NCBI GenBank assembly: GCA_016840085.1
Contig: JAEOTA010000014.1
Coordinates: 31,025 to 95,024 of the forward strand
Reading direction: 5' to 3'
Length of the DNA stretch: 64,000 nt
From: Promethearchaeota archaeon
GTDB lineage: Archaea; Asgardarchaeota; Lokiarchaeia; Sigyniarchaeales; SOKP01
The notes below the pieces were generated by a model that saw only the letters and a program-made list of their open reading frames with translations, was not told the DNA's origin and did no database searches. Position numbers and translations under genes: made by a program. Of this stretch, positions 1-64,000 are shown one piece after another. How positions within the stretch are numbered: the stretch's first letter is position 1; each line of letters begins with the position of its first letter.

Positions 1-103
1 ATCAATTAAAGTCTAATAGAATCTTATAAAACCGGATATAATAAAAAAATACTTGAATAGAATATAATAATAAGGTTGCCGTAATATACTTTTTAGTAGT
101 AAT

Positions 104-1903
104 CTACCTCATTAACTCTTCTAATTGATTGACAAAATCTGCATATTGTTTAATTCCTAATTCCCAAAAATCTTGTTTCGTGATATCTAATCCAACAATC
201 TTTCCTAAATCTTCTGGAGATAAACTGCCTCCTGCTGCAAGAAGTTTTTTAAATTTTGGTACAAATTCCTTTCCTTCCCTTTTAAATGTTTGATATAATG
301 CATAAACAAATAATTGAGCATATACATAGGGATAATTATAAAAGCGAAAATTTGGGATAAAGTAATGCGGTTTCATTGTCCACTCCCAGTCCATCTCTTC
401 AAACCATTCAACAGAATCTCCATATATTTTGTCTCTACCAGCACACCAATATTTAGAAATCGTTTTCCCATCTAGGTTTTCACCTCTTTCAATGGCTTTA
501 TAAAGTTCTTGTTCAAACCATACTCTTGCACTCACTTGGAACGCAGCTTGTCCTGCGTCGTCTAATACATGTGCTAAAATCGTCATTTTTTCTTCTTTTG
601 AATCTGCCGTATCAAGAAGGAGATCTGTTACTAATAATTCTCCGAAGGTTGATGCTGTCTCTGCTACAGTATACCCTGGATGAATATTAAAATATGTATG
701 TTCTTCGATCGCTAAATAATCATGAATACCATGTCCAAGTTCATGAATAAGTGTAAAAATCTCATTTAATTCTCCAGTATACGTCATAAGAATAAAAGCA
801 GATTTACCCTTATACCATGAAGCACAATTTGCTCCATTTCGCTTACCTTTTCTAGGACTAGCATCAATGTGTTTTTTATCAAACATGTCTTTTACAATTT
901 CAGCAAATTCCGAATCAAACCTTTCATAAGCTTGAATTGCAAGGTTTTTTGCCTGTTCCCATGAATATTTCTTATGGGACGCAATTGGAAGCGGAGCACG
1001 AACATCAGCACAGTTTAAAATTGGTAGATTTAAGATTCTTGCTTTAAGATTTAAGTATTTGTGATAAACTCCTACTCCTCCTTCTATTGTTCTCATCAAA
1101 TTATCGATTATTTCTTGAGTGGTATCATTTACTAAGAGACTATCGTGCATAGGGCTATTATAATTTCTTCTCTTGCTATTTTTTATCCAATCTCCACAAA
1201 TACTTTTAAGTGCTGAAGAAAAAACATACTCCTCTTTTCCTAACAACCCATAAATAGATTTATTTGCCGAAATTCTAGTCTCACTATCTGGGTGGGTAAA
1301 TAAAGCATTAGCTTCTCCATATGACAGCTCTTTATCTTCACCCTCAACATTAACTAGTATTTTTCTGGTATTCAACCATTTAGATTGTAAATTACTCCAT
1401 GCTCTAATACCATATTGATCTTTCTCAAGGATTAGTTGCTCTTCCAATTCAGATAAATAATGAGGATAAGCTCTTTGTATCTTTTCTAACTTATGTTTGT
1501 AATTAGTAAGAATTTGATCATTTATAATATTAATATTTTTCTCTACAAATTTTGCGACCTCTAATTCTAAGAATGCTAAATCCTTTGATATGTTTGTTAC
1601 AAAATCTTCGACTCGATTTTTCAATGTTTCACTTTCTGGTATTGTCATATTTGCACTATATAATCTATTTGAAAAGAGTTTAATTTCATTGAGATCTGCT
1701 TGAAATTTTTCTTGTTTTTCAAAAAGTTCTAATAATTTTCCAGAATTAAACTCAGCATTATCAATTTTTCCTTTATAATCACTTATGAAATCATCGGCTT
1801 CTTTTGAAAGGTTATTCATAGTTTCAGTGATTTTTGGGTCATTATGAGTAGTAAATATTTCAGTTAAATCCCATGCGATTTCTTTTTCAGTCATTTCAAT
1901 CAA
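104..1903 (-). CDS. pepF: Oligoendopeptidase F (peptidase M3B)
   Basis: HELGH zinc motif, AETASTFGE, N-terminal WDLxxIF, HYF..FYNYPY; 599 aa. Confidence 0.92.
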   Translation of the reverse strand: MIEMTEKEIAWDLTEIFTTHNDPKITETMNNLSKEADDFISDYKGKIDNAEFNSGKLLELFEKQEKFQADLNEIKLFSNRLYSANMTIPESETLKNRVEDFVTNISKDLAFLELEVAKFVEKNINIINDQILTNYKHKLEKIQRAYPHYLSELEEQLILEKDQYGIRAWSNLQSKWLNTRKILVNVEGEDKELSYGEANALFTHPDSETRISANKSIYGLLGKEEYVFSSALKSICGDWIKNSKRRNYNSPMHDSLLVNDTTQEIIDNLMRTIEGGVGVYHKYLNLKARILNLPILNCADVRAPLPIASHKKYSWEQAKNLAIQAYERFDSEFAEIVKDMFDKKHIDASPRKGKRNGANCASWYKGKSAFILMTYTGELNEIFTLIHELGHGIHDYLAIEEHTYFNIHPGYTVAETASTFGELLVTDLLLDTADSKEEKMTILAHVLDDAGQAAFQVSARVWFEQELYKAIERGENLDGKTISKYWCAGRDKIYGDSVEWFEEMDWEWTMKPHYFIPNFRFYNYPYVYAQLFVYALYQTFKREGKEFVPKFKKLLAAGGSLSPEDLGKIVGLDITKQDFWELGIKQYADFVNQLEELMR

Positions 1904-2070
1904 GAGGTTTAAAATTAGAAAAATTAAAAACCTTTTCTTTATTTGTAAAAAAATTCTATAAGAATTGAAAAATGAATTTGTCTTCTATAAATGTTTTAAA
2001 AATATAATAATTTTTAAGTGATATTAGTTTGTTTTAAAGTTAGTTCTAATTAATAATGGAGTAATTTGTA

Positions 2071-2754
2071 ATGAAACTTAATAATTGGAAAAAATGGGTG
2101 TACATATTCCATATGATTGGATGTGCCCAATTTATATTATTTACAGTCTTGGGGATGGTGTTTTATACAGGAGGTACTTATAATAACCCTACTACTCCGG
2201 GTTATTCTTTTTTTGCAAACTTTATTAGCGATATAGGTCGAACTGTATCACATTCAGGAGAATCAAATTTTATTGCTTTTCTTTTCTTTAGTATAGCATT
2301 TTTCATAGTTGGCATCTCATTAATGCCCTCATTTTTAGCATTTCCAATTTTCTTTAAAAAAGAACATCGATTAAAATGGATTAGCAATATAGGATCTATT
2401 TTTGGAATTTTCACTGCTTTTTGTTTTGCAGGAATTACTTTTGCTCCGTCTGATATAAATCCTGCAGGACATATCTTTTTTGTTTATGGAGGTTTTCTTT
2501 CAGGGCTGGTACCGTCAATCTTATTTACAATCATCATTTTTCTTAAAAAAGAATATCCTTCACGATATGCTTTTAACTTTATGATATTTGCAATAATTCT
2601 AGTTGGATATGTAATACTATTATTTGCTGGTCCTGATAATTTGGTAATCCAAGTAACGGGGCAAAAAATTGTACTATATAGTTTTGCTATATGCTTATTC
2701 ATCCATGGATATGGTACATGGAAGTTTGAAAAAGAAAGAATTACTAAAGAATAA
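2071..2754 (+). CDS. Multi-pass membrane protein (DUF998/Frag1-like)
   Basis: About 6 hydrophobic segments; YxGG...GYSFxxNFISDIG motif. Confidence 0.6.
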   Translation: MKLNNWKKWVYIFHMIGCAQFILFTVLGMVFYTGGTYNNPTTPGYSFFANFISDIGRTVSHSGESNFIAFLFFSIAFFIVGISLMPSFLAFPIFFKKEHRLKWISNIGSIFGIFTAFCFAGITFAPSDINPAGHIFFVYGGFLSGLVPSILFTIIIFLKKEYPSRYAFNFMIFAIILVGYVILLFAGPDNLVIQVTGQKIVLYSFAICLFIHGYGTWKFEKERITKE

Positions 2755-2774
2755 CAGGAAATAGCTTTTTTTAT

Positions 2775-4334
2775 TTATTCATATTCTATTGTACTTGGTG
2801 GTTTATTAGATATATCATAGACAACACGATTAATGCCTTTTACTTCATTAATAATTCGAGTTCCAATTTTTTCTAATAGATCCATATCAAGTTTAGCGAA
2901 ATTAGCAGTCATGACATCGAGAGATTCGACTGCTCTAATGGCACATATATACTCATAAGTCCTATAATCTCCCATAGTGCCTACAGTTTTTAAGGGGAGA
3001 AATACGCAAAATGCTTGCCATAAACTCTCATATACCCCCGCATTCTTTATTTCTTCGATCAAAATCTCATCTGCATCTCTTAATATCTCGAGCTTTTCCT
3101 TATCTATTGGACCAATAATTCTAACTGCTAACCCAGGTCCAGGGAACGGATGTCTTGTGATAATTTCTTTAGGAACACCCAATTTCATACCAATTCTTCT
3201 AACTTCATCTTTATATAAATCTTTCAATGGTTCGATAATTTCCAACTTCATATTATCTGGGAGAGTTAAGTTATGGTGTGATTTTATTTTTGCAGAAGCT
3301 TTACTTGTGGCACTAGTTTCTACGCGATCAGGATAAATAGTGCCTTGGGCTAGATACTTAATGTCGGGATACGTTTTTTCAAGTTCAATAGTTTTATGTT
3401 CAAAAACTTCAATAAATGAATGACCAATAATTCTACGTTTTTCCTCTGGATCTTCAATATCTTTAAGTCTTTCTAAAAACAAATTTTCAGCATCCACATA
3501 ATGGAAGTTCTTAAAATTTAGTTTGCTTTCAAATGTATTCTGGACATCAATATGTTCATTTTTTCTTAGAAGACCATTATTTACAAAAATAGAATGTAGT
3601 CTATCTCCGATTGCTTTATGTATTAAAATTGCTGTTACTGAGGAATCTATGCCCCCACTTAACCCTAAGATTACTCTATTATCTGAACCTACTTCATTTA
3701 TAATGTTTTCAATTGTTTGTTCAATCCAATTTTCCATTTTCCATTCTTTTTTACAATTGGCAATTTTAAAGATGAAATTCTCAAGAATTATATTTCCTTT
3801 AGGAGTATTTACTACTTCAGGATGAAATTGGACCCCAAATAACATTTTTTCTTCATTCCCATAAGCAGCAATAGGGCAAGTTTCTGTTTTAGCATAAATT
3901 TTGAATCCATTAGCCATTTTTGTAATTTGATCTCCATGAGACATCCATACAATCTCTTCCTTTCCTAATGTATCAAATAATAAATTTTCTCCCAGAATTT
4001 TTAAATTAACTTTCCCATATTCTTTTTTTTGCTTCTGTTCTACTTTTCCTCCTAAAATTTGCATAATTACATGATGCCCATAACAAATTCCTAAAACTGG
4101 AATTTTATTATCAAATGTAAACTTAAAAAAGTCTTTAGATAAATTTGGACTGTTATCTTCATAGACACTACTAGGTCCACCTGAAAGGATTATAGCTTTT
4201 GGTTTAGTTTCCTTAATTTTCTTATAGTTGATATCAAAAGGTAAAATTTCAGCGTACACACCTAAATCTCTAACTCGTCTGGTAATTAAATGAGTATACT
4301 GCCCACCAAAATCTATAATGAGAACATTATCCAT
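2775..4334 (-). CDS. guaA: GMP synthase (glutamine-hydrolysing), fused GATase + synthetase
   Basis: DFGGQY, LGICYG, QFHPE, LSGGIDSSV, IKSHHN, HPFPGPGL, KPPSTIEYE. Confidence 0.97.
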   Translation of the reverse strand: MDNVLIIDFGGQYTHLITRRVRDLGVYAEILPFDINYKKIKETKPKAIILSGGPSSVYEDNSPNLSKDFFKFTFDNKIPVLGICYGHHVIMQILGGKVEQKQKKEYGKVNLKILGENLLFDTLGKEEIVWMSHGDQITKMANGFKIYAKTETCPIAAYGNEEKMLFGVQFHPEVVNTPKGNIILENFIFKIANCKKEWKMENWIEQTIENIINEVGSDNRVILGLSGGIDSSVTAILIHKAIGDRLHSIFVNNGLLRKNEHIDVQNTFESKLNFKNFHYVDAENLFLERLKDIEDPEEKRRIIGHSFIEVFEHKTIELEKTYPDIKYLAQGTIYPDRVETSATSKASAKIKSHHNLTLPDNMKLEIIEPLKDLYKDEVRRIGMKLGVPKEIITRHPFPGPGLAVRIIGPIDKEKLEILRDADEILIEEIKNAGVYESLWQAFCVFLPLKTVGTMGDYRTYEYICAIRAVESLDVMTANFAKLDMDLLEKIGTRIINEVKGINRVVYDISNKPPSTIEYE

Positions 4335-4692
4335 AATATTTACAAGTTTTTTTATCCGATTTGAAAATTAAGCAAGATAAATAATTATTTAATTGAAAGT
4401 TTTTTTAGGTTTAATATTTAATAAGCAATCTAAAAAAAATAATTTTTCCAAATAATCATATACTTTTTCTAAGCTAAAATCTTAAATAATTTGGATATTT
4501 AAAAATGATTAAATATATCAGAATACATAGAATGTGATTTTATTTATTCGCAACGCTAAAATTGGGGAACTAATTCCCGTGACCATTATATTTAATAATT
4601 CAATTTTTTTAAATTGAAATATCCCTTCAGTTATATGATAAATCTGTTAAAAGTTATTTATTAATTCAAATTTAAATTTAAGATGATTAATA

Positions 4693-5571
4693 ATGCCATA
4701 TAAAATATTAAAAAAAATTCGACTTGGCAATAGTGGTACTTTATATGAAATTGATATCGATGCTCCATTAATTGCTATGAAAGCATTTGCAGGCAATTTT
4801 GTATTAATTCGAATTAATGAGAAAGGCGAAAGAATCCCTCTAACCATAGCAGATTATGATAGAGAAATGGGAATTATTACAATTGTTTTTCAAGTCGTTG
4901 GAAAATCTACATTATTACTTTCTCATCAAAACGTCGGTGATGAAATCTTAGATGTTGTTGGACCATTGGGGAACAAGCTCCATATTGAAAAGTATGACAA
5001 TCCAATAATTATAATTGGTGGTGGTGTTGGTATTGCTTCTTGTTTTCCTCAAGCAAAGGAATTGAAGCAAGCAAGTAATAGGATCATTTCGATATTAGGG
5101 GCTAGAACTAAAGATCTTTTGTTTTGGAAAGATAAAATGGCTAAAGTTTGTGAACAAGTAATTATCTGTACTAATGATGGAAGTGAAGGCATAAAAGGAT
5201 TTGTGACATATCCCCTAAGAAAAATACTCACAGAAGAAAAAATAAGTTTAGTTATTGCTATTGGTCCTATGATAATGATGAAAAACGTTGCAGAACTAAC
5301 AAGTGGTATTGAAGGGTTACCAAAAGTAAAGACTAATGTATCACTAAATACTATAATGATAGATGGTACAGGCATGTGTGGAGGGTGTCGATTCCCTTCA
5401 AAAGATGGAGAGATCCATTTTGCTTGTGTTGAAGGTCCAGATGTTGATGGGCATATAGTTGATTTTGATATTCTGTTAAACAGAGAAAAGAGATTTACGG
5501 AGCATGAAAAAAAATCTTTTGAATTATATAAAAAAGAATGTAAAATCCTAAAAGAATTTGAAACTAATTAA
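4693..5571 (+). CDS. nfnA: NADH-dependent reduced ferredoxin:NADP+ oxidoreductase small subunit (NfnA/SudB)
   Basis: GERIPLTIAD, GPLG, GGGVG, DGTGMCGGCR..CVEGP [2Fe-2S] motif. Confidence 0.9.
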   Translation: MPYKILKKIRLGNSGTLYEIDIDAPLIAMKAFAGNFVLIRINEKGERIPLTIADYDREMGIITIVFQVVGKSTLLLSHQNVGDEILDVVGPLGNKLHIEKYDNPIIIIGGGVGIASCFPQAKELKQASNRIISILGARTKDLLFWKDKMAKVCEQVIICTNDGSEGIKGFVTYPLRKILTEEKISLVIAIGPMIMMKNVAELTSGIEGLPKVKTNVSLNTIMIDGTGMCGGCRFPSKDGEIHFACVEGPDVDGHIVDFDILLNREKRFTEHEKKSFELYKKECKILKEFETN

Positions 5572-5591
5572 AAATCTAAAAAGGGACTTCT

Positions 5592-6986
5592 ATGGCAAAA
5601 ATACCACCAAGACAAAAAATGAGGGAGCAAAACCCTAATAGTAGAATATATAATTTTCAAGAAGTTGCACAGGGCTTCACTAAAGAAATGGCTATAAAAG
5701 AAGCTGAGAGATGTCTACAATGTGATGAACCTAAGTGTATAAATGGATGTCCTGTTAATATTGATATTCCAAAATTCATTAGACTCATTAAAGAAAATGA
5801 TTATTTAGAAGCAATTCGGAGCATTAAAGAATACAATATATTACCTGCTATATGTGGTAGAGTCTGTCCTCAAGAAATTCAGTGTGAGAAAGCATGTATT
5901 CTTAGTAAAAAGTGGGACCCGGTTGCGATCGGGGCTCTTGAGAGATTTTTAGCAGATTGGGAAAGAAAAAATCAATTAAAAGAATGTCCCGATTGTGAGG
6001 TTCCAAATCATATTAAAGTTGCTGTTATTGGTTCAGGTCCCGCAAGTTTAACTTGTGCTGCAGACCTCGCTAAATATGGATTTGATGTAACCATCTTTGA
6101 AGCATTTCACACAGGTGGAGGTGTTTTAGTTTATGGTATTCCAGAATTTAGGCTCCCCAAAGAAATTGTTGAGAATGAGATAGAAACCTTGAAAATGTTA
6201 GGTGTAAAAATTGAATATAACATTATTATTGGCAAAACTTTAACTATTAATGATTTAAAGAATATGGGTTTTATGGCTATTTTTATAGGTGTAGGGGCGG
6301 GTGTACCTTTAATACCCAAGATCCCTGGATTAAATCTAAATAGTGTTCTTACTGCAAATGAGTTTCTTACTAGAACAAATTTAATGAAAGCCTATAAATT
6401 TCCAGAATATGACACCCCTATAAAAATTGGAAAAATTGTTATTGTTGTCGGTGGTGGAAATACAGCTTTGGATTCTGCACGTGTTGCCCTAAGACTTGGT
6501 GCTGAAAAAGTAATAATAGCATATAGAAGAAGTGAAGCTGAAATGCCCGCAAGAAAGGAAGAATATCACCATGCTGTAGAAGAAGGGATAGAATTCAAAT
6601 TTTTAACCAATCCTGTAAAAATTTTAGGAGATAAAGACAGCAATGTGAAAGAAATTGAATTTATTAAAATGGAATTAGGAGAATATGATGAATCTGGACG
6701 GCGAAGACCTATTCCTATAGAGAATTCAGAATTCAAAATAAAATGTGATACAGTGATTTTAGCGATTGGTGCCCTCGCAAATCCAATACTAATAAAATCT
6801 ATTCCCGAAATAAAATTAAATAAAAGGGGCTATATCCAAGTGGATGAAAACGGAATGACTAATATAGAAGGTATTTTTGCGGGGGGAGATATTGTATCAG
6901 GATCAGCAACTGTCATAAGTGCTATGGGTGCTGGACGTAAAGCAGCTGAGGCAATAAATCGATATTTAAAGTCGAGTTTAGAATAA
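5592..6986 (+). CDS. nfnB: Nfn large subunit (NfnB/SudA; GltD-like)
   Basis: CxxCxxxxCxxxCP, CGRVCPQExQCExxC, GSGPA, YGIPEFRLP, GGGNTA, GGDIV; directly downstream of nfnA. Confidence 0.9.
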   Translation: MAKIPPRQKMREQNPNSRIYNFQEVAQGFTKEMAIKEAERCLQCDEPKCINGCPVNIDIPKFIRLIKENDYLEAIRSIKEYNILPAICGRVCPQEIQCEKACILSKKWDPVAIGALERFLADWERKNQLKECPDCEVPNHIKVAVIGSGPASLTCAADLAKYGFDVTIFEAFHTGGGVLVYGIPEFRLPKEIVENEIETLKMLGVKIEYNIIIGKTLTINDLKNMGFMAIFIGVGAGVPLIPKIPGLNLNSVLTANEFLTRTNLMKAYKFPEYDTPIKIGKIVIVVGGGNTALDSARVALRLGAEKVIIAYRRSEAEMPARKEEYHHAVEEGIEFKFLTNPVKILGDKDSNVKEIEFIKMELGEYDESGRRRPIPIENSEFKIKCDTVILAIGALANPILIKSIPEIKLNKRGYIQVDENGMTNIEGIFAGGDIVSGSATVISAMGAGRKAAEAINRYLKSSLE

Positions 6987-7118
6987 AATTCTTTCAGTAG
7001 ACCTAGACTTTTTTATTTTTGATAAGACATAACTATTTATATTGTGAATAAAATTGAAATTTATTTAGATTGTTTATATAAATATTAGGTTTATTGAAAA
7101 AAGACTAATATATGTGAG

Positions 7119-8375
7119 ATGAAGATGACTGAAGAATTAGATCCTTTTAAGATTTCTCAAAAACAACTGTATAAAGCCTGCACGGTTAGTGGATGTGGAA
7201 GTGAAGTGTATACTGCCTTGAGTGAACCCGAAAGATTTATTGAAGTAAAAATCCTTATGAAAATGGACGATGGTTCATTAAAAGCTTTTAAAGGTTTTAG
7301 ATCTCAATATAATTCCGCTAGAGGACCTATGAAAGGTGGTATCAGATGGCATCCTGATGAAAGCGCGTCTCTTGTGAAAGCATTATCTGCATGGATGACT
7401 TGGAAATGTGCGTGTGTAGACATTCCGTTAGGAGGCGCTAAGGGAGGCATAATTGTCAACCCGAAAGAAATGAGCGGTAGGGAACTTGAATCACTAGCTA
7501 GAAATTATATAAGGCAAATTGCAGATTTTATTGGACCGAATATTGATGTACCGGCTCCCGACGTTTACACTAATCCTCAGATCATGGCTTACATGATGGA
7601 TGAGTACGAAAAAATCATGCGAGTGCATGCGCCCTCAGCTATTACGGGTAAACCTTTGCCGTTAGGTGGTAGTGCAGGCAGATTAATCGCTACAGCTAAA
7701 GGAGGTTCTTTCTGTATTAGAGAAGCGGCAAAAGACATCGGATTGAATCTAAATGAAGCGAAGGTCGTCATACAAGGATTTGGAAATGCAGGTTCGTGGG
7801 CTTCAAAAATTTTGATTCGGGATTTTAATTGTAAGGTAATTGCGGTATCTGATTCTAAGGGAGGAATATATAACAAAAATGGGCTTGATCCAAATAAAGT
7901 TATAGATCATAAAGAAAAAACATCTACAGTATTAGGTGTAAAAGAGACTCAAGAGATTACAAATGAAGAATTATTAGAATTAGAGTGTGATATATTAATT
8001 CCTGCCGCGTTAGAAAATGTTATTACGAAAAAAAACGTAAATAATGTACATTGTAAAATCCTCGCAGAACTTGCAAATGGGCCAACTACGCCTGAGGCAG
8101 ATGAGGTTTTATTTAATAATGGGATTCTCGTAATTCCTGATTTTTTATGTAATGCGGGAGGCGTTACTGTTTCATATTTAGAAATGGTTCAAGGCTATTA
8201 TCAATACTTTTGGTCTGAAGACGAGGTACTTGCAGCTTTAGATCGTACGATGACTAAAGCATACCATGAAACTGTTGAAAAAGCAAAAGAATATAATACT
8301 CACAACCGACTAGGTGCTTATACAATAGCAGTTGATAGAGTTATAAATGCTATGGAATTACGCGGTTGGATATAA
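7119..8375 (+). CDS. gdhA: Glutamate dehydrogenase (Glu/Leu/Phe/Val family), copy 1
   Basis: [39 protein letters not shown]. Confidence 0.92.
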
Positions 8376-8539
8376 TTAGAATAAAAATTGCTGAAAAATT
8401 TTTATAAATTTATAGGATTTATTAGACAAATTACTAATTTTTTATTACTATTTCTTAATATTATTAAAAAAAATTTAATTTTAAATATTTATCAAAATAT
8501 TAGCTAATTATAATAGAAATAATTCGTGTTGTAAAAATT

Positions 8540-9793
8540 TTGATTGATATTAATCCGTTTGAAAGTGCTAAAAAGAAACTAGATATTGCTGCAAGATTAA
8601 TAGATCTAAATTCAAACACTTTAGAATATCTAAAAAAAGTAGAGAGAGCATTAATCGTTTCTATTCCTATTCTTATGGATGACGGTTCTCTTAAAATTTT
8701 TGAAGGATATAGGGTTCATCACTCAACCTTAAGAGGTCCAGCAAAAGGAGGTATAAGATATTCTCCAGATGTTACCCTTGACGAAATTAAAGCTTTAGCG
8801 TTTTTAATGACCTTTAAAACAAGTCTTTTAAACTTACCTTTTGGAGGTTCTAAAGGTGGTGTTTGTATAGATACTAAAAAATTTTCGAATAGTGAATTAG
8901 AAAAATTAACTAGAAGATATACTGCTGAGATTATTAATATGATTGGCCCCGATATAGATATTCCGGCACCAGATATGTATACAGATTCAACAATTATGGC
9001 TTGGATCATGGATACATATAGTATGCAAAAAGGACGAACTATTCCGGGTGTGGTAACTGGTAAACCTATTGAAATTGGAGGTTCTGTAGGAAGAATTGAA
9101 GCCCCTGGAACAGGAATAACATATTTGCTAGATCACTTGTGTCAGAGATTAAATTATGATTTAACAAAAATGAAAGTTGTAATCCAAGGGTTTGGGAAAG
9201 TAGGATCTGTTGTTGCTAAGCAATTATGTACAACAAATTGTAATATAATTGCAGTTTCTGAAAAAGAGGGGGGAATATTTTCGCCGGATGGCTTAGATAT
9301 TGACGATTTAATTTCATGGAAACAACAGGGAAATCTATTAAAAGATTATGAAGGAAAAAATATTAATCCAATAACTAATGATGACTTACTAAAAACTAAA
9401 TGCGATGTTTTAATTCCTGCTGCTGTTGAAAATCAAATATATAGCAAAAATGCGGATAAAATCGATTGCAAAATTATATTGGAGGGTGCAAATAGTCCAA
9501 CAACATCCCAAGCAGATGCAATCTTGAATGAAAAAGGAGTAATTATCGTTCCAGATATTCTAGCAAATAGTGGGGGCGTATGTGTTTCATATTTTGAATA
9601 TATACAAGACATCCACAGCTATTTTTGGGGATTAGATCGTGTTAATAGAGAAATGAAAAATATTCTCATTAAATCTTTTGAAGATGTCTATATAATTTCA
9701 AAGGAAATGCATACAACACTCAGAACAGCAGCATTTGCTATTGGAGCAAAAAGATTAGCGAAAGCACATGAATTAAGAGGTTTATTTCCATAA
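8540..9793 (+). CDS. Glutamate dehydrogenase family, copy 2 (several motif substitutions)
   Basis: GPAKGGIR, GGSKGG, TGKP present; GRIEAPG and QGFGKVG deviate from consensus. Confidence 0.88.
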   Translation: MIDINPFESAKKKLDIAARLIDLNSNTLEYLKKVERALIVSIPILMDDGSLKIFEGYRVHHSTLRGPAKGGIRYSPDVTLDEIKALAFLMTFKTSLLNLPFGGSKGGVCIDTKKFSNSELEKLTRRYTAEIINMIGPDIDIPAPDMYTDSTIMAWIMDTYSMQKGRTIPGVVTGKPIEIGGSVGRIEAPGTGITYLLDHLCQRLNYDLTKMKVVIQGFGKVGSVVAKQLCTTNCNIIAVSEKEGGIFSPDGLDIDDLISWKQQGNLLKDYEGKNINPITNDDLLKTKCDVLIPAAVENQIYSKNADKIDCKIILEGANSPTTSQADAILNEKGVIIVPDILANSGGVCVSYFEYIQDIHSYFWGLDRVNREMKNILIKSFEDVYIISKEMHTTLRTAAFAIGAKRLAKAHELRGLFP

Positions 9794-9944
9794 TCTTTTA
9801 TAATCAAATCTTAAAGATTGATTAAATCTGTGATTTAAATAAATTTTAATATGATTAAAAAGGTATTTCAAAAAAAAATAAGTAAAGGTTACCAGAAAAA
9901 AAATCTAAAAATACAGTTTAAGAAATTGAATAATATTAAAAATA

Positions 9945-11210
9945 TTGGAGTTAAATAAGATGGAAATAAATCCTTTTGAAATAGTCCAAAAACAGATAGA
10001 TGTAGTCTTAGAAGAAATAAGCTTAGATCCTAATACTGGTCAGTTTTTAAGAAGAATCGAGCGTTCATTAATAGTTTCGATCCCAATTATGATGGATGAT
10101 GGGAAAATGAAAATTTTTGAAGGATATAGAGTACATCATTCTACAATACGAGGACCAGGAAAGGGAGGTATAAGATATTCTCCACATGTTAATCTCGATG
10201 AAGTAAAAGCTCTAGCAACTTGGATGACATGGAAAACAAGCCTTTTAAACTTACCTTTAGGAGGCGCTAAAGGAGGTATATGTGTGGATCCCATGAAATT
10301 ATCTAAAAGAGAATTAGAAAGATTAACAAGAAGATATACAGCTGAAATAATTAATATTATTGGACCGGATATAGATATTCCTGCTCCTGATATGAATACT
10401 AATGCTCAAGTTATGGCATGGATTATGGATGTATATAGCATGCAAAAAGGAAGAACAATTCCAGGAGTTGTGACCGGAAAACCTATTGAAATAGGTGGAT
10501 CTGTGGGTAGAGAAAGTGCTACGGGTATGGGTATGTTTTATGTGCTTCAAGCATCATGCAATAAATTAGATATTGATTTAAAATCGATGAGGATTATAAT
10601 TCAAGGATTTGGTAATGTTGGAGGTTGGATTGCTAATATATTATATGAAAATGGTAGTAAAATTCTTGCAGTTTCAGATATATCAGGCGGAATTTTTTCT
10701 GAAAATGGGCTTAATATTAAAGAATTATTAGAATGGAGAAACCAAGGAAAATTATTGAAAGATTTTCAAAAAAATAATCATAAGCATATTACAAATGAAG
10801 AATTACTTACACAAGAGTGTGATGTTTTGATTCCAGCAGCCTTAGAGAATCAAATAACTGAAATTAATGCCGATAAAATAAATTGCAAGATTGTATTAGA
10901 AGGCGCAAACGGCCCTACAACTCCAGATGCGGATAAAATTCTCTATAATAAAGGAATCTATGTAATTCCTGATATTTTAGCTAATTCTGGTGGTGTTTGC
11001 GTATCTTATTTTGAATATATTCAAGATATTCATAGTTACTTTTGGGATTTAGACCGTGTGAATCAAGAACTTAAAAAGATCATTGTAGACGCATTTGAGA
11101 GCGTATATAGTGTCTCAAAAGAAAGAAATCTGCCCTTAAGGACAGCCGCTTATATAATTGCCCTTTCTCGTGTAGCAAAAGCCATTGAATTAAGAGGTAT
11201 TTTTCCATAA
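9945..11210 (+). CDS. gdhA: Glutamate dehydrogenase family, copy 3 (start may be ATG at 9960)
   Basis: GPGKGGIR, MTWK, GGAKGG, GRESATG, QGFGNVG, EGANGP. Confidence 0.92.
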   Translation: MELNKMEINPFEIVQKQIDVVLEEISLDPNTGQFLRRIERSLIVSIPIMMDDGKMKIFEGYRVHHSTIRGPGKGGIRYSPHVNLDEVKALATWMTWKTSLLNLPLGGAKGGICVDPMKLSKRELERLTRRYTAEIINIIGPDIDIPAPDMNTNAQVMAWIMDVYSMQKGRTIPGVVTGKPIEIGGSVGRESATGMGMFYVLQASCNKLDIDLKSMRIIIQGFGNVGGWIANILYENGSKILAVSDISGGIFSENGLNIKELLEWRNQGKLLKDFQKNNHKHITNEELLTQECDVLIPAALENQITEINADKINCKIVLEGANGPTTPDADKILYNKGIYVIPDILANSGGVCVSYFEYIQDIHSYFWDLDRVNQELKKIIVDAFESVYSVSKERNLPLRTAAYIIALSRVAKAIELRGIFP

Positions 11211-11287
11211 TTATAATTTCACTTTAGATTAAATTTAAAAATCTAATATATGATTATAAATCTAATTATAAAATTAAGATATTTAGA

Positions 11288-11815
11288 ATGGAATTATCCT
11301 TTAAAGTTATTATTGTTGGACCTGGTGCGGTTGGTAAAACAAGTTTACTAAACAGGTTTGTACATAACGAATTTAATTTAAAATATAAATTAACTATTGG
11401 TGTTGATTTTTTAACTAAAAATTTAGAATATAAACCATCAAAATTTGCTAAACTCCAAATATGGGATATAGGAGGTCAAGAAAGATTCAAATTTTTACAT
11501 CGTAGCTTTTATGATGGTGCTTTTGGTGCATTGCTTGTATTTGATCTTTCAAGACAACATACATTTTCACGTATGAAAATTTGGCTTTCAGAAATGCGTA
11601 GTATTGTTTTAAATGATATACCTAAAGTAATAATAGGGAATAAATCTGATTTAATTCCTGAAATTGGTCAGATTATAGATCGGAATGAAGTAGAAAAATA
11701 TGCAAAAAATGAAGGTTGTTTATATATTGAGACCTCAGCTAAAACGGGGGACAATGTTGAAAAAGCTTTTCTCGAACTTACGAATCACATAGTAAAAAAG
11801 GAAGAGAAAAAATAA
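11288..11815 (+). CDS. Rab-like small GTPase (Ras superfamily)
   Basis: G1 GPGAVGKTS, TIGVDF, G3 WDIGGQERF, G4 NKSD, G5 ETSAK; no C-terminal prenylation Cys. Confidence 0.93.
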   Translation: MELSFKVIIVGPGAVGKTSLLNRFVHNEFNLKYKLTIGVDFLTKNLEYKPSKFAKLQIWDIGGQERFKFLHRSFYDGAFGALLVFDLSRQHTFSRMKIWLSEMRSIVLNDIPKVIIGNKSDLIPEIGQIIDRNEVEKYAKNEGCLYIETSAKTGDNVEKAFLELTNHIVKKEEKK

Positions 11816-11875
11816 AGAGAAATGCGAAGTAATGCAAGGTAATTTTATTTTTTAATATCTTCTCTCTTTTATTTA

Positions 11876-13180
11876 TTAAACAAAAATTGCGGTTAAAATC
11901 ATTAAGTAGATCGCTGCTAGTCCAATATGTATGAAAGCAAAAATAGCTCCAGTAATAAGTAAGCGTTTATAGTTTAGATTATCTACACCTGAATCTTGAG
12001 CAATTTTTAAAGTCATCATATCACAAGCAGCACCTTGAGGAATAATATTTCCCCCAAGATTTATACCAATTATAAAAGCAAATAATAAAGGGACTGATTC
12101 AAAATTAAAAGGGGCTGCCATTAATGTCATGATTATGGTACTAAAAATTAATGCAGTTGGAGTATTCGCAACAAACCCACTCACAAAACTTATAATTATT
12201 AAAATCAAGAATGATAAGAGTATTGGATTCAATTCTTGAAAAGGTAAATTTGCAAAAATTTCGGTAAATCCAGCTTGAACTAAACATTCTATAACTACGT
12301 ACAGTGAAATAAAGAAGAATATTATTTCCCATTCAATATCTTTTAAAAGTTCACTCATAGGTTTTTTAGTAAACTTCCTATTGACTAGGACTAAAATTAA
12401 AGTCGAAACAACAGCAGTTAAATATAAAGGCACAGGTAATGCAACAAATAAAATAATCGTTATAATAATAGCTATGCTATTAAGATAAAACATCTTTTTA
12501 TTTTTTATCATAACATCTGTGTCTATTAAATCTATGACAAATCTCTTCTGTTGTTCCTCTATTTTTGGTTCTTTTGAAAGAATAAACCTATCTAATAAAA
12601 ATATGGTTAAAAAAAGTAGTAAAAATGAAAAAATCCAAAAATATTGAATAAAGTAAAGTGTATCAAGGTTAAAAGCCGTTGAGATGATAATATTTTCCCC
12701 ACTTGAAAACGGAGTAATGATTGATCCAATATTTATACAGATTGTCATTCCTAAAAGATATGTCCCAGATCTTATTTTTAAGAAGTTACAGAGACGGATT
12801 ACAATAGGCGCTAATATTAACACGACAACAACATCGCTTATAATAGCTGCTAATAGTGTTGTTATTATACATAGAAGCCAAAAGAAGATTCTTTGATCTC
12901 CCTTTGATATTTTAAAAAGTTTCACGGCAACATATTCTAAAATATTAGAATCCTGAGCAATTTTTGTTATAATGCTCATACTTAATATTATAATAATTGC
13001 GGGCCATTCAATACTAATAATAAATACTTCTAAATCTGTTCCCTTTACCAAAAATGTAATTGAAGCCGCTATAAAACAACATAAAAGGGAGATCGCGACG
13101 AAATCTAGATTGGGTCTCGTATAACTTAGAATAATAATTCCGAAAATAACAAATATTATTATTAATAATACAAGATCCAT
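11876..13180 (-). CDS. ArsB/NhaD/SLC13-family ion transporter
   Basis: More than 10 TM segments; NIGSIITPFSSGENII, IEWEIIFFF, SGFVANTP, NLGGNIIPQGA. Confidence 0.8.
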   Translation of the reverse strand: MDLVLLIIIFVIFGIIILSYTRPNLDFVAISLLCCFIAASITFLVKGTDLEVFIISIEWPAIIIILSMSIITKIAQDSNILEYVAVKLFKISKGDQRIFFWLLCIITTLLAAIISDVVVVLILAPIVIRLCNFLKIRSGTYLLGMTICINIGSIITPFSSGENIIISTAFNLDTLYFIQYFWIFSFLLLFLTIFLLDRFILSKEPKIEEQQKRFVIDLIDTDVMIKNKKMFYLNSIAIIITIILFVALPVPLYLTAVVSTLILVLVNRKFTKKPMSELLKDIEWEIIFFFISLYVVIECLVQAGFTEIFANLPFQELNPILLSFLILIIISFVSGFVANTPTALIFSTIIMTLMAAPFNFESVPLLFAFIIGINLGGNIIPQGAACDMMTLKIAQDSGVDNLNYKRLLITGAIFAFIHIGLAAIYLMILTAIFV

Positions 13181-13362
13181 TCTAATTTAAAGTGATATTT
13201 GTAGAATTAATTAATATTGTAAATAAACAGCGTTTAATAAATCTAATTAAAATCTATAGCTTTTAATTTTAAGGTAAATACGTTAACGAATTTAATGAAT
13301 TTGATAATTTCTTTTTGTTAATTCTTTTTACTAATTAAAAATTTGAAAATGTTAATCGAAAA

Positions 13363-14208
13363 TTATTTTACTAAGAAAAGTTTGATCAGAAAAATGAATA
13401 AATTCAAATCGTTTAAGAGATTAAAATTAGATAAAATATAGTCAAAAATATTTTCTTCAATAAAATATTTTAAACATGTATAAAAGCCTTCTTCTTCTTT
13501 GAGGATTTCAACTATTGTTTTAATTAAGTTTATCAATTGTTTTTCAACAACAAACATATCACAGTTCATGGGGTTGATATTAATCACGTTAACACCAGTC
13601 TTTCTCTGAAAATTAATTTTACATAATTCTGGATTTCTCTTCACAATTTCGAGTTTTTCATAATTTTTAAACATTTTTTCTATTTTTTTATAGATTTGAT
13701 TTTTTTTTTTCGCGGATAAATGGCCTTCAATGACATTAATCACTAAATTTAATATTTGTTGAAAAATCCCTAACATATCAAAAAATTCAGCTATAGTTGT
13801 AACACTTTCTGCTTGTTTCCATTGGGTATAATATTCATCAATAACCTCTTCAAATGGTTTGTAGAGTTCTACATTACCTGCCCATTTACTCCCCCAACGA
13901 TTCTTTTCATGAGCATATTGCTGTATAAATGTGTGTCGTATTACGTCTAAACGAGCTCTTAATATATCTCCACTTACTTCTTTAGAATCTGCACCAATAA
14001 ATAATAAATTAGTGTCCTTATCTTGGATATAAGCCCATCTTAAGCCACCCATTTCAATGGAATCAATGCCTTGCTTGAACTCCACTATTGTAAACTGATT
14101 CAAGGCAGTTAATAAACCAGAAACTAGATCTTCATTTACAGGGAAATCCATATATGGTTTATAGACTAATGTTATTCCAGAGTCAGACTCAAGTACCCAA
14201 ATATTCAT
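13363..14208 (-). CDS. Longin-like N-terminal domain protein with helical C-terminus
   Basis: IWVLxxxSGIxL..EDLVSGLLTALNQF..IDSIEMGG..LLFIG..IRHTFIQQY pattern typical of Asgard longin domains. Confidence 0.65.
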   Translation of the reverse strand: MNIWVLESDSGITLVYKPYMDFPVNEDLVSGLLTALNQFTIVEFKQGIDSIEMGGLRWAYIQDKDTNLLFIGADSKEVSGDILRARLDVIRHTFIQQYAHEKNRWGSKWAGNVELYKPFEEVIDEYYTQWKQAESVTTIAEFFDMLGIFQQILNLVINVIEGHLSAKKKNQIYKKIEKMFKNYEKLEIVKRNPELCKINFQRKTGVNVININPMNCDMFVVEKQLINLIKTIVEILKEEEGFYTCLKYFIEENIFDYILSNFNLLNDLNLFIFLIKLFLVK

Positions 14209-14300
14209 TTTTCAACCTAAACCTACTAAAAAATCTCCATGATAAATTAAAATTGAATCTTAAATAATTTCTTCTATTTATAATAAATGATTATTATCTA

Positions 14301-14789
14301 TTATAGATCACTAAGAGAATTTACTTTTAACCAACGTTCTAATTTTCTTAATATTTCTGTTATTTTAGTTCTTAAAGTAAGTTCTGCAGCATTTTTTCCA
14401 ATTAAATTTAGAAAGTCACTACTTAACGTAAAACTTTTAATAAAAACGCCAATTTTTGATTTAGTTGGAGTTAATGTCTTAATTCTTAAATGACCCTCTA
14501 ATTCTCTAACATCTTTATTATTTCTAACGTTCAGTTCAATTAACCGCCCTTTCCCTTCAGATTGTTCCCCTTTATCTTGTAAAACTAATTCTCCTTCCAT
14601 TTCAACAGGAATTTTAACAATCTCATCAAATATTTTATTATATAATACATTGGGAGCAATGAATTTTGCTTCCATTTTTTTAGTGGGATTAGTAATTATC
14701 CAAAACTCTTCTTTATACAGTGCTCTAATAAAATCCTCCTTATTACAATTCTCTATTTCTACAACCTTTGAGATTATGTTTACACTCAT
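14301..14789 (-). CDS. Hypothetical protein (possibly START/SRPBCC-like fold)
   Basis: 162-aa ORF; beta-rich pattern with long C-terminal amphipathic helix. Confidence 0.5.
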   Translation of the reverse strand: MSVNIISKVVEIENCNKEDFIRALYKEEFWIITNPTKKMEAKFIAPNVLYNKIFDEIVKIPVEMEGELVLQDKGEQSEGKGRLIELNVRNNKDVRELEGHLRIKTLTPTKSKIGVFIKSFTLSSDFLNLIGKNAAELTLRTKITEILRKLERWLKVNSLSDL

Positions 14790-15029
14790 GAAAATCTAAT
14801 CTCACTCTTATGTACTTAAATAATTAATATCTAGAAAACTTATAATTGTTTATATCTTTCTTCCCTTGTTTAATATTTCTAATTATTAATAGTCCAACAT
14901 TAAGAAATGCCTCAGTCTTCCTCTGATTTAATCATTTTTAAACATAAATCATAACTTAGGTATTTTCATCATAGGCATATAAATAATTAAAAAAATAGGA
15001 ATGTTTATACAAATAAATTAAGTTAATAC

Positions 15030-15236
15030 TTACTCATAGGCTAACCTAAATAATCTACTTTTATCTAAGTCATTCTCTTCTTTACATTTAGGGCAAATCC
15101 AGATCTTATCATTTTTTTTAACTGAATTAATACAATCATGACAGATTGCAATATCACATATACAATAATAAGTTCTATCCATAGAATCTTTGCAACTCTT
15201 ACCGCAAGTAAAACAAATTGGTGGAGTTCGTGTCAT
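15030..15236 (-). CDS. Small stand-alone C4C4 RING-like zinc finger protein
   Basis: C-x2-C-x13-C-x-C-x4-C-x2-C-x12-C-x2-C; start taken at ATG of MTRTPP. Confidence 0.7.
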   Translation of the reverse strand: MTRTPPICFTCGKSCKDSMDRTYYCICDIAICHDCINSVKKNDKIWICPKCKEENDLDKSRLFRLAYE

Positions 15237-15328
15237 TTTTAACTTAAACAATTTATTTATTTTTTTCTATATTATACTTTTAATTCTAAGTAATATATTA
15301 CTTTAATTATTAAATATAAGTTTATAAT

Positions 15329-15523
15329 ATGGATAAAGTAAGATCAGGAATTCGATTATTAGCATTATTTAGCATTTTTTTTATTTATAAAGCAATTACA
15401 GGAATAATTGAAAATAATACTAATGAAGTTATTTTATGGTCATTAATTACTGTTGTTTATATAATTTCACTTGTAATATTGTATTTTGTGGTTAAGAACT
15501 GGGAAAATGAACAAAAACTTTAA
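15329..15523 (+). CDS. Small 2-TM membrane protein
   Basis: 64 aa with two hydrophobic segments. Confidence 0.55.
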   Translation: MDKVRSGIRLLALFSIFFIYKAITGIIENNTNEVILWSLITVVYIISLVILYFVVKNWENEQKL

Positions 15524-15526
15524 CCA

Positions 15527-15805
15527 TTATTTCTTTTTCTTCAAAAACCCTGGAATCATTCCATCAAGACCAAGATTCTTCAAAATAGTATCTCTTACAT
15601 TCATCTGAATTGTTAAATCTGACATCATTTTCATGGCATCCTCTAATGCTTTTGAGAAATTTTCACTCGCCTCTTTTATGGCTTGGGAAGTTGAATTTAA
15701 GGATTCCCTAATAGCAAGATTGGTCTCATGTAATTCTTCTGTTAATTTTTCCATGCTATTTCGCATTTCAGAAAGTTCATTTTTTAACTCTTTTATTCCA
15801 GCCAT
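15527..15805 (-). CDS. Small coiled-coil protein
   Basis: Heptad-like L/M/E/K pattern, 92 aa. Confidence 0.6.
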   Translation of the reverse strand: MAGIKELKNELSEMRNSMEKLTEELHETNLAIRESLNSTSQAIKEASENFSKALEDAMKMMSDLTIQMNVRDTILKNLGLDGMIPGFLKKKK

Positions 15806-16735
15806 TTTTTTCCATTATTCTCGTTGTTAAGCTAAATAAATATTTAATATTTATTAAAATTATCAACTAGCATAGAATATGTAAGGTTTCGCTTTTAAAA
15901 ATTTATTATTTGTAGATCTCCCTTAAATTTATATGGTATTTTCAGAATTATTTTTATAAACTAAAATGATAAATTTTTATTTTAGTTGTAAAGACTTTAC
16001 ATTTACATCAATAGAATTTTCATTTCTAATTTAATACTTCATACTCCATTCTTATTATTAATAACAATAATATATTTATTTCTTTGATAGATTTTAAATA
16101 TAAAAACATAAAAACAGATTAAAATTATGTCAGAATGGAAAGAAAAATTAGACAGTTCAAAAAAAGACGAATTCTTTTGCACAGGATGAGGTATAGTTGA
16201 TGGAATTATTCGATGTATTAAAAATATCAAAATTAGACACCATAAGAAAAGAATTTCAAAAAATTAAAACAAATCTCAAGGATTAGATTTAAAAAATATT
16301 AGGAACTAATCCTATGAATTCAGCCAAGAATTCGAGATTATATCTTATTGTTTCACTTTTTTATATTAAATTAATAAAAGTTAAACCGTTTTTATAAAAA
16401 ATTCACATTCTGATAGTAGCTTCTATTATTTATAATCGCTACCCTTTTTTCTTTAGGATACTTCAAAAGATTAGAACATTAAAAGGTGTTTGTTAAAATG
16501 GCTGAACAGAGAGATTATATTGATATTGATTATGACGAAAACTGTTATAATTCCAGTTGATCTTTTATTGATATGTGGTATCGAAGAGCACGCAAACTCA
16601 AAAAATTAAAAGAAAAACAGAGTAAAACAAATAATAAATAGAATCTCAAAAAATTAAATCAAAAATGGTAGGATTTAATTCTAAGTTCTGCGTGAACAAG
16701 AGGTTTAATGATTAAAAATTAATTTTTTATTCTTT

Positions 16736-18121
16736 TTATGAGGGTATATGTGTTGGCGTATTCGATCCTTCTCCAACTTTCCTATAAGTGAATCCCTTTT
16801 CCTCAACCAATTTTTTCTTAAAGATATTTCTGCCATCAATAATAATAGGTGTTTTCACTTTACTCTTTAAATCATCAAGATCAATATCATAATACTCACT
16901 ATGGTTTGTGGCAAAAATGAGAACGTCAGCTCCAGAAACAGCTTTATTAAAGTCATTCGTTAATTCTGTGGCGTTGTAATCTCGCGGTTTCACATAAGGA
17001 TCATGCGCAATAAATGTTATGTTGTGAGAATGATACCTATTTTTTAAGAATTTAACAATATTTTCAGTTGGTGTATTACGAGTGTCATCTGTATTTGCCT
17101 TGTAAGAAATCCCTAATAAAGTAATTTTGATATTGTCTACTACTTTGCGTGATTCTCTAAAAGTATCTTCCATCAATTCTATTATATGACGAGGCATGAA
17201 ATCATTCAAATCTCTTGCTTTTAGCAAAATATCAGAGTTGAATTTATGTTCCGTGTATGTGCGATGACCATATTCGAGTAAATGAGGATCCTTTGTAAGA
17301 CAATGACCTCCTACGCCTGAACCAGGATAATGCATCATTCGATCATCCCTTTGGTTAATTAATTCTATAATCTCAAATATATTTCTATTAAAGTCTTCAC
17401 ATAATAACGCCATTTCATTTGCAAAAGCTATGTTAACATCCCTATAAGTATTTTCAATACATTTAGTTAATTCGGCTGTTAATGTATCAGTTACTCTTAA
17501 TTCCTTCTTGACTACCTTTCCATATAAGAATTTTGCTCTATTATTTGCTTCTTCACACCCTCCTCCAATTACTCGTTCCATATCAGTTATATATTCGAGT
17601 AATTTCCCAGGCATAAGGCGTTCGAATGAAAATACTAGATAAAAATCCTCTCCTCTCTTTAGCCCACTTCCTTCCTCTAATATCGGTTGTACAATATTAT
17701 TAGTTGTGCCCGGTGCTACTGTGGATTCAATTATAATCGTAGTTCCTTTTTTATTATGTTTAGATATTTCTTTAGAAACCTCTTTTAATGATTCGTATCT
17801 AGGAACTTTAGAATCTAGGTCAACAGGGGTCTGTACGTCAACTAGAATAAAATCTGCATCATCCACATCATCATATTTGTCAGTAACCTTCAATTTTCCA
17901 TTTTTTGCAACTCTAGCTATTAATTCATCTAAACCTGGCTCCTCTCCCTCAAAAGGATTCTTTCCACTATTGAGCCAATCAATCTTCCAACCTGATCTTT
18001 TTGATCTACGCTGAATTCCAGTAACATAAAAATTATCAACATCAGCTAATAATGCTGCCATTGGTATACCTACATACCCCATGCCGATAACAACTATATT
18101 AGTTCTATCCATTTTAACCAC
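16736..18121 (-). CDS. Nucleotide-sugar dehydrogenase (UDP-ManNAc/GlcNAc 6-dehydrogenase, WecC-like)
   Basis: GMGYVG, VQTP, ESTVAPGTT, ENTYRDVNIAFANE, GVGGHCL, YKANTDDTR. Confidence 0.9.
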   Translation of the reverse strand: MVKMDRTNIVVIGMGYVGIPMAALLADVDNFYVTGIQRRSKRSGWKIDWLNSGKNPFEGEEPGLDELIARVAKNGKLKVTDKYDDVDDADFILVDVQTPVDLDSKVPRYESLKEVSKEISKHNKKGTTIIIESTVAPGTTNNIVQPILEEGSGLKRGEDFYLVFSFERLMPGKLLEYITDMERVIGGGCEEANNRAKFLYGKVVKKELRVTDTLTAELTKCIENTYRDVNIAFANEMALLCEDFNRNIFEIIELINQRDDRMMHYPGSGVGGHCLTKDPHLLEYGHRTYTEHKFNSDILLKARDLNDFMPRHIIELMEDTFRESRKVVDNIKITLLGISYKANTDDTRNTPTENIVKFLKNRYHSHNITFIAHDPYVKPRDYNATELTNDFNKAVSGADVLIFATNHSEYYDIDLDDLKSKVKTPIIIDGRNIFKKKLVEEKGFTYRKVGEGSNTPTHIPS

Positions 18122-18256
18122 AGAGTTATTATTTTTGGTTGATTATTTTATCTTAATCCTAATTTAACTTCTTAATAATTAGTAATAATTAATATAATTC
18201 ATAATTCAAAAAATTTAGGAAAATAAAAAGAAATTAAAAATTAAATTATTGGCATT

Positions 18257-18906
18257 TTATTTTTTGTATTTAGGTTTTACAGCTTTGAAAATACTTGCTA
18301 TTACGGCTCCTCCTATGAATCCTCCTACATGAGCAAAATGGGCAGTCTGTCCTATGCTTAAAGGGTCAAGAATCGAAACAATCGCATAAGTTAATTCAGC
18401 TACAAAGTATATTACAATAAAAACACCCGCACCCACTTTTCGCGCACCTACTCCCGATAGAACATTAAATTTATTACCAGGATAAAGAATAGCATACACT
18501 GCCATAAGTCCAAAAATTGCTCCTGAAGCGCCTAAAGAAGGAATATCTGCTAAAAATGGGCCCCATACTGGAATAATTATCGTACTTAAAGCGTGAAGTA
18601 AAGTACCACACAATCCTGAAACAAAGTAGGTAAATAAAAATAAGAAATGCCCCATAGAATGTTCACAATTATCTGTTATTACAAGGTAAAACCACATGTT
18701 CATGATTATGTGGACATTGATGTGATTAATGTCCATAACTTTTCCCCTGCAAAGAATTCAGAAGGAACAAAAGCAGCTTCGATATGCATTTGCCCAGCAG
18801 GATCCAAAAACTGTCAGATAAAGACAATTATATTTGCGATTAATATAAGTACAGAGAAATATTGCTTAAAAAATGGAATTTTATCAGGTTCAGCTTCATA
18901 TACCAT
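18257..18906 (-). pseudogene. Rhomboid intramembrane serine protease, disrupted
   Basis: ATG at 18906 reads MVYEAEP..ANIIVFI*QFL..LWTLITSM; in-frame TGA at 18814-18816 and frameshift near 18714 into HIIMNMW..GASGA..HFAHVGG. Confidence 0.8.
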
Positions 18907-19096
18907 TTTAATTAACTCTCTTTATTTTTTTTGAATAGAATTCAATATTAAAGATAAGTTCCTTAAAACTATTTAAAGGTTCTTCTAATACTTACTAAAT
19001 TTAAATAATAAAAAGAAGAAGAAATAGTATGAAGTTAATTTCTAATAGAAGCTTCTTAAATTATAAAGATCGTTAATAGAAAATAAACTGAGGTTT

Positions 19097-19486
19097 TTAA
19101 TTCTTATTTTGCTCTAATAACTCTTGAATTGTTTTCAAAAGTTCTTTACCAGAAAAAGGTTTTGTAATATAGGCATCAGCACCTAGTTTCTTTCCCTTTT
19201 GAACATCCTCATTAAAACTTTTCACTGTGAATAATACAACAAGGATATCTCTATATCTTTCATTATTCTTGATTTCCTCGAGAACGCTATAGCCCGATCG
19301 GCCTGGCATCATTATATCTAAGAGGATTAGGGCGATTTTTTCATAATTCTCTTCTACCATTTTCATTGCTTCTTTTGCATTATTACTTGTTATCGTTTCA
19401 AAATCTCCTAACTTTAAAAATTTCTCAGTGAGATTAACAATATCTGGCTCATCATCTACAATTAGGATCGTATTTTTTCCAGACAT
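19097..19486 (-). CDS. Stand-alone response-regulator receiver (CheY-like)
   Basis: ILIVDDE, LLDIMMP, T, GADAYITKPF. Confidence 0.92.
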   Translation of the reverse strand: MSGKNTILIVDDEPDIVNLTEKFLKLGDFETITSNNAKEAMKMVEENYEKIALILLDIMMPGRSGYSVLEEIKNNERYRDILVVLFTVKSFNEDVQKGKKLGADAYITKPFSGKELLKTIQELLEQNKN

Positions 19487-19600
19487 AAGTAAACCCTAAA
19501 CACAATTATTAGTCTTAGTTAAGAATAAATTTATTTAACTATTATATATTGATTTATGCATTTATATAAATGACCTTATTTTTTGCAATTGTGATAGACA

Positions 19601-20260
19601 TTGGTAAGAAAAAATAGACTCCCGAAATTTCCAGATGATTATATTGATGACAAAGCGGAAGAATATGATAGTTCAAGCTGGATGGAGCGCAATCAGAAGA
19701 GAGCCACTTTATTAAGTATTCAATATCTTTACGACGAAAAATTAAGTGGTAAGGCAGACAAGGGGGTAAATATAGGAGATTCCTACCTAATTTTAGACTT
19801 AGGATGCGGCACAGGATTTTCATCTGAAATTATGATTGAAAATGGATTTAGAGTAATTGGAATAGATATTTTAAGTGATATGTTATTAAAAGCAAGAGAT
19901 AAGAAAAAAAAATTTGAAAATTATAAAAGTTTAGAATTAATATTAGCAGATATTAATTTTTTACCTATAAAGGGAGCCTCAATTGATCACATTATTTCAA
20001 TTTCATCCTATAATTTTATAACGTATGGAAAAGACAACTACGGAGAAAGGATTAAGCTTCTAAATGATACAGCAAAATATTTGAATAAGATTTTAAAGAA
20101 AAAAGGAAGAATTATTATTGAATTTTACCCTAAGAATGATAAGGAACTAAAGGTTTTTAAAAGATCATTTATAATGAATGGATTTGAAGGCTACATGGTG
20201 AAAAATAAGCCTTCTCAAAAATCAGGTCAAACCTATTTATTATTAAAGAAAATATCTTAA
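19601..20260 (+). CDS. Class I SAM methyltransferase, Bud23/WBSCR22-like
   Basis: ILDLGCGTG, IISIS, EFYPKND, NGFEG..TYLLL collinear with Bud23 as recalled. Confidence 0.75.
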   Translation: MVRKNRLPKFPDDYIDDKAEEYDSSSWMERNQKRATLLSIQYLYDEKLSGKADKGVNIGDSYLILDLGCGTGFSSEIMIENGFRVIGIDILSDMLLKARDKKKKFENYKSLELILADINFLPIKGASIDHIISISSYNFITYGKDNYGERIKLLNDTAKYLNKILKKKGRIIIEFYPKNDKELKVFKRSFIMNGFEGYMVKNKPSQKSGQTYLLLKKIS

Positions 20261-20270
20261 AAATGGGAAA

Positions 20271-21413
20271 ATGGGAACATGCAAATTCTGTGGTAAACTT
20301 GATAGGAATATCTCTGAAGTCCTACAAGTATGTAGGGCTTGTATTCTAAATGGAGATTGGGAGATAATTGAACCACATATTTTCCAAGTGCATAAACAAG
20401 TTCGGCAACTCGTTGATTTACCAGATAAACCTCCTAAAGCAGAACGACCAAATATTAAACTAAACTGCAATTACTGCATAAATGAATGTTCTCTTTCTGA
20501 AAATGATGTAAGTTATTGCGGATTAAGAAACATTCAAAGAAAGAACTCAGGGGAATTGCCATTTCCAACAAAATCAAAGGGTTATATTCATGGCTATATA
20601 GATCCAAATCCAACAAATTGTTGCAATGCTTGGTTTTGCCCCGCAGGAACTCCAGCAGGATATCCCGAATTCTCGAATTATGAAGGCCCTGAATTTGGTA
20701 CATACAGCTACGCTGCCTTTCTATATGGATGTACGTTTTCGTGTTTGTTCTGCCAAAATAGTAGCCATAAGCAATTTCAGAAGCGAAATCTATTTGATGG
20801 TGAAGCTTTAGCAAATCAAATAGTAAAAAATGAAAAGATTACTTGTCTATGCTATTTTGGGGGAACTCCCGAATCCCAATTACCGTTTTCTATTAACTTA
20901 GCAGAACTTATTTTAGAAAAAATGGAAAACGAAGATAAAAAGAGAAAATTCAGGATATGCTGGGAATGGAATGGAAGTGGAAGACAAGATTTAGTAGAAA
21001 AATGCATGAGACTCGCAATAAAAACAGGAGGAAATATTAAATTTGATTTAAAAAGTTTCAATGAGAAATTAAATTTAGCAATGTGTGGTGTCAGTAATAG
21101 TAGAACACTTGAAAATTTCAAATTTTTAGCGGAGAAGTATTTTGGAACTAGAGGGAAAGACATGCCAGAGATGAGTGCGTGTACACTGATGGTTCCCGGA
21201 TACACTACTCAAGAAGAAGTTGAGCTGATTGCTGAATTTGTTAGTTCCATAAACGAAAATATTCCTTTTAGTTTATTAATTTTTCATGGAGATTATCAAA
21301 TGAGGGATTTAGGGATTACTCCTCGTAAGCAAGCGTTAAAAAGTTTTGAAGTAGCAAAAAAATATTTAAAAAATGTGAATTTGGGAAATAAATTTCTTTT
21401 AGGAATTGTTTAA
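20271..21413 (+). CDS. Radical SAM protein (PFL-activase/AmmeMemoRadiSam-like) with N-terminal Cys clusters
   Basis: GCTFSCLFCQN, CNYCxxxC..CGLR, FDLK, TLMVPG. Confidence 0.85.
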   Translation: MGTCKFCGKLDRNISEVLQVCRACILNGDWEIIEPHIFQVHKQVRQLVDLPDKPPKAERPNIKLNCNYCINECSLSENDVSYCGLRNIQRKNSGELPFPTKSKGYIHGYIDPNPTNCCNAWFCPAGTPAGYPEFSNYEGPEFGTYSYAAFLYGCTFSCLFCQNSSHKQFQKRNLFDGEALANQIVKNEKITCLCYFGGTPESQLPFSINLAELILEKMENEDKKRKFRICWEWNGSGRQDLVEKCMRLAIKTGGNIKFDLKSFNEKLNLAMCGVSNSRTLENFKFLAEKYFGTRGKDMPEMSACTLMVPGYTTQEEVELIAEFVSSINENIPFSLLIFHGDYQMRDLGITPRKQALKSFEVAKKYLKNVNLGNKFLLGIV

Positions 21414-21466
21414 TTTTTTTTAATAAAATTTACTTTATAAAAGTTCAAAAATGAATATTAAACACA

Positions 21467-21886
21467 CTATACGTTAAATAATCTATAAGGTACTCCGAAA
21501 AATGTATCTCCTCCAATGATCTCTAAAATTTTATCTCTAGTATAAACAGTATCATAATAAATAAATAATTCACCCTTTCCATTACATCTTTCATTAATCT
21601 CAACCCAAACATATTCAGGACTCGTGTTTTCGATCTCTTCTATAATATCCTTATGATCTTCAACAACTTGCCTGACTTTTTCAATTTCTGGGAGTTCTTC
21701 GCAAGGTAATTTTAGATTATAATTTATTGAATTCTTGATAGTTTTATACGCATAAATGACTATTGGAATGCTTGCTAGAGATATTATTATAACAATAGTT
21801 ATGATGATTAAAGCCCATATTCTACGTTGATTTTTTCTTCTTAGTGAAAGATTATTTCTAATAGGAATATAATCATCATCTTTCAT
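21467..21886 (-). CDS. Hypothetical single-TM protein
   Basis: Basic patch followed by one TM helix; FFGVPY C-terminus. Confidence 0.6.
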   Translation of the reverse strand: MKDDDYIPIRNNLSLRRKNQRRIWALIIITIVIIISLASIPIVIYAYKTIKNSINYNLKLPCEELPEIEKVRQVVEDHKDIIEEIENTSPEYVWVEINERCNGKGELFIYYDTVYTRDKILEIIGGDTFFGVPYRLFNV

Positions 21887-22121
21887 GATATTCTCTCTTT
21901 CTCTATTTTTAAGTAGTATTTTCTGCCGATGATTAAATTGAAAACTTCCTTTTTAAATTTATTGGGTAAAAAACAAAAATAATCAAAAATTTCCAATATC
22001 CTTTTGAAAATTAGATGAAAAAATTTATTTAAGAGCAATTATTTAATAATTTATTCAGTAGCAATTAGAATGCTAAAGCTAAGGGTAAATTTTAAATACA
22101 ACTTTTAGTGGTGAGTAAAAC

Positions 22122-22427
22122 ATACAAAAAGCACGCATACGGTTGTCATCTACTCAATTAGATTCATTGCAATCAGTATGCGAGCAAGTGTTACAGGTTT
22201 GTCGTAGTCAGGGCATCAAAAAAAATGGTCCTATTCCCCTTCCTACTAAAAGATTGCGTGTACCAGTAATGAAGGCGCCTAGTGGCCAAGGTACTAGTAC
22301 CTGGGCAAAATTTGAGATGAGAATTCATAAAAGACTTTTTGAAATTATCGCAAATGAGCGCAGTATGCATCTCATCATGAAAATTCAGATTCCTGAATCA
22401 GTTCTCGTAGAAATTGAATTAATGTAG
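22122..22427 (+). CDS. rps10: 30S ribosomal protein uS10 (probable ATA start)
   Basis: (M)QKARIRLSST, GPIPLPTKRL, EMRIHKRL; in-frame TAA at 22116; SD GGTGA at 22110-22114. Confidence 0.93.
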   Translation: MQKARIRLSSTQLDSLQSVCEQVLQVCRSQGIKKNGPIPLPTKRLRVPVMKAPSGQGTSTWAKFEMRIHKRLFEIIANERSMHLIMKIQIPESVLVEIELM

Positions 22428-22469
22428 TTTGAGTCGATTTTTATATTGGAATAGAATACTTTAACTTAG

Positions 22470-23225
22470 TTATAATTCATCTAATTTAATTTGAATTGGT
22501 TCATTAGCTAATTTTGCTTTTTCATCGATTTCAATAATATCAACATAATAAACATTTCCGAGAATTTCTGTTCTTTGACCAATTTTTACATCCTTACCCT
22601 TTATATTTCCATCAACATGCGTTTTGATAATATTTACTTTATTTTTAGCAAGAATACTTCCGTGTATTTTATAATGTTGTTTCTTAATTTTTTCTTGAAC
22701 TCCAATTATAACATTTTCAGCAACAACATTCCCTTCAATATTAGTTGATCCATTAATATTAATATTTTTCTCAGAAGATAGATTTCCATTGATATCTGAA
22801 GAGCCAGAAAGATTAACACTTTGCTCTCCCCTCACAAAATTTCCACCTATAAATGTTCCAGATGCTATTAAAGATCCTTGAATAGTAATAATATTCCCCA
22901 CTTGTGCTGAACCAGCAAAATCAGCACTTTCATCACCATAAAGGAATCCTGCCACATTAAATGTGCCTGAACTACTAATATCCCCATGAACAGTAACATT
23001 ACCAGATCCATTTAAAGAACCTGAAGTCGTAAGTCCACTACATTCTAAATCCCCATTAATTTTTCCTGAACCTGCTATTCGTATAGATTTATCTACTTTT
23101 CCACCAGAAATTTTTGCAGAACCTGAAACGCTTATATGTTTGTCAAATTCAGTGAAATCACCTGAACTACTTATCATAGCTCTTTTTTCGGGTTTTTCAA
23201 TAGAATCATCATCTTTTTTTTCCAT
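22470..23225 (-). CDS. Bactofilin-like (polymer-forming cytoskeletal) beta-helix protein
   Basis: Repeated [IV]xGx[IVL] units, e.g. SGSAKISGG, GKINGDL, VHGDI, IEGNV, VDGNIKG. Confidence 0.75.
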   Translation of the reverse strand: MEKKDDDSIEKPEKRAMISSSGDFTEFDKHISVSGSAKISGGKVDKSIRIAGSGKINGDLECSGLTTSGSLNGSGNVTVHGDISSSGTFNVAGFLYGDESADFAGSAQVGNIITIQGSLIASGTFIGGNFVRGEQSVNLSGSSDINGNLSSEKNININGSTNIEGNVVAENVIIGVQEKIKKQHYKIHGSILAKNKVNIIKTHVDGNIKGKDVKIGQRTEILGNVYYVDIIEIDEKAKLANEPIQIKLDEL

Positions 23226-23411
23226 ACTTTTAACCTTCTATAATAATTGATTTACAGTTATATAAAATCAAGTTTAATAAAACTTTTACTTATTTACTAA
23301 AATTTTCGAAAAAACTATGTATCTAATTAATCAGATTTAAATCAATAAATAAATATAATTTTATTAAATAAATGGACGATATCTTAAAAAATAATATAAT
23401 AGTGTATTGAA

Positions 23412-24131
23412 TTGGCTGATTTTCATACAAAAACGTTTTATGGACAAGAATCAAGTTTAATTATTACTAGTCCTGCGAAAATGGTTCCATATATCTTTTT
23501 AAGTTGTATAAAGAGAAAAGATAATGGAACTTGGGAACATACTACTGAAGGGGAAGGAAAAACCGTTAAAATGTCAATCGAAGAAATAGTATGTATCTTA
23601 GAAGTCCTTCATAGAAGGAGTGCCAACTGGCGAGGATATCACGTTTTCAAAGATCGCAAAACAGAGATTTATGTAGGCTGGGAAGATGAAACTCGGCAAT
23701 TGTTACAAGTTAAACTAGGAGATTATATAAAAAAAGTCCGGTTTCCGAATTTAAATTTTTTAACATTGTTGCTTGAACATATATTAAAAGAGAAAATCGA
23801 ATTTGCTACAAGTGGGACTTTTGAATCTAAGACAAAAGAAAAAATAGAAATTGATGAAGAAGCAGAATATGGTGTGTTTGCTGAACATATCACAGCTAGA
23901 GACGGATTACATATAGTAGAAACTACTGAATATGGTGTTTCAGTTGATACAATAGATATAAAAGCAAAAATTAAAGTTGAAAGCCCTAAGGCGTTATTAA
24001 TTACTCTCGATACAGAAGAAGAATTCTGGATTCCAAAAAGTTGTATCCACAGCGATTTTGATGTGAGTAAGAAAAGTAAACCTCAGAAATTTATTGTAGA
24101 TAAATGGATAATTGAAAAACATCAAATTTGA
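23412..24131 (+). CDS. Hypothetical protein (possible Whirly/PC4-like N-domain; C-terminal FWIPKS domain)
   Basis: 239-aa ORF overlapping the next gene by 4 nt. Confidence 0.6.
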   Translation: MADFHTKTFYGQESSLIITSPAKMVPYIFLSCIKRKDNGTWEHTTEGEGKTVKMSIEEIVCILEVLHRRSANWRGYHVFKDRKTEIYVGWEDETRQLLQVKLGDYIKKVRFPNLNFLTLLLEHILKEKIEFATSGTFESKTKEKIEIDEEAEYGVFAEHITARDGLHIVETTEYGVSVDTIDIKAKIKVESPKALLITLDTEEEFWIPKSCIHSDFDVSKKSKPQKFIVDKWIIEKHQI

Positions 24132-25393
24132 AAATGATTGAAACCAATGAGAATCTGAAGTTTTACGAACGTCCTATATTTTTAAACTTTTTGTTGTTAA
24201 CTATAACTATTTTATTATTCATTTTAAAATTAATATTTTCATCTATATCCAATAGTTTAGCACTTCAAGCAGACGCCTTTGATAACCTTACTGATATAGT
24301 AATGGTAGTTGCAGCATTAATAGGAATTATATATTCTAGAAAAAAGCCTAATGAAAAATTTCCTTATGGTTATTATAAAATAGAAAATATCGTTAGCTTG
24401 ATTATTTCAATATTTATTTTTTATACTGCTTATAATATTATTTTGCAATCAATTAGAGAAATCTTAAGCTTTATTTCAGGTAATTTGAAAACTATCGAGA
24501 CATCAATTTTAATCTACGTCTTTTTGGTAATTTCTTTAATTATTTCTTTATCCATTACTCTTTATTTAAAGATCATAGGAAAGAAAACGAACTCACCTGT
24601 AATTGAGGCAGAAGCAAGCGAAAAATTATATGATAATTTTATATCTTTATCAGTTTTGATCGGATTTATCGGTGCTAGTTTTAATTTATATCTTTTAGAC
24701 TCAATAATTGGATTATTCATTGCTCTCTTTATTATTAAAGGGGGTTTTGATATTTTTTTAAACTCAACAAAAATCTTGCTTGATGCAGTTATAGATTTTG
24801 ATAAAAGAACTGAACTTTATAATTTAATAGAAACATTTCCAAAGATTAAAAAAATAGAACGGTTAGAAATAAGATCTTATGGAAAATATGTATTTCTAGA
24901 AGTAAATGTTAATTTAAGCAAAGATCTTACTTTAAACCAAGTTCAAACGTTAAAAAATCTCATAAATATAAAGATTAAGGAATCATTCCCTCAGATATTT
25001 AAAGTAGTAATATTAACTCAAACTGAAGAGAAACCTATAACGAAAGTAGCTATTCCCTTAATTGATAATAATGGATTAAACTCACATATATCTGATCATT
25101 TTGGAGAAGCTCTCTATTTTGCTTTATTTGAAATAGAAGAAAGTGATGTGGGAAAACATTTATTGAATTATAATATAGTAACTAACAAATTTATTAAAGA
25201 AGAAAAGAGAAAAGGAATTTTAATCTCAGATTGGTTAATTTCATATAAAATCGATAAAATATTTTTAAAAAAAGACCTAAAAATAGGTCCCAAATTAATC
25301 TTCGAAAAAGGTCTAATTTCAATAGAGATAACAGAACTAAATAATTTAAATGAAATAATAAACTATGAATTAAAACTTTTAAAATCTACATAA
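24128..25393 (+). CDS. Cation diffusion facilitator with C-terminal NifB/NifX-like domain
   Basis: SLALQADAFDNLTD, FPYGYYKIE, 6 TM; KVAIP..ISDHFGEAxYF. Confidence 0.85.
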   Translation: MKMIETNENLKFYERPIFLNFLLLTITILLFILKLIFSSISNSLALQADAFDNLTDIVMVVAALIGIIYSRKKPNEKFPYGYYKIENIVSLIISIFIFYTAYNIILQSIREILSFISGNLKTIETSILIYVFLVISLIISLSITLYLKIIGKKTNSPVIEAEASEKLYDNFISLSVLIGFIGASFNLYLLDSIIGLFIALFIIKGGFDIFLNSTKILLDAVIDFDKRTELYNLIETFPKIKKIERLEIRSYGKYVFLEVNVNLSKDLTLNQVQTLKNLINIKIKESFPQIFKVVILTQTEEKPITKVAIPLIDNNGLNSHISDHFGEALYFALFEIEESDVGKHLLNYNIVTNKFIKEEKRKGILISDWLISYKIDKIFLKKDLKIGPKLIFEKGLISIEITELNNLNEIINYELKLLKST

Positions 25394-25448
25394 AAATTAA
25401 ATGTTATTTTAGATTTTTGAATACTTATTAAAACTTACACTGATTTTA

Positions 25449-26279
25449 ATGGAATTGGATATCAACTTCTTAAAACAAATTGCTATTGATGTATTTAATA
25501 AAGTGAATCCTTTATTGGGTTCAAAAGAAGCAGCAGAGAAATCAATGAGAGGTGCTGGAGGTGATTTGTCTATGAATATTGACATTATTGCTGAGAATGT
25601 GATAATTGAATCGTTAGAAAAAGCTAATATTAATTTATTATTGATTAGTGAAGAGATTGGAGAGAAATTTATAGGAGATAAATACAAAGCATTAATAAAT
25701 CAAAATGTGCTAATAGTCGACCCTATAGATGGGTCTAATAATGCTGTAAGGGGGATACCATATTGTTCTACTTCTTTAGCATATGCAATCGGTACAAAAA
25801 TTAGTGACATCAAGAAAGCCGTTGTTATTAATCTAATCACTAAAGATATCTATTGGGCAGAAAAAGGAAAAGGGGCTTACTTGAATGATAAAAAAGTTAA
25901 AATATCTAATCTAGATATAACTCAAAATTGCTTTTTTGAACTTAACCTCCCTATGAAAAATTTAATGAAGAATTTGCAGAAGTTAGCTCCAATTATAAGG
26001 AGCCTTTTTCGAATTCGGATATTAGGTAGTAGTGCTTTATCTTTATGCCATGTGGCAAGCGGAAATATGGAAGCTTTTATTAACTTGCGAAATAGCAATA
26101 GATTAGTGGACGTAGCGGCAGGGATTTTAATCTTAAAAGAAGCAGAGGGACGAATATTTTCTTTAGAGGGAGCTGAAATTGAATATGAATTATCGATTAA
26201 TTCAAAATTTCCATTTATAGCATGCAATGCTGAGTTCGAATCATTCCTTAAAAAAAAATTGATCAAAAAAAAGAATTAA
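25449..26279 (+). CDS. suhB: Inositol monophosphatase / FBPase (archaeal IMPase family)
   Basis: SEE, DPIDGS, GSSALSLC, DVAAG. Confidence 0.88.
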   Translation: MELDINFLKQIAIDVFNKVNPLLGSKEAAEKSMRGAGGDLSMNIDIIAENVIIESLEKANINLLLISEEIGEKFIGDKYKALINQNVLIVDPIDGSNNAVRGIPYCSTSLAYAIGTKISDIKKAVVINLITKDIYWAEKGKGAYLNDKKVKISNLDITQNCFFELNLPMKNLMKNLQKLAPIIRSLFRIRILGSSALSLCHVASGNMEAFINLRNSNRLVDVAAGILILKEAEGRIFSLEGAEIEYELSINSKFPFIACNAEFESFLKKKLIKKKN

Positions 26280-26319
26280 TATCATTTATTAATCAGCATA
26301 TAAAGAGGGATAATAAGAT

Positions 26320-27480
26320 ATGAATTCAAGAGAAAGGGTAAATACTACTTTAAATCATGTAGAACCAGATAAGGTACCTTTAGATTTGGGAGGTAATCAA
26401 TCTAGTATACATATTAAAGTTTATAAGAAATTAATAGAATATCTCGAGATTGAGGATAAAGAGATTCAAATTTTAGATTTTATTCAGCAAATCGCCATTC
26501 CTTGCGAGGAATTATTGGAACGGTTTAATATAGATATTAGGTACATCCGACCGCTTGGAGGTATGGTAAAAATTGATGATTTCGAACTCCAATATGAGGG
26601 GCAGTATGTTGGTGTCTATGACCAATTCGGTTGCTTTTGGGGGAATGATGCGAATAAAGATATAGATGAAATATTATATTACGACCCTGTAATTCATCCG
26701 TTTGCAGATCTTAAAACAGTTCAAGAAATTAAAGATTTTGACTGGCCTAATGGAAAAGATAAATCTCCATTTGAAGGTTTAAAGGATTATACTAAGAGAA
26801 TTCATGAAACTACTGATTATGCATTAGTAACACATCCTTCTGGTTGTATATATGAATATACTACGTTTCTTTTTGGATTTATAAAGGCTTTAATATATCT
26901 TAAAAAAAAGCCAGAATTGATTAAAGCTGCTATGGAAGGGCTATTAGAATATTGGATAGATTATAATATTACATTTTTAAATGAGGTTGGTGAATTTATT
27001 GATGTTATTTGTATCAATGGAGACTTAGCAGAACAAGCAGGACCAATAATGAGTTTAAAAATCTATGAGGAACTTATAAAGCCTGTTGAGAGAAAATTAT
27101 CAGAAAAAATCCACGAATTAGCTGAAATTAAAATTAATTATCATTCCTGCGGGTCGATTCCTTTATTTATTCCCCACTTTGCAGACATTAAATATGATGC
27201 TGTTAATCCTGTCCAGATATCTGCTTATGATATGGAACCCTGTAGCCTAAAGAAACGCTATGGAAATATGATAACGTTTTGGGGTGGATTATGCAACACT
27301 CAGCAGACACTTCCTTTTGGAACACCTAAACAGATTCGAGAAGAAGTTAAAAGAAATTTTGAATGTTTCAAACCAGGAGGGGGATTTATTGCAGCGAATA
27401 TTCATAATATTACTGCAGAAGTCCCACCTCAAAATATTGTAGCTATGTTCGATGCCGCTAATGAATTTAGGGAATATTAA
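26320..27480 (+). CDS. Uroporphyrinogen decarboxylase-like (MtaA/CmuA superfamily)
   Basis: MNSRERV..EPDKVPLD, HSCG, NPVQ, FWGG, GGGFI..HNI. Confidence 0.85.
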   Translation: MNSRERVNTTLNHVEPDKVPLDLGGNQSSIHIKVYKKLIEYLEIEDKEIQILDFIQQIAIPCEELLERFNIDIRYIRPLGGMVKIDDFELQYEGQYVGVYDQFGCFWGNDANKDIDEILYYDPVIHPFADLKTVQEIKDFDWPNGKDKSPFEGLKDYTKRIHETTDYALVTHPSGCIYEYTTFLFGFIKALIYLKKKPELIKAAMEGLLEYWIDYNITFLNEVGEFIDVICINGDLAEQAGPIMSLKIYEELIKPVERKLSEKIHELAEIKINYHSCGSIPLFIPHFADIKYDAVNPVQISAYDMEPCSLKKRYGNMITFWGGLCNTQQTLPFGTPKQIREEVKRNFECFKPGGGFIAANIHNITAEVPPQNIVAMFDAANEFREY

Positions 27481-27486
27481 AACAAA

Positions 27487-28572
27487 TTAATCGGGCACAT
27501 CAATCGGATAATTTCCATATTTCCTTCTTATATTTTGCATAGCTTCAAATCGATCTATAGTAACAGCAGGATTTATACTGTGGCCAGAACTAAAAATATA
27601 TCCTCCTCCTGGTGCTAATTCTCTAATTAATTTTTTTGCATAAGATTCAATTTCAGAAATTTCGCCCATTGCTAACATTACTGGACTTAAATTACCTGAA
27701 AATGTTATTTTATCTCCATATCTTTGATTTAATTTGAAAATATTATATTCTGGATTTGCTGTTGTTGACTCTAGTGGATTTATAGCATCAACTCCACATT
27801 TTACAATATCTTCGAAAATTTCCAAAAGATCACCATCAGAATGTAAAAAAATTATACAATCACGTTTATGGGCTGCATCACATATTCTTCTTAGCCAAGG
27901 GAACACATACTTCCTATATTTATTAGGAGACATAAATAGACCATTTTTAAAACCATAATCATCCCACAACAATACGATTTTAGCATCTTTTTCAGCTAAA
28001 ATTTTTACAATTTCTAGCGTAAAACTGCCTCTGTCGTCAAAAACCTTTTTTATTTTTTTATGGTTTGCTAAAATTCTTGAAAATGTCTCTATACCAAAAC
28101 CTTCCCATGTACACTCCATTAAAGAACCAGTTGCTGGAATGGAAAAAACTTCATTGTTTATATCTTTTTGAACTTTTCTTCCATTTAGAAATTGATCTAA
28201 ACGTCCTTTTAAGTTCGGATCTGGCTGTTCCCAACTCTCATAATCTTCAAAACTTTTAAAATGTCCTCCATGGTAAGCTAGTATTTGAGTACCATCTTTA
28301 TATGGTTCAAATTTCATATGTCTTCCATATTCATCAATGAATCCCTCATTTTTTTTAAGAAATTTTCGAGGAAATAAACTTACAAAGCTTAAAACTAAAT
28401 CAATCCCTACTTTTCGTAAAAATTCATAAGATAATTTGTAACCTCCTGCTCCTTTTGGATCGATTCCATAATGTCTCATAATTGTATTATTTGTAAAGGC
28501 ACTTTCAAATGCAGGAACACGATCAGGTTCTTCATGATTAATTGCTTTTAAAACTCTTTCTGGTGCTTTCAT
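27487..28572 (-). CDS. Uroporphyrinogen decarboxylase-like protein
   Basis: ERVLKAI..EPDRVP, DDYG, HSDG, NPLE, GGGYIFSSGHSI. Confidence 0.85.
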   Translation of the reverse strand: MKAPERVLKAINHEEPDRVPAFESAFTNNTIMRHYGIDPKGAGGYKLSYEFLRKVGIDLVLSFVSLFPRKFLKKNEGFIDEYGRHMKFEPYKDGTQILAYHGGHFKSFEDYESWEQPDPNLKGRLDQFLNGRKVQKDINNEVFSIPATGSLMECTWEGFGIETFSRILANHKKIKKVFDDRGSFTLEIVKILAEKDAKIVLLWDDYGFKNGLFMSPNKYRKYVFPWLRRICDAAHKRDCIIFLHSDGDLLEIFEDIVKCGVDAINPLESTTANPEYNIFKLNQRYGDKITFSGNLSPVMLAMGEISEIESYAKKLIRELAPGGGYIFSSGHSINPAVTIDRFEAMQNIRRKYGNYPIDVPD

Positions 28573-28666
28573 TATCCCCTAGTTTTTAAGAAGTAATTTG
28601 AATTTATATAAGTAATAACATTATTCTTGATAAATAAATAATTCTTTCGATAATTTAAATAAGTCG

Positions 28667-29269
28667 TTGATTAATCTTAAAAAACTGAATAGAGAGTTCT
28701 TCAATAGAAAAACTAAAATAGTAGCAGAGGACTTATTAGGGAAATATTTAGTAAGAGAAACTGTAAATGGTAAAATGGTTGGGAAAATTATTGAAGTTGA
28801 AGCTTACCTCGGTCCTAACGATAAGGCCAGTCATTCATATAATTTCAAAAAAACTGAAAGAACAAGGGTCATGTATGAAGAACCTGGAACTCTATATGTT
28901 TATCTTATTTATGGAATGTATTATTGCTTAAATGTTATAACTGAGCCAAAAAATATGCCTTGTGCTGTTTTAATTAGACAATTGTATCCAATTGAAGGAA
29001 TTGAGCAGATGAATGAATATAGAACTGTAAAAATCGGAAAAGATTTTAAAAATCTGACTGATGGACCAGGGAAGCTGTGCATGGCTCTAAATATAACAAA
29101 ATCGAAATTTAATGGTAAAGATTCTTGTTCTATAGATTCGAAATTATTCTTTACTCAAGGTGAAAAAATAAATAAAAAGGATATTATTACACACAAAAGA
29201 ATTGGCATTAATTATGCAGAAGAAGATAAAGACCAACTTCTAAGATTCTCTCTAGTGAAAGATAATTAG
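28667..29269 (+). CDS. mpg: DNA-3-methyladenine glycosylase (MPG/AAG family)
   Basis: IIEVEAY, DKASH, YVYLIYGMY, AVLIR, GPGKLC, RIGI. Confidence 0.93.
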   Translation: MINLKKLNREFFNRKTKIVAEDLLGKYLVRETVNGKMVGKIIEVEAYLGPNDKASHSYNFKKTERTRVMYEEPGTLYVYLIYGMYYCLNVITEPKNMPCAVLIRQLYPIEGIEQMNEYRTVKIGKDFKNLTDGPGKLCMALNITKSKFNGKDSCSIDSKLFFTQGEKINKKDIITHKRIGINYAEEDKDQLLRFSLVKDN

Positions 29270-29473
29270 AATTTTACTTAAAATGTAATCGATAAGTAAT
29301 ATTATGCTGACCCTTCTATGCTTGTTTTTAGAAATTCTAAATTTTCACATGAAAAATTTGACAATAATGGAAAAAGTTTAAATATTCGTGTTTTCAATGA
29401 TTATTTGGAACTTAGGATTAATGGGTTAAGGTTTTTAACAAGGACTTAAAATTAAGATTTTAAAGGTGATTAT

Positions 29474-29938
29474 GTGGTAAAGGATGCTCTTAAGTTTTTC
29501 CAGGCCTATGTCCATGAGATGATAGATGTGGGCGGAAATAATTTACCCAAAGCTATTTCAGTAAAATCTGGTTCAAAGTTAGGAAAATTTTATAAAGAAA
29601 GAGGGTCGTCATTAGATATGGAAATCGTCTTAAAGCAGTTCTATACTGGCTTGAATGGAAAACCAACTATCACAAAATTAAATGAAAATACTTATGAAGT
29701 TGTAATAAAATATCCAAAAAAGTTTTGTCCAATCGGAGGAAGTTATAATCCTTCCCGAGCTTCTATATTTCAAGATAATATTTGTATTCCCTACATGAGA
29801 GGATTTTTTAATGAATTATTTCCTCAATTTACAACTGAAGCTGATTTTTTAAATTGTATTCCTTTAACAAATCAGCGAACTTGTCATTACATTTTAAAAT
29901 TGCAGAATAAAAAACATACAGGTAATTCACCTAATTAA
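29474..29938 (+). CDS. V4R/MetOD1-like Cys-containing domain protein, copy 1
   Basis: FCPIGG, ICIPY, C..C; paralog of 30167-30616. Confidence 0.6.
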   Translation: MVKDALKFFQAYVHEMIDVGGNNLPKAISVKSGSKLGKFYKERGSSLDMEIVLKQFYTGLNGKPTITKLNENTYEVVIKYPKKFCPIGGSYNPSRASIFQDNICIPYMRGFFNELFPQFTTEADFLNCIPLTNQRTCHYILKLQNKKHTGNSPN

Positions 29939-30166
29939 AAAGTAATTCCAAAAGTGTAATCCGTCAATCGCGGGGTTTTTTTCCAGTCTCTTTTAGAAAT
30001 ATTTGATCTTAAATATTCAAACCTTTTAAAAATCTAGTCTAAATTTTAAGATATTCGTCATTATCTATTATCAAATAAATAATTTTAATAAAAACTATTA
30101 AATACTTTTGAATTGAGATTTAAGTAAGTTTTCTTCAATAATTTTAAATAAGGATTTTGGGGATAA

Positions 30167-30616
30167 ATGTCAAAAAATAGAGATGCTTTAAAGTTTTTCC
30201 AGAATTTTATTCGCGAAATGATTGATATCGGAGGTCCCAATCTCCCAAAATCTATTTCAGCAAGCTTAGGAGCGAAATTAGGCAAATTATTAAAGGAACG
30301 CGGAGTATCTGGGATAGAAAATAGTTTAAAGAAAATTTATAATGCAGTAAATGCTAAGACTAAAATAAAATCAATTGGGGATAATATCCTCGAGATAACA
30401 CTTAAACATTCAAAGAAATTTTGTCCTATAGGTGGCAAAGTTAATCCAGAAAGGGCTGAAGTTATTCAAAGTACAATATGTATTCCTTACACTTTAGCCA
30501 TTTTAAACAGTTTGGATTCTGATTTAAAATATAATGTTGAATTTCAAAACTGTATTCTTAAGTCTAACAATAAAATTTGCCAGTATAGATTAACCATAGA
30601 AGAGAAAAAAAAGTAG
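30167..30616 (+). CDS. V4R/MetOD1-like domain protein, copy 2
   Basis: Shares DALKFFQ..EMIDxGGxNLPK, KKFCPIGG and ICIPY with copy 1. Confidence 0.6.
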   Translation: MSKNRDALKFFQNFIREMIDIGGPNLPKSISASLGAKLGKLLKERGVSGIENSLKKIYNAVNAKTKIKSIGDNILEITLKHSKKFCPIGGKVNPERAEVIQSTICIPYTLAILNSLDSDLKYNVEFQNCILKSNNKICQYRLTIEEKKK

Positions 30617-30669
30617 TAGCAGTCAATTATAATTTTATATTAAAACCCGAATCTAAACCTCAATTATAT

Positions 30670-30985
30670 TGCTAAACCAGAGGTCATGCCTCTCCACACC
30701 CTTACTTTCTTCATATACCGTATAAATACGGTGCTATTATAAAGCGTAAATACCTATAGTTATGGTTGCTCCATCCCTGGCCTAACCAGTTTTCTAATTA
30801 TGAGCTTATATCTTTCCTACAAAAGGTACCGCTCTGATACCTACCATTATAGGGAATGCTTCGACGAGGACATAACGGTGGATAACAATATTCATGAAAT
30901 CTTAACTCGGGCAATTTCCGCTAATGTGCATTTCACGGTCCATTCAGCATGGAATATCAGCCATTGCACAACTTGGCCAAGTTAC
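30670..30985 (-). ncRNA. ffs: Signal recognition particle (7S) RNA; ends approximate
   Basis: Minus strand has helix 8 GGUU-AGG-CCA-GGGA-UGG-AGC-AACC (30764-30787), preceded by helix 6 CCUAUAA..AGGUAUC-AGAGC-GGUACCU..UUGUAGG (30816-30853); GC-enriched ~300 nt island; TATA-like element near 31010. Confidence 0.78.
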
Positions 30986-31073
30986 GATAATTCATACTAT
31001 AATTTAAAATTTATAATATTAGGAATGGGACAGGATATCTTAAGTTGTATAAAAATTAAGAGATTATAAAATG

Positions 31074-31241
31074 TTACAAATGTTCCGAAATTATTTTTTC
31101 TTTTACCAGTTTTCTTCTAATTATTGATAAGAACTCTTTTGTATCAGGAAATACATATACAATATCTTCTCCATCATCTTCAATTGTAACTTCTCTGTAA
31201 AATTTTCCCTCTACTTTAGTTTTTAAATCATTTACAATCAT
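31074..31241 (-). CDS. Small hypothetical protein (55 aa, not in ORF track)
   Basis: ATG..TAA frame MIVNDLKTKVEGKFYREVTIEDDGEDIVYVFPDTKEFLSIIRRKLVKEKIISEHL. Confidence 0.5.
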   Translation of the reverse strand: MIVNDLKTKVEGKFYREVTIEDDGEDIVYVFPDTKEFLSIIRRKLVKEKIISEHL

Positions 31242-31356
31242 AAATAGAAGATGTAAAAAAATAATTCAAAAAAACATATAGCATGGTGATAACACTCAAG
31301 AAAATTCAAAATCTGAATAGTAAATCAATTCAGAAACTAATGGAATTTATAATATT

Positions 31357-32214
31357 CTAATTTACGATAAGCTTCTCTAAGAATACCTTAATTTGATTAT
31401 TAACAACTTTACCATCATTAAAAATATTATTTAGATACCCATTAAGAAAGACTTTGATTTCAGAATTAAGATCTTTCAAATCAATATAGTTATATTTAGA
31501 TTTCAATTTCTTACTATTAATCAACGGTTTTATGTGTGTATCGACTAGATTTAATATGAAATCAATTACCACATGATTAATTCTATTTTTATCAAGTGGA
31601 GTCAATTCATATTCACCATGAATCGTCTTATTTCTAATTTCATTTAATTCAAGTAAAGTTGCTTCCAATTCCGGTGATAAACTTAATAATTTTATTTTTA
31701 TTGGTAAATCCTTCTCTTTTTCTGAGGTAAGTTGAGAATTGCAATAATTTTCTAAATTGGCATAAAATCGAACTAATAATTTAAATGTATCTCCAAAATC
31801 ATACATATTTTCCCATGCTGTTAGATTTAAATACTTGAGAGATGTTTTTATAGAATCTGTGACTTTATTTGCTGCATTTGTTAGATATTGTGTATAATCT
31901 TCAAATGGAAATCCAAAATAATAGTTATTATATTTTTGCTTTATATCTTTCGCTATTATACTCTGATTTTGAATTTTTTCTTTTTTAACTATTTCTTTTA
32001 CAAATTTCATTACGTAGTTACAATTTGGGCAATAAGTAATCCAAGAGCTTAGAATTACTTCTGCTGGTTTAACTCCGCTCGATTCAATATACCCATTAAA
32101 TCCTGACAATTTTTTTCCATCAGAAGTTGAAAAAATCGCTTCTTCAGGGTAAAAAGTTCTTGGAATGAATTTAACACTACATACAGGACATTTTAATTTT
32201 TCTTTTTGCCTCAT
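31357..32214 (-). CDS. Zn-ribbon + HEPN-like domain protein
   Basis: CPVC..CPNC at N-terminus; helical C-terminal region with RNKTIH (R-x4-H). Confidence 0.55.
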   Translation of the reverse strand: MRQKEKLKCPVCSVKFIPRTFYPEEAIFSTSDGKKLSGFNGYIESSGVKPAEVILSSWITYCPNCNYVMKFVKEIVKKEKIQNQSIIAKDIKQKYNNYYFGFPFEDYTQYLTNAANKVTDSIKTSLKYLNLTAWENMYDFGDTFKLLVRFYANLENYCNSQLTSEKEKDLPIKIKLLSLSPELEATLLELNEIRNKTIHGEYELTPLDKNRINHVVIDFILNLVDTHIKPLINSKKLKSKYNYIDLKDLNSEIKVFLNGYLNNIFNDGKVVNNQIKVFLEKLIVN

Positions 32215-32467
32215 ACGTTTATTTTCTTCGAATATTAATTATTATTAATTTTAGTTGTAACGACTTAATACCTTCATTATTCTTTAAAATATTAGTAATA
32301 TAAATACGTAAATAATATGTAGACCATATTGCTATAAAAACTAGGTTTTACAAGTATATTCATCTTATAATAAGAAATATATTAAAATTGGAGATGTTAA
32401 TTATATTATTACGGTGTTTTAAGTATCCCCCAAACTAGTTTATAATTAAAAAGGAGAAAATTATAAG

Positions 32468-33571
32468 ATGTCAGAGGAAATATCTTATCTTGATGCTAAA
32501 ACTCTTGAGAATTTTATGAGAGATGTTTTTATCGGTCTTGGTGTGCCACAAGATGATGCTAAAATCATTGCTGATGTGCTTATTACTTCAGATATAAGAG
32601 GTATTGATTCACATGGCATCCAGAGATGCAAAATGTATTATGATAGAATTAAGGAAGGAATCTATGAAGTTAAAACTAAGATCGATATCATTAAAGATGG
32701 TCCTACAACGGCTCTTTGGGATGGAAATTGCGGGATGGGGCATGTAATTGCTTATAAAGCTATGCGGGAAGCAATTAAAAAAGCTAAAAAATATGGGTTA
32801 GGCGCGGTTGCTGTCCGAAATAGTACACACTTTGGTATTGCAGGTTATTATTCTCTAATGGCAATTAAAGAGGGCATGATAGGATTAACAGTAACAAATG
32901 CCAGACCTTCAATCCCACCTACTTTTGGAGTAGAACCAATGTTAGGCACTAATCCGTTATGTGTAGGAGCACCTACAGATGAGGAGTTTCCATTTTTAAT
33001 CGATTGTGCAACTTCAATTATTCAGAGAGGAAAAGTCGAAACCTATGCTAGGATTAATAAACAACTCCCAAAAAATACTGTTATTAATGATAAAGGGGAG
33101 TTTATAACTGATCCAAATAAAGTATTGGCAAAGATGCTTGAAAGAAAAGCAGCATTGTTGCCTTTAGGTGGTAAGGGAGAAGATACCGCAGGATACAAGG
33201 GATATGGGTATTCAACATTAGTAGAACTTCTATCTGCTGGCTTACAAGAAGGTATTTATTTGCGAGATACCTTAGGAATTGTTGAAGATGGTCAAAAAAG
33301 ATTAAAAGTGGGGCATTTCTTTTTAGCAATTAATATTGAAAGTTTCATTGGATTAGATTCATTTAAAGGAACTGCAGGTAGCATTATGAAAGATCTCAGA
33401 AACTCTCCTAAAGAACCAAGAAGGAATCGTATTTTCACTGCTGGAGAGAAGGAGTTCTATGTCGAAATTGAAAGAAAAAAAACAGGGATTCCCCTTAATA
33501 AAAGCTTACAAAAAGATATTAAAACTATAGCAAAAGAATTGGGATTAGATAAATACAATTTTCCTTTCTAA
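32468..33571 (+). CDS. Ldh2 family oxidoreductase (malate/sulfolactate dehydrogenase-like), copy 1
   Basis: RGIDSHG, NSTHFGIAGYY, GTNP, GYKGYG. Confidence 0.88.
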   Translation: MSEEISYLDAKTLENFMRDVFIGLGVPQDDAKIIADVLITSDIRGIDSHGIQRCKMYYDRIKEGIYEVKTKIDIIKDGPTTALWDGNCGMGHVIAYKAMREAIKKAKKYGLGAVAVRNSTHFGIAGYYSLMAIKEGMIGLTVTNARPSIPPTFGVEPMLGTNPLCVGAPTDEEFPFLIDCATSIIQRGKVETYARINKQLPKNTVINDKGEFITDPNKVLAKMLERKAALLPLGGKGEDTAGYKGYGYSTLVELLSAGLQEGIYLRDTLGIVEDGQKRLKVGHFFLAINIESFIGLDSFKGTAGSIMKDLRNSPKEPRRNRIFTAGEKEFYVEIERKKTGIPLNKSLQKDIKTIAKELGLDKYNFPF

Positions 33572-33744
33572 ATTCTAAATTTAATTATTCAATAAAACTC
33601 GCGTATTTATATTAAGATAATTAAGAAAATTTATTAAAATCAGTCATTTTATCACTAATTTTCAACCTATATTTGATATGATTTTACTTAAATATTCATT
33701 TGAATAAATAAAAACTATCACAACTTTTATTTATTCTTTGATAA

Positions 33745-34884
33745 ATGACGGAAAAAGCCTTAGAAAAAGCTGAAATTACTAAATCAGATGAAATTGTTTA
33801 TATTGATGTAGAGACTCTCAAGGATTTTATTAAAGATGTTTTTATTAAGTTAGAAGTTCCAGAAGACCATGCTGAAATTATTGCTGATGTTCTCATTACT
33901 TCAGATTTAAGAGGTATCGATTCACATGGCATTCAGAGATGCAAAATGTACTATGATCGAATACGAGAAGGAATTTATAATCCTAAAACGGAGATTGAAA
34001 TTATTAATGATAATATGAGTACTGCCGTTATTGATGGAAAATGTGGGATGGGGCACGTAATTGCCTATAAAGCGATGTTATTAGCAATTGAAAAAGCAAG
34101 AAAATATGGTCTCGGAGCTGTAGCAGTGCGCAACAGTTCTCACTTCGGCATCGCAGGTTACTATAGTCTTATGGCTATAGAAGAAGGCATGATAGGTTTT
34201 GTTACAACGAATACACGGCCAGCTGTCCCCCCTACATTTGGTATTGAACCAATATTAGGCACGAATCCTTTAACTTATGGTGCTCCTACTGATGAGGAGT
34301 ATCCATTTCTATTAGATTGTGCTACATCAATTATTCAACGAGGGAAAGTTGAAGTGTATAATAGATTACAAAAACCTCTACCACGCGGAGTAATTATTTT
34401 TAATAACGGTAATTCGAAAACAGATCCTGGGGTAGTACTAAACAAATTAGTTAATCGTTCTGCCGCGTTATTACCATTAGGGGGAAAGGATGAAGATACA
34501 TCAGGTCATAAAGGGTATGGTTATGCTACTTTTGCTGAGATCTTATCTTCAGCTCTACAAGATGGGTTATACCTTAAGGATACAGCAGGAATTATAGAAA
34601 ATGGTCAAAAGAGACTAAAAGTAGGACATTTCTTTTTAGTTATTAATATACAAAATTTCATTCCTATAGACAGATTTAAAGAAATAACAGGTAATATCAT
34701 GCGAGAATTAAGAGGTTCTAAAAAAGCACCAGGAAAAGAAAAAATCTACACAGCAGGAGAAAAAGAATATTATACTGAATTAGAAAGAAGAAAGAATGGA
34801 ATTCCAATAAATAAAAGTTTGCAAGGAGATATTAAAATAATGCAACAAGAACTTGGGTTAAATAAGTATCGTTTCCCTTTTTAA
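33745..34884 (+). CDS. Ldh2 family oxidoreductase, copy 2
   Basis: Same motifs (RGIDSHG, HFGIAG, GTNP, GHKGYG); tandem paralog. Confidence 0.88.
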   Translation: MTEKALEKAEITKSDEIVYIDVETLKDFIKDVFIKLEVPEDHAEIIADVLITSDLRGIDSHGIQRCKMYYDRIREGIYNPKTEIEIINDNMSTAVIDGKCGMGHVIAYKAMLLAIEKARKYGLGAVAVRNSSHFGIAGYYSLMAIEEGMIGFVTTNTRPAVPPTFGIEPILGTNPLTYGAPTDEEYPFLLDCATSIIQRGKVEVYNRLQKPLPRGVIIFNNGNSKTDPGVVLNKLVNRSAALLPLGGKDEDTSGHKGYGYATFAEILSSALQDGLYLKDTAGIIENGQKRLKVGHFFLVINIQNFIPIDRFKEITGNIMRELRGSKKAPGKEKIYTAGEKEYYTELERRKNGIPINKSLQGDIKIMQQELGLNKYRFPF

Positions 34885-34887
34885 ATA

Positions 34888-36327
34888 TTAGAAGATAACT
34901 CCTTCCTTACGACCTTCAATTGGTTCAGAATGAAGCAAGATTGAATCCAAATTATCAATCCCTAATTTTTCTCTAATGCCGATTTCCAATTCGGTAATGT
35001 AATCATGAATTTGCGAGATGTTTAAGGAACCATCAAAAAATATATGAATCTCCAAAATACAATAATCTAATGTTGCCCAAAATCCTAATCCATGGAAACC
35101 TCTAACGCATTCATGTTTTCGAAGTACTTCTTCGACTTCTTCACTAATTTGTTCTATCATTTCAGGTCCTACCTCGGCACATTTTATTTGATCTGGTATT
35201 AAAACCTTACTATAAGGTTGTCCTTCGATATGTGTAACGACTCTTGATATAAGAGGGGCTTGCTTTTTTATCTCATCCTCAAAGTGAGAGCATAAACTAT
35301 GAGCTTCTGTAAGTGAAAGAGTTTCATCAACTATTACAACTAAAGAAAGAAAATAATCATTTTCAATTCGAAAAATATTAAGGTCTTTAAAATTTATTAT
35401 TTTAGGGTATTCTGATTTCATTGAAAAAATCAAATTTATTAAACCTTCTCCAATTGATTCTTCACTGGCCATAGGATTCATTTCAATAATACATTGCACT
35501 TCATATAATGGAAATTTTCTCTCACTCATGCTTCTTATGGATTTGGTAATTTCATTAGCATGTACAATGGAAATGTGATCTTCAACTGATATGTAAACTT
35601 CTAAAAATAGTATTTTACCACTTGTTCGTATTTTTATATCATGTACACCAACAATATGTTCTAAAAGAAAAATCTTTTGTCTTAATTCTTCTACTATAAG
35701 CGAACTTATAGGATTCGTATCTATAAGTTCTTGAACCCCTTCTTTTGCTAATTTTAATGCTCCAAATATTATCCAAATTGAAAGTAAAACACTAAATACT
35801 GGATCAATAAAAATAATGTTAAAATAAGCAAAAATAAAACTCACTACTACTATAACTGCTCTTATAGAATCTTGAAATAAATTAAGACCTTGAATCTCCA
35901 TTGTTAGGCTTTTTTGACGTCTACCTTGAGATATTAATATTCGTGAGAAGATAAGATTTACTATAAAAGAAATAATTAGTATTAATAAACCCAATTCTGG
36001 ATTTATGATTTGAAAATTGCCTACTATAATTGTTTGCATAGCATTATAAATTAATACTATATAAATATTCATTAAAATGATGCCTTGAACTAGACCCGAG
36101 AGAGAATCTAGTTTTGCATGCCCGTACATATGATCATAATCTGCGGGTTTTTGACTGTAGTACAGGGAGTAAATAGTTATTGAGACGAATAAGATATCAA
36201 TTAGAGTATCTACTGTTTCAGATAAGAAACTTAAACTTCCAGTGATCAAAACCCCGAACAGTTTTATTGTTGACTGAAATAAAACTATAGCAAGTGTTAA
36301 AAAGCCATATTTGATTTTGATATCCAT
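34888..36327 (-). CDS. Cation diffusion facilitator with triplicated cytoplasmic dimerisation domain
   Basis: KPADxDHxYGH, 6 TM; three repeats of the 'lsl..aH..ie..I...v.H.Ep' CTD pattern. Confidence 0.85.
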   Translation of the reverse strand: MDIKIKYGFLTLAIVLFQSTIKLFGVLITGSLSFLSETVDTLIDILFVSITIYSLYYSQKPADYDHMYGHAKLDSLSGLVQGIILMNIYIVLIYNAMQTIIVGNFQIINPELGLLILIISFIVNLIFSRILISQGRRQKSLTMEIQGLNLFQDSIRAVIVVVSFIFAYFNIIFIDPVFSVLLSIWIIFGALKLAKEGVQELIDTNPISSLIVEELRQKIFLLEHIVGVHDIKIRTSGKILFLEVYISVEDHISIVHANEITKSIRSMSERKFPLYEVQCIIEMNPMASEESIGEGLINLIFSMKSEYPKIINFKDLNIFRIENDYFLSLVVIVDETLSLTEAHSLCSHFEDEIKKQAPLISRVVTHIEGQPYSKVLIPDQIKCAEVGPEMIEQISEEVEEVLRKHECVRGFHGLGFWATLDYCILEIHIFFDGSLNISQIHDYITELEIGIREKLGIDNLDSILLHSEPIEGRKEGVIF

Positions 36328-36505
36328 ATCTTAAATCTTTCAAATTACTATAAACCTATTAAAAATGTAATAGATGAATTCTAAAAAAATATTTGGTAAT
36401 TTAAAAATTGGACTACTCAAATTATAAGTTAGGCAATATTTTATTAATAATTATAAAGGGGATATTTTAATTCTCATAAATTTTAGAATAATTAATATGA
36501 ATTAG

Positions 36506-37624
36506 ATGACAGAAAATAAGGATAATAGGTTTTTAAACCGTACGCTCAAGAAGGTTGACCCTAATATGGCAAAGATTTTTATGCCATGGATTCTGAAGCA
36601 TCCAAAAAGTATATATACGATGATCCGGCTGGCTAGAGCCTATAAGAAATCCCGAAGGATAAGAGGAGAGGAATTCCTTAAAGGCTTGAAAATACCACCA
36701 TTCTTAATATTAAGCATTACATCAAGTTGTAATCTTAAATGTACCGGATGCTATGCCGCAGCTACTGGAACTCTATGTAAAAATAGCATCACAAAATCTC
36801 TTAATTTAGAACAATGGAAAAAGATAATACAAGAAGCGAAAGAATTAGGAGTTTTCGGTTTTATAATTGCAGGTGGAGAGCCCTTCTTATTACCTAATTT
36901 ATTAGATTTAAGTGAAAAATTCAAAGATCGATTATTTTTAATTTTCACTAATGGAACAATCTTAGGAAGTCAAGATATTAAAAGGCTCAAACGATTAAGA
37001 AATACAATAATTATTGTTAGCGTTGAAGGAGATCAAAATTTAACTGACGAAAGAAGAGGTCAGGGAGTTTATGAGCAAGCGATTAATACTATAAATGACT
37101 TAGATAGTATTGGAGTAATAAGCGGAATTTCAGCAACAATTAATCGTAATAACTTCAGATTTTGGATGGATCCAAAAAATATTGACGATTTAATATCTAA
37201 AGGTGTACGTCTAGCTTTCCTACTTGAATATATCCCTGTTGATAATGATATTGAATTAATGCTTACAAATGAAGAGAGCACTGAATTCAGAGACATGGTT
37301 CTAAATTACCGTGAAAATAAACAAATCTTTCTTATTCACTCACCAGGTGATGAGGAATATATGGGAGGTTGTGTATCAGCTGGTAGGGGATTTGCTCATG
37401 TTACACCTTCAGGTGATTTAACTCCATGTCCCGTTTCTAACATTGCAACTCACAATTTAACTAAATCAACTTTAAGAGAAGGTTTAAAAAGTGAATTATT
37501 TAAGGTTATTAGAGAAAATGAACATTTATTGGAAACTAAAGGTTCACCCTGTGCACTATTTTCACATCCCAAAGAAGTAAATGATTTAGTTAAGCAAGTT
37601 AAAGCTTATAAAACAAATGTGTAA
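36506..37624 (+). CDS. Radical SAM/SPASM(twitch) protein
   Basis: CNLKCTGC, GGEP, FTNG, GCVSAGR..PCP..PC. Confidence 0.88.
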   Translation: MTENKDNRFLNRTLKKVDPNMAKIFMPWILKHPKSIYTMIRLARAYKKSRRIRGEEFLKGLKIPPFLILSITSSCNLKCTGCYAAATGTLCKNSITKSLNLEQWKKIIQEAKELGVFGFIIAGGEPFLLPNLLDLSEKFKDRLFLIFTNGTILGSQDIKRLKRLRNTIIIVSVEGDQNLTDERRGQGVYEQAINTINDLDSIGVISGISATINRNNFRFWMDPKNIDDLISKGVRLAFLLEYIPVDNDIELMLTNEESTEFRDMVLNYRENKQIFLIHSPGDEEYMGGCVSAGRGFAHVTPSGDLTPCPVSNIATHNLTKSTLREGLKSELFKVIRENEHLLETKGSPCALFSHPKEVNDLVKQVKAYKTNV

Positions 37625-37660
37625 AAAATGTTAAGTTTTAAAAATAGAAATATTTAATAT

Positions 37661-38542
37661 TTATACTAACTCTCCTTTAGCAACTATAAATGCTTTCCCT
37701 CCTACTTCAACACTAATTTGTCCTTCCTTTTCCTCTGCTCTTAATAGGAGTAAACTTGGTCTGCCTACTTCATACCCTTGTTCAACTCTAATATCAATTT
37801 TAGATTTTCCCCAATATTGATATTTTGCTAAATATGCTGCAAGACAACCATTCCCGCTTCCCGTTGCAGGATCTTCTGGGATACCATAGTAATGAACAAA
37901 AACTCGAACACTTAATTGATTTCCTTTATTACGAGTTTCTGGACAGAATATTAAAATTGATTTTGCTTCAGTAGTTTCTACTAAATCTAAATATTTTTCT
38001 CTATTTACTTTTACTCCTTTTAAGACATCTAAAGTCTTTAATGGAACTATAATAAAAGGTGCTCCTGTAGAAACTTCTTGAATAGGAAACCTTGCATCAA
38101 TATCCTCTTCTTTTATATTCAATACTCTTGAAATTAATACGGGATCAACATATTTCATAAATGTAGGAGGATTTTGTTCCATCCAAATTTCTTCTGCTTT
38201 CCCTAATTTATATTTAAACAAAACTGGGATTTGACCGATCTTCAAATTCAGAAGAATTGTTTTAACATGACTTTTTACTATCTCTTGTTGTAATACTAAA
38301 GCAGTTCCTATAGTTGGATGACCTGCAAAAGGTAGTTCTGCTTCTGGTGTAAATATGCGTACATCATAATTTTCAACTGAGGTAATAAATGTTGTTTCAG
38401 AATAGTTCATTTCTTTTGCTATTTTTTGCATTTCAACAGTGCTAATATCATCTTCACATATAAAGACAGCAAGTTGATTCCCCTCAAATTCTCTTTCAGC
38501 GAAAACATCCACAATAAAAAATTTACATTTCGGTATTTTCAA
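37661..38542 (-). CDS. PhzF-family isomerase
   Basis: VDVF..GNQLAV, SETTF, RIFTP..ELPFAGHPT, EDPATGSG. Confidence 0.92.
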   Translation of the reverse strand: MKIPKCKFFIVDVFAEREFEGNQLAVFICEDDISTVEMQKIAKEMNYSETTFITSVENYDVRIFTPEAELPFAGHPTIGTALVLQQEIVKSHVKTILLNLKIGQIPVLFKYKLGKAEEIWMEQNPPTFMKYVDPVLISRVLNIKEEDIDARFPIQEVSTGAPFIIVPLKTLDVLKGVKVNREKYLDLVETTEAKSILIFCPETRNKGNQLSVRVFVHYYGIPEDPATGSGNGCLAAYLAKYQYWGKSKIDIRVEQGYEVGRPSLLLLRAEEKEGQISVEVGGKAFIVAKGELV

Positions 38543-38698
38543 TCCCTCTTTTTTAGTATATTCTTAAAGTATAAAATTAATAGTTATAGTATTAAAATAA
38601 ATCTTTTTAAAAGAAATCTAGATTTCTCAAAGTGAAGATATTTTTAAATATTACATTAATCTTACGATATATGTGGGAGAAAGAATGAATCAAAGATA

Positions 38699-39565
38699 CT
38701 ATTTTTTAGCAGGAGATGCATAGCAATAATCACAATTATGTTTACAGCGAAAAATACCACTGTAACCACCTATATCCTTTGATTTGAAACACCCACAATT
38801 ATCTCTCTGCCCTTTATCTCTAATTTTGGGTATATTTTCTCCAATTAATTTTTCAATTTTATACGCATCTATACAATGCGCTTGTTCAATTCCTTCCATT
38901 TCTAATAAGTCTGGTTGACAGCAAGCTTTCATTTTAATGTTATAACTATTACATATCTCAATTAATCTATTCACAATCTCTTTTTTTTTCTCAAAACTTA
39001 ATTCTACTGGAACATAACCCCTTGCATTCATTCTATTTTTAACTTTAGGATATATAGTTGCGAAAGAGAATATCATTTCTCGCAATCCGAGAGCTGATAC
39101 ATTTTCAATAATATATTCAAATTTATTTAAATTACTTTTAAATTCATTTGAACCTTTTTTTTTGAAAACTATTATTGGATCAAATCTATAATTAACTGCC
39201 AATAGACCAAATTCTTTAATTAGCCATTCTAACTGTTTAAACCTCTCTTCCAATGAAATAGTAATATTTTTTTCAAGTTCAGATGGCGAGTTTATTGTAA
39301 ATTGAAAATAATGACCTTTATATGATTTAAATAAATCTTTTTCTTGATTATATAGTTCAATCCATTTTTCAAAATTTTTTGACCACCAAACCCAGCATTT
39401 TACATGTTCTGGTTTCAATGATACACGATATACTTGTTTTCGATTAAATGGATTTACTACGTCAACATAGCCTAATCTGATCTGATCAATTACCCAATCC
39501 ATTAAAAATGCTGGGATATCTGTTCTACGACTGCAAGAAATAATATCAGATTTTGTAATATTCAT
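38699..39565 (-). CDS. DUF1848 family protein (C-terminal CxxxCxxC)
   Basis: IISCSRRTDIPAF, WSKN, RFDPI, QRxxCGC..DIG.Y..CKHNCDYCYA. Confidence 0.85.
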   Translation of the reverse strand: MNITKSDIISCSRRTDIPAFLMDWVIDQIRLGYVDVVNPFNRKQVYRVSLKPEHVKCWVWWSKNFEKWIELYNQEKDLFKSYKGHYFQFTINSPSELEKNITISLEERFKQLEWLIKEFGLLAVNYRFDPIIVFKKKGSNEFKSNLNKFEYIIENVSALGLREMIFSFATIYPKVKNRMNARGYVPVELSFEKKKEIVNRLIEICNSYNIKMKACCQPDLLEMEGIEQAHCIDAYKIEKLIGENIPKIRDKGQRDNCGCFKSKDIGGYSGIFRCKHNCDYCYASPAKK

Positions 39566-39597
39566 ACAATTTTTAGCGTAAAATTACTCAAATTTAT

Positions 39598-42003
39598 TTA
39601 GGGCATTATTTTTTTTATAATCCCTTTTTCTAAGACATACTTCTCAAGTCTACCAAGTGATTTTTCATTTATTATAATTTCTATTGGATTCTCAGGAGCT
39701 TCTCTTGCTTTAATTATGAAATTACTTTTACCAGAGATTTGTTCAAGAATAATATTAATTGAATCTTCACAAAATTCAAATTTTTTAATTAGAAGTCCAT
39801 CAATACCCCACACCAATTTCTCTTTAAAATCTAAAAATAAATCTCCAATATGCTTCTTTACATAGGCAACAGCCATTGCTGCTGAACCAACACCCCAATC
39901 AAACATTATATATCCAGAAATTTTTTCGTCTCTACCAGAATGACCATAATTTTCCCTTACGCAACCTTTATCAATTTCATTAACAGTTTCTAATCCTATA
40001 AAATTACCTGGACAGATATCTTTATACTCATCAAGTAATTGAAGAGCCCAACTAGCTCTTAAGGCAGCAATGCCTCGTTCCATGTATTCTTTATTTCCTG
40101 TTTCTAAATAATATTCAATATAAGTTCTAACAAATAATCCTTGTCGCGCGTCGTTTAATTCAGCATCAGCATTTTGAACTCCAAATCCTCCAAACGTATC
40201 AATACTTATATATGGCATATTCCAAACTTGCTGAAACAAAGATAGAATTGCTAATATACGTTCTCCAGACTTTAAATATTCTGTTTTTCCTGTAATTTTA
40301 TATAAGTCCTTAAATCCTTCTGCGCACCAATAAATACATAACGTATTCATGAGATGACTTTCTGTGTATTCATCATAATCAGTTATACCCGGATATGTAC
40401 AAGAGTAAAAGGTTTCAAAATCATGCCATTTATTTTTTGATATAATCTCATTTTGTAAAAATCTGGCAATTCCTTCGCATAAAGGAATAATCTCTTCATC
40501 TTTGCTAATTTTATAGAATTCTGTTAAAAACATTAAAGATGATCCCGAACTAGCAGAATCAATTAGATCTTTTATAATGAAAGGATTATTCTTTTTATCA
40601 AAATTAATAAAGTGAGGGATTGTACCATTTTTTAATTGTATAATCTTAATCAAATCAAAAAGTTCTTTACTTCTTGATTGCACTAAATCTTTTTTCAAAC
40701 TGTAATCATTTGAAATTTTAATTGCCCAGTACATGGCTAAAGACGCATCAACTACATTAAAATCATCAATATAAAACCATGCTTTTATTCCATTTGCTGT
40801 GAAAAATTCATCAGTATCATTTGATTTGGGGAATATTAGGCTTGGAAAAATACCATTTGTTCGAGGTAATTCTAATATCGTATTTAACATTCGATTACTC
40901 TTTTGAATTAAATTATTATCATTCCAGAGTTCCCCAAAAAATCTTATTCCATAAGCTGATCTAATATTTAAGAACCAAGCATTATTAAATATTACCGCAA
41001 TTCGATTTTTTTTAGAATGTCTTTGTGTATATTCATTTCGATCGTTTGTTTGAATGAATTTTAGAGGCAACTTCTCTTTTCCATACCATGTTTGAACCCA
41101 AAAGCCACCACATTCAACGTTATTAATAGTCAAATCTCCCCAATATTGATGCCTTTTAAATATTGCATCAAACCCTTCTTTAACATTGATATCATAAGGT
41201 AGGATCTGAGGTTTGAAACTCAAATATAATAATTTTCTTCCGAATTTTTCCCAGAAGAAATTATTTATAAAAGTTAAAATCTCAGAATCATTCTTTTCTT
41301 TAAAAACTAATATATAATATCTAAACGTTAGATCTGTATCTGCTTTTATTTCCCAAAGTTTATTTTGTTCATGCTTAAATAAAATATGTCGAAATGATTT
41401 GTAGTTTCCAAACCCATATGATATTTGAGCATTCACATCTTGATCTTCTGGATTCAAATTTAAATTCATGAACGTTTGGAATGGATGATTTTGAGTTAGC
41501 GTCTTCAAGTCTGGTACTAAAGCAAATGCTATATTTTCTTTTTTATAAATTATAACAGGAGATCTAAAAACATGATCACCAATAACTAAATATTTTTTCG
41601 GACAAATATGAGGAACCCAGGTAAAATCTGGATTTTTTCCTAACAAAATGTTATATTTTATAATTATTTTTGAAAGAGACAAATCTCTATTTGCTGACAA
41701 TTTATATCTTATATGTAAAATATTCTTTTCTTCAAGACAATAATCTAAATTTAAGGAAATATCCTCATCACAAGTTTGAAAATAAAGTTTCTTCTTTTTT
41801 TGTTTGTTGAATGATAAAGGTTTTGAAGAGACTTTTTTTTGAGACCAAAATGTTAACGTATTATAATCTTTTGAACTACTAAGAATGGTAATCCAATTAT
41901 CTCCATCTTTAATTTCAATTTTTTCTTGAAAATAAGAATTGTGGTCTTCTAAGACAATTCGTAAATCTTCTCGCGCTAAAATGTATTTAGAGAAACCTAA
42001 CAC
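39598..42003 (-). CDS. Large hypothetical protein, probable (alpha/alpha)6 glycoside hydrolase-like
   Basis: Aromatic-rich; LYKITGKTEYLKSG and YYLETGNKEYMERG helix-pair motifs. Confidence 0.55.
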   Translation of the reverse strand: MLGFSKYILAREDLRIVLEDHNSYFQEKIEIKDGDNWITILSSSKDYNTLTFWSQKKVSSKPLSFNKQKKKKLYFQTCDEDISLNLDYCLEEKNILHIRYKLSANRDLSLSKIIIKYNILLGKNPDFTWVPHICPKKYLVIGDHVFRSPVIIYKKENIAFALVPDLKTLTQNHPFQTFMNLNLNPEDQDVNAQISYGFGNYKSFRHILFKHEQNKLWEIKADTDLTFRYYILVFKEKNDSEILTFINNFFWEKFGRKLLYLSFKPQILPYDINVKEGFDAIFKRHQYWGDLTINNVECGGFWVQTWYGKEKLPLKFIQTNDRNEYTQRHSKKNRIAVIFNNAWFLNIRSAYGIRFFGELWNDNNLIQKSNRMLNTILELPRTNGIFPSLIFPKSNDTDEFFTANGIKAWFYIDDFNVVDASLAMYWAIKISNDYSLKKDLVQSRSKELFDLIKIIQLKNGTIPHFINFDKKNNPFIIKDLIDSASSGSSLMFLTEFYKISKDEEIIPLCEGIARFLQNEIISKNKWHDFETFYSCTYPGITDYDEYTESHLMNTLCIYWCAEGFKDLYKITGKTEYLKSGERILAILSLFQQVWNMPYISIDTFGGFGVQNADAELNDARQGLFVRTYIEYYLETGNKEYMERGIAALRASWALQLLDEYKDICPGNFIGLETVNEIDKGCVRENYGHSGRDEKISGYIMFDWGVGSAAMAVAYVKKHIGDLFLDFKEKLVWGIDGLLIKKFEFCEDSINIILEQISGKSNFIIKAREAPENPIEIIINEKSLGRLEKYVLEKGIIKKIMP

Positions 42004-42118
42004 CTTTATGTAATTTTATTATGCCTTATTAAATTCAGCAGTATTTCTAATTTAATTTTTTAAAGCTTGCAATATTTTATTATTTATTCAAATTTAATGT
42101 TAGGCGTTGGAACTTTAA

Positions 42119-43147
42119 TTGATTCCTTCTATTGAGTGGACCAAGGATAATAAAGTCAAGATGATTGACCAGACTCTACTTCCTCATGAACTCAAATTCC
42201 TTGAATTCGATAATTTTAGAGATGTAGCAACTTCTATTAAAGTGATGAATATTCGAGGAGCTCCAGCTATAGGGGTTGCAGCCGCGATGGGAATGGCATT
42301 AGCGACAATTGAATACAAGGATCTTCCAAAAGAAAGATTCATAGAAAAGATGGAAGATGCAGCTAATACAATTAGAAACACAAGACCAACAGCGTCAAAT
42401 CTTTTTTGGGCAGTTAACAGAATATGGAAAATAATTGAAACATATCCAGACAATCCTCATGGGCTTTCAGATTTAGTGATTGAGGAGTCACAGATTATGG
42501 CACAAGAAGACATAAATGTCAATAAGAACATTGGTAAAAACGGAGCTACATTATTAGAAGATGGTGATACTGTTTTAACACATTGTAATGCTGGATCTCT
42601 GGCCACTGTACAATATGGCACCGCGTTAGCACCAGTTAGAGCAGCAATCGAAGAAGGTAAAAAAATATCTGTGATTGCAGATGAGACCCGTCCAAGACTT
42701 CAGGGAGCTAGATTAACAGCATATGAATGCCACTATGATAAAATACCTGTGAATGTTATATCTGATACATCGTCAGGATTAATTATGATGTTAGGTAAAG
42801 TAAACAAAGTTATAGTAGGTACCGATAGAGTCACTTCTGATGCGGTGTTTAACAAAATTGGTACATATTTAGTCGCTCTTGCCGCAAAAGATAATAATAT
42901 CCCGTTCTATGTAGCAGCACCTACATCTACATTATCTCTTGATGAAACAGTAGAGGATGTTACTATTGAACAAAGAGATAGTAGTGAAGTAAGCATGGTT
43001 TTAGGTAAAGTTCAAATTGTGCCTGATGGCGTCGAATGTTTGAACTATGCTTTCGATATAACACCTTTTAGATTAGTTTCAGGGATTATAACTGAAGATG
43101 GTGTTTTTACACCAGAAGAACTCTTGAAAAAATATAAAAACTCTTAA
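42119..43147 (+). CDS. mtnA: S-methyl-5-thioribose-1-phosphate isomerase
   Basis: IRGAPAIG, TRPTA, LTHCNAGSLAT, ETRPxLQG, NKIGT, FDITP. Confidence 0.9.
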   Translation: MIPSIEWTKDNKVKMIDQTLLPHELKFLEFDNFRDVATSIKVMNIRGAPAIGVAAAMGMALATIEYKDLPKERFIEKMEDAANTIRNTRPTASNLFWAVNRIWKIIETYPDNPHGLSDLVIEESQIMAQEDINVNKNIGKNGATLLEDGDTVLTHCNAGSLATVQYGTALAPVRAAIEEGKKISVIADETRPRLQGARLTAYECHYDKIPVNVISDTSSGLIMMLGKVNKVIVGTDRVTSDAVFNKIGTYLVALAAKDNNIPFYVAAPTSTLSLDETVEDVTIEQRDSSEVSMVLGKVQIVPDGVECLNYAFDITPFRLVSGIITEDGVFTPEELLKKYKNS

Positions 43148-43158
43148 TATTCTTTTTT

Positions 43159-44148
43159 TCATTTTGAAAAAATCTCTTCTAAAATTAATTTCAGCTGTTT
43201 AAGATTCTTAGTTTCACCTAATCTACGCCTTATTTTGGTTGAATTATTTATGTTTTTATATAACCAAATAGTATTTCTTTTTAGTTCTCTAAATTTGAAT
43301 ACTTCATTTCCATAAGAATATGAAATTCCAATTAAATATTCATCAAGAACCTCTTCATAAATTAATAAATGGCTTTTTATTCGATCTATATTATTTTTAA
43401 AGCGTGCAAATTTGCCCTGAGTAAAGTATTCATGCATTTGACTGAATAATTCAGGATTACCCATTGATTCCCTTCCTATCATTAAAGCATCTACATTAGT
43501 ATAATCAATAAAGTGTTTTGCAATAATTGGGTTTCTAATATCACCATTGCCAATTAAGGGAACAGTTAGATTTTCTTTTAATTGCTTAACAGTTTCTAAA
43601 TCCAAAGTCCCAACATTATAATTACTCTTTACAGGTCGAGCATGAATAATTAAAAAATCAATATTAAAATTATTAACTATTTTTGCCATCTTTCCAATAT
43701 TCATTGGTGTATCGAATCCCGTTCGAATTTTAAGTGAGACAGGTTTAGAAGAATATTTAACAGCCATCTTTACTATTTTTCCCAATGATTCCAAATCCTT
43801 CATTAAATAACCCCCTTCCTTAGCTTTAATTGCTCTTTTGGAAGGACACCCTGCATTAATATCTAACACATCAAAATCATAGCTCTCAAGATAATCTATA
43901 GCCTTTTTTAAAGAATTAGGATCATTTCCTATCAACTGAATACTAATAGGTTTCTCTTCTTCAATCTTATATAATTCATGCTTTATAGATTTAGGATTTT
44001 TTACAATTCGTTTGGTATACAGCAAAGGAACACTGACCAATCCCACTTTATAAAATTTTCTTATAAACCGCCTATAAGGAGCAGTGGTTACATTTTGCAT
44101 TGGTGCTAAAATATACCTATTCTCTAAATTAAGGGTTCCTAATTTCAT
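43159..44148 (-). CDS. dus: tRNA-dihydrouridine synthase
   Basis: LAPM, QLxG, NAGCP, SLKIRTG, HAR, GNGDI, MIGR. Confidence 0.88.
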   Translation of the reverse strand: MKLGTLNLENRYILAPMQNVTTAPYRRFIRKFYKVGLVSVPLLYTKRIVKNPKSIKHELYKIEEEKPISIQLIGNDPNSLKKAIDYLESYDFDVLDINAGCPSKRAIKAKEGGYLMKDLESLGKIVKMAVKYSSKPVSLKIRTGFDTPMNIGKMAKIVNNFNIDFLIIHARPVKSNYNVGTLDLETVKQLKENLTVPLIGNGDIRNPIIAKHFIDYTNVDALMIGRESMGNPELFSQMHEYFTQGKFARFKNNIDRIKSHLLIYEEVLDEYLIGISYSYGNEVFKFRELKRNTIWLYKNINNSTKIRRRLGETKNLKQLKLILEEIFSK

Positions 44149-44256
44149 TATTTTCTCTATTATAAATTATTTAGTACTTATTAACTAAAATCATGAAATT
44201 TTTTATAAAAAGAAATTTACTATAATTAAATAACTCTACTGGATATAACTTTTAAA

Positions 44257-44754
44257 ATGTCAAATTTCCTCAAAGAATTCACATTTGAAAAACCACCTGA
44301 AAATATAACATATTTTGATAAAGAACCTTTAAAATTAACTAATGAGTTTGTTTTTTTTCATAACAAAAATAAATTTCGAAAAGATATTACTCGTCTTCAA
44401 TATTTGTTCAAATCTTATACGAGAGCTCCTTTAAGTGCTGCCGGAATAAGAGATTCTTATTTAAAACAGGAAATTTCAGAAAAATACTTGATTGTACTAT
44501 TTACAACATCAGATATAGTTAAAAAAACTGATGATATTATAAAAAACTATTCTGATTTAGAACTTGGTTCTGGTTATTTTCATATTGAAGCAACATCAAA
44601 TTATTTGCTGCTTCTAACAAAAGATATGGATGGTTTAAGATCTGGTATTAACATGATGGAAGAAATATTAAAAGAGATTTTAGAGGATTACTTTAACCAG
44701 CAGAAATTTGATGAATATATCAAAATTCGCCCCTTTAAATTAAAAAACTGCTAA
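44257..44754 (+). CDS. Hypothetical protein resembling GH20 N-terminal (domain 2) module
   Basis: GYFHIE..LLLxxxDxDGLxxGIxxxxEIL..I pattern; no catalytic barrel. Confidence 0.45.
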   Translation: MSNFLKEFTFEKPPENITYFDKEPLKLTNEFVFFHNKNKFRKDITRLQYLFKSYTRAPLSAAGIRDSYLKQEISEKYLIVLFTTSDIVKKTDDIIKNYSDLELGSGYFHIEATSNYLLLLTKDMDGLRSGINMMEEILKEILEDYFNQQKFDEYIKIRPFKLKNC

Positions 44755-44772
44755 AGGGATAATAAAAAAAAA

Positions 44773-46494
44773 TTAACTTATATATTTCCATCGTGTTTGT
44801 TTTTTAAGTAAATAAGCTTTTTTAGCATATTCCCTTATCATTCTATGAGTATTAAAATATGCGGCAAGAGAAATCGCATTTTTCTGTCTAAAGATCCACT
44901 CATCATGGTTCATATAAGTTGGAATAATTTGATTTTCTAACACCTCATAAAACGCATTCGCATCAATATCCCAACTATTTGAGACCCCCGGATCATCTGG
45001 ATTTGAGTCATCAGGACCAATAACCCAGCCTGCTAGAGGATTTCTTTTATACCCTTCTAACCACCAACCATCTTGAACACTGAAATTTGGAACACCATTT
45101 AACGCCGCTTTCATTCCACTTGTGCCACTTGCTTCACGATATCTATCAGGAGTATTAAGCCAGACATCTACTCCTGATACGAGCATATGAGAGAGATCCA
45201 TATTATAATTTTCCATCATTACTACTTTTACACCGTAATTATTATATAAATATTCACCTGCTTCATGGATCTCTTTAATATAATCCTTTCCCATTTGATC
45301 TTTGGGATGAGCTTTTCCAGCAAATATAAATTGTACAGCATTTTTACAGATTTTACCTAGCCTATCAATCTCATGGAAAATTAATACTGCTCTTTTATAG
45401 GTTGCAAATCTACGGGCAAACCCAAAGGTTATTAATTCCTCATCTAATAAGTTCCATGAGTGACCTTTCTGGTAACTTATCAAATTGAACTTATTTTCAA
45501 TGTGTGCATCGAAGATATCGAGATCATCAAGCTCAATTGCATTCTCAAGTAATTGAGGATTTGATCTCCAATTTGGCCATTTTCTACTAAAAATTTTACG
45601 AAAAGGTTTAGAGCACCAAAATGGCAAATGAACTCCATTAGTAATATGATCTATTTCATATTGAGGGAACATTTTCCTAGATATATCACCATGTTTTTTC
45701 GCAACCCCATTTCTATATCTCGAGAGTGCCATGCCTAAGTAGGTCATATTGAATTCTCCATTGTCATCAGCCAGTTTTTTTATCTTTGAAGGCATTCTTT
45801 TTTTGAAGACTTTATCTACTAACTCTTGTTTAAAGCGATCATGCCCCGCTGGAACAGGAGTATGAGTTGTAAAAACCATTTTTTCTTTTACTTTCTCTAT
45901 ATCACCATTTAACATGTTATATAGTTCAACCATCGCAAAAGAACCATGTCCTTCATTGAGATGATACGTTTGAATATTATTGTATCCTAAAGATTTTAAA
46001 AGCTTAACACCACCAATCCCTAATATCATTTCTTGAACGATTCTATTCCATTTTGATGTAGAATCATATAGAGAACCTGTCATTTGCTTCATCCAATCTT
46101 CATTTCCCTCAACATCTGTTGTTAATAAGTAAATTGGTAAAAGGTGACCAGATTGACCTATAACATTATACTGCCATGCCGAAACTTTCACATCCTTATC
46201 CTCTATTTTCACAGTAATTGGTTCTGGTACTCTTTCGAATTCGTAAAAAAAATTCCATTCAATTTCTCGTTCCTTTTGATCCCCAAACTCATTAAAAAAC
46301 TGGTAAAAATAACCAGAACTGTAGCATAAACATATCCCCACTACAGGAAGTTCGAGGTCTGCAGCTGATCTTACGGTGTCTCCAGATAATACACCTAAAC
46401 CTCCTGAATACGTAGGAATATTACTATCAACTCCTATCTCCATCGAGATATAAGCTACTGTCGTATCATTTTTAAAACTTTCATTGATTTCCAT
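44773..46494 (-). CDS. glgP: Alpha-glucan (maltodextrin/glycogen) phosphorylase
   Basis: YSGGLGVL, HLNEGH, FTTHTPV, ARRFATYKR, EASGTSGMKA. Confidence 0.95.
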   Translation of the reverse strand: MEINESFKNDTTVAYISMEIGVDSNIPTYSGGLGVLSGDTVRSAADLELPVVGICLCYSSGYFYQFFNEFGDQKEREIEWNFFYEFERVPEPITVKIEDKDVKVSAWQYNVIGQSGHLLPIYLLTTDVEGNEDWMKQMTGSLYDSTSKWNRIVQEMILGIGGVKLLKSLGYNNIQTYHLNEGHGSFAMVELYNMLNGDIEKVKEKMVFTTHTPVPAGHDRFKQELVDKVFKKRMPSKIKKLADDNGEFNMTYLGMALSRYRNGVAKKHGDISRKMFPQYEIDHITNGVHLPFWCSKPFRKIFSRKWPNWRSNPQLLENAIELDDLDIFDAHIENKFNLISYQKGHSWNLLDEELITFGFARRFATYKRAVLIFHEIDRLGKICKNAVQFIFAGKAHPKDQMGKDYIKEIHEAGEYLYNNYGVKVVMMENYNMDLSHMLVSGVDVWLNTPDRYREASGTSGMKAALNGVPNFSVQDGWWLEGYKRNPLAGWVIGPDDSNPDDPGVSNSWDIDANAFYEVLENQIIPTYMNHDEWIFRQKNAISLAAYFNTHRMIREYAKKAYLLKKQTRWKYIS

Positions 46495-46810
46495 TTAATT
46501 TCACTATTTTATAGTATTTAATTTGAATATATCTTTACATTTTTGAATTTTATATATTACTTTTAAAATCTATAGTTTAAAATCTTATCGTAATGAAAAT
46601 TGAATTTAAAGTGATTTTTTTTTTCTTTACAGGTAATTTATTTAATATCTAGAGAATTTATAGATAAAAATTAATGGAAAAAAAAACAGAAAAGAAAACT
46701 AAAGGGTAAATAAATCTAGATTTTACCTCTTTTTTTTATTTAGAATATTCAATATTGAATATCTCATTTTTTGATTAAAAGAAAAAAAGAATAATGGAAA
46801 AAATTATAAT

Positions 46811-47458
46811 TTAGATTTTTAAAGGTTCGCCACCTTTTTCTAAAATTGCCACCTTAATGCTTGGTTCCTTTTTTTCAAGGAGTTCTTTGAATTTATTTAA
46901 ATCTTTTCCCCAGTTATGCATAGGTATTGCAATCTCAGGTTTTACATCCACGACGGAATCAGTAGCTTCATCAAAATCCATGGTATATGTTCCTCCACAC
47001 GGCATCATTGCGACTGTAATGTTTTTGCTTGCTAATTCTTTCATTTCTGGAATTCTTTCCGTATCACCTGCATGATAAACACTTTTATCTCCAGATCTGA
47101 CAATAATCCCTGCCCATTCATTACTTTTAGGATGATTTGGTTTTTTTATATTATATGCTGGGATTAATTCAATTGAAAGATCCTTATAATCAAAAGTTTC
47201 GCCAAATTTTAAGGGTTTCCCGTTGAATTGACTTAAATCGCTAGAGATACTCGCGGGACCTATTACCACCGTATCATCTTTAAAAATTTTTTTTATACTG
47301 CCTGCATCAAAATGATCTCCATGGGAATGTGTTGAAACAACAATATCGGCTTTTTCTTCTCCCTTCTTAATCTGGTATGGGTCCAAATAAATTACTCTTC
47401 CACTATCTGTTTTAATCTTGAAAGCGGCGTGCCCTAACCAAAAAATTTCCATAGTCAT
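46811..47458 (-). CDS. MBL-fold metallohydrolase
   Basis: WLGHA, THSHGDH, YHAGDT, IPMH. Confidence 0.88.
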   Translation of the reverse strand: MTMEIFWLGHAAFKIKTDSGRVIYLDPYQIKKGEEKADIVVSTHSHGDHFDAGSIKKIFKDDTVVIGPASISSDLSQFNGKPLKFGETFDYKDLSIELIPAYNIKKPNHPKSNEWAGIIVRSGDKSVYHAGDTERIPEMKELASKNITVAMMPCGGTYTMDFDEATDSVVDVKPEIAIPMHNWGKDLNKFKELLEKKEPSIKVAILEKGGEPLKI

Positions 47459-47673
47459 TTTTTTTATTTCACCATCTAATATTATTTCTATAAAAGATTT
47501 TTATTGTATCACTATGATTTAATATAAGACCTAATATAACTTTATCACTTTCATAATACTTTTGATGCATCTTAAATAGAGATTTTATTCGCTTTTATAA
47601 GGTTTAATTATTGATGAATCTCAATATTATTTCTAGTCTCTATTTTATTGATTTTAAAATAATATGAAAAAAA

Positions 47674-48872
47674 TTATTTTTTTCTAAATGAAAATCTTTT
47701 AAGTTTCTCCCACGAAATTTTTCCCGTTTTTAAAAGTATTCCCAAAATCGCACCTATTATAGCTACTCCTCCAATTACAGACACAACAACGATAATTGCA
47801 ATGACTCCCGGCTCTAAGCCACTTGGAACGCTCTTGATTAGGGTAACACTTTCTGATACTTCATTTCCCGCAATATCTCTGGCATAGAACGTAATAGTAA
47901 CCTCTCCGTTGGCTAATGCTGCCCACGGTGCTTGGTCAATAGCTCCTGTTGCATTAACCGTAAAATTGGTAACCCCGCCATCAAGGGAATACCAAATCAT
48001 GACTAAGTTGAGGTCAGTCACAGTGAGAGTAAAAGAAGGTGCTTTTTTACCGAATTTTTCTCCTTCAGCAGGTGAATTGAGTTATTAGAAGAATCTCGTA
48101 AATACATGCCACGACGGCAAGCTAATACCGTGTTATTAAAAATCTTATTGTTATCATTGTCAATATCTAATAAACGTATTCCGGCATCAATAGTAGAATC
48201 ATAATGCACATTGGCGTTTTCTACATGGTTATAAGCTATAGTAGAATTTTTACAACCATGAAACAAGTAAATTCCTTGATATTGTATTGAGGTAACCGTG
48301 TTATTAATAATGTAAATATTATTCCCCCCATATGTTAAGATTCCGTGGCGTCCAATGGAAGTAACCACATTTCTTTCAATAGTAATATTATAACAATTAT
48401 AACCCTGTAGTTGAATTCCACATGCTATCCAGTTGGTATTTGTGATTGTATTATTAAAGATGACTCCTCGTGAGCAATTTATCAAATTTATTCCTGCTCC
48501 ATATGAAGATATTGCTACTAAATCAACAATAGTACAATTTTGGATTCTAAAATTTACATCATGTGAATTTCCAATGTAGATTCCACTTCCTGTGGGGGTA
48601 CTACTCGCGTTAATAGTAAGATCTTCTATAATATAAACTCCATTATCATCATAACACCAAGGTTGACTAACTGCCCACGTCCAATTACCAGAATATGTAG
48701 TGTTAGTAGTTGTTAATGCATCAATTTGTATGCCCCCATCATAAACAGATGAATTCTTCAGGTTATTAAAAGTAGTCTGATCAACGCTAAAATTAAAAGT
48801 GTTATTAATTAATAACGGAAACATACAACCTATAACCAATAGGATCGCTAATTCTTTTACTTTAAATTTCAT
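47674..48872 (-). pseudogene. Secreted NosD/right-handed beta-helix + Ig-like cell-surface protein, out-of-frame junction near 48080
   Basis: Signal peptide and PbH1 repeats; second frame reads NSPAEGEKFGKKAPSFTLTVTDLNL..WYSLDG then TM + basic tail. Confidence 0.7.
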
Positions 48873-49180
48873 ATTCTTATACCAAAATTTAGTTAAGGTA
48901 TGTATTAGTAGGATAGATTTATAATAATATAGATCTTTTTTTTCTCTACATTTTTGGAAATTAAAATAGTATAAAAATTAAGTGACTTAACGAGATTTTG
49001 AAAAGGTGAGAAGGAAAGAGATAAAGATCCATCGATTAGAATTTTTAATCTTCTTCCTCAAAATTCCATTCTGGATTTTCAAGAGGTGCTTTCTTAGAAA
49101 AAAAACAAAATTTTTTAATAGCTACTATTGTATTTTATAAATAGCTTATGTTATAAGAGAAAGAAAATAATTAATTTTAA

Positions 49181-49633
49181 ATGAAAAAATTAAAAGTCTT
49201 TTTGGATATTTCTGTTTATAGCGCCATGTTAGATGATAGAAACCCAATTCGCCAAAGACAGACGCAAGATTTTTTGAAAAATATTGATGATTATGAAGTT
49301 TTTTATTCACAGATAAATATTGAAGAAATTGAAGCAATTATCGATATAGATATAAAAAACAAATTAATATTATTTTTAAAAAAAGGAAATAGAATTGAAA
49401 TCACCAAAGAAGTAAAAGAATTAACTAAGGTTTATATCAAAGAGGGTCTTATTCCAGAAAAGTATGAAAGTGATGCAATACTACTTGCTTTGACTACAAT
49501 TCATTCTCTCGATATTTTAATAAGTTGGAATTTCAAACATCTAGTAAAAAGAAAAACACGGATAGGTGTTAATTTAATTAATTTAAAAGAGGGTTATAAA
49601 ACTATAGAAATACTTGCACCACCAGAATTATAG
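49181..49633 (+). CDS. PIN-domain (VapC-like) nuclease
   Basis: VFLDxSV, SxxxxEEI, DAxxLA, LISWNFKHL. Confidence 0.85.
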   Translation: MKKLKVFLDISVYSAMLDDRNPIRQRQTQDFLKNIDDYEVFYSQINIEEIEAIIDIDIKNKLILFLKKGNRIEITKEVKELTKVYIKEGLIPEKYESDAILLALTTIHSLDILISWNFKHLVKRKTRIGVNLINLKEGYKTIEILAPPEL

Positions 49634-49834
49634 AGGTGAATTATTATTTTATATGATATCGAATATTTGTTTAAAGATTTGGATTTGACAAATGAGGAAA
49701 AAGAAAATTTGATAAAAGAATTAAGAGAAGAATTTCCTCAAGATGAAATGCTTTTTGAGATACATCTTTATCGATTAGTTCAGTATTTAAAAAAACAAAG
49801 AAGTAAGAAATAAATCAATAGAAATACTTGCACC
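49604..49834 (+). repeat. 17-bp direct repeat ATAGAAATACTTGCACC
   Basis: Exact copies at 49604-49620 (3' end of PIN gene) and 49818-49834. Confidence 0.9.
49646..49813 (+). CDS. Small helical protein, candidate antitoxin (probable ATT start)
   Basis: SD GAGGTGA 49633-49639; frame LYDIEYLFKDLDLTNEEKENLIKELREEFPQDEMLFEIHLYRLVQYLKKQRSKK*. Confidence 0.6.
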   Translation: MLYDIEYLFKDLDLTNEEKENLIKELREEFPQDEMLFEIHLYRLVQYLKKQRSKK

Positions 49835-49929
49835 CTTAAAATGAACTTGATACGGAAGTAAAACTTAATACTGAAAGTAGAAGATTAATACAAAATGAGT
49901 AAAGAAAAATCAGATCTTAAAAAGTGAAA

Positions 49930-50289
49930 TTAATCCTCTTTCTCAAATTTCCATTCGGAGCTTTCGAGCTGAATTTTCTTAGAAATCCCAAATGTATCAT
50001 CTTTTGAAATAGCTATTTCTTTTGTTCGTTCTAAGAATAATCTATTTTGAAACTCAGGAATTTGATTTATTAAAGGTGGTTTCTGAAGAGTAGTACTAAA
50101 GCCATTTAATTTTTTGGGAATAATATCTTTCGAGATTTCTTTCTTTAATTTCGCGTTTTTTTTGAAGAAAGGATTTTCAATGCGCGAAAAGGCTAGTCTC
50201 TTTATACTGAGTAAGCCTTTAGGAGCAGTAGATCTTAAAATTCGGCAGGTAGGGCAATTAATTTCATCTAAACCATGAATACACGTCAT
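49930..50289 (-). CDS. Hypothetical protein with N-terminal CxH-x6-CxxC zinc motif
   Basis: MTCIHGLDEINCPTC. Confidence 0.6.
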   Translation of the reverse strand: MTCIHGLDEINCPTCRILRSTAPKGLLSIKRLAFSRIENPFFKKNAKLKKEISKDIIPKKLNGFSTTLQKPPLINQIPEFQNRLFLERTKEIAISKDDTFGISKKIQLESSEWKFEKED

Positions 50290-50425
50290 TTTTTCTATAA
50301 CAGTTATTTTTTCAAATTCTAAGTATTTCGAATTATTTGTATCATTTAATTCTTTTTATTATAATTTTTCATATACTTTAAAAAAACAGACTTCTCTAGA
50401 GAATTTAATATAGATATAATTAAAT

Positions 50426-51205
50426 ATGATTATGATGCTAAAAGGCGTTTTTTTTGATCTTTACGGAACATTATTAATACCTAAAAACAGTAAGAAAGCA
50501 TGGAAAAACTGGTTTGTCACATTTTATAAACTTATGAGAATCTATGGATTAAAATCATCAAAAAAAAAATTTTCAATGGAGTGTAATGGCTTTTTTTCGA
50601 GAACAGAACCCAAAGAAAATGATGTGGGATTAACGATTTATGAAAATAAGATAAGAGATTTTGCCATTGATTTAAACTTAAAACTTGAAAAATCTGAAGT
50701 TAAAAAAATTGCAAATGATTCTGTGAATGCTTGGCATAAATGTATAATAATTGATCCAGAAACGCTCCCATTATTAGAAATGTTAGAAAATAAGAAATCG
50801 ATAGCCTTAATTACTAATTTTGACCATCCCCCGTATATTTACTCAATATTATCTAAATATCAACTTACTAAATATTTCGAATTTATTGCCATTTCGGGAG
50901 AAATAGGGTTTAAGAAACCTGATCCACAGATTTTCCATATTACTCTTAAAAAGATTGGATTAAAGCCGAATGAAGTAGTATTTATAGGGGATAGTAAGGA
51001 AGATATTGAAGGCGCTAACAATGCTAATATTAGACCAATTTTAATTCGACGTCAAAGTTCCAAAAGAATGTTAACCGGTAATGATTATTTTTCAAAGAAA
51101 ATAGCTAAAAGACGTAATTCGCAAAATCTGGGGATTAAACCGTGGAAGATCATTTCAAACTTAAGGGATTTATATAAATTACTTAATTTATTTATAATTT
51201 TGTAA
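50426..51205 (+). CDS. HAD-family hydrolase
   Basis: FDLYGTL, ITN, KP, IGDSxEDIxGA. Confidence 0.88.
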   Translation: MIMMLKGVFFDLYGTLLIPKNSKKAWKNWFVTFYKLMRIYGLKSSKKKFSMECNGFFSRTEPKENDVGLTIYENKIRDFAIDLNLKLEKSEVKKIANDSVNAWHKCIIIDPETLPLLEMLENKKSIALITNFDHPPYIYSILSKYQLTKYFEFIAISGEIGFKKPDPQIFHITLKKIGLKPNEVVFIGDSKEDIEGANNANIRPILIRRQSSKRMLTGNDYFSKKIAKRRNSQNLGIKPWKIISNLRDLYKLLNLFIIL

Positions 51206-51359
51206 AAAATTTAGCCCTAAATCTCTAGAAAACAACTAAAAAATTGAATTTTTGTAAAATTTTTAAATCTAAAGCAATTTATTTTAATATTCAAAATTAT
51301 TAATAAAAATTTGAAATCTCTTTAAAAAACAACTTTAAAACCGAAAAAGTGAAAAAAAA

Positions 51360-53126
51360 ATGGCTGAATGGCAAGTAAATGAAGAAAAAGCTTGGTTTAA
51401 AAAATGGTGGCCAGAAAAAACTCCTAAAAATTATGATTTTGAAAAAATTTCTCTAGGAGAATTTTTTGAGAGACAACGAAAGAAATATGCTAATGAACAT
51501 ATGATGTGGTTCATAGAATCATGGATGACATATGATGAAGCTGGAAGAGCTATAGATTCATTAGCGACAGCACTCCATAAATTAGGAATTAAAAAAGGAG
51601 ATGTAGTTGCATTTTTAATGCCAAACTGTTTTCAGTATGTAATTAGTTTTTATGCGTCTGTAAAGTTAGGAGCAATTGCAACTGGTATAAATCCAACTTA
51701 TAAACCTTTAGAAGTGCTACATCACTTAAAATTGACTAATGCAAAAGTGCTGATTACTTTAGATGCCTTATACGGAGAATTAGCTCGCCCAATTATTAAC
51801 AAAACAAATGTTGAAATGGTTATTTATACTAATATTGCTGATCTAGCATCCGGATTGCCAGGTTGGAAAAAAGGGCTAGGAAAAATAGTTGGAAAAATTC
51901 CAAAAGGAAAAGTTGATTTTCCAGGAGCAATAAAATTCTTAGACCTACTGGATACTGAACCTGATCTTCCAAAAGTAGACTTTGATCCTTCTGAACATAC
52001 AGCAACATATTTAATGACTGGTGGTACCACCGGAGTTCCTAAAGCAACTGTTTTAACCCATTTCAATTTAGTAACAAATGCAATTCAATGTGTTTTATGG
52101 GTAGGCGGAGAAGATCCCGGCGTTGGAGATATTGGAGCAATCCCTTTGTTTCACTCATTTGCAATGACCGCTGTTATGAATGTTGGAATAGCTCTGGGAG
52201 GATGGATGATGCTCTTTCCGAGACCTCCTCCAACAGAGGAGTTTTTAAAAGAAATTACTCATATTCCTGCTCCAAAGGGTCTTTTTTATGCGGGTGCTGA
52301 AATTTTATTTAAAAGAATAGCAGATTTTCCACATCTGGAAAAGTTTCCCGGACTAATGGGCCGATTAAGACTCTGTATTTCAGGCGCTGGACCCTTACAT
52401 GCTCCTGTACAGCAATCATTTCAACAGAATACTGAAGGAAGAATTGTAGAAGGATATGGTCTTTCAGAAGCAAGTCCTGTTGTAAGTGGGGGGAATTTAT
52501 TTGGTGAAAGTCCTGTTGGCGTAATTGGGATGCCATTTCCAGGTACTGATTGGGCAATTTTTGATGCAGATGACTTTGAGAAAGGACCAATAGCTGATGG
52601 ACTACCAGGTTCTAAATATGGAGAGGAACATACAGGGGAATTATGCGTTTGTGGTCCTCAGGTCATGCAAGCATATTTTAATCAACCTGAAGAGACAGCA
52701 GAAACACTTAAAACATGGGATGGTAGAACATGGCTTTTAACCGGTGATATTGGCTTTATGAATGAAGATGGAACAGTAGCTCTTAGAGACAGAAAGAAAC
52801 AGTTAATTAAAGTAGCAGGGCATTCAGTATTTCCTGCCGAAGTCGAAACTATGCTTATGAACAATGAGGCAGTATCTGAAGCTGCAGTAGCAGGTTTACC
52901 GGATCCCGCCGGAAAAGTCGGAGAAATAACGAAAGCATGGGTTGCTCTAAAACCAGAATATAAGGGCAAAATTACTGAAGAAAAATTGATTGCATGGACA
53001 GAAAAGAATATGACAAAGTGGAAATGTCCAGCTATTATCGAATTCGTGGAGGAGATTCCCAAAAGTGCTATGGGAAAGGTTCAGAGACGTGTTTTACAAG
53101 AAGCAGATCCATTATTTAAGAAGTAA
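51360..53126 (+). CDS. Long-chain acyl-CoA ligase (AMP-binding)
   Basis: TGGTTGVPK, EGYGLSE, TGDIG, DRKKQLIK, PKSAMGK. Confidence 0.92.
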   Translation: MAEWQVNEEKAWFKKWWPEKTPKNYDFEKISLGEFFERQRKKYANEHMMWFIESWMTYDEAGRAIDSLATALHKLGIKKGDVVAFLMPNCFQYVISFYASVKLGAIATGINPTYKPLEVLHHLKLTNAKVLITLDALYGELARPIINKTNVEMVIYTNIADLASGLPGWKKGLGKIVGKIPKGKVDFPGAIKFLDLLDTEPDLPKVDFDPSEHTATYLMTGGTTGVPKATVLTHFNLVTNAIQCVLWVGGEDPGVGDIGAIPLFHSFAMTAVMNVGIALGGWMMLFPRPPPTEEFLKEITHIPAPKGLFYAGAEILFKRIADFPHLEKFPGLMGRLRLCISGAGPLHAPVQQSFQQNTEGRIVEGYGLSEASPVVSGGNLFGESPVGVIGMPFPGTDWAIFDADDFEKGPIADGLPGSKYGEEHTGELCVCGPQVMQAYFNQPEETAETLKTWDGRTWLLTGDIGFMNEDGTVALRDRKKQLIKVAGHSVFPAEVETMLMNNEAVSEAAVAGLPDPAGKVGEITKAWVALKPEYKGKITEEKLIAWTEKNMTKWKCPAIIEFVEEIPKSAMGKVQRRVLQEADPLFKK

Positions 53127-53292
53127 AATTCGAATTTTCTATTTTTTCTTTTTTTATTCTTAAATTTACATTTAAATTAGCTAGAAAACTTAGCTTTATA
53201 AATCAAAACTAATAGAAGTGTGTTTAATAAAGTAATTATTCTAATGTATTTTTAATAAGATAAAGTTATATAATTTAATCTTAGACTAATCA

Positions 53293-54564
53293 ATGCTATC
53301 AGCGCCTACTGACAAGAGTTTTAAAAGATATTTATTCTTTTGGCTTGGTCAACTATTCTCATTATTAGGATCATCAATAATAGGATTCGTCATTACTTGG
53401 TGGATTGCTGATACCACGGGAAGTGCAATATATCTATCAATTGCTGCATTTTCTTCTTCCCTTCCAATGGTAATATTAACTCCGTTTATGGGTGTCTTTA
53501 TAGATAGATGGAATCGGAAAATCACGATAGGATTAACTGATTTTCTTCAAGCTTTTACTACATTTTGGATAATTATTATTTTTCTATTAGACATTGAAAA
53601 TATATGGCTTCTTATAGTGCTGAATACAGTGCGCGCTATTTTTCAAGCGATTCATTATCCAACTGTAAATGCAATTATTCCAATAATGATTCCGAAAAAG
53701 CATTTGAGTAGAATGAACGGAATTAATTACTTATTTACTGGAATGATACGCATGATAGGACCGATAGTCGCAGCAACATTATTATTATTTTTGATGATTG
53801 AACAAATTCTTTGGATTGATATTGGCACTTTTATTTTAGCAATTATTCCATTACTTCTGATTACTATTCCAACGCTACAAACAGATTCTAATGAAAATGA
53901 TAAGGAACCTTTTTTCAAAGAATTGAAATTTGGAGTAAATATTCTTAAGACAGTACCAGGGCTTCTTACCTTATTAGTATTAATTTCTATAATAAATCTA
54001 CTAAATAATCCTTTCAATACATTAATGCCTTTATTTATTAAAGATAATCATTCAGGTGGGGCACTAGAGTTCGCGATAGTAGTAGCAATGTTTCAGGTAG
54101 GAGTTGTTATTGGTGCTCTCATATGTTCAGTTAAAAAAGAATGGAAACATAAAGAAATGATAATTTTACAAACTATAATTATTGGAATTATTGGTTATTT
54201 AATCACAACATTTGCTCCACGTGGTAATTTTCTGCTGATTGGGTTTGGGGGTTTAATTCATGCATCTATGATGCCTATCGCAAACACAATGTTTCTTACA
54301 ATCATACAAACTAAGGTTCCAGCAGAAACCCAGGGAAGAGTCTTCTCAATCGTAATATCGATTGCGTTTTCTATTATGCCTATTGGAATGATCCTTTCTG
54401 GACCTTTAGCAGAATTATTTGGAATGTATATACTTTTCATAAGCAGTCTTATTTTACAGTCAATTATCTTACTTGCAGTATGGATATTTTCAGATATAAG
54501 GCACATTAACAATAAAAAAATGAAAATTGAAAGTGAAGATAATATTGAAACAAGAGATATTTAA
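53293..54564 (+). CDS. MFS transporter (DHA3/MefA-like)
   Basis: WLGQLFSLLGS, GVFIDRWNRK, QGRVFS; about 12 TM. Confidence 0.85.
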   Translation: MLSAPTDKSFKRYLFFWLGQLFSLLGSSIIGFVITWWIADTTGSAIYLSIAAFSSSLPMVILTPFMGVFIDRWNRKITIGLTDFLQAFTTFWIIIIFLLDIENIWLLIVLNTVRAIFQAIHYPTVNAIIPIMIPKKHLSRMNGINYLFTGMIRMIGPIVAATLLLFLMIEQILWIDIGTFILAIIPLLLITIPTLQTDSNENDKEPFFKELKFGVNILKTVPGLLTLLVLISIINLLNNPFNTLMPLFIKDNHSGGALEFAIVVAMFQVGVVIGALICSVKKEWKHKEMIILQTIIIGIIGYLITTFAPRGNFLLIGFGGLIHASMMPIANTMFLTIIQTKVPAETQGRVFSIVISIAFSIMPIGMILSGPLAELFGMYILFISSLILQSIILLAVWIFSDIRHINNKKMKIESEDNIETRDI

Positions 54565-54664
54565 TTCAAAAATCTATACACAGAATTAATTTTAAAACAG
54601 TAATAACTTTTAATTTGTATACTATTTTCTTTATTAAATACAAGATTTATATCATTATTTAATT

Positions 54665-55807
54665 ATGACTAAAGGAATTATTCTATCTGGAGGCTGGGGA
54701 ACTCGATTACGCCCATTGACTTGCACTATACCTAAGACTTTAATTCCCATAGTGAATAAACCGGTTATTGAACGCCAAATTTTGTTATTAAAAGCTGCTG
54801 GTGTAAAAGATATCGTACTCGCTGTTAGTGTAATGGGCGATATATTACAGAATTATTTCAAAAATGGTGAAAAATTTGGTATTAATATTCAGTACACAGA
54901 AGAAAAAAGTCCCATGGGAACCGCTGGTGCTGTGAAATTAGCTGGAGATTTGTTACAAGAAGAGAATTTTTTCATGTTAAATGGAGATGTGATTTTAAAT
55001 TTTGATTTTACTCAAATGATTAAATTTCATGATCAATATAAAGGAATAGGATTAATTGCAAGTAAAATCGTTGAAGATCCTTCTAGATATGGGGTTTTAA
55101 TTACAGAGGAAAAGTCAAATAAGATCTTAAAATTCCTTGAAAAATCAGAATATACACCTCCAGAAGGGAAGGATGTTCCAATGCCTATTAATGCTGGAGT
55201 ATATCTTTTTGAACCTGAGGTTTTGTCATATGTAGAACCTATGAAAAAGGTTTCAATTGAAAGAGAGATTTTTCCTAAGCTTGCAAATGAAGGAAAACTT
55301 TACCACTATGCAATATCAGGAGTTTGGAAAGATGTAGGGAAGCCTGAAGAATTGTTAGAAGGAAATATTCTCTTATTAAATGACATTTTAAAAAATATTG
55401 ATAAAAAGAATTTAATTGATGACACTCTTGATATTGAAGGCAAGGCTTTAATTTATCCTCCGGTCGCTATAGGGGAGAATGTAGTAATTAGAAAGAATTG
55501 TAAAATTGGACCAAACGCTATTATTGGTAATAATGTGTATATTGATTCCAATACCGAAGTTAAAGACAGCCTAATTTATAATGAAGCATATATTAATAAA
55601 AATGTTAAAATAGAAAATGCTATCATATCTGATAATTGTGTAATTCATGATAGAGTAGAATTAAAAGGGAATGGGCAAAATCTAATTATCTTAGCCTCGT
55701 TCGTAGAAGTATTAGAAAATATCAAATTAGTTGCTCCACCTAATAATTCAATTACAGTGTGTCATCATGAAATTGTTAGAGAATGGAAGGAGTTAAACAA
55801 ATTATGA
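54665..55807 (+). CDS. Sugar-1-phosphate nucleotidyltransferase (mannose-1-P guanylyltransferase-like) with LbH tail
   Basis: GGWGTRLRPLT..PK, GTAGA, NGD, YGV, FLEK, WxDVG; hexapeptide repeats. Confidence 0.88.
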   Translation: MTKGIILSGGWGTRLRPLTCTIPKTLIPIVNKPVIERQILLLKAAGVKDIVLAVSVMGDILQNYFKNGEKFGINIQYTEEKSPMGTAGAVKLAGDLLQEENFFMLNGDVILNFDFTQMIKFHDQYKGIGLIASKIVEDPSRYGVLITEEKSNKILKFLEKSEYTPPEGKDVPMPINAGVYLFEPEVLSYVEPMKKVSIEREIFPKLANEGKLYHYAISGVWKDVGKPEELLEGNILLLNDILKNIDKKNLIDDTLDIEGKALIYPPVAIGENVVIRKNCKIGPNAIIGNNVYIDSNTEVKDSLIYNEAYINKNVKIENAIISDNCVIHDRVELKGNGQNLIILASFVEVLENIKLVAPPNNSITVCHHEIVREWKELNKL

Positions 55808-55837
55808 TACAATCATAATATAATGTGATTTTGAATT

Positions 55838-56116
55838 ATGGAAAATCTACAAGAAAAAGGTCTGAAAATATTTAAAGCTATTTTTGAAGGAAAAAAGACA
55901 GTAGAAATAGATGGCATCGAATATTCTATTAAAAAATTCTCAAGTGGGATAAAATATTTAGATTTGTTTGGGTATCGTTTTATTGAGCAAAACCGCCAGA
56001 AAAAATCTGAATGGGGTAAAAAAGCACGAGAAGGACATAAGATTATGTGGATCATTAAAGGAAGACGATATATGGTAAGAATAATGGATGAAGAATATAT
56101 AGATTTAAAAAAATAA
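55838..56116 (+). CDS. Small basic hypothetical protein
   Basis: 92-aa ORF; FIEQNxxKKSxWxKKARxG. Confidence 0.6.
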   Translation: MENLQEKGLKIFKAIFEGKKTVEIDGIEYSIKKFSSGIKYLDLFGYRFIEQNRQKKSEWGKKAREGHKIMWIIKGRRYMVRIMDEEYIDLKK

Positions 56117-56370
56117 TAAATGAAATCTCTGCATGAATGATACTACAAATATTTACCTATTGAGCTTAAGGAAGTAACCTTACACACAATAATCGGTAAC
56201 ATCTTTTTCTTCCTGTTAAGTCTTGTTATTGATTGGCATCTCAATAATCCTAAATTCAATTTTTAGAATATTACATATACAAGAATTGGACTCCAATTCA
56301 TATATATTCAATATTAATTCTTATTTCCTTAGTGATAAAAAGAAAAAAATAAATATAAAATAAAAAAAAG

Positions 56371-56559
56371 ATGGAAGCTAAAATTAAGATGGATATGAAT
56401 TATTATGAGTTTTTGAATGTACTTCAAGATGTATCAATCAATTCCAAAACTATTCAGAAAAATTGCATTAGATGTATTTATGAGAATTATGATATTTCTC
56501 AGGTTAAAAATAAGTTAAATAAGAAAATCGCAAAATTAGACAGATTATTAATAAAATAA
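56371..56559 (+). CDS. Small hypothetical protein
   Basis: 62-aa ATG ORF with CIRC. Confidence 0.4.
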   Translation: MEAKIKMDMNYYEFLNVLQDVSINSKTIQKNCIRCIYENYDISQVKNKLNKKIAKLDRLLIK

Positions 56560-56602
56560 TATTGTATCTTGTTTTTTTATGATTATCACTTTTCCATTTC
56601 CT

Positions 56603-56630
56603 AATTGAGTACTCATTTGAGTACTCAATT
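56603..56630. repeat. Perfect inverted repeat made of two TGAGTACTCA palindromes
   Basis: AATTGAGTACTCA-TT-TGAGTACTCAATT between convergent genes. Confidence 0.9.
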
Positions 56631-56670
56631 TTTACTTAAATTTGTCAAAATTATCATTTTGATTAGCGTA

Positions 56671-57108
56671 CTAAATCCTATCAAGAATGAACGATGGCAA
56701 TTTACCCTCTTTAATTAGAATTTTCACCAAATTAGGCATGCTATTCCATTGTTGAACACAGAAGTTAAATTCTTCTTCTGTGATATCTTTAAATTTTGGA
56801 GCTCTATAAGTTAACATTCCTATAGGCGTCGAGAAAAGATGCTTTACTTTATCACAAGGGAAGTCATCACATTGTGCACAACTATCTAACCCTTTATCTC
56901 GAGCACACGGACGAGCTTTGCATTGCTTATCCGCAATTTTATTTCCTTTACTCTTGCATCCTTCGCAAGCTACATTCTCAGCAGTGTAATTTTCATGCCC
57001 GAGATATTTTTTCCAAGCATCAACCATCTTCTGTCGAACACTTATATCATCTGAACGAGCAGCACATAAATGACAATTATAACCACAATAACCAATCATT
57101 TTTTCCAT
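56671..57108 (-). CDS. DUF3795 family Cys-rich protein
   Basis: GYCGYNCxxC, CxGC, CxxRxC, CxxCxxFPC. Confidence 0.8.
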   Translation of the reverse strand: MEKMIGYCGYNCHLCAARSDDISVRQKMVDAWKKYLGHENYTAENVACEGCKSKGNKIADKQCKARPCARDKGLDSCAQCDDFPCDKVKHLFSTPIGMLTYRAPKFKDITEEEFNFCVQQWNSMPNLVKILIKEGKLPSFILDRI

Positions 57109-57155
57109 GTAGAAATCACTAAATAATATATTTCTCTAAATACAACAAATTAAGA

Positions 57156-57755
57156 TTAACTTAAATTTAACTTTTTTGCGATCAATTCTAAATATGATTC
57201 TCTAATCGATTCTTGTTGCGATATTCCGAAATGTCCTAAAAATTCAAATAGTTTGTTTTTAGTAGACTCTAAATTATTTTGTGTTTCAGATAAAAACTCA
57301 ACCTCTATAAAATGTTGGTTCAGGATTGGTATATAATCAATTAAAGCATCAATATGAAAGTTGTTGAATATAAATTCATATAACTCACGGTCTTTTTTAA
57401 TGGTAAAAATTTCTTTAAATCCAAGGTTTTTTAATAGTTCTCTCATCTTGTCTAAATTTTCAATCTTAATCTCTAATTCTTCACGGGTCTTGGTTGTATC
57501 ATCAATTTTTTTCCCTTTATAGGTTAGGAAATAAGCGACTTTTTGATTCTTCTCTTTATTATTTTTATTAAATTCAATAGATTTTCTAAGTCTTAAAGCC
57601 TCATCTGTTTTTTTAAAATCCCTTAATCCTTTTGGCATGTTAAAATAAGTATCTTCATGAACTAATGACAATTTATATATTCCATTGTATTCTTTGAATT
57701 GTTTTCTCATTAATTCTGGATTTGAGATTTTAACTTTAATTTCTACTTCTATCAT
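57156..57755 (-). CDS. cyaB: CYTH-domain protein (class IV adenylate cyclase-like)
   Basis: EVEIK, DTYF, LRLR, LTYKG, REELE, KxR, FIEVE, SYLEL. Confidence 0.85.
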   Translation of the reverse strand: MIEVEIKVKISNPELMRKQFKEYNGIYKLSLVHEDTYFNMPKGLRDFKKTDEALRLRKSIEFNKNNKEKNQKVAYFLTYKGKKIDDTTKTREELEIKIENLDKMRELLKNLGFKEIFTIKKDRELYEFIFNNFHIDALIDYIPILNQHFIEVEFLSETQNNLESTKNKLFEFLGHFGISQQESIRESYLELIAKKLNLS

Positions 57756-57838
57756 ATTAATACCTTCTAATCTGATAACAATTATAATTTATTCTTTTTT
57801 ATATGTATTTAAAAGATTTTTATTGAGTTGACTTATCT

Positions 57839-58804
57839 ATTTCTCATTTTCAAGAAGCCACCCAAAAACTTGCTCAAGAATACGGATATCTTCCTTATAT
57901 GATTGAGAGATATATTAAATTTTTAGGAATTGATGACACTATAAAACTTTTAAAAGCAAATGAAAAACCTTTAAATCCATCTATACGTGTTAATACTCTC
58001 AAAATTAGTGGAGCTGAATTAAAAAAAAGATTGGAACAGAAGGGTTTTGAGTTAGAACCAATTGATTGGGTTCCTTACGCATTTAAAATAATTAAAGAAA
58101 CTTATAATTTAGGTTCAACTCATGAATTTCTTCAAGGTTATTATTATTTACAAAATATCGCATCAATGCTTCCTTCTATAATTCTTGATCCGAATCCCAA
58201 CGATATTGTTATCGATATGTGTGCAGCACCAGGCAGCAAGGCAACACATTTAGCTCAATTAATGAAAAATCAGGGAACACTAATTTTAATTGATAGAAAT
58301 AGAAATAGAATACCTGCTTTAGAAACTAATTTGCGCAGAATGGGAATCATTAACTCTATAGTTCTAAACATGGATGCTAAAGATATATCTAAATTAAATA
58401 TTAAAGCTGATAAAATTTTGTTAGATGCTCCATGCACAGGAGAAGGATTGATAAGGCAAGATCCAACCCGGAAAAGAAGTAAAAGGTTAAGAGATATCGA
58501 AAAGATGTCTAAAATTCAAAAATTATTACTGAGAGTTGGTTTGAAAGTTTTAAAACCTGGAGGAAAACTGCTATATAGCACGTGTTCAATCGCTCCCGAA
58601 GAAAATGAAATAGTACTAAATGATATCCTTCAAGATGAATCAGATTTCTCGATAATAAAAATTAATAATCAATATGGCATTAATGGACTTACCCGTTTTT
58701 TCGAAAATGCTCTATTGGAGGAAATAAAGTTATCGCAACGATTATATCCTCACCTACATGATACTATTGGTTTCTTCTTATGCCTTATTAAAAGAAAGAA
58801 TTAA
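57839..58804 (+). CDS. RsmB/NOP2-family RNA (cytosine-C5) methyltransferase (probable ATT start; first ATG at 57899)
   Basis: RVNTLK, DMCAAPGSK, DAPCTG, YSTCS, GFF; frame extends upstream through LAQEYGYLPYMIERY. Confidence 0.9.
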   Translation: MSHFQEATQKLAQEYGYLPYMIERYIKFLGIDDTIKLLKANEKPLNPSIRVNTLKISGAELKKRLEQKGFELEPIDWVPYAFKIIKETYNLGSTHEFLQGYYYLQNIASMLPSIILDPNPNDIVIDMCAAPGSKATHLAQLMKNQGTLILIDRNRNRIPALETNLRRMGIINSIVLNMDAKDISKLNIKADKILLDAPCTGEGLIRQDPTRKRSKRLRDIEKMSKIQKLLLRVGLKVLKPGGKLLYSTCSIAPEENEIVLNDILQDESDFSIIKINNQYGINGLTRFFENALLEEIKLSQRLYPHLHDTIGFFLCLIKRKN

Positions 58805-58864
58805 AATTCATCCTAATCTATTAGGGCCAATGAATAGGAAATGGTTTTTTTTTAAATTTATTTT

Positions 58865-58894
58865 TGTAGAAAATTGGTCCTTATACCTTTATAT
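58865..58894 (+). promoter_or_regulatory. Repeated motif copy 1 + TATA box
   Basis: TGTAGAAAATTGGTCCTTAT-acc-TTTATAT. Confidence 0.7.
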
Positions 58895-58969
58895 TTGTAA
58901 CTTGATTAATAATAATGTATTTAGATTTAATCCAAAATAATACTCTTTTGAGAAGAGACATCCAATATT

Positions 58970-59908
58970 TTGATTAATGACACTAAAATAAGTCATGAAA
59001 ATTACCCATTAATCTCTATTCTATATGATTTATTAACGAATGTTAGAATGCTACTTTTTCTAAGACTTTATATTAACAGCTCTCTTAATAAAATCTTAAC
59101 CAATATAGATTTAAGAAATAGGTTCAAATCTGAAATATTAAAAGCATCAATAGGAAATTTTATTAAATTTCTAAATATGAAAATTGAGATAATCAAACGT
59201 TCAATTGGATTACAACATCCTAGTGTTCAGAGAGTATTAGAAATAGCTCAGGAACTTTTGAATCAAAATAAAGTATTAAACATAGAAAACTTATACAATA
59301 TAGCTAAAAGACGCTTAAAATTACCTCGAAATGGACTTTTATATATTATTCAATTTTTAATTAATAAAAAAGTGTTAATTGAGGGTTCAAAGTTCTCAAA
59401 AGAAAGTGCACTCTCTAATCATTATAGAAAAAAAGTGTATAATTATATTAAAACTCATCCAGGAATTCACTTCTCGCACCTAAGAAAAAGAGCTCTTTCT
59501 GACGGTTTGGAAGAAACTGGAAGCTCTGGCCAATTAATTTGGCATTTAGAAATGTTACTTAGATTTAATTATATAAAGAAGATAAAAGTTGGACACTACA
59601 CAGTTTTCCTCCCTTTTGAAATGGTTGAGGATGAGGGAAAACTCTTTTTTCTATTAAGGGATAAAATTAGTAATAAAATCTTACACTTATTAGCGGAGCA
59701 AGACTTAACTATAAAATCGGAAATTTATAAAGCTATAAATGAAAAAAGAGAAGACGTTTATTATCGTATAAAAAATTTAATGGATTACCACATTATTTCT
59801 TTAATTGAAGAATCCGACAAAGAAATTTCTTTAAACCCAAATATAAAGGAAATTTTCCTTGAGATATTAAAAGAAAACAAAAATAAAAAATTAAAACTTG
59901 AATTTTAA
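58970..59908 (+). CDS. Multi winged-HTH transcriptional regulator (true start possibly ATG at 59177)
   Basis: RxxVYxYIxxHPGIHF..GQLxWHLxxL and second wHTH KILHLL..SEI..VYYRIKxL. Confidence 0.75.
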   Translation: MINDTKISHENYPLISILYDLLTNVRMLLFLRLYINSSLNKILTNIDLRNRFKSEILKASIGNFIKFLNMKIEIIKRSIGLQHPSVQRVLEIAQELLNQNKVLNIENLYNIAKRRLKLPRNGLLYIIQFLINKKVLIEGSKFSKESALSNHYRKKVYNYIKTHPGIHFSHLRKRALSDGLEETGSSGQLIWHLEMLLRFNYIKKIKVGHYTVFLPFEMVEDEGKLFFLLRDKISNKILHLLAEQDLTIKSEIYKAINEKREDVYYRIKNLMDYHIISLIEESDKEISLNPNIKEIFLEILKENKNKKLKLEF

Positions 59909-59935
59909 AATTATAAAAGAGGGAAAGGAGCAAAT

Positions 59936-61249
59936 ATGGCATTAAATTGGAATATCGAAGTGATTGTTGATTTTATTGTATCTCTTGTTATCTTAATTAA
60001 CATGATAGTGACATACTTTACGTCTAAATCTCAAAAAATTACTTCATTACTCTATATTAGATTGTCAATTTTTGGTATGTGTATTTTTATGGCCATGGAT
60101 GGCTTATCATTTCTTTTTGTTAGTGAAATGCTTGCTAGGATCACAGGTATCATCCTTTTCCCCACCACAATATTTTTGATAATAGGTATCAATTACACAA
60201 TCAGAGAAACATTTTATTCTAAAGGTCTTATTATGTGCTTCGGATTAGGAGCTTTATTTACTTACTTAACATTTCAACCTGGAGTCGCCAAACCCAGTTT
60301 AGAAACGGGATATCTTAGGATGAATTGGACTGGAGCGTTCAATATACTTGCAATTGTGTTTACTGCATTAATGGCACTTTATTTATTTTATTGGGGATTA
60401 AAAACTTGGGTAAATGCTCCAGTTTTGATAAAAAAAGAAGCATCTATTTTCTTTTTAGGCATTATAATAGCATCGCCAGTAGGAATGGTTTTTTATTTTC
60501 TCTATCTAATGGAACCAGTTTTTATTTTAGCTTCTGATTTTTCAATGATAATAGGCATTCTGATTTTTCTTATAGCTATACTACGTGAACCAAAACTCCT
60601 ATATATATTGCCTTTCACTGTTTATAGAATTAGTGTAAAAGATAGAGAGGGTTTTCCACTGTTCGATCATGATTGGTCTAAATCTAACATAAGTGATACA
60701 ATATTTACAGGATTTTTAAATGCTGTTCAGCTTATGAGCGAGGAAGTAATGAATATTGGGGGCTTATTAGATATAAATTTAGAGGAAGGGATTTTAATTT
60801 TAAGAGAATCCAAATTAATAACAGTAGGATTAGTTGCCTCTAAATCTTCTAAATTATTAAGTGAATCAGTAGTAAAATTTACAAATGATTTTGAGATAAA
60901 ATTTGAGAAAGAATTAAGAAAATCAGTTAAAAATATGTCTCAATATGAGGATGCGTTTGAACTTATAGAAAAATACTTCTCTAACTTTCCTTATAAGATA
61001 TTAAAGAGTAAAAAACAACCATTACTTTTAGCAGGTAAATATGCTAGGATTCCCTTAGAAATAGAAAATAAATTAAAAACTATTTTTACAGATGAAAAAG
61101 AATATGAGTTTATAAAGACCGAACTACAAAGATCTCCCTTTTATTTTACTAAGGGATTTTTATCCTTATATGACGAAGTGAAAAAAGAAGAACGAATCTC
61201 TGGAGAAGAACTTAAATATTTAGATACGGAAGTAAGTAATAATAAGTAA
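59936..61249 (+). CDS. 7-TM membrane protein fused to cytoplasmic longin-like domain
   Basis: Seven hydrophobic helices (aa ~8-216), then VYRISVKDREGFPLF..FTGFLNAVQLMSEEV..LVASK..FTNDFExxF. Confidence 0.7.
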   Translation: MALNWNIEVIVDFIVSLVILINMIVTYFTSKSQKITSLLYIRLSIFGMCIFMAMDGLSFLFVSEMLARITGIILFPTTIFLIIGINYTIRETFYSKGLIMCFGLGALFTYLTFQPGVAKPSLETGYLRMNWTGAFNILAIVFTALMALYLFYWGLKTWVNAPVLIKKEASIFFLGIIIASPVGMVFYFLYLMEPVFILASDFSMIIGILIFLIAILREPKLLYILPFTVYRISVKDREGFPLFDHDWSKSNISDTIFTGFLNAVQLMSEEVMNIGGLLDINLEEGILILRESKLITVGLVASKSSKLLSESVVKFTNDFEIKFEKELRKSVKNMSQYEDAFELIEKYFSNFPYKILKSKKQPLLLAGKYARIPLEIENKLKTIFTDEKEYEFIKTELQRSPFYFTKGFLSLYDEVKKEERISGEELKYLDTEVSNNK

Positions 61250-61328
61250 ATTTAATCAATATTAATCATTATCCTATTTTTTTTTATTAGTAAAGATTTT
61301 CATGTTAACTTTTTTGTAAAATCACTTT

Positions 61329-61359
61329 TGTAGAAAATTGGTCCTTATGGTTTTATATA
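61329..61359 (+). promoter_or_regulatory. Repeated motif copy 2 + TATA box
   Basis: TGTAGAAAATTGGTCCTTAT-ggt-TTTATATA; 23-bp identity with copy 1. Confidence 0.7.
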
Positions 61360-61600
61360 TTCAAGTGATGTAATTGATCATGGTTTCGCTTCTAGAAGAA
61401 TATAAGGGAGAATAGAGTGGAATCTAATGTTTATAAAATTAGGAGGAAATAAAACTATATTGGTGCTTTTAATATCATAACCTTTTCCTCTTAATGTAAA
61501 ATATTCTCTACTTATATTATTTTATTGGGATTTAATATTTTAAATACTTTCAATATCTAAAAATAACCAACCTAAAGCTACATTTTCACCTCATATTTCA

Positions 61601-61631
61601 TGCAGAAATTTGGTCCTAATAACTTTAAATA
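61601..61631 (+). promoter_or_regulatory. Repeated motif copy 3 + TATA box
   Basis: TGCAGAAATTTGGTCCTAAT-aac-TTTAAATA; 17/20 match. Confidence 0.65.
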
Positions 61632-61714
61632 TATAGCATTCATAAACATATATTAACCATTTTTATTTAAACTTCAAAAATATATTAATAATCTATATAA
61701 ATGGGTGAAAAAAT

Positions 61715-63870
61715 ACGAAAAATTTAAGAAAAATAGAGTATGTTATATTAGCGACGATCCTTTTGCTTTTTTCTAGTGCCTTTATACCTACTAATCTTGT
61801 CAAAACTAAGGCAGTTGAAACAACAATTCAAGATAATAAATTAAAAAACAGTGCGGTTTCCGCTATATTTGACGGTTTATATTTGGCACATACTTTTAAT
61901 ATTTCGGGTTTTGTTATGCCCTCAGTGTTTAGATATTCTTACGTCTCAGGAGATATGTTTCATGTTGAATGGGATTTGAATTATACGATGTTTTATTCAT
62001 ATGGGATGTCAACGTCACAACCAGGATCATGGAGAATTCTGGTGGTACTGGATTTATTTTTGGAGATGGATATCATGATCCTACATGGATTTTTACTGAT
62101 GTTTCCCTTACTGATACTTTATCAATAGCTATTGATGGTATTGGGGATCATACCTTTCAAATAACGGGTGAAACTACTTATGATCTCCCTGGTGTTGGAC
62201 TTGTTGATGTTTGGATACTAGAAGACTTAACATATCCTGGTGAAATTGTCTGGTATGAAAAGAGCACTGGAATTCTTTTAAATGGAACATTTAGGTGGAG
62301 TTCAACAGATTATTATATTTATGATTTTGTATTTACTAATGCTTTTGGTGTTGCTCATGATTTAGATGTCTCATTAGAAGTCCCAGATACTCCGAAAATA
62401 TTTGAGACTTTTACCATAAGTGCCACGGCTACTAATACAGGTGAAAATGCTGAAACTGGTGTAGACTTGTATCTCTATCTTGATAATGTTATTGTTGATT
62501 CAATCACTGATTATAGTCTTTCTATTGGTGAAAATGCAACAATTAATTATGAATGGACTCCAACTGAAATGAAGCTATACAATTTTACAGCATACGCTCC
62601 ACCTGTGTCTGGTGAGTCATATTTTGATAATAATTACGCTACTGAGATAATAAATTCCTATATAAATTACACTATGTTTCCAGGACATCCTTATAGTTGG
62701 ATAAGTGCTTCTGGTGGTACAGAGTTATTTTTAGGGGATGATGATTATACTGATATCCTTTTACCTTTTAACTTTACTTTTTATGATCAAACATTTTCTA
62801 CTATTTATTTGAGCTCTAATGGATATCTTAGTTTCACAGATACATCACCTACAGATTTCTCTAACGATGATATTCCTTCAGATGATACAGATCATTATTA
62901 CCTAATTGCACCATTTTGGGATGATATTTATCCACCAGATGGAGGCCATATCTATAATCAATCATTTGGGACTTATTGGGTGGCAGCATGGGTGGACATA
63001 TATCATATAGGCGGTGATATTATAGGATCGTTTGAAGTAGTTTTATATGATTCAGGTGAAATCGTGTTTAATTATGATTATCTCAATTATACTGATGGTG
63101 AGTATACATGTGGGTTAAACTTAGGTGTGGATACACATTATTATAATTCATATCAAGGTTTGGATAATTTAACAGACGATTTTGCAATACGTTTCTCTCC
63201 GGATGCTCTCCATATTACTAATCCTGATAGTTCCAGTCTTTGGATAACAGGCACTTCAGAAGATATTAATTGGGCTTCAACAGGCACTATTTCAAATGTA
63301 AAAATTGAACTCTTTAAAGCTGATATATTTGAAATGGAAATTATTGCAAGCACAGCCAACGATGGCGAATATACTTGGACAATACCATCAGGACTCAATG
63401 ATTCTACGCAATATCAAATAAAAATCTCTGACGCTTCTGATCCGTTAACATATGATTATTCACCAAATTTTGAAATATTCACTCCTACTATCACTATTCT
63501 TACTCCTGATAGTTCCAGTGTTTGGAAAACCGGTACTTCTCAAAACATTAATTGGACTTCAACAGGTAATATTTCAAATGTAAAAATTGAACTCTATAAA
63601 GAGGGTGTATTAGAACTGGAAATTGTCGCTAGCACAGACAACGACGGCAATTTTATCTGGGCAGTGCCTAAAGAGCTTAAAACATCTGACCAATATCAAA
63701 TAAAAATCATAGATGCGTCCAATCCTTCCATATTCGCTCTTAGTGATTATTTCAAGATAAAGAAACCTAAAGATGTAATTCCAGGTTACAATATTTATAT
63801 TTTAGTAGGCTTACTAAGTATTGTATGTATTATTCTCATTAAAAGGCGACACAAAATAACAAATAAATAA
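61715..63870 (+). pseudogene. Secreted cell-surface protein (CARDB-like, nidogen/NIDO-like, two Ig-like repeats, C-terminal IPGY-TM anchor); ACG start and frameshift near 62000
   Basis: Signal peptide KNLRKIEYVILATILLLFSSA in the frame of 61763-62128; switches to the frame of 61969-63870 at WDVNVTTR; LPFNFTFY..SSNGYLSF..IAPFWDD. Confidence 0.72.
63214..63760 (+). repeat. Two tandem ~94-aa Ig-like repeats (period 282 nt)
   Basis: CCTGATAGTTCCAGT at 63223 and 63505; both encode I.WxSTGxISNVKIEL..NDG...W..P..YQIKI.DAS.P. Confidence 0.85.
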
Positions 63871-64000
63871 AAAATTAATTGAGTAAATTTTAACTTTTAA
63901 TTTTTTTATTTTTTTTACTTATTCTTGTATTAATTACTTCCTTTATAATAGTTCCATACCTATTAGATTTATGTCGTGCGATTTGAGCCCTCCATTACAA

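Follow-up and report, generated by a model that had tools for sequence, protein, structure and literature searches.

The question raised by this locus is whether an archaeon can encode a member of the Bud23 family, which in eukaryotes acts with Trm112 as a conserved 40S biogenesis factor, and, if so, what such an archaeal protein would do. Bourgeois et al. 2017 (PMC5372719) and van Tran et al. 2018 (PMC6144793) reported finding no archaeal protein with significant homology to Bud23, and according to the same reviews the guanine equivalent to yeast G1575 carries no modification in those archaeal 16S rRNAs that have been analysed. In the full-text literature we found no paper that joins Bud23/WBSCR22 with Asgard or Lokiarchaeota and none on 'archaeal Bud23' or 'Bud23-like', and Bud23 was absent from the main text of two papers on archaeal ribosome-biogenesis factors; Birikmen et al. 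2021 list BUD23 among the factors that they traced. Automatic annotation labels some homologues of the protein described here '18S rRNA (guanine1575-N7)-methyltransferase'. The DNA under study, a stretch of 64,000 nucleotides (the window), has a G+C content of about 30% and contains, at positions 19601 to 20260, a gene that a first-pass annotation had read as a Bud23/WBSCR22-like rRNA methyltransferase of an archaeon. The archaeal host is borne out by close homologues of the protein, which come from Promethearchaeota, i.e. Asgard archaea of the Loki type.

The gene and the sites discussed below are the following (W-type refers to one of five sequence groups described further on):

19601-20260, plus strand: open reading frame of a Bud23-family class I SAM-dependent methyltransferase, W-type ('NF-E'), 219 aa
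19802-19816, plus strand: motif I, G-C-G-T-G, the SAM-binding loop (residues 68-72), of which G68, C69, G70 and G72 reach a conservation of at least 90% among 95 family members
19865-19867, plus strand: Asp89 at the end of strand β2, aligned with the acidic residue D77 that binds the ribose in yeast Bud23 (alignment and PMC2896518, Table 3)
19949-19951, plus strand: Asp117 in motif III, aligned with yeast D99, the adenine-binding residue (alignment and PMC2896518, Table 3)
19997-20017, plus strand: motif IV, S133-I-S135 retained and followed by N138-F139 (alignment and docking-model table)
20120-20131, plus strand: motif VI, E174-F-Y176-P177, Tyr and Pro retained, Glu in place of Gln (alignment)

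The reading frame is the only one listed for 19601-20260 on the plus strand; it opens with TTG and closes with a TAA stop at 20258-20260. The TTG (Leu-coded) start and the N-terminus recur in homologues, and because these begin with the same residues the start is supported. As an intact reading frame the gene was found in 99 loci, at 45-89% identity. All five motif strings on which the first-pass annotation relied are present in the translation, collinear and letter for letter (P..Y.DD.A.EY..SS..ERNQ...T at residues 11-36, ILDLGCGTG.S.EI at 64-77, IISIS at 131-135, L...LKK.GR...EFYPKND at 160-179 and GF.G...YL.L at 194-215), and its statement that yeast Bud23 shares them holds as well, with QFYPKND of PDB chain 4qtt_B standing opposite EFYPKND in the HMMER alignment.

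The alignment to Bud23 also showed the predicted SAM-binding residues (D66, GCGTG, D89, D117) to be complete, Asp66, directly before motif I, being aligned with yeast D53. Of the positions that are at least 90% conserved among the 95 family members, the window protein retains 16 of 16, including those aligned to yeast D53, the GxGxG loop, D77, D99, S118, Y159 and P160, all of which Husain et al. 2010 assign in Bud23 either to SAM binding or to the pocket (PMC2896518, Table 3). The statement that the protein lacks the eukaryotic basic tail was likewise right: the reading frame ends at residue 219, right behind the methyltransferase domain, and no match to the Pfam model WBS_methylT (PF12589) was found in the protein. 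This C-terminal basic extension, which is needed for nuclear functions in eukaryotes, is absent from all archaeal family members.

Sequence, profile and predicted fold agreed in placing the protein in the Bud23/WBSCR22 family. In a HMMER search of the sequences in the PDB (177,635 sequences) the top five matches were Bud23 chains, with scores far beyond chance (E 1e-17 to 9e-12), for instance yeast Bud23 4qtt_B (E 1e-17, residues 46-215 of the query against 33-198 of Bud23), human BUD23 (E 1e-12) and 9xab (E 9e-12), the last of which is labelled merely 'methyltransferase-like protein'. A profile of the W-type subfamily aligned to a profile made from 16 eukaryotic Bud23 representatives with a probability of 100% (hhalign, E 8e-46, 191 columns). 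The AF2 model, built on a 95-sequence alignment that itself contained eukaryotic Bud23 sequences, had a pLDDT of 90.9 and a pTM of 0.89. With this model as the Foldseek query against the PDB, the best 8 matches were all Bud23 (4qtu_B: E 6.5e-19, rmsd 2.1 Å and a TM score of 0.91 as normalised to the Bud23 chain), and generic methyltransferases began only at E 2e-11, with TM scores of 0.5-0.6 and rmsd values of 5-8 Å. Taken by sequence and model, the window gene is clearly inside the Bud23 family.

The same genome carries a second gene of the family, on another contig (G000:C9:101759-102394, 211 aa; the C9 copy, of the R-type), which first surfaced when a search of the Asgard phylum gave, besides the main matches, weaker additional ones from those genomes. 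The two proteins share about 33% identity, and both belong to the Bud23 family, are similar in length and end without a tail. Unlike the window protein, the C9 copy keeps the RPE...Y N-terminus and the Q-W...Q residues of eukaryotic Bud23. Its match to Bud23 covers that N-terminus and runs over the full length (E 3.5e-26 for human BUD23 and 1e-23 for yeast Bud23), with the first non-Bud23 match in the PDB at only 3e-7, whereas the range for the window gene against the solved Bud23 chains was 1e-17 to 1e-12. In BLASTP against one eukaryotic representative the C9 copy reached 33% identity (1e-29) and the window protein 27% (4e-21). A reciprocal comparison, in which an HMM of eukaryotic Bud23 was run over the whole genome in six frames, gave the C9 gene first (C9:101792-102382, full length, 2.7e-41, 142 bits), the window gene second (profile positions 14-203, 3.4e-29, 102 bits) and a generic methyltransferase third (SAM-binding half only, 9e-14, 52 bits). 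The window gene came second, not first, and is thus not the strict orthologue of Bud23 in this genome. The label 'Bud23-like rRNA methyltransferase' therefore stands as to family membership and falls as to the role of the genome's Bud23 counterpart, the reciprocal best match being the C9 gene with its 142 bits. Judged by these comparisons, the window gene is the more divergent of the two Bud23-family copies.

When 1.8 billion cluster representatives were searched exhaustively with HMMER, 92 matches fell below 1e-10. By their termini and motifs the family members were sorted into five groups: E (eukaryotic Bud23, with the ...YTGRKR tail), R (the type of the C9 gene, found also in MAGs that NCBI names only 'archaeon'), O (including Ca. 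Odinarchaeum yellowstonii), G (found in genome G025) and W (the type of the window gene). A word-indexed search with the Odin protein gave Odin relatives only, and a metagenome scan with an alignment of non-Loki W-type sequences gave only Loki-type loci with the same synteny.

The groups differ in a small signature. Positions 138, 139 and 174 of the window protein are Asn, Phe and Glu, and N,F,E is found there in 100% of the W-type sequences; in the eukaryotes and in the R- and O-types the equivalent residues are Q,W,Q in 100% of the sequences. All four G-type sequences have Asn-Phe, and half of them have Glu. In the AF2 model residues 138-139 follow strand β4 (motif IV) and residue 174 stands before the FYP of β5 (motif VI), two motifs that line the substrate pocket in class I methyltransferases. 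The counterparts in yeast Bud23 are Q121, W122 and Q157, a signature that the window protein does not share. Yeast Q121, with which position 138 aligns, was listed as hydrogen-bonding to the target guanine, a role that, like those of the other residues, comes from a docking model and not from a substrate complex (PMC2896518, Table 3). The exchanges are chemically mild (amide for amide, aromatic for aromatic, Gln against Glu) and could suit the same guanine. With changes at three pocket positions that are invariant in eukaryotic Bud23 and in the C9 copy we nevertheless hold a different target to be the likelier case; the N-F/E pocket suggests it and is not proof of it.

In a careful tree (IQ-TREE, LG+C20+F+G4 by PMSF, 90 rows, with a bootstrap that had not fully converged) the eukaryotes were split from all archaeal sequences with 94/96, R formed a clade with 96/93 and W+G with 92/89, and R, O and W+G stood in a polytomy. 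Although the eukaryotic clade and the archaeal W, G, R and O clades cluster, the generic outgroups sit on very long and unstable branches that do not fix the root. Rooting with generic methyltransferases was abandoned, since the outgroup branches had lengths of 2-3 and their positions jumped between trees; no root is claimed. A sister relation of the R-type to the eukaryotes, seen in a quick tree with a weak support of 85, was dropped too as a phylogenetic claim: the careful tree did not reproduce it and the AU test keeps the alternative, as it does not reject W+G held with the eukaryotes (ΔlnL 4.8, p 0.39). Given the polytomy and the AU test, the phylogeny does not single out any archaeal subfamily as the closest to eukaryotic Bud23.

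Within Asgard archaea the family has a patchy distribution. Among 201 genomes from 27 GTDB families, searched with single-protein queries, strong W-type matches (E <1e-45) were restricted to the window's own family, where 36 of the 41 genomes had one, that of the window included; within the same order, the sister family gave matches of 5e-20 to 1e-30 to the W-type query in 3/3 genomes. The C9 protein found a match at E 1e-12 or better in 41/41 genomes of the window's family, in eight of them only as cross-matches on the W copy or as a fragment, leaving the R copy itself in 33/41. It also matched the sister family (3/3), the Odin-like family (3/4) and one further family (1/1), and had no match in the other 23 families of this sample. 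Bud23-family genes were thus present in 4/27 of the Asgard families sampled. With this patchy distribution and the unresolved tree, the data should not yet be read as evidence that eukaryotic Bud23 came from Asgard archaea. Some MAGs that NCBI labels as Hod-, Hermod-, Odin- or Thorarchaeota carry proteins that are 60-77% identical and have identical synteny; in view of the GTDB-based distribution we regard these labels as suspect.

Of the readings that compete with a divergent enzyme, the most serious is that the window gene is a functional archaeal Bud23, which would make m7G at the counterpart of G1575 in yeast and G1338 in E. coli, and would share that task redundantly with the C9 copy or take its place. 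The fold is the same, the SAM scaffold and that of motifs IV and VI are kept, including S135, Y176 and P177, the pocket exchanges are conservative, and the AU test leaves a place next to the eukaryotes open. In line with it, the genomes of the window's family, by single-protein queries on MAGs, keep one copy or the other: five have only the R copy (three of them at least 99% complete), seven or eight have only the W copy, and none has neither, which hints at an overlapping function. In one Asgard lineage, G025, an NF-E-type protein is even the sole copy, so that the NF-E type need not be a 'second' activity. Set against this are the C9 copy as the reciprocal best match of eukaryotic Bud23, the Q,W,Q residues, which of the two copies only C9 has and one of which aligns with the proposed guanine-binding Q121, and the retention in most genomes of the order of two copies at about 33% identity, which points to distinct roles. 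On balance we regard this reading as rather unlikely, if worth serious attention. The E. coli G1338 position is nearly universal, so its presence would not discriminate.

A generic methyltransferase of the UbiE/Methyltransf_11 type, acting on a small molecule or a protein and resembling Bud23 only through the Rossmann fold, is improbable. Pfam indeed gave generic domains only (Methyltransf_31, _25 and _11, at about 48 bits and above the gathering cut-off), NCBIfam gave generic methyltransferase domains and no equivalog near its cut-off for this protein, JGI names some homologues 'UbiE', and the first unrelated match in the PDB search, PH0226, scored E 3.6e-10. However, Pfam has no Bud23-specific model for the catalytic domain, so that generic matches are to be expected; they hold for every Bud23 and are uninformative on function. 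The likeness to Bud23 extends over the full length, N-terminal helices and C-terminal GF.G...YL.L hairpin included, whereas generic methyltransferases match in the SAM half only; in the eukaryotic Bud23 HMM the latter stayed at or below 52 bits and within profile positions 30-132, a gap of 50 bits below the window gene. By these HMM scores the gene does not go with generic Methyltransf_11 proteins, the outcome that would have spoken against the first-pass assignment. Least probable of all is a mainly non-catalytic assembly factor, or a partner of the canonical copy, with methylation as a secondary property: it would agree with eukaryotic Bud23, of which in yeast and human the protein and not its activity is needed for ribosome biogenesis (PMC5372719; PMC4472018), and a heteromeric pair would go well with the R and W genes lying in tandem in the sister family, but the SAM-binding residues are strictly conserved across the W-type subfamily, which indicates selection for catalysis, the R and W genes are unlinked in the window's family and an interaction between the copies is hypothetical.

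The best explanation overall, which we favour with some reserve, is that the window gene encodes a catalytically competent but divergent Bud23-family enzyme, probably with another target than the canonical copy. The protein would pair with the Trm112 homologue of the genome through its β3 strand, as Bud23 does, and would methylate a purine base of the small-subunit rRNA, or of another RNA of translation (possibly a tRNA), during assembly of the subunit head; we infer an RNA target from the family and from the synteny. With the N-F/E pocket, the nucleotide or atom recognised probably differs from the N7 of the G1575/G1338 equivalent that is expected for the canonical copy. The W-type would have arisen by an old duplication, and the sister family has kept the two products as tandem neighbours next to uS10 and eS25.

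The genome does encode a Trm112 homologue of 211 aa (G000:C85, L001:1063-1698), whose match to Pfam Trm112p (E 4e-10) exceeds the cut-off. The Trm112p match is split across residues 9-170, which means that a central insert of about 120 residues divides the zinc-knuckle domain into two halves. Archaeal Trm112 proteins have 60-80 residues, or 130-140 with a central region in Crenarchaeota (PMC5372719), and archaeal Trm112 binds many methyltransferases through a β-zipper (PMC6144793).

The surroundings of the gene bear on the ribosomal part of the proposal:

19097-19486, minus strand: stand-alone response-regulator receiver gene, the divergent neighbour (Pfam Response_reg, E 4e-24)
19487-19600, no strand: AT-rich divergent intergenic region (from the sequence)
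19561-19569: TATA-like TTTATATAA, a putative promoter (from the sequence)
19591-19595: GTGAT just before the TTG start, a putative Shine-Dalgarno sequence (from the sequence)
20271-21413, plus strand: PflA-like radical-SAM gene, which follows the methyltransferase gene after 10 nt (Pfam/NCBIfam)
22143-22427, plus strand: gene of uS10, a protein of the small-subunit head, two genes downstream (Pfam Ribosomal_S10, E 1.6e-24)

This arrangement is well conserved: among the 99 related loci the response regulator lies upstream in 97, the radical-SAM gene is adjacent in 88 and uS10 lies in the flank in 75. The radical-SAM gene is probably co-transcribed with the window gene. A functional pairing of the methyltransferase with the radical-SAM gene was considered and rejected in view of the independent spread of the latter, which occurs in 150/201 Asgard genomes, including nearly all families without any Bud23-like gene, and was not found in some of the W-type-carrying genomes of that sample; the association is rather one of lineage synteny. 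The C9 copy, for its part, adjoins a Gtr1/RagA-type GTPase gene and stands head-to-head with a gene whose product is eS25-like (27.7 bits for Pfam Ribosomal_S25, narrowly missing the cut-off of 28.8), so that it is linked to eS25 as the window gene is to uS10. In G165, a genome of the sister family, the order on one strand is R-type, W-type, uS10, eS25. These gene orders fit a tandem duplication beside the genes of two small-subunit head proteins, the products of which were later split in the window's family. The synteny of the W copy with uS10 and of the R copy with eS25 lends weak support to a ribosomal role, because it was seen in one order only and may reflect shared ancestry.

A well-supported Bud23 family occurs in Asgard archaea (the Loki-type order, Odinarchaeum and one further family) as well as in archaeal MAGs without classification. 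This overturns the statement that there is no archaeal homologue, and it makes the statement on the unmodified guanine testable in Asgard cultures, provided that those encode Bud23-family genes. With the window gene comes a further subfamily, whose pocket is altered and which could reveal a new mark on rRNA or tRNA, and the R and W paralogues form a natural pair for working out how Bud23 chooses its target. As a tentative extension, which we consider possible rather than likely, at least two old archaeal subfamilies of Bud23 may exist: an NF-E type that is an undescribed Trm112-dependent RNA methyltransferase and makes a new base methylation in the subunit head of Loki-type Asgard archaea, and a QW-Q type that makes the eukaryote-like m7G. 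If this were true, Bud23-type maturation of the head would predate the eukaryotes and the reviews would be wrong on its absence from archaea.

Among the systems that have been described, the best non-Bud23 match by sequence in the PDB is the uncharacterised SAM methyltransferase PH0226 (Pyrococcus horikoshii, PDB 1VE3), a poor one by structure (TM 0.55, rmsd 10.6 Å) that is without the Bud23-specific termini. Hvo_0019-Trm112 of Haloferax volcanii (PDB 6F5Z) provides an archaeal example of a Trm112-dependent class I methyltransferase, of unknown substrate and of a size similar to that of the window protein; its likeness is that of the generic fold only (Foldseek rank 32, TM 0.59) and it lies outside the Bud23 family. 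The closest system is Bud23 of S. cerevisiae, or BUD23-WBSCR22 of human, with Trm112/TRMT112, the 18S rRNA (guanine1575/1639-N7)-methyltransferase (K19306; PDB 4QTT/4QTU, 6G4W). Unlike this enzyme the window protein, at 27% identity, is without the basic extension, has N-F and E in place of Q121-W122 and Q157, and carries two inserts, one of 12-13 residues ahead of motif I and a lineage-specific one behind β2. Like Bud23, it has the class I SAM fold with the N-terminal helices and the C-terminal hairpin of the family (TM 0.91), equivalents of D53, D77, D99, S118, Y159 and P160 and the FYPKND common to both, and a host genome that encodes a Trm112 homologue.

The genome from which the window derives (G000) carries a second Bud23-like gene, of the canonical type, on contig C9 (locus L029), together with the following neighbours:

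C9:101759-102394 (L029:2760-3395), + strand, canonical-type Bud23-like gene, second in the genome, 211 aa
L029:2312-2611, - strand, eS25-like gene, head-to-head with the Bud23-like copy
L029:1067-2020, Gtr1/RagA-type GTPase gene, adjoining the Bud23-like copy

The C9 copy matched human BUD23 at 3.5e-26 and retains the Q-W...Q signature that is invariant in eukaryotic Bud23. In a genome of the sister family (G165), the two Bud23-like paralogues form a tandem pair upstream of uS10 and eS25, with all four genes on one strand (L032, i.e. G165:C36:122000-128500, positions 2591-4644); this arrangement is probably the ancestral one. Ca. Odinarchaeum yellowstonii (L033:2058-3399; also L031) has one Bud23-like gene, of the O-type, with a divergent neighbour gene whose N-terminus looks by eye like ribosomal protein uS7. 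The latter is a protein of the small-subunit head.

W-type genes (the type of the window gene) that are 60-77% identical, with Loki-type synteny, were also found in MAGs named Hermod-, Hod-, Odin- or Thorarchaeota by NCBI (L036, L042, L048, L049, L063, L068, L069, L083 and L089). These labels are probably wrong, because strong W-type matches were confined to one order in the GTDB-based search. We also observed that the response-regulator gene upstream of the methyltransferase is present in tandem duplicate in some relatives (metagenome loci L115, L116, L118 and L119).

Two further genes of the window follow the methyltransferase gene:

20271-21413, + strand, PflA-like radical-SAM protein, 380 aa
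22143-22427, + strand, uS10 ORF, listed with a TTG start

The radical-SAM protein has a Cys-rich segment at its N-terminus and gave one match per genome in 150 of the 201 Asgard genomes; against NCBIfam, every equivalog scored far below its cut-off. The Pfam profile match of the listed uS10 ORF begins only at position 4.

A Trm112 homologue is encoded on another contig of the same genome:

G000:C85, L001:1063-1698, + strand, Trm112 homologue, 211 aa

Its Pfam match falls into two parts, separated by some 120 residues inserted in the middle. Archaeal Trm112 proteins were described as having 60-80 aa, and 130-140 aa in Crenarchaeota (Bourgeois et al. 2017, PMC5372719), and the homologue found here exceeds both of these types in length.

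Follow-up and report, generated by a model that had tools for sequence, protein, structure and literature searches.

Asgard longin domains are usually taken as signs of proto-trafficking and of GTPase control, and almost none of them has an assigned partner. Fusions that join Asgard longin domains of the NPRL2-like type with domains of two-component signalling have been described (Liu et al., bioRxiv 10.1101/2020.10.19.343400), and a 2026 preprint names, without giving detail, Asgard '7TM proteins' and a structural cluster labelled 'class C GPCR'. Our literature search returned no description of seven transmembrane helices combined with a longin domain in Asgard archaea, nor of the partner, tail module and promoter box reported here. 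Among better-known sensors, Mlc is held by PtsG, and proteins of the ToxR/CadC type are membrane-bound one-component regulators. To our knowledge, a longin domain is not among the described outputs of the bacterial 7TMR-DISM and HisKA_7TM receptors.

The locus analysed here lies in a window of 64,000 nucleotides from a Promethearchaeota archaeon (contig JAEOTA010000014.1), and all of its features are read on the forward (+) strand. A winged-helix protein of 312 residues (gene 1, 58970-59908) is followed by a membrane protein of 437 residues in which seven helices, a longin domain and a helical tail succeed one another (gene 2, 59936-61249). We propose, with a probability of roughly 0.6, that the two proteins form a receptor-regulator signalling unit leading from the membrane to gene control without a kinase, by a mechanism that we infer from the observed folds, the conserved pairing, a fused form, a tail module common to both proteins and a genome-unique motif that follows the pair. 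An earlier sequence-only reading of this DNA had suggested a kinase-free membrane-to-DNA module, which the tight conservation of the pair and the fused open reading frame support.

That reading had placed a winged-helix gene 27 bp before gene 2, and this is borne out, as the Pfam family HTH_HVO_0163_N (PF24266) matches gene 1 at 3.3e-7 (30.7 bits, just under the curated cut-off of 31) and the 27 nt between the stop codon of gene 1 and the ATG of gene 2 contain a GAGGG..GGAG ribosome-binding site. PF24266 was matched by all 14 gene 1 homologues tested and HTH_20 by seven of them; HTH_20 and HTH_5 are the ArsR-type matches of the winged-helix partner family, and in the PDB gene 1 has a weak Lrp/AsnC-type match (2ia0, E 0.07). 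Of three putative winged helices in gene 1, the first was read by eye, and profile self-comparison with hhalign detected no internal repeats in the protein. Conservation starts at the invariant Met70, where the winged-helix core of 243 residues begins (59177..59908), and the TTG start of the longer frame is backed by the aligned starts of orthologues.

Gene 2 has no Pfam or NCBIfam match over its whole length, and its description rests on predicted structure. In the AlphaFold model the membrane domain (residues 1-217, 59936..60586) has seven helices (7-29, 36-61, 64-90, 96-112, 133-160, 163-190 and 196-217), with the N-terminus outside and the C-terminus inside, an external beta-hairpin at residues 118-131, and lysine and arginine concentrated in the loop 30-35; pLDDT over residues 7-217 is 72-94 per 10-residue block, mostly above 85. 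The cytoplasmic domain that follows (residues 228-352, 60617..60991) has the order beta-beta-alpha-beta-beta-beta-alpha in AlphaFold and in the DSSP assignments of both models, so that, as modelled, it follows the longin order with a helix on the C-terminal side, Roadblock having an N-terminal helix. Its best structural matches are VAMP7 (4afi_B, Z 13.2, 3.7 A over 122 residues) and Sec22 (3egd_C, Z 13.2), zeta-COP is found by Foldseek at E 2.7e-5, and the best Roadblock match is lower (Z 9.7 over 99 residues). Since the whole protein gave Foldseek E values of only 3e-3 or weaker, the domain had to be folded alone to obtain these clear matches. At the sequence level, Fuz_longin_1 matches two of 123 gene 2 relatives at 9.6e-4, the window protein itself having no match, and Sybindin matches one paralogue in the same genome at 0.003; Pfam was of no help with giant proteins that contain a longin-like segment. 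The longin part is also the best-conserved region of gene 2, with a mean column identity of 0.84 compared to 0.61 for the membrane part, and the closest relative (P0002) shows 84% identity. The remaining 85 residues (353-437, 60992..61249) form a tail of three helices, where pLDDT is 73-94 per 10-residue block throughout helices one and two and along most of helix three. Pfam found neither kinase (HisKA, HATPase_c) nor cyclase domains in gene 2, and the earlier description of a protein with seven transmembrane helices, a longin-like domain and no such enzyme therefore stands.

Only the subfamily with a winged-helix partner has the helical tail. Of the 15 loci with an upstream flank, 14 have a winged-helix gene immediately ahead of the tail-bearing gene, as do six of six loci in two other genera, represented by three additional genomes; none of the 12 short, tail-less loci tested has the partner. 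In one genome, and also in the protein library, a single open reading frame of 676 residues joins the seven helices, longin domain and tail (7-429) to the winged-helix core (451-670), and such natural fusions show which of the parts belong together. Other relatives of 625-640 residues (P0176, P0207, L127) have the seven helices and longin domain fused to HisKA and HATPase_c, one kinase-fused relative having a receiver gene next to it. As the same assembly is also the N-terminal part of classical histidine kinases, it appears to act as a sensor module with swappable outputs. Our search found no fused forms above 766 residues, which is weak evidence.

Sequence comparison further indicates that the N-terminal extension of the regulator is homologous to the receptor tail. 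Regulator extensions taken together with stand-alone upstream open reading frames align to the receptor tails with an hhalign probability of 94.2% (E 1.1e-7, 49 columns), and in some genomes the tail-like extension is a separate small open reading frame. In the window, residues 1-69 of gene 1 (58970..59176) appear to be a degenerate copy of the tail module, with a weak match to the tails (E 0.013 in a 5-sequence search). The module common to both genes could be a relic of a tandem duplication.

A different role for gene 2, which we regard as unlikely, is that its longin domain works in the eukaryotic manner, anchored at the membrane as a platform that serves one of the many Asgard small GTPases encoded elsewhere as GEF, GAP or docking site, the winged-helix protein being downstream or accessory. 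The fold of gene 2 does match the longins of SRX-SRbeta, TRAPP, Mon1-Ccz1, CPLANE and FLCN, the genome contains 83 GTPase-like open reading frames, and an Arf-like or RagA-like gene lies directly upstream in two related loci (L126 and L128, in the latter ahead of the kinase-fused form). However, counting by HMM against the genome background showed no enrichment of small GTPase genes near the pairs (4 in 206 kb, compared to about 3.7 expected), and the conserved syntenic locus is without any small GTPase gene. A GTPase platform also leaves the strict co-occurrence of tail and winged helix, as well as the fused form, unexplained. The link to small GTPases drawn in the sequence-only reading thus finds no support in the neighbourhood of the pairs.

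The surroundings of the pair raise a second alternative. In eight loci from seven genomes of two genera the pair adjoins ESCRT genes, with an RsmB/NOP2-like gene on one side and NIP7-like, Vps22/36 (EAP30), Vps25, Vps4 and Snf7 genes on the other. The pair is thus a conserved companion of the ESCRT locus that has gone undiscussed in surveys of ESCRT. The pair might accordingly be an ESCRT accessory, with gene 2 as receptor or cargo adaptor, gene 1 as an ESCRT-II-like adaptor and the promoter motif bound by another factor. Winged helices make up ESCRT-II, and longin and HTH/PCI domains are known from ESCRT-linked Asgard proteins (PMC11188069). We nevertheless consider this a rather improbable explanation, as paralogous pairs occur elsewhere in the genome, the Pfam matches of gene 1 are to DNA-binding HTH families, and the motif tracks the pair rather than the ESCRT genes. 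A reading of gene 1 as an ESCRT-II paralogue was rejected: its profile gave hhalign probabilities of 0.4% against the neighbouring Vps22/36-like protein and 3.3% against the Vps25-like one, and none of the 14 gene 1 homologues has an EAP30 or ESCRT-II match in Pfam.

The reading of the pair as a receptor and its regulator draws further on the promoter motif. The motif, an 18-mer, is found at 58866, 61330 and 61602 (chance expectation 0.18); the locus-specific box, about TGTAGAAAWTTGGTCC, abuts BRE/TATA. The first copy (58862..58897), followed 3 nt later by a TATA box, is the promoter of the operon of genes 1 and 2; the second (61326..61361, including its TATA box) lies past the oligo-T end of gene 2; and the third (61598..61633, including a TATA-like box), with 3 mismatches, is the promoter of gene 3. 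Whether the whole 4.68 Mb assembly is searched with a 14-mer core or with any of three motif-plus-TATA patterns of relaxed stringency, the result is the same three copies, all within this locus. The earlier claim of a shared promoter motif is therefore confirmed for three copies unique in the assembly, but the copy at 61330 fronts no conserved gene: downstream of it are only a ribosome-binding site and an open reading frame of 17 codons, and its equivalent at the same position in at least four other orthologous loci likewise has no conserved open reading frame behind it. This orphan promoter points toward the Vps22/36 gene. Rfam gave no match over 58700-62100 at E up to 1.

The first copy recurs at identical spacing upstream of the orthologous genes in 10 related loci. 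Across 46 genomes the motif-plus-TATA pattern has 26 matches, compared to four for the reversed control, and about four of the 26 are expected by chance; 16 are no more than about 10 kb away from a pair and the other ten far from any. In two genomes (G215 and G220) the motif stands between a pair and divergently oriented genes of the LVIVD, solute-binding or zinc-ribbon membrane type, and paralogous pairs adjoin genes for beta-helix/NosD, beta-propeller and CARDB surface proteins. At some loci, paralogous pairs have no recognisable copy of the motif. These observations support an operator-like motif that accompanies the pair from genus to genus and heads genes for extracytoplasmic proteins.

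Gene 3 (61702..63870), which the sequence-only reading took for a secreted NIDO/CARDB/Ig protein forming a unit with genes 1 and 2, comprises a signal peptide, a repeated N-terminal module, CARDB (8e-9), a NIDO-like region, two Kre9/KNH Ig-like domains (1.5e-22) and a Loki-CTERM anchor (NCBIfam NF033507, 63778-63855, residues 604-629, 29.3 bits against a cut-off of 19.9). The CARDB and Ig-like parts of that description hold; the NIDO-like region is a language-model lead (0.91) with no Pfam or PDB sequence match, and the signal peptide is out of frame with the 633-residue open reading frame, which is why we give the span as about 61702-63870. The frame is broken twice, near 61710 in an A-run and at 62002; an ATA start was considered and set aside, as a missing A in the A-run after the ATG at 61702 fits the signal-peptide frame better. 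In the related genomes that were examined, the syntenic locus lacks gene 3, which, with the broken frame in the window, speaks against the triad as a unit; gene 3 is a lineage-specific insertion. As the output gene at this locus it is a recent insertion and probably inactive, and being frame-broken it may leave the genome with no working output. That the motif is a by-product of local promoter-segment duplication and the gene order inherited synteny without functional link is very improbable. In favour of this reading, copy 2, with promoter, ribosome-binding site and a short open reading frame similar to the beginning of gene 1, has the look of a 5' region that was duplicated, and gene 3 is an insertion. 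Against it, the motif core and TATA spacing are kept across genera despite diverging flanks, the motif fronts unrelated genes beside pairs in other genera, and the fused frame and tail co-occurrence speak for function.

In the receptor-regulator mechanism that we propose, gene 2 would act as the receptor in the membrane, its seven helices beginning from an N-terminus outside, and a ligand at the membrane would alter the state of receptor and regulator. The cytoplasmic longin domain and helical tail would relay the signal to gene 1, which the receptor may dock or hold through the surface of tail and longin. The tail-like N-terminus of the regulator might bind the tail of the receptor, or else rival that tail for access to the longin domain, much as the SNARE helix folds back on the longin in VAMP7 and Sec22. 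Gene 1, as a putative multi-winged-helix DNA-binding protein, would recognise the locus-specific box and act on its own operon and on nearby genes whose products are secreted or anchored in the membrane. Because the box is fixed just upstream of BRE/TATA, activation is favoured slightly over repression. With the motif at the promoter of the pair and of two neighbours and nowhere else in the genome, this looks like a path from the membrane to gene control that needs no kinase and has so far gone undescribed.

More broadly, and tentatively, the Asgard longin may be a general transmitter beneath a seven-helix receptor whose outputs are interchangeable, either a histidine kinase or a tail-docked winged-helix regulator, with one pair residing next to ESCRT genes. 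If so, surface sensing could be tied to the control of envelope proteins and membrane-remodelling genes, and longin-based signalling would be older than, and independent of, the regulation of small GTPases. The gene 2 longin family comes with a defined context of membrane receptor, DNA-binding partner, candidate operator and candidate target genes, in a signalling design free of kinase, cyclase and protease, and offers a small, testable system for working out the function of longin domains in archaeal cells.

Gene 2 shares seven helices, an outer N-terminus and an inner C-terminus with eukaryotic GPCRs (class C, adhesion, Ste2), but lacks a G protein, a GPCR sequence signature and a Pfam 7tm match. 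Its GPCR matches (Z 11-12 over about 200 residues, Foldseek E 3e-3 or weaker) are equalled by the enzyme ACER3 (Z 13.0) and lie in the background of Z below about 13. Scores of 11-13 being expected for any helical bundle, we do not class gene 2 as a GPCR, and the earlier label 'GPCR-like' keeps its meaning for topology and fold only. Longin SNAREs (VAMP7, Sec22b, Ykt6) provide the best structural matches for residues 228-352, and alignments of the full-length model to closed VAMP7 (4b93) and Sec22 (3egd) extend into the tail, to residue 401; identity is 7-9%, however, and gene 2 has neither a SNARE motif nor a single C-terminal anchor, its longin coming after seven helices rather than before one. 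Like bacterial 7TMR-DISM and HisKA_7TM proteins (PF07695, PF16927), a lead from a language model (0.88), gene 2 has seven helices at the N-terminus, as a putative sensor, ahead of an intracellular part that can be exchanged. Either family has a match in a single one of the 123 relatives (4.9e-4 and 2.6e-3), but gene 2 itself scores below threshold for both and has a longin as its output. The proposed arrangement resembles Mlc/PtsG and ToxR/CadC in placing a DNA-binding protein under, or tethered to, a membrane sensor without phosphorylation, and by this analogy one would class the fused 676-residue form as a regulator bound to the membrane; the systems have unrelated folds, the promoter is archaeal (BRE/TATA) and the interaction of the pair is a predicted one. 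Also close are the NPRL2-like longin fusions, which likewise place a longin inside prokaryote-type signalling proteins, as do the gene 2 relatives with HisKA and HATPase_c after the longin domain. Unlike those fusions, the gene 2 subfamily is kinase-free; its members end in a helical tail and come with a winged-helix partner of their own, the pair having the tail module in common and a promoter box that would be cognate to it.

The interval 58970-63870, near the end of the window, is occupied by three genes on one strand: gene 1 (58970-59908), encoding a winged-helix protein of 312 aa; gene 2 (59936-61249), encoding a 437-aa receptor with seven transmembrane helices and a longin domain (7TM-longin); and gene 3 (about 61702-63870), encoding a CARDB/Ig surface protein. 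The 27 nt between gene 1 and gene 2 contain a GAGGG..GGAG ribosome-binding site, an oligo-T run follows gene 2, and gene 3 starts some 450 nt beyond. The best-supported reading of this locus is a kinase-free receptor-regulator pair, formed by genes 1 and 2, with control over envelope-protein promoters that make up a small set, local and variable. We found no description of such a pair in the literature. The genes upstream (54665-58804) look ordinary: they comprise a sugar nucleotidyltransferase-like gene (judged by eye), DUF3795, CYTH and RsmB/NOP2-like methyltransferase genes, and a 92-aa ORF conserved in synteny.

The strongest evidence that genes 1 and 2 act together is the co-occurrence of the receptor's tail with the partner gene, a module common to both proteins and a fused ORF. 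The tail, residues 353-437 of the receptor, is an extra of a subfamily of about 435 aa, the typical member being about 357 aa long and stopping after the longin domain. Of 15 tail-bearing receptor loci with usable flank, 14 have a gene 1 homologue as the immediate 5' neighbour, as do 6/6 loci in three additional genomes, which belong to two other genera; beside short-type (tail-less) receptor genes it was found in none of 12 loci. Conservation of gene 1 begins at an invariant Met70, and the preceding segment, residues 1-69, shows homology with the tail of the receptor (hhalign 94.2%, E 1.1e-7) and has its counterpart in some genomes in a stand-alone ORF (about 130 aa). Genome G019 encodes, as a single 676-aa ORF, 7TM, longin and tail followed by the winged-helix core, and the same protein occurs in public sequences. 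At that locus (L126, contig C223, 143-7701) the fused gene has a 509-aa Arf-like GTPase protein 5' and a 969-aa protein lacking Pfam matches 3'. All 14 gene 1 homologues match PF24266 (HTH_HVO_0163_N), with HTH_20 in seven of them and HTH_24 or HTH_5 in others, and their last segment aligns weakly in the PDB to Lrp/AsnC regulators. Profile comparison with hhalign ruled out gene 1 as a close relative of ESCRT-II proteins. A second close gene 1 paralogue (E 2e-76) lies elsewhere in the same assembly (G000:C3:40116-43047), 500 nt from a contig end; it adjoins a divergent 637-aa ORF, and its receptor partner, if any, is outside the assembled sequence.

Gene 2 had zero family matches in Pfam and NCBIfam; its architecture was read from predicted structures. 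An AlphaFold model of the full protein, built with 24 close homologues, places seven helices in residues 7-217 (pLDDT per 10-residue block 72-94, most blocks exceeding 85) and, on the outer side, a beta-hairpin at residues 118-131. The charge pattern fits a topology with the N-terminus out and the C-terminus in: Lys and Arg cluster in loop 30-35, and the predicted outward loops, except for the long hairpin, are without them. For the membrane bundle the structural matches are ACER3 (Z 13.0), Ste2 (Z 11.7) and GPCRs of class C and of the adhesion type (Z about 11), values that, by the structure-search tool's own guidance, lie in the range reached by unrelated helical bundles. A CREST-type enzyme is disfavoured because no conserved His/Asp metal site was found in the membrane part. 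The sequence-only reading had called the module GPCR-like; the seven-helix topology stands, but since the GPCR scores lie within helical-bundle background the term describes topology only and not kinship.

The same reading had proposed a longin-like domain fused to the helices, and this was borne out at the level of fold. The cytoplasmic part, modelled separately using 123 diverse relatives (mean pLDDT 82.6), has the predicted order beta-beta-alpha-beta-beta-beta-alpha, then helices. The top Foldseek matches were longin domains (zeta-COP at 2.7e-5, next sigma-adaptins, VAMP7, Ykt6 and Sec22b), and a search independent of Foldseek returned the VAMP7 longin domain (Z 13.2, 3.7 A over 122 residues), Sec22 (Z 13.2), SRX (Z 11.4) and a solved Lokiarchaeial longin domain (8yqg_B, Z 10.9). 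Roadblock proteins reached at best Z 9.7, with shorter alignments. Mean column identity is highest in the longin domain (0.84), followed by the tail (0.74) and the membrane part (0.61). Longin domains are known regulators of small GTPases, as the same reading pointed out; the genome encodes 83 GTPase-like proteins, but small GTPase genes show no enrichment around the pairs. An 1866-aa giant protein with no Pfam match, encoded in the same assembly (G000:C78:254947-260547; L052 4948-10548), has a longin-like segment at about 1467-1576 and a later tail-like segment at 1809-1861, indicating that the longin-plus-tail unit exists outside 7TM proteins too.

Gene 3 carries a CARDB domain, a Loki-CTERM signal and a pair of Kre9/KNH Ig-like domains; the NIDO domain also proposed is a lead only. 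At its N-terminus lies a repeat module shared by many proteins (600-2500 aa) of this archaeal family, and its closest relatives (50-59% identity) do not adjoin the orthologous pair. The signal peptide is out of frame with the remainder, and two single-base frame breaks fall within 300 nt (61702-62010), the neighbouring genes being intact. Judged against one homologue (L045), one base seems to have been lost in the A-run after the ATG at 61702 (near 61710) and one T at 62002, which may reflect either real decay, making gene 3 a recent pseudogene, or an assembly error. In related genomes the pair has an RsmB/NOP2-like gene on one side and NIP7-like, Vps22/36, Vps25, Vps4 and Snf7 genes on the other. 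The window is the final 64 kb of contig C88 (position 64000 being the contig end) in an assembly of 4.68 Mb and 89 contigs; homologues bear the names Promethearchaeota or Lokiarchaeota. In this assembly the ESCRT block, from the NIP7-like and Vps22/36-like genes onwards, occupies the end of contig C2 (G000:C2:96865-98410). These two contig ends probably adjoin, in which case gene 3 would be an insertion between the receptor and the ESCRT genes.

The promoter motif, an 18-mer, occurs in three copies in the window (near 58866, 61330 and 61602) against 0.18 expected, each with a TATA box 3 nt downstream; the first box, at 58862-58897, has a GGTCC core. A core 14-mer and three relaxed motif-plus-TATA patterns each recovered the same three sites and none elsewhere in the genome, and in orthologous loci the box and TATA spacing are kept while the flanks have diverged. 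Across 46 genomes of the family, box plus TATA gave 26 matches versus 4 for the reversed control, 16 of the 26 no more than about 10 kb from a pair. Genome G215 has three identical copies beside a pair, before genes for a zinc-ribbon membrane protein, a secreted protein and an LVIVD-repeat protein; these copies (G215:C337:6387-9155; L064/L074/L080) are spaced at 1.3-1.4 kb along one strand, and the adjacent pair is divergent. In G220 a copy separates a pair from a divergent gene for a solute-binding protein. Sites remote from pairs precede LVIVD, FG-GAP and zinc-ribbon membrane protein genes, and paralogous pairs adjoin beta-helix/NosD, beta-propeller and CARDB protein genes. What recurs is the target class, extracytoplasmic proteins, and not the individual gene. 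Within 61326-61460, copy 2 with its TATA box and a ribosome-binding site is followed by a 17-codon ORF only. At least four other genomes (L042, L046, L047, L068) have a copy at the same post-receptor place with no conserved ORF, oriented antisense into the NIP7-like gene, towards Vps22/36; copy 2 could be a relic, or could drive a small RNA or an antisense transcript. In the receptor-regulator pair as we picture it, gene 1 would dock on gene 2 through the tail and the longin surface, and would activate from a site just upstream of BRE/TATA.

An exhaustive search gave 589 cluster representatives of the 7TM-longin family. Among 201 genomes sampled from the phylum, 108 contain matches, with as many as eight copies or more in a single genome. 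In some short-type relatives of 625-640 aa, HisKA and HATPase_c follow the longin domain, and one of these adjoins a receiver gene; 7TM-longin thus also provides the sensing end in ordinary histidine kinases. At locus L128 (G177:C64, 1438-5478) a receiver gene lies immediately 3' of the kinase-fused gene and a 512-aa RagA/Gtr1-like GTPase gene immediately 5', on the same strand. The kinase-fused form agrees with a remark that Asgard archaea contain NPRL2-like longin domains fused to two-component domains (Liu et al., 10.1101/2020.10.19.343400).
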